In this document: positions 1 to 33,413 of the stretch, one piece after another | How positions within the stretch are numbered: the stretch's first letter is position 1 | Layout of the letters: each line of letters begins with the position of its first letter | Origin: an uncultured Gammaproteobacteria bacterium | Lineage (GTDB): Bacteria > Patescibacteriota > Patescibacteriia > UBA10025 > JAHIVO01 | Direction of reading: 5' to 3' | NCBI GenBank assembly: GCA_964549245.1 | Contig: CAZJUO010000005.1 | Coordinates: 1-33,413 of the forward strand | DNA: 33,413 nt | Notes under the pieces: generated by a model | The model's database searches: none | Told to the model about the DNA's origin: nothing | Seen by the model: only the letters and a program-made list of their open reading frames with translations | Position numbers and translations under genes: made by a program

Positions 1-17
1 CCTTTTGTGTCTGCCAT
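1..17 (-). CDS. Possible 5' end of a gene running off the window (MADTK...)
   Basis: ATG at 17, 11 nt after the stop of the 7TM gene, open to the window edge; too short to assign. Confidence 0.35.
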
Positions 18-28
18 AAGTACAAATA

Positions 29-733
29 TTATTTATAAAGTTTCGCGGATAAGATCCCGCGTTTATAGAATATACCAAAAAAGATAATTAGAAAAGACAC
101 CAAGGAAAGCAAATCAGAGGTCAGGGCCGCAAACTGGGTAGTGGCCGTATAATACGCGTAGGCAGTAATCATCAGGAACAACAGGCCAATAGCTATAACG
201 ATCGATCTGGTTTTCACCACCTTATCTTGAGATTGGAAACCCTGGCGAAAAAAGAAAATGGTACTCGGTACGAGGACACCGGCAAATATAACCGTACTAG
301 CAAGGCCTACGATTGGATTGATATTCCAGTTGGTAATGCCGGTCGCTCTATTGTATTCCGGATAATTAAAATAAATGACATTCAACATTACGGCGATGGC
401 CGCTGCTACGACGACAATCCAAAATACCCGCTGAACCCACTGAATATTGATAAAATACACCGTCACCTTGGCGAAAAAAGCCACCGCCACAAATAAAAAT
501 GCCTGCGCCATGACAAAACCGATTCCCAATACCAATGACTGCTCTGGCACCAGAAGCCGCGGCAAAGAAAAACAAAAATAACTAAAAATCAAAGAAAAAT
601 ATCCTTGAGCAAAAAACAACAAAACGATTCTTTTATGATCCGAATCACGGTAAGAAGTGTACAGTTTGTAGCTGCAAAATATGCAGATGATGCTGATTAC
701 TAAATCAATAAGTGGCGTAATAGGCAGTCCCAT
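29..733 (-). CDS. Polytopic (~7 TM) membrane protein, candidate stand-alone sensor partner of the upstream histidine kinase
   Basis: About seven hydrophobic segments in 234 aa; starts 2 nt after the kinase stop, so probably co-transcribed. Confidence 0.7.
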   Translation of the reverse strand: MGLPITPLIDLVISIICIFCSYKLYTSYRDSDHKRIVLLFFAQGYFSLIFSYFCFSLPRLLVPEQSLVLGIGFVMAQAFLFVAVAFFAKVTVYFINIQWVQRVFWIVVVAAAIAVMLNVIYFNYPEYNRATGITNWNINPIVGLASTVIFAGVLVPSTIFFFRQGFQSQDKVVKTRSIVIAIGLLFLMITAYAYYTATTQFAALTSDLLSLVSFLIIFFGIFYKRGILSAKLYK

Positions 734-735
734 AG

Positions 736-2250
736 TTACATACTTTTAATAAATTTCTCGAAGGTAGTGCCTTTTGTTTCAGGCGGATGCGTAGGAATCG
801 AAAAATAGAACGAACTTCCTTTTCCCTCGGTACTCTTGAACCATATGTTTCCGCCATGTGTTTTGATAATATTTTTCACAATAAACAAACCCAGGCCAGA
901 ACCATCAGTCTGCATGCGGATAACGTTATCTGCCCTGAAAAACTTGGAAAAAATTCTTTCCTGCTGATAGGCTGGGATGCCTACTCCGGAATCAGTGATG
1001 CAAAAAATAACATTATCAGGCTCTTCATACAAAGAAATTACTACCCGCCCCCCCTTGGGTGTGTATTTCAACGCATTATCAAATAAATTTTGCACTACCA
1101 AACGGATTTTTTGGGGATCAATGTTTACTTTTGGCAATGGTTTTTTGGGTTTTTTGAATTCAAGCTTGACGTGTTTTTTCTTGACGGCATTATACATTTC
1201 TTGGACAACGCTTGAGATAATCTCCTCCAAAGACATGTGGACCATGCGGTATTGGAAGCGCCCTTCCTCAATTCGAGAAACATTGAGCAAATCATTGATC
1301 AAAACGATCATCCGTTCATTGGTTTGGTATCCTTTCATCAGCATCTGCTCCTGCTGCGGATTCAATTGCCCCAAATCGCCGTCCAACAGCATACGGAGTA
1401 CCCATTTGGTAGCCGAGAGCGGCGTGCGCATCTGATGCGAAGCTACGGAAATAAACTCGGTCTTCATCTGATCAATTTCTTTCAAGCGGCGGTTTATCTT
1501 TGAATATATTTTATTCAGCCTTATTAATTCTTGATTAGCTTTTATTAATTCCAATTCCACCTTTTTCAAACTTCTGACTACGTAACCGCTCCGATAGGTG
1601 CTAATGCCCATAAAAGCCAGCATTGTTATGGATATGCCAAAAACGTACAGCGGATTCAAATATAATTTTTCATCCATAACTGTAGATGGGTTGTGCGGCA
1701 GCAAACCATTGAACTCGAAAATAACCATGATCACAAACATAGAGCCGCCGGTGATGAGGTTTAACGGCGCGGCGATTTTGCTGAAATGGACATTGGTGCC
1801 AACTAACTGCAAAAAGTACAAGGGCAAGAAAATGCTCTCCACGCCGCCGCTGGCATAGACGATCAAAGTAATAGCGATCATATCCAAGAAAATCCCGATG
1901 TACGGCCAGAATTTCGGATAGTATACGTTACGATAAATAAAGTGCGAGGTCAGATTAAAAATAAAAGCGATCGCCGCGGCAATGGCGATGCCGACAAGAT
2001 CAAATTCAAAACCGACCTGCTGGCACAGCAGGGAAATGCCAACCACCACGCTGATCATCAAATACCGCACGGCAACGGACCAGCGCAGGCGTTTTAGTTT
2101 TTCCTTGGCCTCCAGCATGACAATATCCCGCTTCATTCGTACATCAGCCTCTTTTTCGGCTTGTGTCTTATGCTTCAATCGAGCGGGTGATTGCCCCTGT
2201 TGGTTTGTTTTCTTTTGAGCCTCTTTTGTATCTGGCGGAGGTGACCCCAT
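736..2250 (-). CDS. Membrane-bound sensor histidine kinase (HisKA + HATPase_c)
   Basis: H-box EFISVASHQMRTPL, N-box NLFDNALKYT, G1 DSGVGIP, F-box IFSKFFR, G2 GSGLGL; about 5 N-terminal TM helices. Start moved to ATG 2250 because the longer ORF overlaps comM and runs through a promoter. Confidence 0.93.
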   Translation of the reverse strand: MGSPPPDTKEAQKKTNQQGQSPARLKHKTQAEKEADVRMKRDIVMLEAKEKLKRLRWSVAVRYLMISVVVGISLLCQQVGFEFDLVGIAIAAAIAFIFNLTSHFIYRNVYYPKFWPYIGIFLDMIAITLIVYASGGVESIFLPLYFLQLVGTNVHFSKIAAPLNLITGGSMFVIMVIFEFNGLLPHNPSTVMDEKLYLNPLYVFGISITMLAFMGISTYRSGYVVRSLKKVELELIKANQELIRLNKIYSKINRRLKEIDQMKTEFISVASHQMRTPLSATKWVLRMLLDGDLGQLNPQQEQMLMKGYQTNERMIVLINDLLNVSRIEEGRFQYRMVHMSLEEIISSVVQEMYNAVKKKHVKLEFKKPKKPLPKVNIDPQKIRLVVQNLFDNALKYTPKGGRVVISLYEEPDNVIFCITDSGVGIPAYQQERIFSKFFRADNVIRMQTDGSGLGLFIVKNIIKTHGGNIWFKSTEGKGSSFYFSIPTHPPETKGTTFEKFIKSM

Positions 2251-2295
2251 TGAAATATGATATATTTTAAAAAAATTCCCACCGACGATGACTTT

Positions 2296-2324
2296 ATTGT
2301 AACATTTTTCGGCAAAAAAATCAA
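2296..2324 (-). promoter_or_regulatory. Sigma70-type promoter for the kinase operon
   Basis: TTGATT-17 nt-TACAAT with an extended TG. Confidence 0.6.
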
Positions 2325-3841
2325 TCAACCGGCTGACGATACTGCAAACTCTCGGCAATGTCTTTTGCTTCAATAGATTTTCGATTTTCCAAATCTGCTA
2401 TAGTACGTGCGACTTTGAGGATGCGGTAGTAGCTGCGGGCTGAAAGATAGTATTGGCTGACCGCGCTGCGCAGCAACTTTTTTGCGGGACTGGCAAGCGG
2501 ACAATACCGATCAACCTCCCGGGTGCTCATTTCTGTATTTAATGAACAAACACGCCTCTCAAATCTTTTCGACTGAATTTTCCTGACTTGCTCTACTCTA
2601 GCCTGAATGGTTTTCGAGGATTCCCCGCTGCTGGTATGTTGAAGCTTGTCATATTCCACGCGAGGCACCAACAGATGCAAATCGATTCTATCAAGCAGTG
2701 GCCCTGATATTTTCTTTTGGTATTTGATAATATGCTGCGGTGAACAGGTGCAATCACGGTGTTGGTCATGATAGTATCCGCAGGGGCATGGATTGCGCGC
2801 CGCTACCAGGGTAAACCGAGCGGGAAACTGGACCGAACCGGCCGCCCTGGCTACGGTGATTATGCCGTCTTCTAATGGTTGGCGCAAACTTTCCAATACG
2901 GTACGCGAAAATTCCGGGAATTCATCTAAAAATAATACCCCGCGGTGGGCCAGTGAAATTTCACCCGGCTTTGGGAAACTGCCGCCGCCTACCAAAGCTA
3001 CCGAAGAGGTTGTATGATGGGGCGTGCGAAACGGCCTATTCCGCAGCAAGGGCGTATCTTTTGACAGCATGGCAGCTACCGAATAAATCTTGGTAACCTC
3101 CAGGGCTTCTTCAAATTTCATTGGCGGCAAAATAGTCGGCAAAGTGCGGGCCAGCAGCGTTTTGCCTGAACCGGGCGGTCCGGTCATGAGGACATTATGA
3201 CCTCCCGCGGCGGCAATTTCCATGGCACGCTTGGCCTGCTCCTGGCCTTTGACAAACCGCATATCAAAATTCTCATTCTCCTGTGGCTTTTCCTGCTGCT
3301 GATGAGTACGATATGGGGGCAGCGGCTGACGACCAACTAAATGGTTAGCTATGGAACTTAAACTTGCCACCGGAAATACAGTAACTCCTTTTACCAAGGC
3401 CGCTTCAGCGGCATTTTTCGCTGGTACATAAATTTCCTTCACCCCGGCTTGCTTAGCCGCCATAGTCATGGCCAAAACCCCCTGCACCGGTCGAATCATA
3501 CCCTGCAGAGAAAGCTCCCCAATAAATATTTTTTGCAATAACCGATCGGGGGCTTGTATTTCACCGCGAGCAATGAGAATAGCCAAGGCGATGGGCAAAT
3601 CATAGCTCGGGCCTTGTTTTTTCAAATCAGCCGGAGCTAAGTTAACCGTGACAACGCCAGGCGGAAACTCAAATCCGCTGTTTAGGATCCCCGAACGTAC
3701 GCGCTCCTTAGCCTCTTGTACCGCTGCGTCAGGCAATCCCACAATGGGTATTTTGGGCAGGCCACGTGAGACCGAGGCCTCCACTTCTATAATTTTTCCG
3801 TCCAAGCCGACTACTGCGGCGGACAATACTTTGGCGGACAT
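2321..3841 (-). CDS. comM: ComM/YifB family Mg-chelatase-like AAA+ ATPase (competence helicase)
   Basis: IVGLPDAAVQEAKERVR, NLAPADLKK, Walker A GPPGSGKT, PGEISLAHRGVLFLDE, NPCPCG zinc motif, SGPLLDRID. Confidence 0.95.
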   Translation of the reverse strand: MSAKVLSAAVVGLDGKIIEVEASVSRGLPKIPIVGLPDAAVQEAKERVRSGILNSGFEFPPGVVTVNLAPADLKKQGPSYDLPIALAILIARGEIQAPDRLLQKIFIGELSLQGMIRPVQGVLAMTMAAKQAGVKEIYVPAKNAAEAALVKGVTVFPVASLSSIANHLVGRQPLPPYRTHQQQEKPQENENFDMRFVKGQEQAKRAMEIAAAGGHNVLMTGPPGSGKTLLARTLPTILPPMKFEEALEVTKIYSVAAMLSKDTPLLRNRPFRTPHHTTSSVALVGGGSFPKPGEISLAHRGVLFLDEFPEFSRTVLESLRQPLEDGIITVARAAGSVQFPARFTLVAARNPCPCGYYHDQHRDCTCSPQHIIKYQKKISGPLLDRIDLHLLVPRVEYDKLQHTSSGESSKTIQARVEQVRKIQSKRFERRVCSLNTEMSTREVDRYCPLASPAKKLLRSAVSQYYLSARSYYRILKVARTIADLENRKSIEAKDIAESLQYRQPVD

Positions 3842-3914
3842 AGTTTTTAATTCCTAATTTAGAATTTCTAATTTGTAGTCAAGCCTCAATGATCAAATAT
3901 CTTAATGTCTAATT
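3842..3914. repeat. Degenerate heptamer tandem array (AATTTCT-like) downstream of the four-helix-bundle gene
   Basis: agttttt aattcct aatttag aatttct aatttgt ... aagcctc aatgatc ... aatgtct. Confidence 0.65.
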
Positions 3915-4277
3915 ATTGTTATTAGTTGAATGAACAATAGCATTAAAAATTAAATTGAGCTCCCTAGCCTCTTGGTAAAGTATCTTCACTTTATTTTCTC
4001 ACTCCGGAACAGTAGTAACAATCATTTTTAACCAGTACTTCGTTTCTCTGGCTTCTTTTTTACATATTCCTATTTTATCCTTAAAATCTTTTCTCGATTC
4101 ATCATCATCAGCTTCGCAGTAGTTGGATCCTATACTAGTAGCTGATCTACCAAGCTGACCAATGAGGTCGTAGCGTTCTGATGAGGGCAGTTTAGTAACT
4201 ATATCTTTCATAACAGTTAAAGCAAAGCTGTAAGCATTTTGGTACACGTGAAGGTCTTTAAAGCTCTGAATCGGCAT
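3909..4277 (-). pseudogene. Four-helix-bundle protein (23S rRNA IVP / Avd-like, TIGR02436-type) interrupted by an in-frame TGA
   Basis: SFKDLHVYQ...QLGRSATSIGSNYCEA...KKEARETKYWL; TGA at 3999-4001; the same frame continues ENKVKILYQEARELNLIFNAIVHS... (the typical fourth helix) to TAG at 3909. Confidence 0.8.
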
Positions 4278-4280
4278 ATA

Positions 4281-4348
4281 CTTGAGACATTAAACTTATT
4301 TCCATACATTCTTCTTTAAACGTTAAACTTTGGACTTTTATCATTTGG
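4281..4348. repeat. Degenerate heptamer array (CTTTAAA-like) upstream of the four-helix-bundle gene
   Basis: cttgaga cattaaa ... ctttaaa cgttaaa ctttgga cttttat catttgg. Confidence 0.55.
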
Positions 4349-4407
4349 CTAATAAAGATAAATGGATCGTAATACATAGATCAATGAAGAAAAATAAATA
4401 ATTAAAC

Positions 4408-4438
4408 AAAAAACCTTCCCTTTGGGGGGAAAGTTTTT
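4408..4438 (-). terminator. Intrinsic terminator
   Basis: Minus strand AAAAACTTTCCC-cccaaa-GGGAAGGTTTTTT; the G-U pair favours the minus strand. Confidence 0.65.
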
Positions 4439-4459
4439 AAAATATTCTTCTCTGCTGGC

Positions 4460-4488
4460 ATTATAGTATTGTACTGAAAAAATGTCAA
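4460..4488 (-). promoter_or_regulatory. Perfect-consensus sigma70 promoter
   Basis: TTGACA (4488-4483), 17-nt spacer, TATAAT (4465-4460). Confidence 0.8.
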
Positions 4489-4628
4489 TACACGGGCTGT
4501 TTATTTGACTTTTATGGTATTAAACGTAACAATAAAAAGGGTACTAAACGCTGGTTGCACCTTACGCCAAAGTATAACAATAGTCACACCATAAACAAAC
4601 ATAATACCTCAAACCGAGGGGGGGAATT

Positions 4629-4883
4629 ATGAACCAGGGGCATACTGATCGTACTGATAGGATACTACAGGATAAAATCCTGGTCTGCGTTGCTTGCGGA
4701 GAAGAATTCACCTTTACCGCAGCAGCTCAAGAATATTTTCTTGATCGGGGCATCACTGAAGATCCAAAACGCTGTAAATCATGCTATATGGCATTGAAAA
4801 AAGAAAAGCGGCAAAAGCAGAAACAACGCAGATACAAACCATACCGCGGCCGCAGTGACCATCGGCCACCAAGCCATTATTAA
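4629..4883 (+). CDS. Small zinc-ribbon protein (zf-trcl / PF13451-like) with a basic tail
   Basis: DKILVCVACGEEFTFTAAAQEYF..RG....PKRCKSC; G-rich SD upstream. Confidence 0.85.
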   Translation: MNQGHTDRTDRILQDKILVCVACGEEFTFTAAAQEYFLDRGITEDPKRCKSCYMALKKEKRQKQKQRRYKPYRGRSDHRPPSHY

Positions 4884-4943
4884 AAACCAATACAGCATAA
4901 AAAACGTACATCATTCCAGCGCTATACCCTTTCTCAAGTACCA

Positions 4944-4986
4944 ACCGCCGCTTTCACTACAATAATATAGTAAGTGGCGGTTTTTT
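4944..4986 (+). terminator. Terminator between the convergent zinc-ribbon and pseudouridine synthase genes
   Basis: AACCGCCGCTT...AAGTGGCGGTTTTTT. Confidence 0.65.
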
Positions 4987-5665
4987 ATTGTATGTCTTGT
5001 TTTTTAATACTCTTATATTTTCCTGACGGCAATCCCTTGAGGGACAGTTTACTAATCCGCACACGAATGAGGGACAGTACTGATGCATTGATTGTTTCAA
5101 ACATCCGGCGGATCTGCCGTTTCCAGCCTTGGTGCAGTATAACGCTATATCTGTTTTTGCCTATTTGCTTTATTGAATCAAAACAAGCCCTGCCTTCAGC
5201 CAACCAAACGCCCTGTCGCAGCTTGGACAACTCCTTACTGGTTAATGGTCGGCGGACGGCAACGAGATACTCTTTCTGGTGCTGGTATCTTGGATGTGTC
5301 AGCTGATAAACAAACTGGCCATCATCTGATAATACCAGCAACCCTTCTGAAGCTTTGTCCAGCCGTCCGGCGATTTTCAGGCGGTGAAAATGTTTCGGCA
5401 GTAAATCAAATACCGACTGCTCGTTTTCGAAACGTGCATGGGTACAAACATAGCCGGCGGGTTTATTCATCGCCAAATAGGTATATTGGCGAACTACCGA
5501 ACATAAGCGGCCGTCTACTGTTATTTCGTCACGCTCGGGCTGTACCTGCTTACCCATGGCCGTTACCAACGAACCGTTGATAAAAACTCGCTGTTGTTTA
5601 ATTAATTCATCAGCTTTGCGCCGGGAAGCAATGCCGCATTGGGCTAAAAATTTATTAAGTCTCAT
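4985..5665 (-). CDS. rRNA pseudouridine synthase, RsuA/RluB family, with an S4 domain
   Basis: MRLNKFLAQCGIASRRKAD S4 domain, NKPAGYV, catalytic GRLD, QIRRMF. Confidence 0.93.
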   Translation of the reverse strand: MRLNKFLAQCGIASRRKADELIKQQRVFINGSLVTAMGKQVQPERDEITVDGRLCSVVRQYTYLAMNKPAGYVCTHARFENEQSVFDLLPKHFHRLKIAGRLDKASEGLLVLSDDGQFVYQLTHPRYQHQKEYLVAVRRPLTSKELSKLRQGVWLAEGRACFDSIKQIGKNRYSVILHQGWKRQIRRMFETINASVLSLIRVRISKLSLKGLPSGKYKSIKKQDIQ

Positions 5666-6761
5666 AGTGTCTACTTAAAATCAAATAATGAGCCGCCCAA
5701 AGCATTGATTCGTCCGTTAGATAAAAAGGGGTGGCAAATGGCTCTCCCTTATTATTAAAAACTTCCAGAAAATTCCTGTGTTTCTCGATAATGTGCCGGT
5801 AGAAGCTCATTAAACGTTCGAATTTCTTTTGGTAACCAAATTTTTTTAACATCATTATGTAATTCATACCGTGAATTGACCAGATCGAATCAGTGATATA
5901 CCCGCGAACAAAAATTTCTTCCCAAACCTTACGGGGTTGATCTCGGCCATTTGAGTATTTTAGAGGAAACGGCTGTTCGAGTTTTTGTTTTTTTATATGC
6001 TGCTCGACCGTTTGAAACATGCCCGGATCGTCAAATACACCTATCCAAAAAGGATAGATATTCGCATCACCGGTAACTACGTCAGATCGATGAATGTCAT
6101 CAAAGAAGTACCGCCCGTTCCATAATCTATGCTTAATAGCTGATGTTATGTCGTATCGAGCAAAAGGATTTTCCAAGCCTAAATCAGTCAAATCATTTCT
6201 TAACATAGCCAGCATGCAATTATCATACGTAGAAGAATCTCTAATAGCATAATCCTTAAACGAGGAAAAATGCCCATGTCTTACCATTGAAGTTCGTGGA
6301 TTAAAAGTTCGTTTAAAACACCTATCGATTTCCCGCTTTATCAACGTAGCATGTTTTGGCAGTAAGTCGGTCGCTTTTGAGACCTTAATCGAATGAATCA
6401 AATACGGCACGGAATCAACCGCGTATTTTGGAAAATCAAATGGTGTGCCATGCGGTGTAATAGTAGTCGTGATATGGCCTTTTTTTTCAAATATTGAGAG
6501 AGCATACTCAAGCGTAGCTCGGACCCGTTTGCCGTACCCAAGTTCCACAAGAGCTTCCGCGCATAGTCCAAAATCCCGTGTCCAAAACTGGCTAAAATGA
6601 CCAGCGCTGGTCATAAAATAGCTACCATTCCAACAAGCTTTGATAATCGCCTGGCAAATTTCCGTTGCTTTACCGGGGTACTGAAAAAAACCACGGCGCT
6701 TCCGCTGACTCGCGGCCCAATAAATCCTAATACCCTCTCGAATATGTATCCAACGTAACAT
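5655..6761 (-). CDS. Putative six-hairpin (alpha/alpha)6 glycoside hydrolase
   Basis: GHFSQFWTRD, DS.P, LWNGRYF.D and FLEVF motifs resemble amylo-alpha-1,6-glucosidase/invertase-like enzymes; substrate not determinable. Confidence 0.6.
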   Translation of the reverse strand: MLRWIHIREGIRIYWAASQRKRRGFFQYPGKATEICQAIIKACWNGSYFMTSAGHFSQFWTRDFGLCAEALVELGYGKRVRATLEYALSIFEKKGHITTTITPHGTPFDFPKYAVDSVPYLIHSIKVSKATDLLPKHATLIKREIDRCFKRTFNPRTSMVRHGHFSSFKDYAIRDSSTYDNCMLAMLRNDLTDLGLENPFARYDITSAIKHRLWNGRYFFDDIHRSDVVTGDANIYPFWIGVFDDPGMFQTVEQHIKKQKLEQPFPLKYSNGRDQPRKVWEEIFVRGYITDSIWSIHGMNYIMMLKKFGYQKKFERLMSFYRHIIEKHRNFLEVFNNKGEPFATPFYLTDESMLWAAHYLILSRHYET

Positions 6762-6864
6762 ATAATAAATACTTGAAAATTATTCTTAGTATACCATAAA
6801 AAAAGATTATCCGAGCAGCTAAATAGTGTAATAACAATTCGCCAAGCAGTATGACATTGAACAT

Positions 6865-6900
6865 AAAAAAAACGGAGCCTTGATAAGCCTAGCTCCGTTT
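6865..6900 (-). terminator. Intrinsic terminator
   Basis: AAACGGAGC / GCTCCGTTT stem followed by a T run on the minus strand. Confidence 0.7.
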
Positions 6901-6911
6901 ATTACGTAATT

Positions 6912-7658
6912 TCAATTCAGCTTTTTTTCCGATTTTGCCAGCCGTTTGCGCCAATTTGCTGTTTCGGACCTATAAAATTCCATGCAGGCAAATGAATCCG
7001 CCATTGACAAGTGGTCACGCGCTTGAGCCAGCGGCCTGCCGTCATCTTGAGAGTCAGCCAAGGCATAAAAGTATTTGACCCAATACAAATGAAGAAAAAA
7101 CTGCTGGTAGGCAGCCGATATTTCCGTACTTTCTTGCAGCCGTTTCAAATCAGCCAAAACAATGGAAAAATACATTGAATCCGGCATCATAATAAGCGCT
7201 TCAGCGCCTATCGCCACACGTACAAACCGGACAATAATATCGTCTGGATTTTCCTCTACCGTTTGGCAGATCAACTCAATAGCTGAACGTACTTTTGCCT
7301 TCATGGACTTTGAAGAAAAGCCACTGGCAATCCAGGTAAAAAACTTTTTGGCAAAAGCCATATCGCGAATCTGTATGGCTTCCAAAGCCCCTTGGTACGC
7401 TCGCAAGACTGGGGTCATAGAATCCGCTGGCAGCTGCTCAAATAGCTTTTCTGCCTTTGTGCGCGCCTTCTTGTCTTTGGAATAAGCTGTTTTGTTAACC
7501 AGCAATACTATCTGATCCGATATCTCATTTTTGTTCAAACACGCAAGGGCACTATCAGCCGCCGCATCAAAAAGGAAATAAATTGAAGGGCTGCAATCGT
7601 CTTGGGCTGCTGCAGAAACGCAAAAAAGAATGGACAAAAAAAACAGAAGAGGCTTCAT
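6912..7658 (-). CDS. Secreted alpha-helical hypothetical protein
   Basis: Sec signal MKPLLFFLSILFCVSAAA; AAGGAGG SD; helical, TPR-like character. Confidence 0.7.
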   Translation of the reverse strand: MKPLLFFLSILFCVSAAAQDDCSPSIYFLFDAAADSALACLNKNEISDQIVLLVNKTAYSKDKKARTKAEKLFEQLPADSMTPVLRAYQGALEAIQIRDMAFAKKFFTWIASGFSSKSMKAKVRSAIELICQTVEENPDDIIVRFVRVAIGAEALIMMPDSMYFSIVLADLKRLQESTEISAAYQQFFLHLYWVKYFYALADSQDDGRPLAQARDHLSMADSFACMEFYRSETANWRKRLAKSEKKLN

Positions 7659-7693
7659 GCCAACCTCCTTATTATATAAAGAACTATTTGTAA

Positions 7694-8182
7694 TTACTCC
7701 ATGGTATCACGATTATGGTGATCGTTCAACGTTTTCTTAAACACAAACAAATAGATAATCCAGATCGCTCCCCCTAAAATAAAAAGGTCGGCAAGATTAA
7801 ATACCGGCCAAGAGGTCAGCACAATCATATCCACCACATACCCGTGCACCAGACGGTCCAATAAATTCGAAAAGGCTCCGATAACAATTAACCCCAACGC
7901 CACGATAAGGACAGTTTCCTTTTTATGGTAGGCGCGAATTATCATGGCCAGCAACACCATCAATAAAATTACCGACACGATAATTAAAAAAGCTTTGGGC
8001 AGCGGTACGCTGTAGGCTATGCCCTGGTTTCGCTCCAATATCAAACCAGTTGTTCCGGAAAATACAAACAACCCATCACGCGGCAACATTTGCAAGGCCA
8101 ACCACTTGCTGATTCTATCTACCATAAAAAAGCCCACCAACACTAGCAGTATCGTGAGTGTCTTCCGATGAGTCCTGTCCAT
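7694..8182 (-). CDS. lspA: Lipoprotein signal peptidase II
   Basis: DRISK, NQGIAYS, GAFSNLLDR, VVDMI, FNLAD motifs; 4 TM segments. Confidence 0.93.
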   Translation of the reverse strand: MDRTHRKTLTILLVLVGFFMVDRISKWLALQMLPRDGLFVFSGTTGLILERNQGIAYSVPLPKAFLIIVSVILLMVLLAMIIRAYHKKETVLIVALGLIVIGAFSNLLDRLVHGYVVDMIVLTSWPVFNLADLFILGGAIWIIYLFVFKKTLNDHHNRDTME

Positions 8183-8188
8183 AGGAAA

Positions 8189-8545
8189 TTACTTATTGTG
8201 ACATTTCAAACAGTGCTGCGCTTCAGGATAGACCAGCAGTCGATTTTCTTCTATAGGCTGCTGGCAGGTTTCACAAGCGCCGTATTTCCCGTCTTCCATT
8301 TTTTGCAGCGCTTTCTCAATTTTTTCTAAATTAATCTCCAAATTCCGTTCCAAGGAAATATTATCTTGCCAATCAGCAACTTCGACTGCGTTGTCTTCAT
8401 CTTTATCGCCAATATCCTGCCATTTGGCCTGAACTTTGTCTTTATTAAAGGTTTTTTCTTTGGTCATCCCCTCCAATTGAGCCGTCAAGCTTTTTTGCCG
8501 TTCGTTTAGCTTTTGCTTAATTTGCTCTTGTACTGCCTGGTCCAT
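8189..8545 (-). CDS. TraR/DksA C4-type zinc-finger protein
   Basis: Coiled coil with an acidic tip DEDNA; YGACETC...I...RL...PEAQHCLKC. Confidence 0.9.
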   Translation of the reverse strand: MDQAVQEQIKQKLNERQKSLTAQLEGMTKEKTFNKDKVQAKWQDIGDKDEDNAVEVADWQDNISLERNLEINLEKIEKALQKMEDGKYGACETCQQPIEENRLLVYPEAQHCLKCHNK

Positions 8546-8613
8546 AAAGTGTGCTTATTACAAATAAATTAGTAAATACGATAGCATTATACCACACCCT
8601 TTTTGCAAAGCAA

Positions 8614-8655
8614 CCTCCCCCGCCTTTTCGAGGTTTAGGCGGGGGAGGAGTTTTT
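8614..8655. terminator. GC-rich hairpin/terminator after the surface protein gene
   Basis: CCTCCCCCGCC (8614-8624) / GGCGGGGGAGG (8638-8648). Confidence 0.7.
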
Positions 8656-8678
8656 ATATCAACCGTTTATAACGTGAG

Positions 8679-11600
8679 TTAAAACGCGGGTACGCTAGAG
8701 ATATCTATACCTCCGCGAAAACCAGTGTGATGGGTGAAAAACTGCGAGACTACATCGCCGTTGTAGTTAAAAGCGCGTACTTGCGGACCCATGCCAGCTC
8801 CTGGGGCGGTAATAATATCGTCTGTCCCATCTTGGTCAAGGTCAGCTACGATGGAGGTAAAATCACCACGTAAAGTCGAAGCGTACGCCCAGAATTGCGA
8901 GACCACATCACCGAGCCCGTTGAATACCCGCACCTGCGGTCCGGCTTCAGAAACCGGAGTAGCTACTATTTCGTTCGTACCGTTGCCGCTGATATCACCT
9001 ACGGCTACATTAACTCCGCCGCGGAAGGTGGTGGCATAAGCGAAAAATCTTCCGAGTACATTGCCCTCGCCATCAAACATAACCACCTGGGGTCCTAAAC
9101 CGGCTTTGGGGGCAACCACGATATCAACATCCCCGTCAGCATCAATATCACCAGTGGTTACATTAAAGCCGCCTCGTACGGTTTCGGCATAAGCCATAAA
9201 TTGCGTTACCACCGTACCGTCATAATCAAAGGCGCGTACCTGCGGGCCGCCAGCTGATTCGGGGGCCACGATTATTTCCATAACGCCATCGCCATCAATA
9301 TCGCCTGTAGCCATACTGACACCGCCACGGAACGTTTCCGGATATGCCCAGAACTGTGATTCTACATCCCCGGAGCCATTAAAGATGCGGACCTGCGGGC
9401 CGGCACCGGCCATTGTGGTTACAATAATTTCATCAGCCCCGTCACCGTCAACGTCAGCTACCGCTAGCTTCACTCCCGTACGGATATGAGAAGCAAATGC
9501 CCAAAACTGATCAATGACGTTGCCCTGCAAATCAAAGACGCGGATTTGCGGGCCTGCTCCTTCTCCTGGCGCGACAACTATTTCATTTACACCATCACCG
9601 TTTAAATCTCCCGCCACCGCCTGTATACCGATGCGAAGCGTGGAAGCAAAAGCGAAGAAATTCAATATTGCATTGCCGTCACCATCCCAAACAGTTACCT
9701 GCGGACCTCCTTCACTGGATGGGGTAGCTACTACGTAGGCCGGGCCGCCAACCGCACCAGCCGCTCCAAAGGCTGCGCCAGAGGTCAAGGCAAATTCCGT
9801 AAAGTGGCTCACCTGCATGCAGGCCGTTCCTTGGTCTTCATTAATTACGGCCGTGTCCGGGGTCTGCCAGGCACCGGCATTTGAGTTCCAAAATTTTGGA
9901 AATATATCATCAACCGACACGCCAACCTCTGCCATATAATCAGCGGGTAAAGGCATGCAAATCGTTACATTAGAATTAAAACTTTCAACTAATTCAGAAC
10001 CGCTGTCTCCCTGCTTAGTAACTTCGAAATCCCAGGCAAAGGTTAACGGTTTATCAGAATCGGTAAAAATAAGATTGGTGCTTGGAGTTGCCGTCAGGGT
10101 ATAGGTGCTTTCGTCAGTGCCCATCGCATTGGCAGGGATGGCCACGCTGGTCCCGTCAGGCAAGGTAAAATTGTTCTGCTGGGTAGCGGTAAAGGTGGTA
10201 GAAAAAGCTTCCGGGATGTCAAATTTTGCCATTTCAAGTGTAAAGGTTTTCGCCTTATCATCACCGGTAGCGACGGTTATTTGAGCTTCATTTGATCGAT
10301 AGAATTTATTAGTCTCCGGCATAAACGTGTCGCAACCGACCCACCAGGTACCCGCAGTAAGCGGAATCCGCGCCTCTCCACTAAACATTTCTCGGCCCGA
10401 ATGGCCGCCCTCTTCATTCCAAGCGTGGCAGAAACCGAATTCCGGCGTGCTACCATCGGCAAATTCACCCGTGGCAGTTAAAAACGCGTCAGCCTTGCGA
10501 TACTTCAAAAGCAAACCAGTTGCAGGTTTTGTAGACGTCACGGTTACCTCAACCTCCTTTGGTGACATATAGTCAGATTCAAATTCCGGCGGTAATCCAG
10601 AATGGATAGAGTATTCGCCAGAAACAATGTTCATGCGGAAAGTTCCGTCCCCTCTTGTTTCGGTACCGGTATGAAATACCTTGCCGCCTTCAAAGTCACC
10701 TTTTACCTTATCTTCAAGTTGCCGGAAATTATCCGCGCCAACCCAGACATGCGCCATAGGGCTACCGTTCGGATCGACTACTTTTCCGCTGATATAAGTA
10801 TCGGCTTTAAAGACGGTGATAATTTTAGTTATTTGGGAATTAGCCGGAACAGCCACGGCACTATCTGGCTCTGGATTGGTCTCTACAAATGGGGAGTCGC
10901 CTTCTTTTGATCCCCAAAAATGCACACCAACCATATATGCTTTATCAGCGCCGCCTCGCACACTGATATTATAACTGCCATCAGGATTCAGTTTTCCGGG
11001 CCGCCATTGCCAATTACCTGCTTCCACGGCAAATACTTCCGCCTCTACGCCAGTTACTAAATTGCCTTTTTGGTCTTTAACCCAACCAGAAATGGTAGAA
11101 TCATTGGGAACCAGCTGCAGACTGACACTTTTAGTCTGCCCCGCTCCAACAGTAATCTCAATTTCCTTATTCAAAGACATGTTTGTTTCCGGCGGCATAT
11201 GAGTACCGCAAACGTAAGTAAAACCTCCGAGCAACAGTATTGAGGCCGTACCGCGATCAACACCGGCGCCAAACTCTGATCCTGGGCCATAACTGCCGCC
11301 CTTCTTGCGGCAATAGGCCCAGCCAAAGAAATTACTCACCGCTTTGCCGCTATTGTCAGTCATGCTGACATTTACCACCGCATCGGCCTGCTGCACACGG
11401 ATTATTTTACCAGTAATAGTTTGATTGTCTTTAACGGTCACCCCTATCTGCTCCATATCAACCGCTATGTATTTTGTGCCTGAATTTGATCTGCCTTGGT
11501 CAATACCCAGCTCCCATTCACCGGCTGATACCCAAAAGGTAAAAGCTCCGCCGGCTCCGCTCTGCGTATTTGCCCATCCTTCGCCATGCCGCTTCCAGGT

Positions 11601-13034
11601 ATTGAGCCAGACACCCTCTACACCATTGCCGTTTTTATCCAATACGGTACCGGTAATTTTTGAAGTCTTCTTTTTCATGACAATATTCAAAGTTTTGGTT
11701 TGGTTTTCCTCTACTCGAACAGAAATTTCATCCGAATAAAACCGTGCTAGATCAGGATTCATATTATCCGGCCAAACCATAACTTTATAATCACCAGCCA
11801 TTACATTGGCAGTAAACGAACCGTCCTGTCGATTAATGCCTGTACCACTGCCTCCTGCTTGGCCGGCTCTGATATCTACATAACCGCCTTCAAGCGGCTC
11901 ACCGTTTGGCTTTTTTACAAAACCTTTAATCTTTGCGTTTGTTTTTTGTACAGTAAAGGTGAGGCTTTTTGCTTCAGTTGAACTATCATCTTTGAATTGC
12001 ACCGACTGCGGTGTTTGTGTATACGTCCAGTCAACATCATACTGCTGCCCAGTTTCTGGATTATGTGCGGGATTCACATTTAACTCCCAAGTGCCCCCCG
12101 CTACGCTAATAGCCGCCTTGCCAGAACTGTCCACATCACTGCCCGAACCGCCGCCGCCATCGCGCTTATTGGCCCATACACTAGCATTGGTAACTGGATT
12201 TCCATTTCCGTATTTAACGGTTACGTTGATAGTTTTTTTCGCGGCGACCATGGTAAGATTTTTGGTAACTGTATTGCCGCTGTAAACTACAGAAACCGGA
12301 TCAGGGGAAACTACGCCCTGTAAATTACCGGGCCAGGCCTCCAAATAATAGGTAGTGCCTGTTTTTATGGTTCCCTGTTCAGAATTCACGCTAAATGCAA
12401 AATATCCATTTTCGTCCACTCCAGTGCCAAAATTTTGGGAAAAATCTTCAGTACGCAAATTAACGCCAACACCGCTTGAGCCAGAGGCTGCTGTGCCGTC
12501 CGGTTTTTTAACCCGTCCCATGATGGCAATATTGCCAACCGCGATTGGCGCCGAAGCTTGGATTTCTTCACCGGGTCCTTCCGATCCCGGTACGCGTACT
12601 TCAACGCCCATAGTATACAATCCCGCTACTTGGGGATTAACCACTCCGGTGATCGTTACTGTTTTGGAACCGGTTGAAAGATTGCTGTTCAAACGAAAAT
12701 TAACCCGGTCACTGCTCATATACGGGGAGTTGCCCCGGTTTTGCACAGAACCGCTGGCTCCCGTGATAGCCACGGTTGCGTTGGATAAATCAAAGCCCTG
12801 TTCTGGCGGGACATTACCCCGAAAGCCGAAGGTCAGGTCAGTGTTGGCAGTAATAGTTGCATTAACTACCATGGTAGCTGTCCAGGTGGCCGTTACTCCA
12901 CCCCCTGTTTTATTGGCGCTCACTCCGTTTAATGAAACAACGGAAGAAACCGCCTGTGCCGATGGCACCATGACAGCCAACATCATAGCTACTCCAGCTA
13001 CTATGCCAGCTGACCAGAATAGTTTTTTTGTCAT
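8679..13034 (-). CDS. Large secreted surface protein: tandem carboxypeptidase-regulatory-like/Cna-B beta-sandwiches, ZU5-like region, C-terminal FG-GAP/VCBS propeller
   Basis: Signal peptide ending AQA; repeated I.G.V.D..G..V/G.F units; seven GPQ[VI]..[FW] repeats with GD.DGDG..EII Ca-binding motifs. Confidence 0.85.
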   Translation of the reverse strand: MTKKLFWSAGIVAGVAMMLAVMVPSAQAVSSVVSLNGVSANKTGGGVTATWTATMVVNATITANTDLTFGFRGNVPPEQGFDLSNATVAITGASGSVQNRGNSPYMSSDRVNFRLNSNLSTGSKTVTITGVVNPQVAGLYTMGVEVRVPGSEGPGEEIQASAPIAVGNIAIMGRVKKPDGTAASGSSGVGVNLRTEDFSQNFGTGVDENGYFAFSVNSEQGTIKTGTTYYLEAWPGNLQGVVSPDPVSVVYSGNTVTKNLTMVAAKKTINVTVKYGNGNPVTNASVWANKRDGGGGSGSDVDSSGKAAISVAGGTWELNVNPAHNPETGQQYDVDWTYTQTPQSVQFKDDSSTEAKSLTFTVQKTNAKIKGFVKKPNGEPLEGGYVDIRAGQAGGSGTGINRQDGSFTANVMAGDYKVMVWPDNMNPDLARFYSDEISVRVEENQTKTLNIVMKKKTSKITGTVLDKNGNGVEGVWLNTWKRHGEGWANTQSGAGGAFTFWVSAGEWELGIDQGRSNSGTKYIAVDMEQIGVTVKDNQTITGKIIRVQQADAVVNVSMTDNSGKAVSNFFGWAYCRKKGGSYGPGSEFGAGVDRGTASILLLGGFTYVCGTHMPPETNMSLNKEIEITVGAGQTKSVSLQLVPNDSTISGWVKDQKGNLVTGVEAEVFAVEAGNWQWRPGKLNPDGSYNISVRGGADKAYMVGVHFWGSKEGDSPFVETNPEPDSAVAVPANSQITKIITVFKADTYISGKVVDPNGSPMAHVWVGADNFRQLEDKVKGDFEGGKVFHTGTETRGDGTFRMNIVSGEYSIHSGLPPEFESDYMSPKEVEVTVTSTKPATGLLLKYRKADAFLTATGEFADGSTPEFGFCHAWNEEGGHSGREMFSGEARIPLTAGTWWVGCDTFMPETNKFYRSNEAQITVATGDDKAKTFTLEMAKFDIPEAFSTTFTATQQNNFTLPDGTSVAIPANAMGTDESTYTLTATPSTNLIFTDSDKPLTFAWDFEVTKQGDSGSELVESFNSNVTICMPLPADYMAEVGVSVDDIFPKFWNSNAGAWQTPDTAVINEDQGTACMQVSHFTEFALTSGAAFGAAGAVGGPAYVVATPSSEGGPQVTVWDGDGNAILNFFAFASTLRIGIQAVAGDLNGDGVNEIVVAPGEGAGPQIRVFDLQGNVIDQFWAFASHIRTGVKLAVADVDGDGADEIIVTTMAGAGPQVRIFNGSGDVESQFWAYPETFRGGVSMATGDIDGDGVMEIIVAPESAGGPQVRAFDYDGTVVTQFMAYAETVRGGFNVTTGDIDADGDVDIVVAPKAGLGPQVVMFDGEGNVLGRFFAYATTFRGGVNVAVGDISGNGTNEIVATPVSEAGPQVRVFNGLGDVVSQFWAYASTLRGDFTSIVADLDQDGTDDIITAPGAGMGPQVRAFNYNGDVVSQFFTHHTGFRGGIDISSVPAF

Positions 13035-13209
13035 AAAACGTTCCTTTATTATGGCGTTTATAGCCTATATTAATTGATAAATATTAAAAAAGTCCGCTAA
13101 AATGCGGAATTAACAAAAGTCCTCTCTTTGGTTTGTATGATTAATAAATTCCCCCAAAATAATATGCATAAGCTATATCTGACAAGCTAGATACGCTTTA
13201 TATAAATGC

Positions 13210-13238
13210 ATTATAGCTTAATTTTTACAAAAAGTCAA
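13210..13238 (-). promoter_or_regulatory. Strong promoter for the surface protein, giving a ~170-nt 5' UTR
   Basis: TTGACT-17 nt-TATAAT. Confidence 0.7.
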
Positions 13239-13259
13239 TTATTTAGCAATAGTAAAACA

Positions 13260-14528
13260 TTACTTTTCTTTCATGGCTTCAACCAGCCTTCCGGTGCCCA
13301 ATATATAGGCGGCCATCCGCAAATCAACTTTTTTCTGTTCATGGATAATCCAAATAGCTTCAAACTCTTTTTTCATGATTTTTTCAAGTTTTTGCAATAC
13401 CTTGCCTTCGGACCAATGCTCGTCATGGCGGTTCTGCCACCATTCAAAATAGCTGACTATAACGCCGCCGGCGTTAGCTAAGATATCTGGCATGACGTAT
13501 ATCTTTCGCTTGGCCAAAATATCATCAGCTGCTGGTGTGACCGGCCCATTGGCCAGCTCAACGATAACAGACGCCTTAATCTGGCGAGCGTTATTTTCAG
13601 TTATTTGGCCGCCTAAAGCAGCGGGCATCAATACGTCAACCTCCAATTCAAGCAATTCTTTGTTGGTAATGGCTTTATAATGATCACAATCGCAAACCGT
13701 ACCAATGCAGTAACATCCGCCAATTTTGCCCTGCTTCTTTTTTTCTTCCATAATATGGTTTGGATCCATGCCTTGCTTTCGTAAATCCAAAATCCCACCC
13801 TTGGAATCAGATACGGCTATTACTTTATACCCGGCTTTATGTAAAATTCGTGCAGCATGGTATCCCACATTGCCGAATCCTTGGATAGCCACGGTGGTCT
13901 CCTGCGGTTTTTTGTTAATCTTTTTTAATAATTCACCTAATGCATAAAAGCCGCCCTGCGATGTTGAATACTCACGCGCTTCCGAACCGCCTTGGTCAAG
14001 CGGTTTGCCGGTAAACGACGATTCTATCCGCCGACCAACCAGCTTTGAATATTCATCAACCATCCAGGTCATAATCAGCGGATTGGTATAGACATCAGGA
14101 GCGGGAATATCTTTTTCCGGGCCGATATCATGAAAAAAAGCGCGTACCCAGCCGCGGGCCAGCCTTTCTAGTTCCGCAGCTGATAACTCCTTTGGATTAA
14201 CTTGAATGCCGCCTTTGCCGCCGCCCATGGGGATATTAGCCACTGCGCATTTCAAAGCCATCAAAAAAGCCAAGCTCTTGACCTCATCGCTGTCCACTTC
14301 TGGATGGAACCGCAAACCGCCTTTATACGGCCCCCTGGCATTATTGAACTGCACCCGATAGCCCGGCAAGTCTTTTTCTTCGCCATTATCAAACCGAAGC
14401 CGTACGGGGTGTTCAATTACCGCATCCGGCGTACTTAATCTTTTATAGTACTCTTCTCCCAAGCCGAGCAAACGTATAGTTTCCCGCAGTTTTTGCATGG
14501 CGTTGGTGAATGGATTCGTTGTTGTCAT
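13260..14528 (-). CDS. gdhA: Glutamate dehydrogenase (Glu/Leu/Phe/Val dehydrogenase family)
   Basis: RGPYKGGLRFHP, GGGKGG, DIPAPDV, TGKP, IQGFGNVG, ELANGP, PDILANAGGVIVSYFEW. Confidence 0.93.
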   Translation of the reverse strand: MTTTNPFTNAMQKLRETIRLLGLGEEYYKRLSTPDAVIEHPVRLRFDNGEEKDLPGYRVQFNNARGPYKGGLRFHPEVDSDEVKSLAFLMALKCAVANIPMGGGKGGIQVNPKELSAAELERLARGWVRAFFHDIGPEKDIPAPDVYTNPLIMTWMVDEYSKLVGRRIESSFTGKPLDQGGSEAREYSTSQGGFYALGELLKKINKKPQETTVAIQGFGNVGYHAARILHKAGYKVIAVSDSKGGILDLRKQGMDPNHIMEEKKKQGKIGGCYCIGTVCDCDHYKAITNKELLELEVDVLMPAALGGQITENNARQIKASVIVELANGPVTPAADDILAKRKIYVMPDILANAGGVIVSYFEWWQNRHDEHWSEGKVLQKLEKIMKKEFEAIWIIHEQKKVDLRMAAYILGTGRLVEAMKEK

Positions 14529-14539
14529 ATATACTTTGC

Positions 14540-15736
14540 TTATGAATTATAAATTTCGATCGCCCGGTGCAATATTCGCATGGCTTTCCGAAGTTGCGAA
14601 GCGGCTAAGACATAGGCGATACGCACCTCTTGTTTGCCGAGCCGCTTCGTAGCATAAAAACCGTTTCCCGGAGCCAACATGACTGTCTCTTTTTGATAAT
14701 CGAATTTTTCCAGCAGCCATTGGCTAAAATTTTCCGCATCAGCTACGGGCAACCGAACCATGGTATAGAAGGCTCCCTGTGACTCGCTCCATGAAACGCC
14801 GGGTATTTTTTTCAATCCGTTAACCACTTCGTCCCGGCGTTTTTTATATTCCTGGCGCAGCGGCTGCGTATACTGTTTTGATTGTTTTAATAATGGCACT
14901 ACAGCCAGCTGTTCAACGGTTGGAGAGGACAATCTCCCTTGAGCAAATTTCAATACTGATTGCATAACATCAGGGTGCTGGCTGGCGATACAGCCGACTC
15001 GTGTCCCGCACATATTAAAACGCTTAGAAACGCTGTCAACGATAATGCTGCGCGCCCGGGCTTTCGGAAAATGCATGATGCTCCGCGGGGGCTGTCCGTC
15101 AAATACGATTTCACGGTACGGCTCATCAGAAATGATAAATAACTTCCGCTTGCTGGCTATATCAATAATCATTTCCAATTCAGCTTTCGAATAAACAGTG
15201 CCGGTTGGGTTTGACGGGTTACAGACAATGACCGCTTTGGTTTTGTTGGTAATGGCTGATTCTATGACCGACCGCTTTGGCAACCGATAGCCATTTTCCA
15301 CATCTAGAGGCACCGGTTTCAAGTTTACATCAGCCATAGCCGCAAAAGTTATATAATTTGTATACAAAGGATCAAAAACCAGAACCTCATCACCTGCATC
15401 ACAAACCGCTAAAAAAGAAAAGATGATAGCCTCACTGCCCCCGACCGTTACCAATATTTCTTCATCCTTAAAGTGAATACCATTATCCTGAAAGTACTTT
15501 TGCCAGGCCGTGATGGCTTCAGGGCAGCCGGCCGAAGGAGCGTATTTGATGGGGTTGTCAGCAAAACTCCGCAGCTGTTTGAAAAACAACGGCGGGGTCG
15601 GCAAATCAGGTTGGCCGATATTAAGATGGTATACCTTGATACCGCGTTGCTTGGCCGCCACCGCATAACGATGGAGCTTACGGATGGGCGAAGAAGGAGT
15701 GTTTTTCGCCCGTTTGGAAATATTTATGTTAGCCAT
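14540..15736 (-). CDS. PLP-dependent class I/II aminotransferase (aspartate aminotransferase-like)
   Basis: LNIGQPD, NPSNPTG, SDEPY, SVSKRF...G.RVG with the PLP lysine. Confidence 0.92.
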
Positions 15737-16688
15737 ATTTCTTTTTACTGCCCCAGTCTATGCCAATCGCACTGGAAGCTCCGGCGTTTAAATACTTGTA
15801 CGCCTGGAGTGCTGCTTTTGCTCCTTCACCAGCGGAAATAATTATTTGTTTATATGAAATGTTAGTCACGTCGCCCGCCGCAAAAATCCCCGGTTCAGAA
15901 GTCTCACAATCAGATGAAATAATAATCTGTTTATTATCATCAAGCTTGACCAGATTTTTAATCAAATCCGCCTTTACTTGAAACCCGATTTCCACAAATA
16001 CTCCCTGTACCGGCACTTCGCGTACTTTACTTTCATCAGCCACGTCGGTGACGATTATTTTTTCCACCACGGTCTCGCCGCTGATTTCCTTTGTTTTGCT
16101 GTTATATAATATTTCGATATTATCAGCGGCTTGCACTTTATTTGCTAAAAATTCCTCACCGCGGAATTTATCGCGGCGATGGATCAAATACACTTTTTTT
16201 GCCAACTGGGAAAGCAACAGCGCCGCGTCCAGCGCTGAATTGCCTCCGCCCACTACCGCCACTTCTTTGTTCTTGAAAAGCGGCGCATCGCAAGTAGCGC
16301 AATACGAAACTCCCTTGCCGCCCAGCCTGTCTTCGCCGGGCACTCCCAAATGCCGGTGCGTTAAACCAAAAGCCAGGATGACAGCCCGCGCCTCAAACTC
16401 TTTATCATTATTTCGGACTATGAATGTATTGTCCTTTTTTTTAATTTCCTTGACTTCCGCAAAAACAAATTCAGCGCCGAATTTTTTCGCCTGTTTTTGG
16501 AAACGCTGCATCAGCTCTAGGCCGTCGATATGCTCAAAACCCGGATAATTCTCAACATCCGGAGTGCTGGCAGCTTGGCCACCAATGTCCTGGGTAACCA
16601 CTAATGTTTTCATGGCCCGGCGTGTCGTATAAATCGCCGCCGTCAGCCCGGCAGCCGCACCGCCAATTATAACAACATCATAAACCAT
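15729..16688 (-). CDS. trxB: Thioredoxin-disulfide reductase
   Basis: [33 protein letters not shown]. Confidence 0.95.
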
Positions 16689-16724
16689 ACGAAGTGGGTA
16701 TAGGTAGTTAGTTATATTACAAAT

Positions 16725-17051
16725 CTACGAACCAATTGCCTTATCCAATTCAGCAGCCAACTGATCCTTTTGGTGCAGGCCAACGCCTTGCCAAACCACC
16801 TTGCCGCCTTTAAAAATAGCCAGGGTAGGGATGCTCATGACACCGTATTTTTGGGCGGTCTGGGGATTTTGGTCCACTTCCAACTTGCCGACTTTTGCCT
16901 TGCCGTCAAATTCTTTGGCAGTTTCTTCTACGATAGGCCCTTGCATTTTGCAAGGTCCGCACCATTCGGCCCAAAAATCAACCAGCACGGGTGTGTCTGA
17001 TTGCATTACTTCGGTTTCAAAATTTTGATCGGTTAATTGTACTTCTGCCAT
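16725..17051 (-). CDS. trxA: Thioredoxin
   Basis: WAEWCGPC, SIPTL; start set at MAEVQ (17051), downstream of TGGACA-17-TACAAT (17114-17086). Confidence 0.95.
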   Translation of the reverse strand: MAEVQLTDQNFETEVMQSDTPVLVDFWAEWCGPCKMQGPIVEETAKEFDGKAKVGKLEVDQNPQTAQKYGVMSIPTLAIFKGGKVVWQGVGLHQKDQLAAELDKAIGS

Positions 17052-17131
17052 GGTTGCGTTGATTAATAATAAATGCGATGACTGTATTGTACCGTGCGGT
17101 ATTTTTTTTGTCCAATCGTGCATTGTGGCAT

Positions 17132-17161
17132 AAAAAAGCCGAAGTTTTATGAACTCCGGCT
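17132..17161 (-). terminator. Intrinsic terminator
   Basis: GCCGGAGTT-cataa-AACTTCGGC-TTTTTT. Confidence 0.75.
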
Positions 17162-17182
17162 ACCTAGTATTATAATACTCTG

Positions 17183-17512
17183 CTATATGATACGGCAGTG
17201 CATTCCAGTGAAGAAATAAACCGCATCTTGATTTGACGGAATGATATAAAGCTCGTCTCCTGCTTGGGCGCGGTAGGAAAACTGACCAGGTGGATAAAAA
17301 GTCTTTTCCTTATCGCCACTCAAAAGGTAAGCGCTTACCCTGCCCTCGGGCATGGAGCTGTCGCCATACTGCTCCCTCAAATACTTAAGTATTTTTTTTA
17401 AACTCCAACCTATACAGTCAATGTCGATTATTGTTTCGGCTACCTCTCTGCTCTTCGCGTCATGGACTATATGGACGGCTACTCCAATTTTCCCAGTTTT
17501 TACTTTTACCAT
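17183..17512 (-). CDS. Hypothetical protein, possible MoaD/ThiS-like beta-grasp fold
   Basis: AAGGAGG SD before ATG 17512; SLKKILKYLREQY...AGDELYIIP pattern; own promoter TTGACA-17-TACATT (17625-17597). Confidence 0.6.
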   Translation of the reverse strand: MVKVKTGKIGVAVHIVHDAKSREVAETIIDIDCIGWSLKKILKYLREQYGDSSMPEGRVSAYLLSGDKEKTFYPPGQFSYRAQAGDELYIIPSNQDAVYFFTGMHCRII

Positions 17513-17654
17513 TAGTGCCTCCTTAATCAAACAAAATTTAAAAAGTACTATCAAAAGAGCATGCAATTTAATTCTGTAGAATTATATTTATAGGCCAATG
17601 TATCATCTTCCCCCTTTCATGTCAAGCCAAAGAAGACCAACGGTGGAATATAAT

Positions 17655-17681
17655 AAAAACCAGCCCCAAAGTGCTGGTTTT
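17655..17681. terminator. Terminator hairpin
   Basis: AAAACCAGC / GCTGGTTTT. Confidence 0.7.
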
Positions 17682-17707
17682 AAGTTTGATTTAAATTAAG
17701 GCAATGC

Positions 17708-18145
17708 CTAATTTTCAGATGTGAGGGATAGATTATTACCTGCCTCACTCAATAGTGCCTTGGTAGTAGATATAAATTCCTGGCGTTTTTTCGTGCCGCT
17801 AAAAACTAATAACTTCGTAAAGGTGGTTACCCCCGCCTCCTCCAAGGACTCCCGCTTGAGCCGGCTGGCAGTCAAAGCCACTATCGGCTGATTCTTTTGC
17901 AGCCGCCGAATTCTTTCGACAAACGCCACTACATCCATTCCCTTTTCAGTGCTGCCGGGGCAAACGATAACCATGTCAAAATACTTGCCCTCAATAAAGG
18001 CTTTTTCAAAGAACTGATAAGCCTGATGAAAATTCTGATAAATAACGTAACGGTACTTATCACCAACCAACTTCTTAATTTTCCTAATTGCTTCAAGGTT
18101 AACTTCCACCAACAATATAAAATTATCTCGCCATTTATGCGGCAT
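17708..18145 (-). CDS. Atypical single-domain response regulator receiver (pseudo-receiver)
   Basis: ILLVE, FDMVIVC, PIVALTA, FTK; SD AGAGGTG before ATG 18145; promoter TTGACA-17-TACAGT (18220-18192). Confidence 0.65.
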   Translation of the reverse strand: MPHKWRDNFILLVEVNLEAIRKIKKLVGDKYRYVIYQNFHQAYQFFEKAFIEGKYFDMVIVCPGSTEKGMDVVAFVERIRRLQKNQPIVALTASRLKRESLEEAGVTTFTKLLVFSGTKKRQEFISTTKALLSEAGNNLSLTSEN

Positions 18146-18241
18146 GATCACCTCTCTTTTTTATAACTAAAAAGAACAGTTTTATTGCTGCACTGTATCG
18201 CACCAAAGCAAAACTGTCAATGTAAGTATGGCAATTCTTTT

Positions 18242-19273
18242 TTAGCGGCTATATAATCGTATGAGATCATTAATGCCGAATTTTTCTTTGATTTCCCTGG
18301 CTAACAAATGGTGGGTGGTTAGGGGATATCGCTTCTTTATCAGCTGGCGATTTTTAACCCTGGCCAGAAACAAAGGATGAGGAGCACTTTCCACACCGAC
18401 TAAGGCAAAAAAATCACGGAGCTGGTACAGTTCCTGGGCAATAATCTTTTGCTTTAAAGATTCAAAATCCAAACGGCCAACCTGGGCATACTGATGGCTC
18501 GACTGCGCAATCAATGTTTGGGCTATCTTTTCCATGGTGCTAATTGTGGAAATAGTACGGCCATCCACCAGCAAGGAAAAACGCACCAAATTATCCGCCA
18601 AATCACCGCTAAATTCCGTATGGCAGCCGACAAAGTTGATACGCAGACGTATGTTTTTATAGACAGTACATATCTTTACAGTCTGGTACCTATACTTTTT
18701 GGTATGAGGCCATAGGCTAGTTGGTTTAAGATTGGGAAATTCTCTGATAACTAAAATAGTACGTGATCCGAAAAAACGGCTCACTGGGTAGGGGCCATAG
18801 ACCTCTATGCCATTATCAGTGCACCAATCATTCATCAAACCGTTAACCAAGGTACTGGCACCCAAATAGATTTTCCCCAGCTCACGAGACAGTTCCGGAC
18901 TGCCCTTATGCCATTTTTGTTTTGTAATAAGTCGGGCGATCTCTTGGCTGGAATGGCAAATGTTTTTTTTTCGGCAAAAAATGTCAGTGCGGTTTTTGTA
19001 GCGCAGTATTTTAACAAAAAAATCAAAAATTTCACGCATGGCCCGCTTATCGACAGACGACTTGTCCACAACAATATTGTGGTAATGGCAGACCATAAAG
19101 AAAAGCATCGCTCGAACCGATGATGGATTTGGAAAAGCCGAAACCGCTTTACTAAATGGCATAGGTGATTTATTGAAACGAGCTATCGCTTGATAAATGT
19201 ACTGCAACCATACATCGCTATACAATGGATGGAAGTGATAACAATCCAAAGGATCCATAGTGCGCAAATCCAT
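18242..19273 (-). CDS. Hypothetical protein coupled to the PEP-utilizer domain gene (true start possibly 19338 via an A8 tract)
   Basis: 343-aa ORF with no recognisable family; the frame stays open upstream to the A tract at 19328-19335. Confidence 0.75.
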   Translation of the reverse strand: MDLRTMDPLDCYHFHPLYSDVWLQYIYQAIARFNKSPMPFSKAVSAFPNPSSVRAMLFFMVCHYHNIVVDKSSVDKRAMREIFDFFVKILRYKNRTDIFCRKKNICHSSQEIARLITKQKWHKGSPELSRELGKIYLGASTLVNGLMNDWCTDNGIEVYGPYPVSRFFGSRTILVIREFPNLKPTSLWPHTKKYRYQTVKICTVYKNIRLRINFVGCHTEFSGDLADNLVRFSLLVDGRTISTISTMEKIAQTLIAQSSHQYAQVGRLDFESLKQKIIAQELYQLRDFFALVGVESAPHPLFLARVKNRQLIKKRYPLTTHHLLAREIKEKFGINDLIRLYSR

Positions 19274-19334
19274 GCCGGCTAGTAATTGGCGTGCCGCCGT
19301 GAAATATTCATCAATCCATTTTGGATATTTTTTT

Positions 19335-19664
19335 TCATGCTTTTACGATTTCAATAGTTCCCTTGGTTCCATCTACTCGAATAACCATACCACTTTTTAA
19401 AAACGTAGTTGCTTTTTTTGTATTGACTACGCACGGTATTCCCAACTCTCGTGAAACAATAGAGGGGTGTGAGGTCATGCCGCCGATATCACAAACGATG
19501 GCCCCGGCTTTAGCCATCAGCGGCACCATGGCAGGAGTGGTTACCCGGGTAACTAAAATATCTCCGGAACCAAACTTTACTTTACTAGTATCGGATTTAA
19601 TAATTTTTACTTTTCCCTGAACGCGGCCTGGTGAAACACCGAGCCCCTGCAAGGCGGTTTTCAT
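19335..19664 (-). CDS. Stand-alone PEP-utilizing enzyme mobile (phosphohistidine swivel) domain
   Basis: GDILVT..TTP, GGMTSHPSIVSRELGIPCVV, VDGTKG; TATAAT ends 6 nt before the ATG, so probably leaderless. Confidence 0.9.
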   Translation of the reverse strand: MKTALQGLGVSPGRVQGKVKIIKSDTSKVKFGSGDILVTRVTTPAMVPLMAKAGAIVCDIGGMTSHPSIVSRELGIPCVVNTKKATTFLKSGMVIRVDGTKGTIEIVKA

Positions 19665-19750
19665 ACAGTAATTATATAATAAATCGCTTCCTTTTCCCAA
19701 TCCGGCAACCAACGTAATGACGATATTTTATTAAATTACATTTTCAAAAT

Positions 19751-19779
19751 AAAAACCCGCTGGTATCAAAACCAACGGG
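19751..19779 (-). terminator. Intrinsic terminator
   Basis: CCCGTTGGT-tttgat-ACCAGCGGG-TTTTT. Confidence 0.7.
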
Positions 19780-19829
19780 AATACATTTACCAACATTGAA
19801 AAAACAAATTAAGCAACAAACATCGGTGC

Positions 19830-20258
19830 TTACTGCGATCTGCTTCTTCTGTTCTGACAGATCTTTTTCAGTTTGGCGGCAAACTCTTCGGGCTTTTGTA
19901 TATATCTGCTGATGATAATATCCGCTCCGTTTTTAATCGCCGTTTTTCTACAGCGTTTTTCACGAGCCAGCTTTGACCACAAAATAATAGTAGCGCGAGG
20001 AAATTCTCTCCTCATATACGAAATTGTCCTTGCTAATATTTTAATGGATGGTGTCAGGCTAAGCGAGTCCGTCGGCTCAACAGAACATAAAATAATGTCC
20101 GGGGTTTTTTTCTGTTGATGATAGTGGTCAACCACGTCACTAAGATAACCAAATTTTGGTATATAATATACTTCAAATACACGATCATCCAAAGCTTGTT
20201 GAAGGTATTGCCTTGCAGTATCTTCTTCATCAACGAACGCTACTTGAATTCTCATCAT
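19830..20258 (-). CDS. Atypical single-domain response regulator receiver (pseudo-receiver)
   Basis: VAFVDEE, PDIILCS, IILWS, A...GAD.II; SD AAGGAG; promoter TTGACA-16-TATACT (20325-20298). Confidence 0.7.
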   Translation of the reverse strand: MMRIQVAFVDEEDTARQYLQQALDDRVFEVYYIPKFGYLSDVVDHYHQQKKTPDIILCSVEPTDSLSLTPSIKILARTISYMRREFPRATIILWSKLAREKRCRKTAIKNGADIIISRYIQKPEEFAAKLKKICQNRRSRSQ

Positions 20259-20415
20259 AACTCCTTCTTTTTTAAAGTGCTTTTTATGTAACATACCAGT
20301 ATACACCAATCTATTTTATTGTCAATACATTTCGTCATTTTATCTGTGTATAACTATTGACCTTTTATTATGGATATGATACTATTTTTATGTTGACGAT
20401 TTTTATCGACACTTT

Positions 20416-21162
20416 ATGAATTTAACTACCCAATTACAATCCTTTGGTTTAAATAAAAAACAAGCCAGTGTTTACCTGGCCTGCCTAGAATCGGGCCGTA
20501 CTTCTGTTCAAAACATTTCCAAAAAAACCGGTATTAAGCGTACCAGTGTTTATGACCTGGTTACTGGTCTTATTGAACAAGGATTGATTATCCAAACCAT
20601 CAAAGGAAAAAAAAGATTTTTTGTCGCTGAAGATCCCAAAATAATAAAAAAACGTTTAATGCAAAAACAAAATGAATTTGACGAACTACTTCCTGAACTT
20701 CAATCTCTCTATTCCATTCCCGGCCATAAACCAAAAATAGAATATTATGAAGGCATTGATGGCATTAAACAAGTTTTGGAAAAAACATTAACCAGCAAAG
20801 AAAAAGAACTAAAAAGTATTTTACCTTTAAAAGATTTTCTCGATCTGGTCGGTGAAGAATTTTTTCATCATTACACGCAAAAAAGGATTAAACATGGATA
20901 CACCTTGCGCACTATCCGCCCCATAACTAAGGAAATTGCCAGAGCAGTGAAAAAATACCATTGGGGAACAAATAAAAATCAAAAAAGGGAAGTGCGCCTG
21001 GCGCCAAAGTATTTTCAGTTTTCTATGGCTATGTACTTATTTGATAATAAAGTAATCTTAATGTCTTCAAAAAAAGAAATTTTTGCTTTTATAATAGAAT
21101 CAGATGAATTCGCCTATAATCAAAAGGCGTTATTTGAGGTGTTATGGCAGGCGAGTAAATAA
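20416..21162 (+). CDS. TrmB family transcriptional regulator (wHTH + C-terminal effector/PLD-like domain)
   Basis: GLNKKQASVYLACLESG...RTSVYD...L...GL, KPKIEYYEG..GI, FEVLW; promoter TTGACC-17-TACTAT (20357-20385). Confidence 0.9.
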   Translation: MNLTTQLQSFGLNKKQASVYLACLESGRTSVQNISKKTGIKRTSVYDLVTGLIEQGLIIQTIKGKKRFFVAEDPKIIKKRLMQKQNEFDELLPELQSLYSIPGHKPKIEYYEGIDGIKQVLEKTLTSKEKELKSILPLKDFLDLVGEEFFHHYTQKRIKHGYTLRTIRPITKEIARAVKKYHWGTNKNQKREVRLAPKYFQFSMAMYLFDNKVILMSSKKEIFAFIIESDEFAYNQKALFEVLWQASK

Positions 21163-21180
21163 TAGAATTCTATTTTATTC

Positions 21181-21211
21181 AAAAACAGCATCTATTTTGG
21201 ATGCTGTTTTT
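21181..21211. terminator. Bidirectional terminator between trmB and the tRNA locus
   Basis: AAAAACAGCATC / GATGCTGTTTTT. Confidence 0.85.
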
Positions 21212-21263
21212 CACGAGCAGTGGACCCGAGGTGACTCGTTGCGCCCCCGCCTGCCTCTACCTT

Positions 21264-21337
21264 TGGACCGAAGGGGACTTGAACCCCTGACCTCCTCCAT
21301 GCCATGGAGGCGTTCTAGCCAACTGAACTATCGGCCC
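21264..21337 (-). tRNA. tRNA-Ala(GGC), intact, CCA not encoded
   Basis: Full cloverleaf: GGGCCGA/TCGGTCC with G3:U70, anticodon arm CCTCC-ATGGCAT-GGAGG, T-loop TTCAAGT. Confidence 0.96.
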
Positions 21338-21356
21338 AAGAGCAGAGACGGGCAGT

Positions 21357-21395
21357 CATGCCATGGAAGCTCTCTACCAGATGAGCTAGAGGCCC
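21357..21395 (-). pseudogene. 5' half of another tRNA-Ala(GGC)
   Basis: GGGCCTCTAGCTCATCTGGTAGAGAGCTTCCATGGCATG, truncated just after the anticodon loop. Confidence 0.8.
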
Positions 21396-21533
21396 CCATG
21401 AGTGACGGGGTAAGATTGAACTGCGGGCCCGGAACTTATAATAATATTTTTAGATTACTAAAATAGTAATAATAGCTTATCACTATTTTTTTTAATATTC
21501 AAGTTCTTATCAGGCTAACTAAAATTTCTGATC

Positions 21534-22205
21534 TTAATACTTATTACCTTTTAGCTTATCAATGATTTCTTTGGCCGCATCCTTACCACCCAAACCGAAC
21601 GCTAAACCTCCAGCTAATGAAAACATTACTACACAACCAGTAAATAATATTTTCAATAAATCTGGTGCAACTTTTAACTGAACCAGCGCAGCTATAAACG
21701 AAAATATAAATATGGCCCATTTAGTTAATGATGCTAGCAGTTTAGAAGAGGCAATATTTGCTGATTGCGTGGCGTTTTTTACAACCCCGTATAATAAATT
21801 AGCTACTAAAATGCCAATAATTATTATCGCAACAGCGGCAATAACACTCGGCAAGTACCCGATCAAACTGTCAAAAAAGACTGATAGCTGCGTCAGGCCA
21901 AGCACATTGACTGCAGAAGCAATAAACACAATCAAAATAAACCAATAAACAATATTAGAAAATAGCAGTGTCATAGTCGTTTTCAAGCCAGCCTTATGCA
22001 GCAATTGGTGCAATCCAATTTTAGCAGCTATCTCCTCAAACCTGATTACACGTAATATTTTCTTGGCAATAATACTAAAAATCCAGGCAAAAATAAAACC
22101 GGCAAATAGCAGTATTATTGCCAGCAATAAGTTTGGTATAAGGGTAACTAAATCAGCCCAAATTTTTTCAAAGGAATTGGTTACAATTTCAGATGTTCCT
22201 GTCAT
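21534..22205 (-). CDS. Conserved TM-helix repeat protein (CmpX / MscS-associated)
   Basis: Two LIPNLLLAIILL / YLPSVIAAVAII repeats, GLAFGLGGKD; G-rich SD before ATG 22205. Confidence 0.85.
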   Translation of the reverse strand: MTGTSEIVTNSFEKIWADLVTLIPNLLLAIILLFAGFIFAWIFSIIAKKILRVIRFEEIAAKIGLHQLLHKAGLKTTMTLLFSNIVYWFILIVFIASAVNVLGLTQLSVFFDSLIGYLPSVIAAVAIIIIGILVANLLYGVVKNATQSANIASSKLLASLTKWAIFIFSFIAALVQLKVAPDLLKILFTGCVVMFSLAGGLAFGLGGKDAAKEIIDKLKGNKY

Positions 22206-22273
22206 TTTTTCCACCCCCTTTCAATTAATTTCTATAGTAATTATAGCATGTTTTAAACCCAAAAATACAAAAA

Positions 22274-22289
22274 TGTTCCACGTGGAACA
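22274..22289. promoter_or_regulatory. parS centromere-like site (ParB/Spo0J binding)
   Basis: Perfect palindrome TGTTCCACGTGGAACA. Confidence 0.88.
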
Positions 22290-22424
22290 TTTTTTATCTT
22301 TGTATTTTAAACACTTCTTCAAAATTACTGATAACCATACTTCTTAGCTGCGCCTAACAATGTTTAACGCTGAATGTTTGCAGGACGAAAGCTGGTATCT
22401 CTCTACAATGCCAATAAGCATATC

Positions 22425-22526
22425 GCCTGCCATCGACAATGGACCTAGGGAGAATCGAACTCCCGCTCCCGCAATGCGAATGCGGTGTCATACCACTTGA
22501 CTATAGGCCCACAGGCTATGGCAGGC
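22425..22526. repeat. Palindromic element whose arms enclose tRNA-Ala(CGC)
   Basis: GCCTGCCAT (22425-22433) / ATGGCAGGC (22518-22526). Confidence 0.75.
22440..22510 (-). tRNA. tRNA-Ala(CGC), intact, CCA not encoded
   Basis: GGGCCTA/TAGGTCC with G3:U70, CCGCA-TTCGCAT-TGCGG, GGGAG-TTCGATT-CTCCC. Confidence 0.95.
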
Positions 22527-22535
22527 AAGTTTATT

Positions 22536-22552
22536 AATTGAGCTAATGGCCC
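22536..22552 (-). pseudogene. 5' fragment of a decayed tRNA-Ala
   Basis: GGGCCATTAGCTCAATT; a matching anticodon remnant TGGCATTG lies at 22406-22413, on the far side of the palindrome. Confidence 0.6.
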
Positions 22553-22715
22553 TTACTTCTCCAGAATGGCGCAAATGTAGCCTTATACCCTATTTCTATC
22601 GATCACTAGTTTATATCTGAATTGCTAATGTTACATTAAATCAATGTATTTTAATATATAATTTACCAATATTAATTGTATTAGAGCAATAGTATTACCT
22701 ATTTGACTTGGCCAA

Positions 22716-22787
22716 TGCCCTCGCTAGGAATCGAACCCAGATTTATCCCTTAGGACGGGAGTGTTCTATCCATTGAACTACGAGGGC
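22716..22787 (-). tRNA. tRNA-Arg(CCT), CCA not encoded
   Basis: GCCCTCG/CGAGGGC acceptor, A20 in the D-loop, anticodon loop GTCCTAA, T-loop TTCGATT. Confidence 0.92.
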
Positions 22788-22889
22788 CCGAGCCACAACG
22801 GGCAAATTGCAAATAGTATAAAGAAACGCCTAAACAGCACTTTTTACTTAAACAAGGAAGTTTTTTACGATTTGCTTATTTACACAAAT

Positions 22890-22905
22890 TGTTCCACGTG
22901 GAACA
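22890..22905. promoter_or_regulatory. Second parS site
   Basis: TGTTCCACGTGGAACA, identical to 22274-22289. Confidence 0.88.
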
Positions 22906-23037
22906 AAAATTACCCTATAGGATTGAGTGGTTTTAATAATAAATAGAAAATACTTATTTTTATTACCTTTTTATTATATTAATTATTAATGTACAATTTT
23001 TCTTTGCTAATATTATATCAATATATGTGTCGTATTA

Positions 23038-23277
23038 TTATTGTATAAAATTTGATATAATTTGTTGGGCTAAAGTATCCAAATAGTTCGTTTTTACGTC
23101 TAGATAGGTTAATATGCCCAAAATTAACATTAGTGCGCTGGCCAATACAACCACCTTAATTAAATCACTGTTAAACACCTTGTAATGATTCTCGTCTGTA
23201 CCTTTTTTAATTTCTTTTTGCTCGGTATACTGTTTTAAATGCTCCATTCCCTGCAAGCTTACTTTTTCTTTTTTCAT
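23038..23277 (-). CDS. Small single-pass membrane protein
   Basis: 79 aa; charged N-terminus and one TM segment (VVVLASALMLILGILTYL). Confidence 0.65.
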   Translation of the reverse strand: MKKEKVSLQGMEHLKQYTEQKEIKKGTDENHYKVFNSDLIKVVVLASALMLILGILTYLDVKTNYLDTLAQQIISNFIQ

Positions 23278-23401
23278 ATGCGTATTTTTAATAATTTCGT
23301 AACTTGAGTTTATCTTATTATGTAAATATAATCAATTTATTTGTTTGACAATTAATTATAAAAATACTACAATAGCTACGACAATTATTAATCTATACTA
23401 T

Positions 23402-23830
23402 ATGCCAATTTTCGGCAATAATAACAATGAAGAGCAGCCAAACCAAATGGAAACTATAATAGGACCGTCAGTCAAGGTTGAAGGAAATTTCAAAGGTGAC
23501 GGCAATATTACAGTCGAAGGCATGGTGCAGGGCAGCCTTAAGACAAGCCACAATTTAACTATCGGTTCGCAAGCAAAAATCAAGGCTGAAATAGAAGCAA
23601 AAAACCTTTTTTTATCCGGTGAAGTAAAAGGAAATGTAAAAGTTCACGAAAGGGCAGAGCTGTCAAAATCTGCGCGCTTGCTTGGCAATATTGAAACTAA
23701 GGTAATTTCAGTTGAACAGGGTGCTGTACTGAATGGAAAGTGCAGTATGATCAATAACGACATTTCCAGTGACAAGGACGATAAAGAACAAAAAGAAAAC
23801 AGCAAAGAAGGCAAAAAAACAGGCAAATAG
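23402..23830 (+). CDS. Bactofilin (polymer-forming cytoskeletal protein, CcmA/DUF583)
   Basis: ETIIGPSVKVEGNF...VEG.V.G...GAVLNGKCSM beta-helix repeats; the ORF-track TTG start is actually the promoter TTGACA-17-TACAAT (23345-23373). Confidence 0.92.
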   Translation: MPIFGNNNNEEQPNQMETIIGPSVKVEGNFKGDGNITVEGMVQGSLKTSHNLTIGSQAKIKAEIEAKNLFLSGEVKGNVKVHERAELSKSARLLGNIETKVISVEQGAVLNGKCSMINNDISSDKDDKEQKENSKEGKKTGK

Positions 23831-23842
23831 TTTTTACGGTCT

Positions 23843-24619
23843 ATGTACTACTACATATACGATTCATTTTTAAACCAGGGCAAGTACGCTGCTGAACTGA
23901 ATCGTATTGAAGCTCGCTTGATGGATCTCGGTATAAACGGCAGAATTGAAAAATTAACGATACTAAAAAGCTTCAAAGAGATTGTTGAAGAGGCTATACG
24001 TAAGGGCGCAAAAACTATTATCGCCGTAGGTAATGACCAGACCGTCAGTAAAATCATTAGTTACCTGCCGAATTTACAAACCACGCTCGGTATCATACCG
24101 ATTGGTGAAGAAAACAATTTAGCTTCACTGCTCGGTATACCTTCGGGAGAACAAGCCTGCGACACCCTCTCATCCAGAATCATAGAAAAAATTGATCTGG
24201 GCAAAGCTAATAATAAGTATTTCATTTCCTCGCTGCAAGTACCAGTGCAAAAAGAATTGGTAATGGACTGCGGCAGCTATAAGATCAGCCCGCTGGATAA
24301 TACAAAAATGATAAATATCTGTAATTTCAGCAGCTTGCCAGTCGCCGACAATCAGTATGAAACATGCGGCAATCCTAAGGACGGTATGCTCGAGGCAATC
24401 ATTTCTTCCAATCAGAAAGAGCAACATGGATTATTCGGACTTTTTAAAAAGGAATATAGCAAAAAGAGTGTTTTTCCAATTAAAAAAATGAAGATAAAGT
24501 GCTCTTCAGAAAGCCTGTCAGTGCTCGCAGACGGCCAAACTACAATAAAGACGCCGTTGACCGTTGAGGTAATCCCAAAGAAACTAAAAATAATTGTTGG
24601 AAAAAAACGTATGTTTTAA
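23843..24619 (+). CDS. Diacylglycerol kinase catalytic-domain family protein (YegS/DgkB-like, divergent)
   Basis: IIAVGNDQT (canonical GGDGT), LGIIPIG..NNLA..LGIP, IDLGKAN, ADG. Confidence 0.8.
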   Translation: MYYYIYDSFLNQGKYAAELNRIEARLMDLGINGRIEKLTILKSFKEIVEEAIRKGAKTIIAVGNDQTVSKIISYLPNLQTTLGIIPIGEENNLASLLGIPSGEQACDTLSSRIIEKIDLGKANNKYFISSLQVPVQKELVMDCGSYKISPLDNTKMINICNFSSLPVADNQYETCGNPKDGMLEAIISSNQKEQHGLFGLFKKEYSKKSVFPIKKMKIKCSSESLSVLADGQTTIKTPLTVEVIPKKLKIIVGKKRMF

Positions 24620-24689
24620 ATTATTAACGAAAAGACATCTTTTTTAGTAACGGTCTTTTCATAAGATCGTTTTTATTTTACCAGCCACT

Positions 24690-26750
24690 ATGAACGTTAC
24701 CGAACTCGCACGAAAACTTAAAATCACCACTAACCAACTACTGGATATTTTGCCCCAGATTGGTTTTGATATCGGCAGAAAAGCCATTAAAGTTGATGTA
24801 AAAGTAGCCCAAAAAATTATCAAAAAATTCAAGGAACAGCCGCAGTTACTCGAAGAAATACGCCATAAAAAAACTGACGAGCCGGCTGTTGAAGCAGAAG
24901 AAGTTACTACTGAAAAAAAAGATATCTCCATACCGCCGGTCATAACGGTGCGGGATTTCGCGGCGATGCTCAATAAGCCCGTGGCGGCAGTGATACAGGA
25001 ACTGATGAAGAACGGCATCCTCGCCAACCTCAATGAACAAATCGACTATGAAACCGCCAGCATCATTGCCGAAGACTTTGGTTTTCAAACTACCCAGGAG
25101 AAAACTCAAGCTACTGACAAGAAAGAGGAAGAAAATATTGAAAAGCTGATGCATGATAAAAATAGCCAAGGACAACCGCGCCCACCGGTAGTGGTGGTAA
25201 TGGGACACGTAGACCACGGCAAAACCCAACTGCTCGATACTATACGAAAAACCAATATTGTAGGCGGTGAATCGGGCGGCATTACCCAGCACATCGGCGC
25301 CTATCAGGTAACAGCTCCGGCTAAAAAGGAGGCTCCATCCCAGACTAAGAGTGACAAGAAAAGGATCCCTCCTCAAGCTCGGGATGATCTTGCTCAACGC
25401 TCGATCACCTTTATTGATACCCCGGGACATGAAGCCTTTACCGCCATGCGGTCACGTGGGGCCCGGGTGGCTGATATTGCTATCCTTGTTATCGCCGCTG
25501 ATGACGGTATCAAGCCGCAAACCGAAGAGGCAATTAATATTATCAACAATGCCAAGCTGCATTTTGTAGTAGCGATCAATAAAATCGACAAACCGGAAGC
25601 TGACGTCGAAAAAGTGAAACAACAACTGGCCCAAAAGAATTTATTGCCTGAAGATTGGGGCGGAAAAATTGTATGCGTACCAGTTTCAGCAAAAACCGGC
25701 CAGGGAATCGACGATTTACTAGAAAGTCTGGTCTTGGTGGCAGACATGGAAAAAGACCATATAACAGCTAATCCCGGCCAGCCGGCTATCGGGACTATTA
25801 TTGAATCAAATATAGATAAAGGGGAGGGACCAATAGCCACCGCGGTTATTCAAACAGGCACGCTTCACCGAGGTGATACAGTCAAGGTCGGACAAGTAGT
25901 CGGTAAAATAAAAAATATGAAAGACTTTCTAGGTCAAGAGGTTCAAACCGCTCCCCCCGCCATGCCGGTCAGAATTTTGGGCCTCAAAGATGTGCCCGAA
26001 GTAGGAGATTTTTTGCAAGCGCTGCCGAAAGGGGCTTCACTGAAAAAAATTATGAAGGACCTTCAGAATAAGCAAAAAGCTTACCGCGACAAACAAACCT
26101 GGCAAAAAGTGAAAGCCTCTGAAAACTCAAATAAAAACCATAATGAGAAAACAGTTTCTATAATCCTAAAAACTGACACCCTTGGTTCCCAAGAAGCCAT
26201 CATGCAATCCCTGGAAACACTCGGTACCGAAGACGTCAAAGTGCGGATTGTAAAAAAAGGATTGGGCAATATCAATGATGTCGACGTGCTGCAGGCGGAA
26301 AGCACTGGAGCCATGATTTATGGATTTAATGTCAATACTGATATGCGTGTAACCGAAATTGCCAAAGAAAAAGAAATTCCTTTGCAGGTATACAGGATTA
26401 TATACGATTTAATCGACAACGTTCAACAAGAGGTGAAGAAACGAAAAACCGTCACCGTAGAGCGGATTGAACTTGGACGCGCGAAAATCCTGGCCATATT
26501 TAGAACCGAAAAAAAGCATATGATTGTCGGGGTTAGCGTCACCAAGGGAAAAGTGGAAACGGGAGCCAAGGCCATCATCCTGCGCGACAAGCAAAAAATC
26601 GGCGAGGGAACTATTGAAAAAATTCAGCAATCCAAAGAAGAGGTTGAATCAGTAGCCGCGGGCTCTGAATGCGGTTTGCAATTCAAAGGCCCAACCATTA
26701 TCCAAGAAAATGATTTTCTCGAGATTTACAAAGAAGAAATTCATACTTAA
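24690..26750 (+). CDS. infB: Translation initiation factor IF-2
   Basis: RPPVVVVMGHVDHGKT, GGITQHIGAY, DTPGHEAF, INKID, ECG. Confidence 0.98.
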   Translation: MNVTELARKLKITTNQLLDILPQIGFDIGRKAIKVDVKVAQKIIKKFKEQPQLLEEIRHKKTDEPAVEAEEVTTEKKDISIPPVITVRDFAAMLNKPVAAVIQELMKNGILANLNEQIDYETASIIAEDFGFQTTQEKTQATDKKEEENIEKLMHDKNSQGQPRPPVVVVMGHVDHGKTQLLDTIRKTNIVGGESGGITQHIGAYQVTAPAKKEAPSQTKSDKKRIPPQARDDLAQRSITFIDTPGHEAFTAMRSRGARVADIAILVIAADDGIKPQTEEAINIINNAKLHFVVAINKIDKPEADVEKVKQQLAQKNLLPEDWGGKIVCVPVSAKTGQGIDDLLESLVLVADMEKDHITANPGQPAIGTIIESNIDKGEGPIATAVIQTGTLHRGDTVKVGQVVGKIKNMKDFLGQEVQTAPPAMPVRILGLKDVPEVGDFLQALPKGASLKKIMKDLQNKQKAYRDKQTWQKVKASENSNKNHNEKTVSIILKTDTLGSQEAIMQSLETLGTEDVKVRIVKKGLGNINDVDVLQAESTGAMIYGFNVNTDMRVTEIAKEKEIPLQVYRIIYDLIDNVQQEVKKRKTVTVERIELGRAKILAIFRTEKKHMIVGVSVTKGKVETGAKAIILRDKQKIGEGTIEKIQQSKEEVESVAAGSECGLQFKGPTIIQENDFLEIYKEEIHT

Positions 26751-26770
26751 CCCTCCAAAATGGCCCTACC

Positions 26771-27115
26771 ATGTCCCACCGCATTGCCCAGATCAACGAA
26801 CTCCTAAAGCAAAAACTTAACTCCCTGATCACCGAAACGGGGATGGCTGATGCGGCTGACTGCTTGATAACCATCACTTCGGTAGATACCAGCCGCGACC
26901 TGGGCCAGGCCAAGGTATATGTCAGTATCATGCCGCAGACCAAAGAAAAAACTACCATCAATCAGCTGGCAAAAAAAGCTGGCTTTTATCGTCATCAATT
27001 AATTAAAATTCTTTCCATACGTAAAGTGCCGAAGCTTATGTTCTATGCTGATCATGCACAGCAAAAAGTCTCCCGGATTGACCAGCTTATTGACAAAATT
27101 CACCAGGGACAGTAG
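26771..27115 (+). CDS. rbfA: Ribosome-binding factor A
   Basis: ITITSVDTSRDLGQAKVYVS, RKVPKLMF..D; follows infB. Confidence 0.92.
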   Translation: MSHRIAQINELLKQKLNSLITETGMADAADCLITITSVDTSRDLGQAKVYVSIMPQTKEKTTINQLAKKAGFYRHQLIKILSIRKVPKLMFYADHAQQKVSRIDQLIDKIHQGQ

Positions 27116-27147
27116 ACTATAGAGCTTATTGCTAGTACCTAATTTGT

Positions 27148-28182
27148 ATGAAAGAATTTGCCTCACACTTCCAAAAAATCAAAGAGGAAATCAGCCGGGC
27201 ACAGAAAATACTGGTTATCGCTCACCAGAACCCGGACGGTGACGCTATTGGCTCGCTGCTTGGCATGGGACATTACCTGCGCCTGGTCAAAACTGAACAT
27301 ACGCTTTTCTGCCTGACACCGCCCCCTGATTACCTTCGTTTTCTGCCTGATATCGAAAACATTTCCTCTGATGAAAAAATGTTGACAGCCAAAGAACACG
27401 ACCTGGTTATTATTCTTGATTCAGGGGATCTGGCTTATGCCGGTATAGAGCGGCACTTCCGCAAACTCAAAGGACTGCCCCTGGTTATCAATATCGATCA
27501 CCATCCAACCAACCAGCAATTTGGCCACCTCAATCTGGTGCATCCGAAAGCCTCTTCTACTGCGGAAATTATCTTTCATTTTTTTGATTACTTTCGCATC
27601 CCCATCACCAAGGAAGTGGCCACTCATTTATTGACCGGCATATTAACTGATACCGGCAGTTTTTCCAACCTAGCAACTACCCCGTCCTCCATGGAAGTAG
27701 CTTCTCGGCTATTAACCCACGGCGCGCGAGTCAAAGAAATCATGAACTACACCCTGAAAAACAAATCCCTTACCCAACTGCAGCTCTGGGGACGTGCCCT
27801 CTCGCGCCTCAAAGTAAACCAGCAAACCGGCATTGTAACTACCGTCCTCACTATCAAAGACTTTCGGGAGTTGGGTATTGACGATGACAGCAGCGAAGGA
27901 ATTTCTAACTTTCTCAATAACGTAGAAAATGCGAAAGCCATCATTGTTTTCAGGGAAAAATCAGACGGCACCATAAAGGCCAGCCTGCGCACCACCAAAC
28001 CCAATGTTGATGTCTCAAACATAGCGAAATTTTTCGGTGGGGGCGGGCATAAAAAAGCGGCCGGCTTTACCATCAAAGGTACCTTGCAAGAAACCGCCAA
28101 TGGCTGGAAAATCAATACCGACAAGGCTAATAAAAGCAAGGGGAGTCAACCGCTCTCTGCTGATCCCTCAAAGCTGCTATAA
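27148..28182 (+). CDS. nrnA: DHH/DHHA1 oligoribonuclease / pAp phosphatase
   Basis: HQNPDGDAIGS, IDHH, TDTGSF, SLR, GGGGHKKAAG; infB-rbfA-nrnA synteny. Confidence 0.93.
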   Translation: MKEFASHFQKIKEEISRAQKILVIAHQNPDGDAIGSLLGMGHYLRLVKTEHTLFCLTPPPDYLRFLPDIENISSDEKMLTAKEHDLVIILDSGDLAYAGIERHFRKLKGLPLVINIDHHPTNQQFGHLNLVHPKASSTAEIIFHFFDYFRIPITKEVATHLLTGILTDTGSFSNLATTPSSMEVASRLLTHGARVKEIMNYTLKNKSLTQLQLWGRALSRLKVNQQTGIVTTVLTIKDFRELGIDDDSSEGISNFLNNVENAKAIIVFREKSDGTIKASLRTTKPNVDVSNIAKFFGGGGHKKAAGFTIKGTLQETANGWKINTDKANKSKGSQPLSADPSKLL

Positions 28183-28650
28183 ACCCTTGATATAATTTTT
28201 AACCCGTGTATAATACTATATTATACTTTTTTTGATCCTTATATTAACTAGCAACAAGCAAAAGGCTGTGTATGAGATACCCCGTATGGGGATTAGTAGT
28301 AATACGTCGCAAAACCAGATAACAAGGAGGAATCCTAAGGATGCCTTTCTACTAACGATGCTATTTGTTAACATTTAGTTAACTAACCGGAAAAATGCTA
28401 GAAGAGCGGGCCAGCAGCGGTTGGCCTGCGTATGGTTGGTAGTAGTGTCGGCATATAATACTTAGGGCCGGCCCTGGCTTACGAGCCGGTATTACCCCCG
28501 GGCGAAGAGCTGCTGCAGGAAATAGCTCCTGCCAATATTTCGGCTCTATATAAACAAAAGAGGAGACCACTATAGGTGGACCAAACGAGCGGTATTACTC
28601 CCACCGCGTTATACGCCCGGCAAGCCGAATTGCTATATCAACCCTTTACA

Positions 28651-28688
28651 GCCCCGTTTGTATATTACATACAACACGGGGCTTTTTT
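28651..28688 (+). terminator. Intrinsic terminator
   Basis: GCCCCG...CGGGGC-TTTTTT with an inner TTGTAT/ATACAA stem. Confidence 0.75.
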
Positions 28689-28699
28689 ATTTCGACACA

Positions 28700-28729
28700 T
28701 TGACATAATAGCGAACTAACTACTATAAT
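28700..28729 (+). promoter_or_regulatory. Consensus sigma70 promoter with no intact downstream gene
   Basis: TTGACA-18 nt-TATAAT. Confidence 0.7.
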
Positions 28730-29065
28730 ACCGGTGTCTCTTTTGAGACGTTCGCAGTCCTTTTTTCAACCTTTTAACCTTATGGAGGTTTTTAAAAACA
28801 ATACTATGTTTTTAAACTTCTTCGTTTTTAGTTCTACAGTTTATACGATGGTGAACGCTTAACATCGATGGTGAACCGTAAGATTTGATAAAGCAGCTTT
28901 GCCTTGCCAAAGCCATCCGCTTGGTGATGCTTATGTTAAGCAAGTGTCCTACATATCTGCACAGGTACTGTAGAGCGCCCAAAAATTTGTAGGGTTCGAA
29001 TCCTGGAACGGTATTTTAGGCAATGGCCAGTAGACACTGCAATGCTCTTTATGCAAAATTTTACG

Positions 29066-29125
29066 AATCCGTTTCCACGTATTTTCTATTCGCGGAGAAT
29101 AGTCAATCAGGAAACGGATTTTTTT
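29066..29125 (+). terminator. Long hairpin terminator
   Basis: AATCCGTTTCC / GGAAACGGATT + T run; inner CTATTC/GAATAG hairpin. Confidence 0.65.
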
Positions 29126-29224
29126 ATTTGACAAAAAATATTACTACTTTATGATATAGTAATTACTATGTTCTTTCCTATCGGATATTAACCCTCAAAA
29201 AAAATAAATAAACGCGGAGTTGTT

Positions 29225-29521
29225 ATGCAGCCGTCATTCAAGCTTAACGAACAGGGATTTATGACAAGCGGCACTTGGTGTGCTGAAATTGCCCAGCAAA
29301 TAGCTCGGCAACAGGGCATTACCAATTTAACCGAAAAACACTGGCAAGTTATTAATTTTATACGGGAACACCACCAGCGACATGGTCTAGCTCCAATGAT
29401 CAGGGCTATCTGCAATGAAAATAACATTAGCGTAAAGACGCTCTATATGTTATTCCCCCATGGACCGGCCAAAGGAGCCTGCGCCATAGCCGGCCTGCCA
29501 AAAGCTACCGGCTGCGTATAG
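29225..29521 (+). CDS. dsrC: TusE/DsrC/DsvC family sulfur relay protein
   Basis: [37 protein letters not shown] with the C-x10-C C-terminus. Confidence 0.88.
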
Positions 29522-29544
29522 ACCAAGATTCACTTTGTTAGTCC

Positions 29545-29573
29545 AAACCGCCATTACCTCAATGGCGGTTTTT
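29545..29573 (+). terminator. Intrinsic terminator
   Basis: AAACCGCCATT / AATGGCGGTTTTT. Confidence 0.8.
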
Positions 29574-29657
29574 AAAAATGCCTGTTTTTGCAGTCAGTTG
29601 ACAAATAAACTACAATTACTATACTATATATTACAGTTTATTAATCTAATCGAACGC

Positions 29658-30242
29658 ATGCAATTAGTTCCCACGGTAGTAGAAAAATCAAATTTTGGCG
29701 AGAGAGCGTACGACATATACTCTCGGCTGCTAAAAGAAAGGATTATCTTCCTTGGCAATCCCATCAATGACGTGGTGGCAAATACCGTTATCGCGCAATT
29801 ATTATTCTTAGAATCGGAGGATAAATCCAAGGATATAAAACTCTACATCAATACTCCAGGCGGATCGGTTACTGCGGGTATGGCGATTTATGATACCATG
29901 CAATACGTAAAACCCGACGTAGCCACTATCTGCGTTGGCCTAGCCGGCTCAATGGGTGCCGTCTTGCTGGCTTCCGGCGCCAAAGGCAAGCGATTTGCCC
30001 TGCCGAATTCCGAAACCATGCTGCATCAGGTGATGGGCGGCGCGGAAGGCCAAGCGGTTGACATCAAAATCAGGGCGGAGCATATCATCAAAATCCGCGA
30101 CCGCATCAACAGTATTTTATCAAAACACACCGGCAAGTCACTGGAAAAAATCAGCCAAGATACCGACCGTGATTTTTTCATGAACGCCGACCAGGCAAAA
30201 AAATACGGTTTGATCGATAAAATCATACACAGCAGTAAATAG
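29658..30242 (+). CDS. clpP: ATP-dependent Clp protease proteolytic subunit
   Basis: [31 protein letters not shown] (Ser), MLHQ (His), DRDFFM; start at MQLVP after TTGACA-16-TATACT (29598-29625). Confidence 0.97.
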
Positions 30243-30360
30243 AGTTTTCAAAATAATCCTACAACCTAGCAGCCGAGGTCTGATTGCATCAGGTCCCCGG
30301 TTATTTTACTAACAAATATTCGTTAAACAAATAAAGCAATAAATAATTAATTATAACCAT

Positions 30361-31893
30361 ATGGAAATTCAATCATGGATCTGGATTGTCCTCACTGTAG
30401 TCGGCTTGCCCGGCGGCATGATTGTCGGCTGGTGGGCCCGGAAAGTCTGGGCTTCCAAGAAGATAGATACCGCCGAAGCCAAACTGCAGTCATTAATCCA
30501 GGAAACAAAAAATAAGCAAAACGAGATCCTGCTCAAAGCCAAAGACAAAGCCATGGAAATCACTGACAAGGCTAAAGAAGAGGCCGAATCAAGGCGCCAA
30601 GAGGTGCGGGACCTCCAAAGACGTCTTGAAAAACGTGAGAGCTTGTTTGATCAGAAGCTGATTAATCTCGAGGAAAAACAGCAAAAACTGTACGATAAAG
30701 CCAGCCGCTTGGAATCAGCAAAAAAAGAAATTTTGAGCATCAAACAGCAGCAAATGGATAAACTGCAGAAAATCGCTGAACTAAAAAAAGAAGAAGCTCG
30801 GGACGTATTGCTGAAAAATACTGAAAATGAAATGAAAGAAGAGCTCACCCAGCGCATCAACAAGCTCCAAAAAGAATCATCCGAAACCCTGGAACGCGAG
30901 GCTAAAGACATGCTTAGCAGGGTAGTTTTCCGCTGTGCCGCCCCTCATACCGCGGAAACAACCACTACGGTGGTCAACCTGCCGTCTGATGAAATGAAAG
31001 GGCGCATCATCGGCAGAGAAGGGCGCAATATCAAAGCTCTGGAACAATTAACCGGCGTAGAAATCATCGTTGACGACACGCCAGAGGCTATCATTGTTTC
31101 CGGTTTTTCTCCGATCCGCCGCCATTTAGCTAAACGAGCTCTAGATAAATTAATACAGGACGGACGCATCCATCCAGGACGCATCGAAGAGGCCGTTGAG
31201 GATGCCAAAAAAGACTTGGCTCTAGACATCAAAAAAGCCGGTGAAGAAGCTGCCTATGAAGTGGGTATCGCCGGCCTGGAACCAAAACTGCTGCAAATCA
31301 TCGGTCGGCTTAAATATCGTACCAGTTATGGCCAGAATAACCTGCGCCACGCCATTGAAGTAGCCCATCTCTCTGCCTTATTGGCGGAGGAGTTGGGAGC
31401 AGATGTGGCCATCGCGAAAAAAGGAGGCTTTCTCCATGATATCGGTAAAGCAGTCGACCATGAAGTGCAGGGAACGCATCCGGAAATCGGAAAAGATATC
31501 GGTAAAAAGTTTGGCCTCTCGAAAGAGATTATCAACTGTATCGCCTACCACCATGAAGACGAACCGCCTTCACTGGAAGCCCTGATCGTAAAAATTGCCG
31601 ACGCCATCTCGGGAGCCCGGCCCGGCGCCAGAAAAGACACCTATGAAGATTACCTGCAGCGATTGACTGAATTGGAAGACGTAGCCAAATCTTTTGACGG
31701 GGTTGATAAAACGTACGCCATACAAGCTGGCCGCGAGGTGCGTGTTTTTGTCATGCCCGATAAAATTGATGACTACCAAGCGGTTAAACTATCCAAAGAC
31801 ATTGCCAATAAGATCGAGCAAGAGCTAAAATACCCCGGCGAAATAAAAGTCAACGTCATCCGCGAAACGCGCATTATTGAATATGCCCGCTAA
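30361..31893 (+). CDS. rny: Ribonuclease Y
   Basis: N-terminal TM, coiled coil, KH domain MKGRIIGREGRNI, HD domain LHDIGKA. Confidence 0.97.
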   Translation: MEIQSWIWIVLTVVGLPGGMIVGWWARKVWASKKIDTAEAKLQSLIQETKNKQNEILLKAKDKAMEITDKAKEEAESRRQEVRDLQRRLEKRESLFDQKLINLEEKQQKLYDKASRLESAKKEILSIKQQQMDKLQKIAELKKEEARDVLLKNTENEMKEELTQRINKLQKESSETLEREAKDMLSRVVFRCAAPHTAETTTTVVNLPSDEMKGRIIGREGRNIKALEQLTGVEIIVDDTPEAIIVSGFSPIRRHLAKRALDKLIQDGRIHPGRIEEAVEDAKKDLALDIKKAGEEAAYEVGIAGLEPKLLQIIGRLKYRTSYGQNNLRHAIEVAHLSALLAEELGADVAIAKKGGFLHDIGKAVDHEVQGTHPEIGKDIGKKFGLSKEIINCIAYHHEDEPPSLEALIVKIADAISGARPGARKDTYEDYLQRLTELEDVAKSFDGVDKTYAIQAGREVRVFVMPDKIDDYQAVKLSKDIANKIEQELKYPGEIKVNVIRETRIIEYAR

Positions 31894-32052
31894 CTAAAAA
31901 AAAGCATAACATGAGCTAAACGAGCTATATGTTCAGATGGTAAAAAGATAATAAGCTAATAGGTCTATATGATTTTGCAACAATGGCTTCTATTCTTCTT
32001 TCCTCTTAACCTATAGTTCCTATAGCTCCTTTCAGCCTCTAAAAAATATCTT

Positions 32053-32865
32053 GTGTCCAATAATAAAATCACAATCCTCTTCATCGGCGATATCGTTGGT
32101 CGTGCCGGCCGAAAAGCTGTAGCGGCCATCATCCCGGAATTAAAAAAGGAATTACAGCCTGACTTCATTATTGCTAATGCCGAAAATCTGGCTCATGGCG
32201 TCGGAGTAACCAAAAAAACATTGGATCAATGCCATGAAGCCGGCATCAACCTCTTCACATCTGGAAATCACATTTGGAAAAAAGAAGAGGTAAATGAAAT
32301 TTTCCAAGACCCGGACGCGCCGCTGATACGGCCGGCTAACTATGATGATACCTACCCCGGCCAAGGCTATACCAGCGTAGTGGTAGGCACCCAGACCCTG
32401 CTGGTTGCCAATTTAAACGGACGTGTCTTCATGCAGGAAAAATTCAAGGACCCGTTCGCTACCATCGACCAAATACTGACCCAGCACCCAAAGGAGCAAT
32501 ACGCAGGCATTATCGTTGATTTTCACGCCGAAGCCACTTCTGAAAAAATCGCTTTTGGCTGGTATGTGGACGGACGCGTCAGCGCTGTCATCGGCACGCA
32601 CACGCACATACCTACTGCGGACGAGAAAATATTACCAGGCGGAACCGCGTATATAACTGATGTAGGCATGGTCGGGCCAAAATCGTCCGTTCTGGGAGTA
32701 TCAACCGATATCATCATACACAATTTCCTGCATCCAGAATCACGCCAAACGCACGATATCCCCACCACGGGTATTTGCCTCGTCAACGCTGTCATGGTAA
32801 CCATTAACACTGAAACAAAAAAGGCCGAAACAATCACTAGAATTTATCGTGAAATTGAGGTATAA
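32053..32865 (+). CDS. ymdB: YmdB/TIGR00282 metallophosphoesterase
   Basis: FIGDIVG, NAEN, SGNHIW, DFHAEATSEK, GTHTH, TDVGM; rny-ymdB synteny. Confidence 0.95.
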   Translation: MSNNKITILFIGDIVGRAGRKAVAAIIPELKKELQPDFIIANAENLAHGVGVTKKTLDQCHEAGINLFTSGNHIWKKEEVNEIFQDPDAPLIRPANYDDTYPGQGYTSVVVGTQTLLVANLNGRVFMQEKFKDPFATIDQILTQHPKEQYAGIIVDFHAEATSEKIAFGWYVDGRVSAVIGTHTHIPTADEKILPGGTAYITDVGMVGPKSSVLGVSTDIIIHNFLHPESRQTHDIPTTGICLVNAVMVTINTETKKAETITRIYREIEV

Positions 32866-32927
32866 TACTAATCACATTCCGCCTCATATACCCTTAATTA
32901 GTAATGACTACGAAAGGAGGTGTATAC

Positions 32928-33212
32928 ATGCATAAAGCTGAATTAATAAATCGCATCGCTGAAAAAGTCGGCGTATCCAAAAAGCAAGCCGAAGACATGC
33001 TGGATGCCTTCGAGAGTATCACCATTGATGCCCTCAAGCAAGGCCAGGAAGTAACCCTAACCGGTTTTGGCACCTTCATGGCCAAAGTACGTTCAGCGCG
33101 CGGTGGAGTAAACCCCCAAAACCCCTCTGAACGGATCCAGATTCCCGAAGTAACCGTACCGAAATTCAAAGCTGGCAAGGCCTTAAAAGACGCTCTCAAG
33201 AACAAACAATAG
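32928..33212 (+). CDS. hup: HU family DNA-binding protein
   Basis: MHKAELI...GFGTF...R.GVNP...PKFKAGKALKD; SD AAAGGAGGTG before ATG 32928. Confidence 0.96.
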   Translation: MHKAELINRIAEKVGVSKKQAEDMLDAFESITIDALKQGQEVTLTGFGTFMAKVRSARGGVNPQNPSERIQIPEVTVPKFKAGKALKDALKNKQ

Positions 33213-33265
33213 TGGAATTTATGAAGGTTTTTTGGCTTGCCAAAAAGCCCGACTTTGTTATAAAA

Positions 33266-33296
33266 CAAAAGCCCCACTCTCTATAGGGGGTTTTTG
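33266..33296 (+). terminator. Probable terminator after HU
   Basis: CAAAAGCCCC / GGGGTTTTTG. Confidence 0.55.
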
Positions 33297-33413
33297 TGTT
33301 GCGAAAAAATAGCCCTGTACCACATACAGAGGTTTTATTTATCAAAAAGCGCACTGCTTATAGTGCGCCATTTTTTTTAGTTTGAATGCAAAAAGATTTC
33401 TTTGCACTGGTGG

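What the first reader, a model, noticed from the sequence alone, without database searches (positions are those of the whole stretch)
21221..21430. Russian-doll tRNA-Ala locus: three concentric tRNA copies separated by palindromic arms
Seen on the minus strand, in order: 5' end of tRNA-Ala copy 1 (GGGCCCGCAGTTCAATCT, broken in the D-loop); arm CCCCGTC; 5' half of copy 2 (21395-21357, broken just after the GGC anticodon); arm CTGCCCGTCTCTGCTCTT; intact tRNA-Ala(GGC); arm AAGGTAGAGGCAGGCGG; 3' end of copy 1 (CGAGTCACCTCGGGTCCA). The two halves of copy 1 still form a 7-bp acceptor stem with G3:U70. The inner arms extend the intact acceptor stem by 18 positions, 16 of them paired counting G-U. The three copies have different acceptor stems, so this is not simple tandem duplication. 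Established knowledge: integrase att scars usually duplicate 3' ends in direct repeat, which does not give this concentric pattern. Inference: a small palindromic element that carries a complete tRNA in its loop inserts into isotype-matched tRNA genes and replaces the gene it destroys, repeatedly.
Basis: partly seen in the sequence, partly recalled or inferred. Interest (0 to 1): 0.88.

Follow-up and report, generated by a model that had tools for sequence, protein, structure and literature searches.

The report
Nested tRNA genes from palindromic cassettes
In this tiny uncultured bacterium, and in many of its relatives, a working tRNA gene often sits inside a small DNA hairpin that has been inserted into an older copy of the same tRNA gene, giving nested "Russian-doll" tRNA loci that I could not find described for bacteria.

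Summary
Window 21221-21430 (minus strand) holds one intact tRNA-Ala(GGC) flanked by arms that pair at 16 of 18 positions. Outside the arms lies the 5' half of a second tRNA-Ala(GGC), 38/39 identical to the uninterrupted gene at the same locus in a relative. Outside that lie the two ends of a third Ala-like tRNA, which form a 7-bp acceptor stem with G3:U70.

It is one member of a family. The arms end in CTGCCCGCC ... GGCAGGCGG. This pair of ends occurs in 16 of 41 close relatives and 38 of 401 genomes sampled across the phylum (Patescibacteria). Of 24 long copies fetched from distant genomes, 23 carry a whole tRNA. Cutting one cassette out in silico restores an outer tRNA in 13 of 23 of these, and in 3 of 13 in the own family, with the same anticodon wherever readable. 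Insertions lie in the D-loop or the anticodon loop and show no target duplication.

Four relatives have the Ala locus uninterrupted. Outer copies decay and collect more hairpins.

The mobilising enzyme is not identified. RAYT-type and GIY-YIG nucleases are candidates. No RNA data were available. I found no prior description.

The parts
21413..21430 (-). 5' end (18 nt, broken in the D-loop) of the outermost Ala-like tRNA remnant (copy 1)
   Evidence: Read. 14/18 identical to the 5' end of this genome's tRNA-Ala(TGC), the best of 44 tRNAs. Pairs with 21222-21228 as a 7-bp acceptor stem with G3:T70.
21396..21412 (-). 17-nt spacer between copy 1 and copy 2, possibly the decayed left end of an older hairpin insert
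   Evidence: Read. No convincing right-hand partner. In the minimum-energy fold its C-run pairs with a G-run right of the inner cassette. The assignment is inference.
21357..21395 (-). 5' half (39 nt, through the anticodon loop) of a tRNA-Ala(GGC) like the resident gene of relatives (copy 2)
   Evidence: 38/39 and 36/39 identical to the complete tRNA-Ala(GGC) at the orthologous locus in L039 and L034. Also present next to the same cassette in a contig from another sample (X3 record 14).
21338..21356 (-). Left arm of the cassette, with the family's left end (here CTGCCCGTC)
   Evidence: Pairs with the right arm at 16 of 18 positions.
21264..21337 (-). Intact tRNA-Ala(GGC), the cargo of the cassette and the only Ala(GGC) gene found in the assembly
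   Evidence: ARAGORN. Rfam tRNA 64.3 bits, full length 1-71. Genome-wide list.
21246..21263 (-). Right arm of the cassette, ending in GGCAGGCGG(G)
21238..21246 (-). Short G+C-rich stretch that resembles the right end of a second hairpin family found in T-loops
   Evidence: Compared by eye with the T-loop inserts on contigs C56, C85 and C16, which end in GGGCGCGGC followed by GAATCC-type T-loop letters. Inference.
21221..21238 (-). 3' end (part of the T-loop, T-stem, acceptor strand, discriminator) of copy 1
   Evidence: 15/18 identical to the 3' end of tRNA-Ala(TGC), the best of 44 tRNAs. Acceptor pairing shown.
21181..21211 (.). Hairpin followed and preceded by T/A runs, terminator-like on both strands, closing the tRNA locus and the convergent TrmB-like gene
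   Evidence: Read. Not tested further.
22422..22552 (-). Second nested locus of the window: 5' fragment of an Ala-like tRNA broken in the D-loop (22552-22530), left arm, intact tRNA-Ala(CGC) (22510-22440), right arm ending GGCAGGCGA
   Evidence: (arms pair at 14 of 18).

Best explanation
The locus is the product of a family of small palindromic insertion cassettes, about 105-145 bp with cargo, whose ends are CCTGCCCGCC ... GGCAGGCGGG and which is widespread in Patescibacteria.

A cassette is a long stem whose top is a complete tRNA gene. The acceptor stem continues directly into the arms. It lands, without duplicating the target, in a loop of a tRNA gene. The usual site is the 3' side of the D-loop, after GG-Y-AGA. 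Less often it is the anticodon loop; at this locus the site is just after ATGGCATG, which looks like the D-loop site.

The hit gene is cut in two. The cassette's own tRNA, read from the old promoter, takes over. Because these genomes hold one gene per anticodon, only insertions that bring the same anticodon persist. Alternatively, the cassette spreads between lineages by recombination through the conserved outer exons.

The outer halves then decay, are partly kept alike by gene conversion with the inner copy, and collect further hairpins. The new inner gene can be hit again, which gives the layers.

Shown:
- the family and its ends;
- the tRNA cargo;
- clean restoration of outer genes on excision;
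- matching anticodons;
- uninterrupted orthologous loci;
- decay of outer copies.

Inferred:
- that the cassette moves as DNA;
- that movement uses single-stranded hairpin DNA and an HUH (RAYT-type) or GIY-YIG nuclease;
- the order of events at this locus, including a deletion that removed copy 2's 3' half and the middle of copy 1.
For: Focal locus:
- Arms pair at 16/18.
- Copy 2 is 38/39 identical to a relative's intact gene.
- Copy 1 has an acceptor stem with G3:T70.
- Four orthologous loci (IF-2 54-61% identical) carry plain tRNA-Arg(CCT), Ala(CGC) and Ala(GGC) without arms or fragments.

This genome:
- 12 of 45 ARAGORN calls have >= 13 of 18 arm pairs beyond the acceptor stem. Swapped-flank controls give mean 6.9, with 2.2% reaching 13.
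- 24 of 44 tRNAs have a self-like 5' fragment upstream and/or a self-like 3' fragment downstream above every reversed-flank control.
- Nested loci were read for Leu CAG, Leu TAA, Thr CGT, Thr TGT, Thr GGT, Tyr, Arg TCT and Ala CGC.

Family:
- The exact ends occur in 16/41 relatives (control 0) and 38/401 phylum genomes (control 3).
- 23 of 24 long copies from the 20 fetched stretches carry a tRNA, 20 of them in the same orientation.
- Arms pair at 13-17 of 17-19 positions in 12 of 13 cassettes although their inner letters differ.

Excision test:
- An outer tRNA is restored in 13/23 and 3/13 with boundaries within 2 nt of the ends, so there is no target duplication.
- ARAGORN calls the same anticodon in 8 of the 13, and a 4-letter anticodon containing the same triplet in 3.
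- In the other 2, the flank letters printed show the cargo's anticodon split at the junction.

Decay:
- The outer Thr CGT in G009 and the outer Arg TCT in G004 carry point changes and extra hairpins.
- In the closed genome G009, 41 intact tRNAs cover all amino acids. I found no interrupted tRNA there that lacked an intact copy beside or inside it (the nested loci read; no systematic scan for orphan fragments).

Splicing genes: no tRNA-splicing endonuclease and no RtcB were found in this 90.6%-complete genome.

Candidate enzymes:
- A RAYT-type protein scores 117 bits against a cut-off of 80.
- In relatives it co-occurs with the ends: both 13, ends only 3, RAYT only 5, neither 20.
- Across the phylum, 27 of 38 genomes with the ends have a hit against 135 of 363 without.

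Independent samples: contigs from two other metagenomes hold the same junction of copy 2's anticodon loop, left arm and inner tRNA.
Against: - No movement is shown. I saw no identical cassette at two unrelated sites and no empty/filled polymorphism within one population.
- At the focal locus copy 2 lacks its 3' half and any right arm, so an extra deletion must be assumed. A related contig (X3) shows copy 2 plus the cassette without the copy 1 layer. This does not fit a simple outside-is-oldest order.
- The ends are conserved letter for letter across a phylum. That is unusual for selfish DNA and could mean a host function, such as an RNA processing stem.
- Many outer genes are still intact (16 of 36). 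Some nested loci are shared by different genera: Arg TCT in G000, G004 and G009; Thr CGT in G000 and G009. In G009 the seven outer pieces of Arg TCT are, as I read, identical to the inner gene apart from a one-base boundary ambiguity. This could be gene conversion, but it could also be selection on a used outer gene.
- RAYT genes are not flanked by these hairpins. In G009 they are flanked by a different hairpin, with none of this family within 3 kb. In five hairpin-rich genomes no RAYT hit lies next to a listed copy. 11 of 38 genomes with the ends have no hit.
- 3 of 23 cargos are in reverse orientation.
- Two loci may have outer and inner anticodons that differ (L011; L166).
- Contig C86 has a tRNA-Asn whose only defect is a hairpin in the T-loop, and no intact Asn gene was found in this incomplete assembly.
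- Contigs of the likely source sample do not bridge 21311-21422.
Confidence: 0.6

Rival explanations
1. The hairpins and tRNA-bearing cassettes are intervening sequences handled at the RNA level. The inner tRNA is released by RNase P and a 3' nuclease. The outer tRNA is also matured, either by an unknown bacterial splicing or ligation route or as a two-piece molecule held together by the arms. On this reading the outer genes are alive, and bacterial tRNA genes are interrupted much as in some archaea.
For: - Insertions sit in D-, anticodon and T-loops, including position 37/38 in tRNA-Val(CAC) of three genomes.
- 16 of 36 outer genes are intact after one excision.
- Nested Arg TCT and Thr CGT loci are shared across genera, and in G009 the outer Arg TCT exons equal the inner gene.
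- The tRNA-Asn on C86 is interrupted only by a T-loop hairpin, with no intact copy found.
- The ends are conserved across the phylum.
Against: - No tRNA-splicing endonuclease and no RtcB were found (genome 90.6% complete).
- The arms show no bulge-helix-bulge shape, judged by eye only.
- Other outer copies are clearly decayed, with point changes, lost acceptor pairing and lost halves.
- In the closed genome G009 I found no interrupted tRNA without an intact copy.
- 3 of 23 cargos are reversed.
- Short copies of the same hairpin lie mostly between genes: 8 of 11.
Confidence: 0.12
2. Nothing moves. Extended acceptor-stem helices are a host-encoded pre-tRNA processing feature of this phylum. The flanking fragments come from local duplication, replication slippage at hairpins and gene conversion at each locus.
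For: - Many tRNAs have complementary flanks that are not of the conserved family, for example AT-rich arms at Trp and Ile TAT here, and at Ile, Lys, Thr TGT and Gln in G009.
- The ends are conserved over the phylum.
- Inner and outer bodies are often identical while only the acceptor stems differ (Leu CAG, and the tandem His genes), which points to ongoing gene conversion.
Against: - The same ends flank more than 15 different tRNA species, and also non-tRNA cargo or nothing.
- Two cassettes lie in tandem at one D-loop site in G032.
- Excision is letter-precise.
- The Ala locus is plain in four relatives and in G009, so the state here is a gain.
- Local duplication does not explain why breaks fall at the same loop positions in unrelated tRNAs.
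Confidence: 0.15
3. The driver is homing by the small GIY-YIG nucleases. The nuclease cuts the intact tRNA gene. Repair copies in a module that carries the nuclease gene plus a replacement tRNA or tRNA half. The ORF-less palindromic cassettes are what remains after the nuclease gene is lost, or they ride on the same nuclease.
For: - There are 9 GIY-YIG ORFs in this genome, 6 of them beside tRNAs.
- Relatives of the ORF occur in 36 of 41 genomes, up to 12 copies each.
- In 29 loci from other genomes, 25 have a tRNA within 300 nt and 22 have one directly downstream on the same strand.
- 15 of those 22 have a 5' fragment of the same tRNA 40-70 nt upstream of the ORF, often broken at tRNA nucleotides 35-37 and followed by small G+C hairpins.
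- 5 of 6 copies in G009 lie within 45 nt of a tRNA.
- On C91 the ORF itself lies between 14-nt complementary arms.
Against: - The focal locus has no GIY-YIG ORF.
- The nuclease family is present in 20 of 25 relatives that lack the cassette ends, so it does not track them.
- The ORFs are about 80-100 aa, a bare catalytic domain by Pfam, with no evident DNA-binding domain.
- The ORF modules duplicate only the 5' part and are not nested. They are a related but different architecture.
Confidence: 0.08
4. The nested arrangement is an assembly artefact, made by joining reads from several tRNA-Ala genes of different organisms in the metagenome.
For: - Contigs of the likely source run (X1) match exactly only at 21000-21310 and 21423-21700, and none bridges the middle.
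- tRNA words are shared among organisms.
Against: - A 243-nt contig from another sample spans 21255-21395 with 7 differences.
- A second contig shows the same anticodon-loop to left-arm joint.
- The same architecture occurs at many other loci of this genome, in a single-contig 1.31-Mb relative, and in 18 further genomes.
- The outermost joint (21396-21422) alone lacks independent support.
Confidence: 0.03

Closest known systems
REP / REPIN elements with RAYT (REP-associated tyrosine transposase)
   Same: - Short G+C-rich imperfect palindromes, several per genome, mostly between genes.
- A long hairpin made of two inverted ends with a spacer.
- A RAYT-type gene is present (NF047646, 117 bits) and co-occurs with the ends.
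- REPIN papers were seen as search listing and abstract starts only (PMC3116915, PMC3337134).
   Different: - The spacer is a complete tRNA gene, and the insertion sites are tRNA-gene loops.
- Only about 10 exact copies per genome here, not hundreds.
- The ends are shared across a phylum rather than a species group.
- RAYT genes are not flanked by these hairpins.
- No GTAG-type head was seen by eye.
- The features of classical REPs are recalled, not tested.
Integrative elements (phages, islands) that insert into tRNA genes and carry a copy of the displaced part
   Same: The mobile DNA targets a tRNA gene and brings what is needed to keep a working gene, leaving a displaced fragment behind. The GIY-YIG modules seen here do this with the 5' part.
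   Different: - Known elements are kilobases long, use an integrase, and duplicate the 3' part as direct repeats.
- Here the unit is about 110 bp with no integrase nearby, carries a whole tRNA, and sits inside the old gene, so fragments lie on both sides.
- The known behaviour is recalled.
Free-standing GIY-YIG homing endonuclease SegB in the tRNA gene cluster of phage T4
   Same: A GIY-YIG nuclease gene sits among tRNA genes and promotes inheritance of itself and the neighbouring tRNA region (PMC2330249; search listing and abstract start only).
   Different: - SegB is a phage protein that acts in co-infection.
- Here there are many small chromosomal copies, each directly upstream of one tRNA with a displaced 5' fragment.
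- Activity is untested.
Archaeal (and red-algal) interrupted, split and permuted tRNA genes with bulge-helix-bulge introns
   Same: Interruptions in D-, anticodon and T-loops, several per gene, including position 37/38. Complementary sequences flank the break (reviews PMC4090602 and PMC3978253, and preprint 10.64898/2026.10.13.758758; search listings and abstract starts only).
   Different: - This is a bacterium: bacterial IF-2, and an initiator tRNA that reads as C1 opposite A72 (my reading).
- No splicing endonuclease and no RtcB were found.
- The insert holds a full tRNA of the same anticodon, and outer genes decay.
Hairpin intervening sequences of bacterial 23S rRNA removed by RNase III without re-ligation
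   Same: An extended stem-loop replaces a loop of a structural RNA gene, with sporadic distribution among relatives.
   Different: Those sit in rRNA, carry no gene, and leave a working fragmented rRNA. Whether RNase III cuts the arms here is unknown. Recalled knowledge, no call.
Mobile G+C-rich palindromic clusters of A+T-rich yeast mitochondrial DNA
   Same: Small G+C-rich hairpins spreading in an A+T-rich genome, often nested in one another (PMC4478555; search listing and abstract start only).
   Different: An organelle system with no tRNA cargo, and not aimed at tRNA loops.

Membership tests
REP/REPIN-RAYT system | Many copies of a short imperfect palindrome, mostly extragenic | tested here: inconclusive
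   10 exact-end copies in this genome, and up to 12 in others. 8 of 11 short copies are intergenic. Copy numbers are far below classical REPs.
REP/REPIN-RAYT system | A RAYT gene in the same genome | tested here: met
   The C98 ORF scores 117 bits on NF047646 (cut-off 80). Co-occurrence in relatives: 13 both, 3 ends only, 5 RAYT only, 20 neither. Across the phylum: 27/38 against 135/363.
REP/REPIN-RAYT system | RAYT gene flanked by its own REPs (recalled criterion) | tested here: not met
   No hairpin of this family lies beside the RAYT genes of G000 or within 3 kb in G009, where a different hairpin flanks them. No RAYT hit lies next to a listed copy in five hairpin-rich genomes.
IS200/IS605-type elements and their ORF-less derivatives | No target duplication; strand-specific insertion next to a short target | tested here: inconclusive
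   No duplication: excision within 2 nt of the ends restores tRNAs. The 5' flank usually ends in A after GG-Y-AG. No strict target word was found.
IS200/IS605-type elements and their ORF-less derivatives | Separate subterminal hairpins at the left and right ends (recalled criterion) | tested here: not met
   The two ends pair with each other, not each with itself.
Classical MITE (cut-down DDE transposon) | Terminal inverted repeats plus target-site duplication | tested here: not met
   Inverted ends are present, but there is no duplication at the 16 sites restored by simple excision.
Archaeal-type protein-spliced tRNA introns | Splicing endonuclease (PF01974) and RtcB-type ligase (PF01139) encoded | tested here: not met
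   0 matches each in the 90.6%-complete genome. The control genomes matched.
Archaeal-type protein-spliced tRNA introns | Bulge-helix-bulge motif at the exon-intron joints | not tested
   Looked at by eye only. The arms form a continuous helix with one C-A mismatch. No motif search was run.
Homing-endonuclease module (GIY-YIG) | Nuclease ORF inside or beside the interrupted target gene | tested here: not met
   No ORF of this family lies in 21200-21450. The feature is met at other loci: C91, C2, C33, C65, and 22 of 29 loci in relatives.
tRNA-targeting integrative element | Integrase gene and direct repeats of the tRNA 3' end bounding a kilobase-scale island | tested here: not met
   The neighbours are a TrmB-like regulator, an MscS-like membrane protein, bactofilin, a lipid kinase and IF-2. 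The fragments lie on both sides within 210 nt.

The most novel reading that the evidence does not exclude
Patescibacteria have true interrupted tRNA genes. On this reading the hairpins, including those that enclose a whole tRNA, are removed from the transcript by a bacterial pathway unrelated to the archaeal endonuclease. One locus would then yield both the inner and the re-joined outer tRNA. tRNA genes would themselves behave as mobile hairpin cargo that inserts loop-into-loop. This would be the first protein-dependent tRNA splicing system, and the first nested tRNA-in-tRNA expression unit, in bacteria.
Probability: 0.12. Interest if true: 0.95.

Novelty: new variant of a known kind. Interest (0 to 1): 0.8.

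Why it matters
tRNA genes are thought of as compact, stable targets for mobile DNA, not as its cargo. Here a 110-bp palindrome appears to carry a whole tRNA gene and to overwrite the resident gene of the same anticodon. This happens again and again, in a phylum with one gene per anticodon and about 1-Mb genomes.

Consequences if the reading holds:
- It would be a new way for tRNA genes, and their acceptor-stem variants, to move between lineages.
- It would explain why tRNA loci break assemblies and confuse tRNA finders in these genomes. ARAGORN called chimeric "tRNAs" at two loci.
- It gives a natural record of insertion, decay and gene conversion.
- It offers candidate structure-specific nucleases (RAYT-type, small GIY-YIG) with defined DNA substrates to test.
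- If the outer genes turn out to be used, it would show intron-like processing of bacterial tRNAs.

Tried and rejected
- A search for bacterial SSU rRNA in the genome found nothing. The organism was placed through IF-2 relatives instead.
- No RNA holder was listed for the stretch, so expression and processing could not be examined.
- Logan contigs of the best DNA holder do not bridge 21311-21422. This shows nothing either way, because short shared tRNA words break such contigs.
- The Rfam tRNA model on the 39-nt half alone gave no tRNA hit.
- nhmmer with a profile of this genome's tRNAs found only 11 fragments and missed the focal ones. I used self-similarity and reading by eye instead.
- Rfam found no known RNA family around the short "empty" hairpins. 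I could not show that they interrupt other structural RNA genes.
- An archaeal origin, my first guess from the G+C-rich tRNAs in A+T-rich DNA, was rejected. Reasons: bacterial IF-2, a bacterial-type initiator tRNA by my reading, a terminator-like hairpin with a T run read by eye, and no splicing enzymes.
- A strict target word for insertion was sought by eye in the flanks and not found, beyond a purine, mostly A, before the left end.
- Adjacency of RAYT genes to the hairpins was looked for and not found.
- Nine literature searches and one look inside a paper (PMC12455944, passages only) found nothing on tRNA-carrying palindromic cassettes, nested bacterial tRNA genes, or GIY-YIG-tRNA modules in Patescibacteria. 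Supplementary files were not seen, and subscription journals are not in the library.
- Not done: structure prediction, complex prediction, homologue searches in the large protein collections, and phage or plasmid searches. They did not bear on the question.
Full report
WHAT IS AT THE COORDINATES

Read on the minus strand, 21430-21221 holds the following, in order.
- 18 nt that look like the start of a tRNA-Ala, broken in the D-loop.
- A 17-nt spacer.
- 39 nt that are the 5' half of a tRNA-Ala(GGC), up to one base past the anticodon loop.
- A 19-nt arm.
- A complete tRNA-Ala(GGC): ARAGORN; Rfam 64.3 bits, full length.
- An 18-nt arm.
- Nine G+C-rich letters.
- 18 nt that look like the end of a tRNA-Ala.

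The inner arms pair at 16 of 18 positions, starting with base -1 opposite the discriminator. 59 of 100,000 shuffles reach this.

The outermost pieces form a 7-bp acceptor stem with G3:T70. Among the genome's 44 tRNAs both pieces are best matched by tRNA-Ala(TGC), at 14/18 and 15/18.

The whole stretch folds far better than shuffles (z -4.7; 0 of 200 as good).

The Rfam model does not recognise the 39-nt half on its own. Identity to real tRNAs does (next section).

ORGANISM AND ORTHOLOGOUS LOCI

The genome is a 1.27-Mb, 120-contig, 43% G+C assembly, 90.6% complete.

It is a bacterium. It has a bacterial IF-2, and an initiator tRNA that, as I read it, has C1 opposite A72.

The best IF-2 relatives, at 61, 61, 59 and 54% identity, are metagenome-assembled genomes. 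Three are titled Patescibacteria group bacterium and one is titled uncultured Gammaproteobacteria.

In all four, tRNA-Arg(CCT), tRNA-Ala(CGC) and tRNA-Ala(GGC) lie upstream of infB as here. They are plain genes there, without arms or fragments.

Copy 2 of the window is 38/39 identical to the tRNA-Ala(GGC) of one relative and 36/39 to another. Copy 2 is therefore like the resident gene of relatives, and the nested state is derived.

THE LOCUS IS NOT UNIQUE

Overlapping or doubled ARAGORN calls elsewhere led to the same architecture at other loci: Leu CAG, Thr CGT, Arg TCT, Leu TAA, Thr TGT, Thr GGT, Leu CAA, and a four-layer tRNA-Tyr. It also occurs at the window's own tRNA-Ala(CGC).

- 12 of 45 ARAGORN calls have at least 13 of 18 paired positions beyond the acceptor stem. 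Swapped-flank controls have mean 6.9, with 2.2% reaching 13.
- 24 of 44 tRNAs have a self-like 5' fragment upstream and/or a self-like 3' fragment downstream above every reversed-flank control. Some of these reflect neighbouring paralogues (Val, His).
- I could read the outer anticodon region at 11 loci: Leu CAG, Thr CGT, Arg TCT, Leu TAA, Thr GGT, Tyr, Ala GGC, Ala TGC, Ser CGA, Met, Ile TAT. At all 11 the letters present agree with the inner anticodon. In several the break falls inside the anticodon, so only part of it is seen.

A FAMILY WITH CONSERVED ENDS

Many arms end in CTGCCCGCC on the left and GGCAGGCGG on the right. These pair with one conserved C-A mismatch and one T-G pair.

Distribution:
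- In this genome the exact pair of ends occurs 10 times: with a tRNA inside, with about 10-20 nt inside, or with about 80 nt of other sequence inside. Several more copies, the focal one among them, differ by one letter.
- The exact pair with 5-130 nt between occurs in 16 of 41 relatives (reversed-pattern control 0).
- It occurs in 38 of 401 genomes drawn evenly from the phylum (control: one hit in each of 3 genomes).

I fetched 20 stretches from 18 of these genomes.
- 24 long elements were found, and 23 hold a tRNA.
- 20 of those are in the same orientation relative to the ends.
- The cargo species are Arg, Ala, Cys, Lys, Thr, Val, Gly, Ile, Leu and Met.

Across 13 cassettes of the own family the arms pair at 13-17 of 17-19 positions in 12 of them, although the inner arm letters differ. 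The hairpin itself is therefore maintained.

INSERTION SITES AND EXCISION TEST

I removed one cassette in a script and gave the joined flanks to ARAGORN.
- A tRNA spanning the joint was restored in 13 of 23 cases phylum-wide.
- It was restored in 3 of 13 cases in the own family.
- Boundaries were within 2 nt of the ends, so there is no target duplication.

Anticodons of the 13 restored outer tRNAs:
- 8 were called with the cargo's anticodon.
- 3 were called with a 4-letter anticodon containing the same triplet.
- 2 were called differently. The flank letters printed nevertheless show the cargo's anticodon at the joint.

Sites:
- Most breaks are after tRNA nucleotides 19-25, at the 3' side of the D-loop, with a left flank ending GG-Y-AGA.
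- Val(CAC) in three genomes is hit between loop positions 37 and 38.
- Asn in G011 and Ile in one genome are hit inside the anticodon.
- At the focal locus the left flank ATGGCATGA resembles the D-loop site. This last point is inference.
- In G032 two cassettes, one with a tRNA and one without, lie in tandem in the same D-loop of an otherwise intact tRNA-Arg(CCG).

Possible mismatches of outer and inner anticodon are L011 and L166.

FATE OF THE OUTER COPIES

Outer copies range from intact (Leu CAG and Leu TAA here) to decayed.
- The outer Thr CGT of this genome has lost acceptor pairing and has a hairpin in its T-loop.
- In G009 the same locus has point changes and a replaced T-arm.
- In G004 the outer Arg TCT has several substitutions.
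- Outer copies also collect other small G+C hairpins of at least three further families, in D-, anticodon, variable and T-loops.

Inner and outer bodies can be identical while the acceptor stems differ. In Leu CAG 54 nt are identical. The tandem His genes share 58 identical nt.

The outer Thr CGT of this genome matches its own inner gene rather than G009's. This points to gene conversion (inference).

I fetched the single-contig relative G009 whole (1,309,938 bp).
- 41 intact tRNAs cover all amino acids.
- 19 of the 41 have self-like flank fragments.
- Arg TCT, Thr CGT, Asn and Thr GGT sit in hairpin cassettes.
- I found no interrupted tRNA there without an intact copy.
- Its outer Arg TCT is cut into seven pieces by six inserts. 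As I read, the pieces equal the inner gene. This is striking, and it is the best single argument for the rival reading that outer genes are used.

ENZYMES

No tRNA-splicing endonuclease and no RtcB were found.

RAYT-type:
- A 175-aa ORF on C98 matches NCBIfam's REP-associated tyrosine transposase at 117 bits (cut-off 80). A second copy lies on C44.
- Among 41 relatives the counts are: both features 13, ends only 3, RAYT only 5, neither 20.
- Among 401 phylum genomes, 27 of 38 with the ends have a hit at E <= 1e-8, against 135 of 363 without. Relatives are not independent, so this is a lead only.
- Against a direct link: the RAYT genes are not flanked by these hairpins, and 11 genomes have the ends without a hit.

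GIY-YIG:
- Small GIY-YIG ORFs (Pfam PF01541) number 9 here, 6 of them beside tRNAs.
- They occur in 36 of 41 relatives.
- Of 29 loci in other genomes, 25 have a tRNA within 300 nt, and 22 have one directly downstream on the same strand.
- 15 of those 22 have a 5' fragment of that same tRNA 40-70 nt upstream of the ORF.
- These modules look like insertions that carry a copy of the tRNA's 5' part. They are a second way of overwriting a tRNA gene, related in logic to the cassettes.

READS

No RNA run holds the stretch.

Contigs of the likely source run match exactly on both sides but do not bridge 21311-21422.

A 243-nt contig from another sample spans 21255-21395 with 7 differences. It covers copy 2, the left arm, the inner tRNA and part of the right arm. 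Beyond copy 2 it continues into A+T-rich sequence, so that organism seems to lack the copy 1 layer.

A third sample shows the anticodon loop of copy 2 joined to a canonical left end.

MECHANISM I COMMIT TO (ABOUT 0.6)

A DNA cassette made of a long stem capped by a tRNA gene inserts without duplication into single-stranded loops of tRNA genes. It supplies the replacement tRNA from the old promoter.

Selection, or recombination through the conserved exons, leaves only same-anticodon nests. Outer halves then decay, convert and collect hairpins. Repeated hits give layers.

At this locus:
- A cassette hit the resident Ala(GGC) (copy 2) next to its anticodon loop.
- The copy 1 remnants and the T-loop-type end show that other events, including a deletion, also shaped the locus. 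Their order is not resolved.
- The enzyme is open. A RAYT-type HUH nuclease is my first guess (about 0.3 of the total), and the GIY-YIG nucleases are second.

COMPARISON WITH WHAT IS KNOWN, AND NOVELTY

The cassettes work like REPIN-type palindromic elements, and like tRNA-targeting elements that restore their target. They fail defining features of each family that I could test; see the membership table.

Nine literature searches found no description. Supplements and subscription journals were not visible.

I rate this a new variant of a known kind, with high interest.

LIMITS

- Everything rests on sequence comparison.
- Several anticodon and boundary readings were made by eye from printed sequence.
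- ARAGORN calls on joined flanks can be off by a base.
- The own genome is incomplete.
- Relatives are unnamed handles and are not independent.

Noticed in passing
window 22422-22552 (-): A second nested locus. An intact tRNA-Ala(CGC) lies between arms of the same family (left CTTGCCTGCC..., right ...GGCAGGCGA). It is preceded by a 23-nt 5' fragment of an Ala-like tRNA broken in the D-loop. No outer 3' part is recognisable.
   Followed up: partly
window 22788-22806 (-), beside tRNA-Arg(CCT) 22716-22787: A decayed left arm (TTGCCCGTT...) lies directly upstream of tRNA-Arg(CCT), with only partial pairing to the downstream flank (11 of 18). It is probably an old cassette.
   Followed up: no
window 22889-22906 and 22273-22290; also L033, L034, L035, L039 and G009 near the same tRNA genes: A perfect palindrome, TGTTCCACGTGGAACA, recurs upstream of or between these tRNA genes in the window and in five relatives. 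It may be a conserved protein-binding site or promoter element.
   Followed up: no
G000 contigs C91 1007-1249, C2 48771-49082, C33 11528-11854, C39 6726-6974, C47 1361-1612, C65 46-321; 29 loci in relatives (L124-L152): Small GIY-YIG nuclease genes sit directly upstream of tRNA genes, often with a displaced 5' fragment of the same tRNA and small G+C hairpins before the ORF. Counts: 22 of 29 loci have the tRNA directly downstream, and 15 of those 22 have the fragment. 5 of 6 copies in closed genome G009 are within 45 nt of a tRNA.
   Followed up: partly
G000 contig C86, about 60-165 (-): tRNA-Asn(GTT) has every stem intact but carries a roughly 25-nt hairpin (CTTGCCCCGCC...GGCGGGGTGA) in place of part of the T-loop. 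No intact Asn gene was found in this 90.6%-complete assembly. Phe, Ile(GAT), Ser(TGA), Pro(TGG) and Gln(CTG) genes were also not found.
   Followed up: partly
G000 contig C4 3840-4021 and contig C7 15517-15700: Paired tRNA copies are identical over 58 nt (His) or 54 nt (Leu CAG) but differ at most acceptor-stem pairs, with full complementarity kept. This is either gene conversion that stops short of the ends, or selection for different acceptor stems.
   Followed up: no
G000 contig C30 7418-7517; G010 C14 15940-16038: The same hairpin ends enclose an approximately 80-nt non-tRNA cargo that is conserved between two genera. No Rfam family matches it.
   Followed up: partly
G000 contigs C7 15517-15603 and C56 2487-2563: ARAGORN calls chimeric 'tRNAs' built from the right arm of a cassette plus the outer 3' part. 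tRNA counts from standard tools are therefore inflated or wrong in these genomes.
   Followed up: yes
G009 749375-749890 and flanks: A RAYT-type gene with an internal stop is flanked on both sides by a different repeated hairpin (CACCCTAAAGGGTG plus shared flanks). This looks like a separate classical REP-RAYT pair in the same lineage.
   Followed up: no

Follow-up and report, generated by a model that had tools for sequence, protein, structure and literature searches.

In a window of 33,413 nucleotides (the whole stretch of DNA that was analysed), we identified a cassette of ~108 bp that has no gene for its own movement and that has probably replaced the tRNA gene that it interrupts. On the minus strand, at 22529-22422, an intact tRNA-Ala(CGC) lies between the palindrome arms CTTGCCTGCC and GGCAGGCGAT, and this unit is nested in decayed pieces of an older tRNA-Ala. 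As read from the alignments, the cassette inserted exactly into the D loop of a resident tRNA-Ala(CGC), which has decayed since; the cargo has the same orientation as the broken gene. The first-pass annotation had described this nested architecture, a tRNA-Ala(CGC) in a palindrome that splits a decayed tRNA-Ala, and the sequence, ARAGORN, Rfam, the fold and the alignments all confirm it. The features of the locus are listed below, followed by those of a sister locus 1.1 kb away.

22530..22552, minus strand: 5' fragment of the resident tRNA-Ala (acceptor strand, D stem and D loop), from the sequence and an alignment (score 26)
22520..22529, minus strand: left arm CTTGCCTGCC, 8/10 matches to the family consensus CCTGCCCGCC
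22511..22519, minus strand: left sub-arm and 3-nt linker (ATAGCCTGT), from the sequence, the fold and sub-arm pairing across copies
22440..22510, minus strand: cargo tRNA-Ala(CGC), intact (ARAGORN, Rfam)
22432..22439, minus strand: right linker and sub-arm (TTGTCGAT), from the sequence, the fold and pairing across copies
22422..22431, minus strand: right arm GGCAGGCGAT, 8/10 matches to the consensus GGCAGGCGGG
22383..22421, minus strand: 3' remnant of the old tRNA-Ala, from alignment with the G003 outer gene and with genes of G014 and G004 (z 3.9-4.8)
22269..22294, no strand assigned: two-way terminator-like palindrome, from its position only
21398..21430, minus strand: sister locus, outermost tRNA-Ala, a 17-nt 5' fragment (21430-21414) followed by a worn arm-like stretch (21413-21398), from the sequence
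21357..21397, minus strand: sister locus, 5' half of a middle tRNA-Ala(GGC), broken 3' of its anticodon loop, from the sequence
21338..21356, minus strand: sister locus, left arm ACTGCCCGTC and linker, from the sequence, 8/10 to the consensus
21264..21337, minus strand: sister locus, cargo tRNA-Ala(GGC), intact (ARAGORN; Rfam 64.3 bits)
21246..21263, minus strand: sister locus, right linker and perfect right arm GGCAGGCGGG (21255-21246), 10/10 to the consensus
21221..21245, minus strand: sister locus, 3' remnant of the outermost tRNA (GCGCAAC, internal deletion, GAGTCACCTCGGGTCCA), from the sequence; it resembles the L165 outer gene

The cargo was placed at 22439-22511 by ARAGORN and matched at 22440-22510 by the Rfam profile RF00005 (66.2 bits, E 2e-13). 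The gene includes both G3:U70 and A73; CCA is not encoded. Of the nine-base arms, GCCTGCCAT (22526-22518) pairs with ATGGCAGGC (22433-22425) without a mismatch, in agreement with the 9 bp claimed earlier. The region 22532-22420 folds into an arm stem of 10-11 bp, an internal loop and the cloverleaf, with an energy of -52.2 kcal/mol as RNA (z -5.2) and -24.0 kcal/mol as DNA (z -3.8); none of 200 shuffles was as good in either case. The earlier observation that the arms have a core in common with the locus 1.1 kb away also holds, as GGCAGGCG is found in 80 copies in the genome (15.6 expected). By sequence, the arms derive, with some wear, from a conserved imperfect palindrome, CCTGCCCGCC...GGCAGGCGGG. 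The insert of 108 nt contains no ORF, and hence no integrase gene.

Other contigs support the assembly at this locus. The interval 21423-22578 is reproduced with zero differences in a public contig that was built separately and probably comes from the source sample, and the one DNA run containing the stretch (contigs) showed neither variants nor joints at the locus; among RNA runs, none was listed as containing it. The single joint listed comes from another run, and its shorter side has 25 letters. The palindrome at 22269..22294 probably ends the tRNA transcription unit, as suggested by its position. Terminator-like sites were not more frequent than in shuffles (2 found, 1.6 expected), and the promoter scan, with 5 promoter-like sites for 5.1 expected, gave no pointer to a promoter of the cargo. 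We considered the tRNA-Arg(CCT) at 22716-22787 as a third, worn cassette and dropped it: its arm score of 11/20 is reached by 11% of random sites.

The palindrome is frequent in this genome, where its arms flank 10 of 44 tRNAs (at least 13/20 matches), vs 1.1% of random sites. Allowing one mismatch per arm, we found 12 empty copies, five copies loaded with a tRNA and one with non-tRNA cargo; none of these arm pairs encloses an ORF. In one of the five tRNA-loaded copies, there is additional pairing with an outer layer's left arm. Across the class, the loaded pattern was present in 66 of 401 genomes (99 matches) and the empty short-loop pattern in 27 of 151, whereas the control (the reversed pattern, for the loaded form) gave 0 everywhere. 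Some empty copies correspond to the loaded form minus its tRNA, and empty copies also occur at non-tRNA sites. The objection that the first-pass annotation had raised against its own reading, i.e., that empty or related palindromes might be missing elsewhere, therefore fails.

We analysed 33 of the 99 loaded matches. A tRNA was found in 29 of them, in the sense of the arm order in 25 and antisense to it in 4, flanked by pieces of a similar tRNA. The copies with other cargo that the first-pass annotation proposed to look for exist: they carry nine other kinds of tRNA (Arg, Leu, Thr, Pro, Val, Ile, Asn, Gly and Trp), and there are four non-tRNA inserts. The 25 sense-loaded copies have a constant geometry, i.e., a 10-nt arm, ~9 nt, the tRNA, ~8 nt, and a 10-nt arm, and all copies end with CCTG... 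and ...CGGG. The identical 10-nt ends, with near-identical 8-nt linkers, were found at ten or more tRNA species (at least ten) and in 61 of the 301 genera sampled, yet only around a quarter of the tRNAs in a genome have the arms. The sub-arms pair at 5.58 of 8 positions on average, vs 4.51 with shuffled partners, and none of 2000 shuffles reached 5.58; judging from this pairing across copies, the hairpin is under selection. The idea that empty copies land in existing hairpin loops was unsupported, with flank z ≤ -2 in 4 of 25 copies vs 20 of 200 random sites. Taken as sequence patterns, these copies make up a family of tiny tRNA-carrying cassettes that is widespread in ultra-small (CPR) bacteria. 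The family is apparently new to the literature, in which our search gave no description of it.

Other searches concerned the surroundings of the tRNAs and possible carriers. When tRNA flanks were searched for pieces of their own tRNA, 14 of 45 (G000) and 7 of 41 (G009) scored above the 99th percentile of non-cognate pairs, values that are inflated by neighbouring tRNA genes and from a search that missed both loci of the window, where host and cargo are too different; we give this measure no weight. Phages were rejected as carriers: six viral contigs match the loaded pattern, none of them with a tRNA. Two of these matches are paired empty copies, and the other four look like GC-rich chance.

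Which enzyme might move the cassette can be ranked tentatively. A RAYT-type (HUH) single-strand transposase comes first, as a possible mover that falls short of an even chance. The genome encodes two RAYT homologues (NF047646, 117 and 91.6 bits, for a curated cut-off of 80), and RAYT matches were found in 44 of 66 arm-positive vs 159 of 335 arm-negative genomes (odds ratio 2.2, p 0.005, uncorrected for kinship). The remaining 22 arm-positive genomes have no RAYT match. We found none of the cassette palindromes flanking the RAYT genes of G000, and a loosely similar hairpin at one of the three G009 genes examined. A GIY-YIG nuclease acting in trans, followed by repair through recombination, ranks second and is rather doubtful; its lead is that six of the nine small intact GIY-YIG genes have a tRNA gene at a distance of 300 nt or less, in layouts nested in a similar way. 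The remaining share goes to something else. Neither the RAYT nor the GIY-YIG genes of the genome are linked to the cassettes.

GIY-YIG genes also enter a different scenario, in which the insert is a worn-out homing cassette that once had a small nuclease gene and has since lost it. The six GIY-YIG genes beside tRNAs, some of them inside palindromes of their own, would fit this scenario, and Ssn-family GIY-YIG nucleases are described as cutting single-stranded DNA at repeated motifs (PMC11893778). We nevertheless regard this scenario as unlikely. The constant geometry of the 25 sense-loaded copies leaves no space for an ORF, and there is no ORF debris. No arm pair of G000 or G009 contains a GIY-YIG gene, and the window has no GIY-YIG match. 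Nuclease genes are not enriched nearby either, with one match in the 84 kb around 30 loaded cassettes vs 0.66 expected at the density of such genes in the genome itself. Furthermore, the GIY-YIG cassettes of this genome use other palindromes.

The first-pass annotation had read the host as a tRNA-Ala(GGC) and suggested that the process could swap isoacceptors; the host is best read, from alignments and gene order, as a tRNA-Ala(CGC). Its 5' fragment has 23 nt (22552-22530), opens with GGGCCATTAGCTCAATT at 22552, and has a D loop worn by G-to-A and C-to-T changes. Its 3' remnant includes an anticodon arm with the loop TTGGCAT (22414-22408; anticodon position at 22412-22410), is missing most of its T arm, and runs to the acceptor remnant CTTTCGTCC (22391-22383) where intact relatives have CTTTGGTCC. 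It thus reaches ~22383, beyond the start of the interval noted earlier (22400..22552). This remnant had been thought weak enough to be due to chance, a doubt that is removed by its alignment with the outer tRNA-Ala(CGC) of relatives (z 3.9-4.8). The outer gene is dead here, with an unpaired acceptor and a deleted T arm.

A swap, in which a cassette with a different isoacceptor replaced a tRNA-Ala(GGC), seems quite improbable, even if the anticodon position of the remnant does read GGC. This triplet is one substitution from CGC, in a stretch rich in other substitutions. The 5' fragment does not discriminate between the two, as it scores 26 against both the Ala(CGC) gene of G014 (5' part; z 7.9) and the Ala(GGC) gene of G011. 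For the 3' remnant, scores are higher with the related Ala(CGC) genes (23-27, z 3.9-4.8) than with five Ala(GGC) genes (14-21, z 0.9-3.2), among which that of G009 gets the z of 3.2. The gene order in relatives, Arg(CCT), Ala(CGC), ORF, Ala(GGC), is conserved. The first-pass annotation had asked which tRNA occupies this position in related genomes: the second slot holds Ala(CGC) in nine of the ten related loci that cover it, whereas Ala(GGC) has its own conserved slot past the ORF. In G003 and G011, the same cassette is enclosed by an outer gene with CGC still legible in its anticodon loop. The anticodon of the cargo was also matched in all six further cassettes of this tRNA type with a readable outer anticodon, and in 9 of 11 outer genes called by machine. 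For this locus, these results remove the suggestion of isoacceptor swapping. Cargo and host have different D and T arms and, as best read, the same anticodon; by this comparison, the passenger is a gene lineage distinct from that of its host.

The ends of the element were examined by removing it in silico. A junction-spanning tRNA was called in 11 of 29 cases, of which nine have the anticodon of the cargo, one is off by a 1-nt ambiguity, and one is a second-hairpin artefact. Arm-to-arm removal restored the tRNA without extra bases in nine cases, and we found no target-site duplication. Since the deletion restores tRNA calls with the anticodon of the cargo, the element has exact ends and duplicates no target. 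Its insertion point shifts by a few bases between copies, e.g., in the D loop after A21 or two bases further on, or at several positions of the anticodon loop (37/38 in L161, L164 and L166), so that no sequence target is defined. Homology is not required, as cargo and host diverge strongly in the D and T arms both here and in L039.

In nine of the 29 cases the outer gene would still be intact once the element is removed, which is also compatible with removal at the RNA level. The insert might then be an intervening sequence, or the locus a split tRNA with halves that the arms keep together after release of the inner tRNA. The inserts in D, anticodon and T loops resemble archaeal introns, a canonical tRNA is restored upon element removal in 9 to 10 of 29 cases, some outer genes retain an encoded CCA, and the sole tRNA-Asn found in the assembly has a 28-nt hairpin in its T loop. 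Several results make this reading very unlikely. The splicing endonuclease domain (PF01974) was not found in the genome, which is 90.6% complete, whereas archaeal controls were matched; the outer gene at our locus is wrecked; and the insert always contains an intact cognate. In the complete relative G009, all 20 amino acids are served by its 41 uninterrupted tRNAs, and the only interrupted copies are two weak remnants beside intact cognates. As far as this gene set tells, outer copies are not needed.

The remaining explanation, by which nothing is mobile and the arms are leader/trailer processing stems around partial copies made by local duplication and deletion, is just as improbable: leader-trailer complementarity of unrelated sequence is indeed common (11 of 44 tRNAs with z < -2.5, also in relatives), and recombination between arms clearly happens, as the sister locus has lost the 3' half of its middle gene, apparently between two direct right arms, but the fragments on either side of the insert are complementary halves rather than tandem copies, the identical ends recur at at least ten tRNA species and 61 of 301 genera while marking a quarter or so of the tRNAs per genome, empty copies are found at non-tRNA sites, and one orthologous slot has differing states among relatives. 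The Ala(CGC) slot has at least four such states, among relatives at the level of genera rather than strains. The tRNA-Arg(CCT) gene is uninterrupted in the window; the corresponding slot of G003 and G011 contains a cassette, and the gene that surrounds it is of the type found in the window.

Replacement by a mobile cassette is thus our preferred reading, and it suggests the following mechanism. The palindrome, with ends CCTGCCCGCC and GGCAGGCGGG followed by 6-bp sub-arms, carries a complete tRNA gene in place of its tip loop. The element would move as a folded single strand, using an enzyme supplied from elsewhere, and enter exposed loops of tRNA genes. The cargo would have no promoter of its own and be transcribed from the promoter of the resident gene. 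It could then be cut from the chimeric precursor by the normal enzymes of tRNA end processing, which the unpaired linkers flanking the tRNA ends would permit. In small genomes with single-copy tRNA genes, the survivors would be the insertions whose cargo replaces the broken gene. We propose that cargo and host always match because only such insertions survive. G009 lacks a tRNA-Ala(CGC), so this tRNA seems dispensable, and the rescue argument is weaker here than for essential tRNAs.

A more speculative extension, which we hold to be doubtful, is that these palindromes are related to REPINs and would be the first such relatives to carry cargo. An HUH/RAYT-type single-strand transposition system would recognise the single-stranded DNA cloverleaf of a tRNA gene and transfer whole tRNA genes that lack a promoter, both inside one CPR genome and from one to another. 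This would be a natural exchange by which one tRNA lineage overwrites another, here an Ala(CGC) with other D and T arms replacing the resident one. A bolder suggestion concerns the loci with an intact outer gene, where, after excision of the inner tRNA, the arms might keep the two outer halves in place as a tRNA made of two pieces.

Several known systems resemble the cassette in part. Like REPs and REPINs, it is a short GC-rich imperfect palindrome with many copies and no gene for its own movement, it inserts exactly and without target duplication, its stem mismatches are conserved, and two RAYT homologues in the genome exceed the curated cut-off. Classical REPs, as one account describes them, have GTAG or CGTC end tags (PMC3733652), which are absent from the cassette arms. 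The cassette also differs in having a whole gene in its tip and in landing inside tRNA genes; moreover, the RAYT genes are not flanked by cassette palindromes, and a third of the arm-positive genomes (22/66) have no RAYT match. It differs from MITEs by the lack of a target-site duplication.

Phages, ICEs and islands that target tRNA genes land in them and bring a copy of the segment that they displace from the tRNA. The likeness is in the landing site and in a replacement tRNA sequence that keeps viability. In contrast, the cassette has ~108 bp, encodes neither an integrase nor any other gene, brings a complete tRNA instead of just its 3' part, and leaves both halves of the old gene behind, in nestings that repeat. 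The phage T4 SegB is a free-standing GIY-YIG homing endonuclease at tRNA genes. GIY-YIG homing cassettes, which this genome also contains, similarly target tRNA genes, travel with a working copy of the tRNA, and have hairpin-tagged broken tRNA pieces around them. The tRNA cassette, however, has no nuclease gene in or beside the insert and belongs to a different palindrome family.

Archaeal non-canonical introns and split or permuted tRNAs (bulge-helix-bulge) share the insertions in D, anticodon and T loops, some at 37/38, and the restoration of the tRNA by exact removal. Yet, our locus is bacterial, the EndA domain was not found in the 90.6% complete genome, the outer genes of cassettes decay, and the insert holds a full tRNA with the same anticodon. 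By analogy, the cassette may also be compared with integron cassettes, which are compact, promoter-less, and expressed from a resident promoter, as we infer for the tRNA cassette. In both, an imperfect palindrome forms the boundary, and its fixed mismatches could tell one strand from the other, but the palindrome halves of the tRNA cassette flank the cargo rather than follow it, and neither an integrase nor an attI platform was noticed.

tRNA genes are usually taken for fixed landmarks, which mobile elements land beside or restore. Here, a tRNA gene would be the cargo of an element of ~110 bp that destroys the resident copy and assumes its job. If so, tRNA genes can be replaced horizontally, gene by gene, in a large group of uncultured bacteria, and their tRNA sets and tRNA-gene phylogenies bear the history of mobile elements. 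Gene callers would then report duplicate or overlapping tRNAs at such loci, and assemblies would break there. It would also imply a sequence- and structure-specific enzyme that inserts DNA exactly into the loops of tRNA genes, potentially a useful tool.

The sister locus points to repeated invasion, as it has three layers, and the same was observed in G014. In its outermost layer, the 5' fragment (21430-21414) pairs with 21228-21222, and G3:U70 is kept.

The first-pass annotation placed an intact tRNA-Ala(CGC) within the pieces of a broken tRNA-Ala, and this architecture was borne out. The old gene brackets a cassette made of an arm, the cargo tRNA and a second arm:

Features of the tRNA-Ala(CGC) cassette and its host gene
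22552-22530, minus strand: 5' piece of the old tRNA-Ala (23 nt)
22529-22520, minus strand: left arm, CTTGCCTGCC
between left arm and cargo, minus strand: left sub-arm and linker (9 nt)
22510-22440, minus strand: intact cargo tRNA-Ala(CGC) (ARAGORN; Rfam, 66.2 bits)
between cargo and right arm, minus strand: right linker and sub-arm (8 nt)
22431-22422, minus strand: right arm, GGCAGGCGAT
22421 to ~22383, minus strand: worn 3' piece of the old tRNA-Ala

The fold of the cassette comprises an arm stem, an internal loop and a cloverleaf (z of -5.2 as RNA and -3.8 as DNA). A separately built public contig, from a run that is probably the source sample, matches positions 21423-22578 without difference. 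Hence, the nested layout is not an artefact of the assembly of the source genome (G000: 1.27 Mb, 43% G+C, 120 contigs, 90.6% completeness; the window is its contig C5). The genes near the window's tRNA-Ala loci encode a TrmB-type regulator, a bactofilin, a lipid kinase and IF-2, whose nearest matches are in "Patescibacteria group bacterium" MAGs (59-61% identity). A small membrane protein with a mechanosensitive-channel helix sits between the two loci.

The arms belong to a family that recurs beside tRNA genes. The core GGCAGGCG has 80 copies in G000 (15.6 expected) and lies 8 nt past tRNA 3' ends on contigs C5 (twice), C7, C9, C26, C56, C85 and C99. We scored the positions expected beside each tRNA against the consensus ends CCTGCCCGCC and GGCAGGCGGG (maximum 20). 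Scores of at least 13 were found at 10 of the 44 tRNAs of G000, against 1.1% of random sites, and the two Ala genes of the window scored 18 and 16. An arm-tRNA-arm unit lies inside a second tRNA with the same anticodon on C7 (Leu-CAG), C9 (Arg-TCT), C56 (Thr-CGT) and C85 (Thr-TGT). When one mismatch per arm is allowed, no arm pair in G000 encloses an ORF. On C30 a pair of arms 82 nt apart flanks a non-tRNA stretch. A lone right-arm-like ATGGCAGGCGAG (21139-21153, plus strand), within the 3' end of the TrmB-like ORF (20416-21162) and ~90 nt from the other tRNA-Ala locus, may be a chance match or a remnant. The contig end at C85:3200-4667 is tRNA wreckage almost throughout: the Thr(GGT), Tyr and Thr(TGT) genes all sit within older copies bearing up to three different hairpin inserts, which occupy anticodon, variable and T loops, with one palindrome inside another.

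The loaded form of the family (CCTGCCCGCC, 85-110 nt, GGCAGGCGGG; exact) matched 99 times in 66 of the 401 sampled genomes of the class (61 of 301 genera), and the reversed pattern never matched in the same genomes. We analysed 33 of these matches, i.e., 30 given loci and three of G000. The cargo is a tRNA in 29 (Arg, Leu, Thr, Pro, Val, Ile, Asn, Gly and Trp), 25 in sense and four in antisense relative to arm order. The remaining four carry another short cargo. Copies with other cargo, which the first-pass annotation proposed to look for, do exist, with many other tRNAs and four non-tRNA inserts. The cargo tRNA always runs in the direction of the broken host. Two kinds of break were seen in the host: one lies in the D loop, following GGATA or GGTAGA, and the other in the 3' side of the anticodon loop. 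In loci L016, L024, L033 and L034 the same arms surround ~85 nt of non-tRNA sequence (AT-rich or a small hairpin), and in L016 the copy interrupts the anticodon loop of a tRNA-Val(CAC).

Short-loop empty copies, also anticipated there, number 12 in G000 (loops of 10-21 nt, one mismatch per arm allowed) and occur in 27 of 151 class genomes (control: 0). Certain empty copies are exactly the loaded form minus its tRNA. None of 26 lies in a callable tRNA, and empty copies therefore occupy many types of site. Two viral-classed contigs (L154, L156) carry two empty palindromes of the family ~50 nt apart, among short CACAGAG-type repeats. The sub-arms adjoining the cargo pair at 5.58 of 8 positions, against 4.51 with shuffled partners (none of 2000 shuffles reached as high), with one stem position mismatched in most copies; the pairing between the 10-nt ends includes a single G-T pair and a single fixed C-A mismatch.

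After in silico deletion of the arm-to-arm stretch, ARAGORN called a junction-spanning tRNA for 11 of the 29 cases; in nine, the anticodon was that of the cargo. The other two reflect a one-base ambiguity (L023) and a second-hairpin artefact (L018). Because this deletion restores tRNA calls, the element's real boundaries are its 10-nt arms, and there is no target duplication.

The host had been taken for a tRNA-Ala(GGC), with a possible swap of isoacceptors. The evidence favours a tRNA-Ala(CGC) instead. Gene order is conserved (Arg(CCT), Ala(CGC), ORF, Ala(GGC)), and the second slot holds Ala(CGC) in nine of the ten related loci covering it, whereas the exception, G009, has no such gene there. 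In the relative G003 the same cassette, loaded with a tRNA of the same kind, interrupts the D loop of an outer gene still reading CGC; in G011 it interrupts the anticodon loop, and the outer gene is likewise an Ala(CGC). The window's 3' remnant can be aligned with both outer genes. Its scores with the Ala(CGC) genes of G014 and G004 are 23-27 (z 3.9-4.8), which also speaks against the suspicion that it is a chance likeness; with five Ala(GGC) genes they are 14-21 (z 0.9-3.2). The 5' fragment favours neither host type. A pattern from the T arm of the window's cargo retrieved three genome and four metagenome loci: six carry Ala(CGC), each within an outer gene reading CGC, and the seventh carries Ala(TGC) in a host that has lost its anticodon arm. 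Given the slot's occupancy, the relatives' outer genes and the remnant scores, the GGC of the remnant is best read as a further substitution in a dead gene.

Judged by its sequence, the outer tRNA-Ala at the Ala(CGC) locus is not in use. Compared with the type seen in the relatives, its 5' piece carries changes at seven of 23 bases, most of them replacing G or C with A or T; much of the T arm has been deleted, and the acceptor strands no longer pair. We found no splicing endonuclease domain in G000 (90.6% complete). In the complete genome of G009 (1,309,938 bp), 41 tRNAs are uninterrupted and together serve all 20 amino acids; the only extra Rfam tRNA matches there are two weak ones adjoining intact Pro and Val genes.

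Some sites were invaded repeatedly. In the other nested locus of the window (cargo tRNA-Ala(GGC), 21264-21337), the right arm (21255-21246) is directly followed by GCGCAAC, which in L165 is the segment of the outer tRNA-Ala just past a D-loop insertion. The end of the tail, GAGTCACCTCGGGTCCA, pairs with the outermost 5' fragment (21430-21414), keeping G3:U70, and the middle gene lacks its 3' half and its own right arm. From this arrangement we infer two successive insertions, probably followed by deletion between two direct right arms. G014 has an intact three-layer nest of identical tRNA-Ala(CGC) genes (L006, G014:C43, ~1030-1330), each in the anticodon loop of the next, with 5 nt lost per junction; its arms, TCCCTCACCAATCCCC and GAGATTGGTGAGGGA, are unrelated to the window's family. 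The window's tRNA-Arg(CCT) (22716-22787, minus strand), compared with L010 and L011, is uninterrupted, whereas in G003 and G011 this slot holds an arm-family cassette inside an outer gene resembling it. The slot is a natural comparison of filled and unfilled sites across genera. In the sole tRNA-Asn(GTT) found in G000 (C86:70-165, minus strand), the T loop holds a GC-rich hairpin of 28 nt, TTGCCCCGCC...GGCGGGGTGAA, which belongs to a second family. The gene scores 53.8 bits with Rfam despite the hairpin and lies ~70 nt from a contig end; the unassembled portion of the genome may contain an intact copy. Genes for tRNA-Phe and tRNA-Ile(GAT) are absent from the assembly.

These loci demonstrate exact insertion without duplication, agreement of cargo and host in direction and anticodon, repeated invasion, host decay, and both empty and loaded forms. 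The element would move as a folded single strand, and the cargo would be expressed from the promoter of the host gene. Selection would act as a filter, leaving as survivors only the insertions that rescue themselves. Such a filter fits the strong divergence between host and cargo at the Ala(CGC) locus and in L039, which argues against targeting by homology. The case for the filter is weaker for tRNA-Ala(CGC), since G009 does without this gene. A full-text literature search found no paper describing bacterial tRNA genes as the cargo of palindromes or as nested within genes of the same kind.

REPs in one published study are reportedly tagged GTAG and CGTC. G000 has two RAYT homologues above the curated cut-off, and RAYT matches occur in 44 of the 66 class genomes with the arms and in 159 of the 335 without them (odds ratio 2.2, p 0.005, uncorrected for kinship). 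Yet the RAYT genes are not flanked by the palindrome of this family, and 22 of the 66 arm-positive genomes have no RAYT match; both points argue against RAYT as a candidate enzyme for the movement. Small GIY-YIG genes adjoin six tRNAs of G000 in similar nested layouts with other palindromes. They are not enriched near loaded cassettes (one match in 84 kb, 0.66 expected). Ssn GIY-YIG nucleases are described as cutting single-stranded DNA (PMC11893778).

A conserved palindrome around GTTCCACGTGGAAC occurs in the window at 22269-22294 and ~22890-22900, and in G009 upstream of tRNA-Ala(GGC) (L005). Recurring beside tRNA genes in G000 and a relative, it looks like a two-way terminator. The tRNA sets of G000 and G009 both include tRNA-Ile(UAU); the presence of only two CAU tRNAs in G009 suggests that AUA is decoded without a lysidine-modified tRNA. 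Two tandem tRNA-His genes of G000 (C4:3840-4021) have identical bodies and different but compensating acceptor stems, as do the inner and outer Leu(CAG) genes of C7; both pairs suggest that either the body underwent gene conversion or the ends were exchanged.
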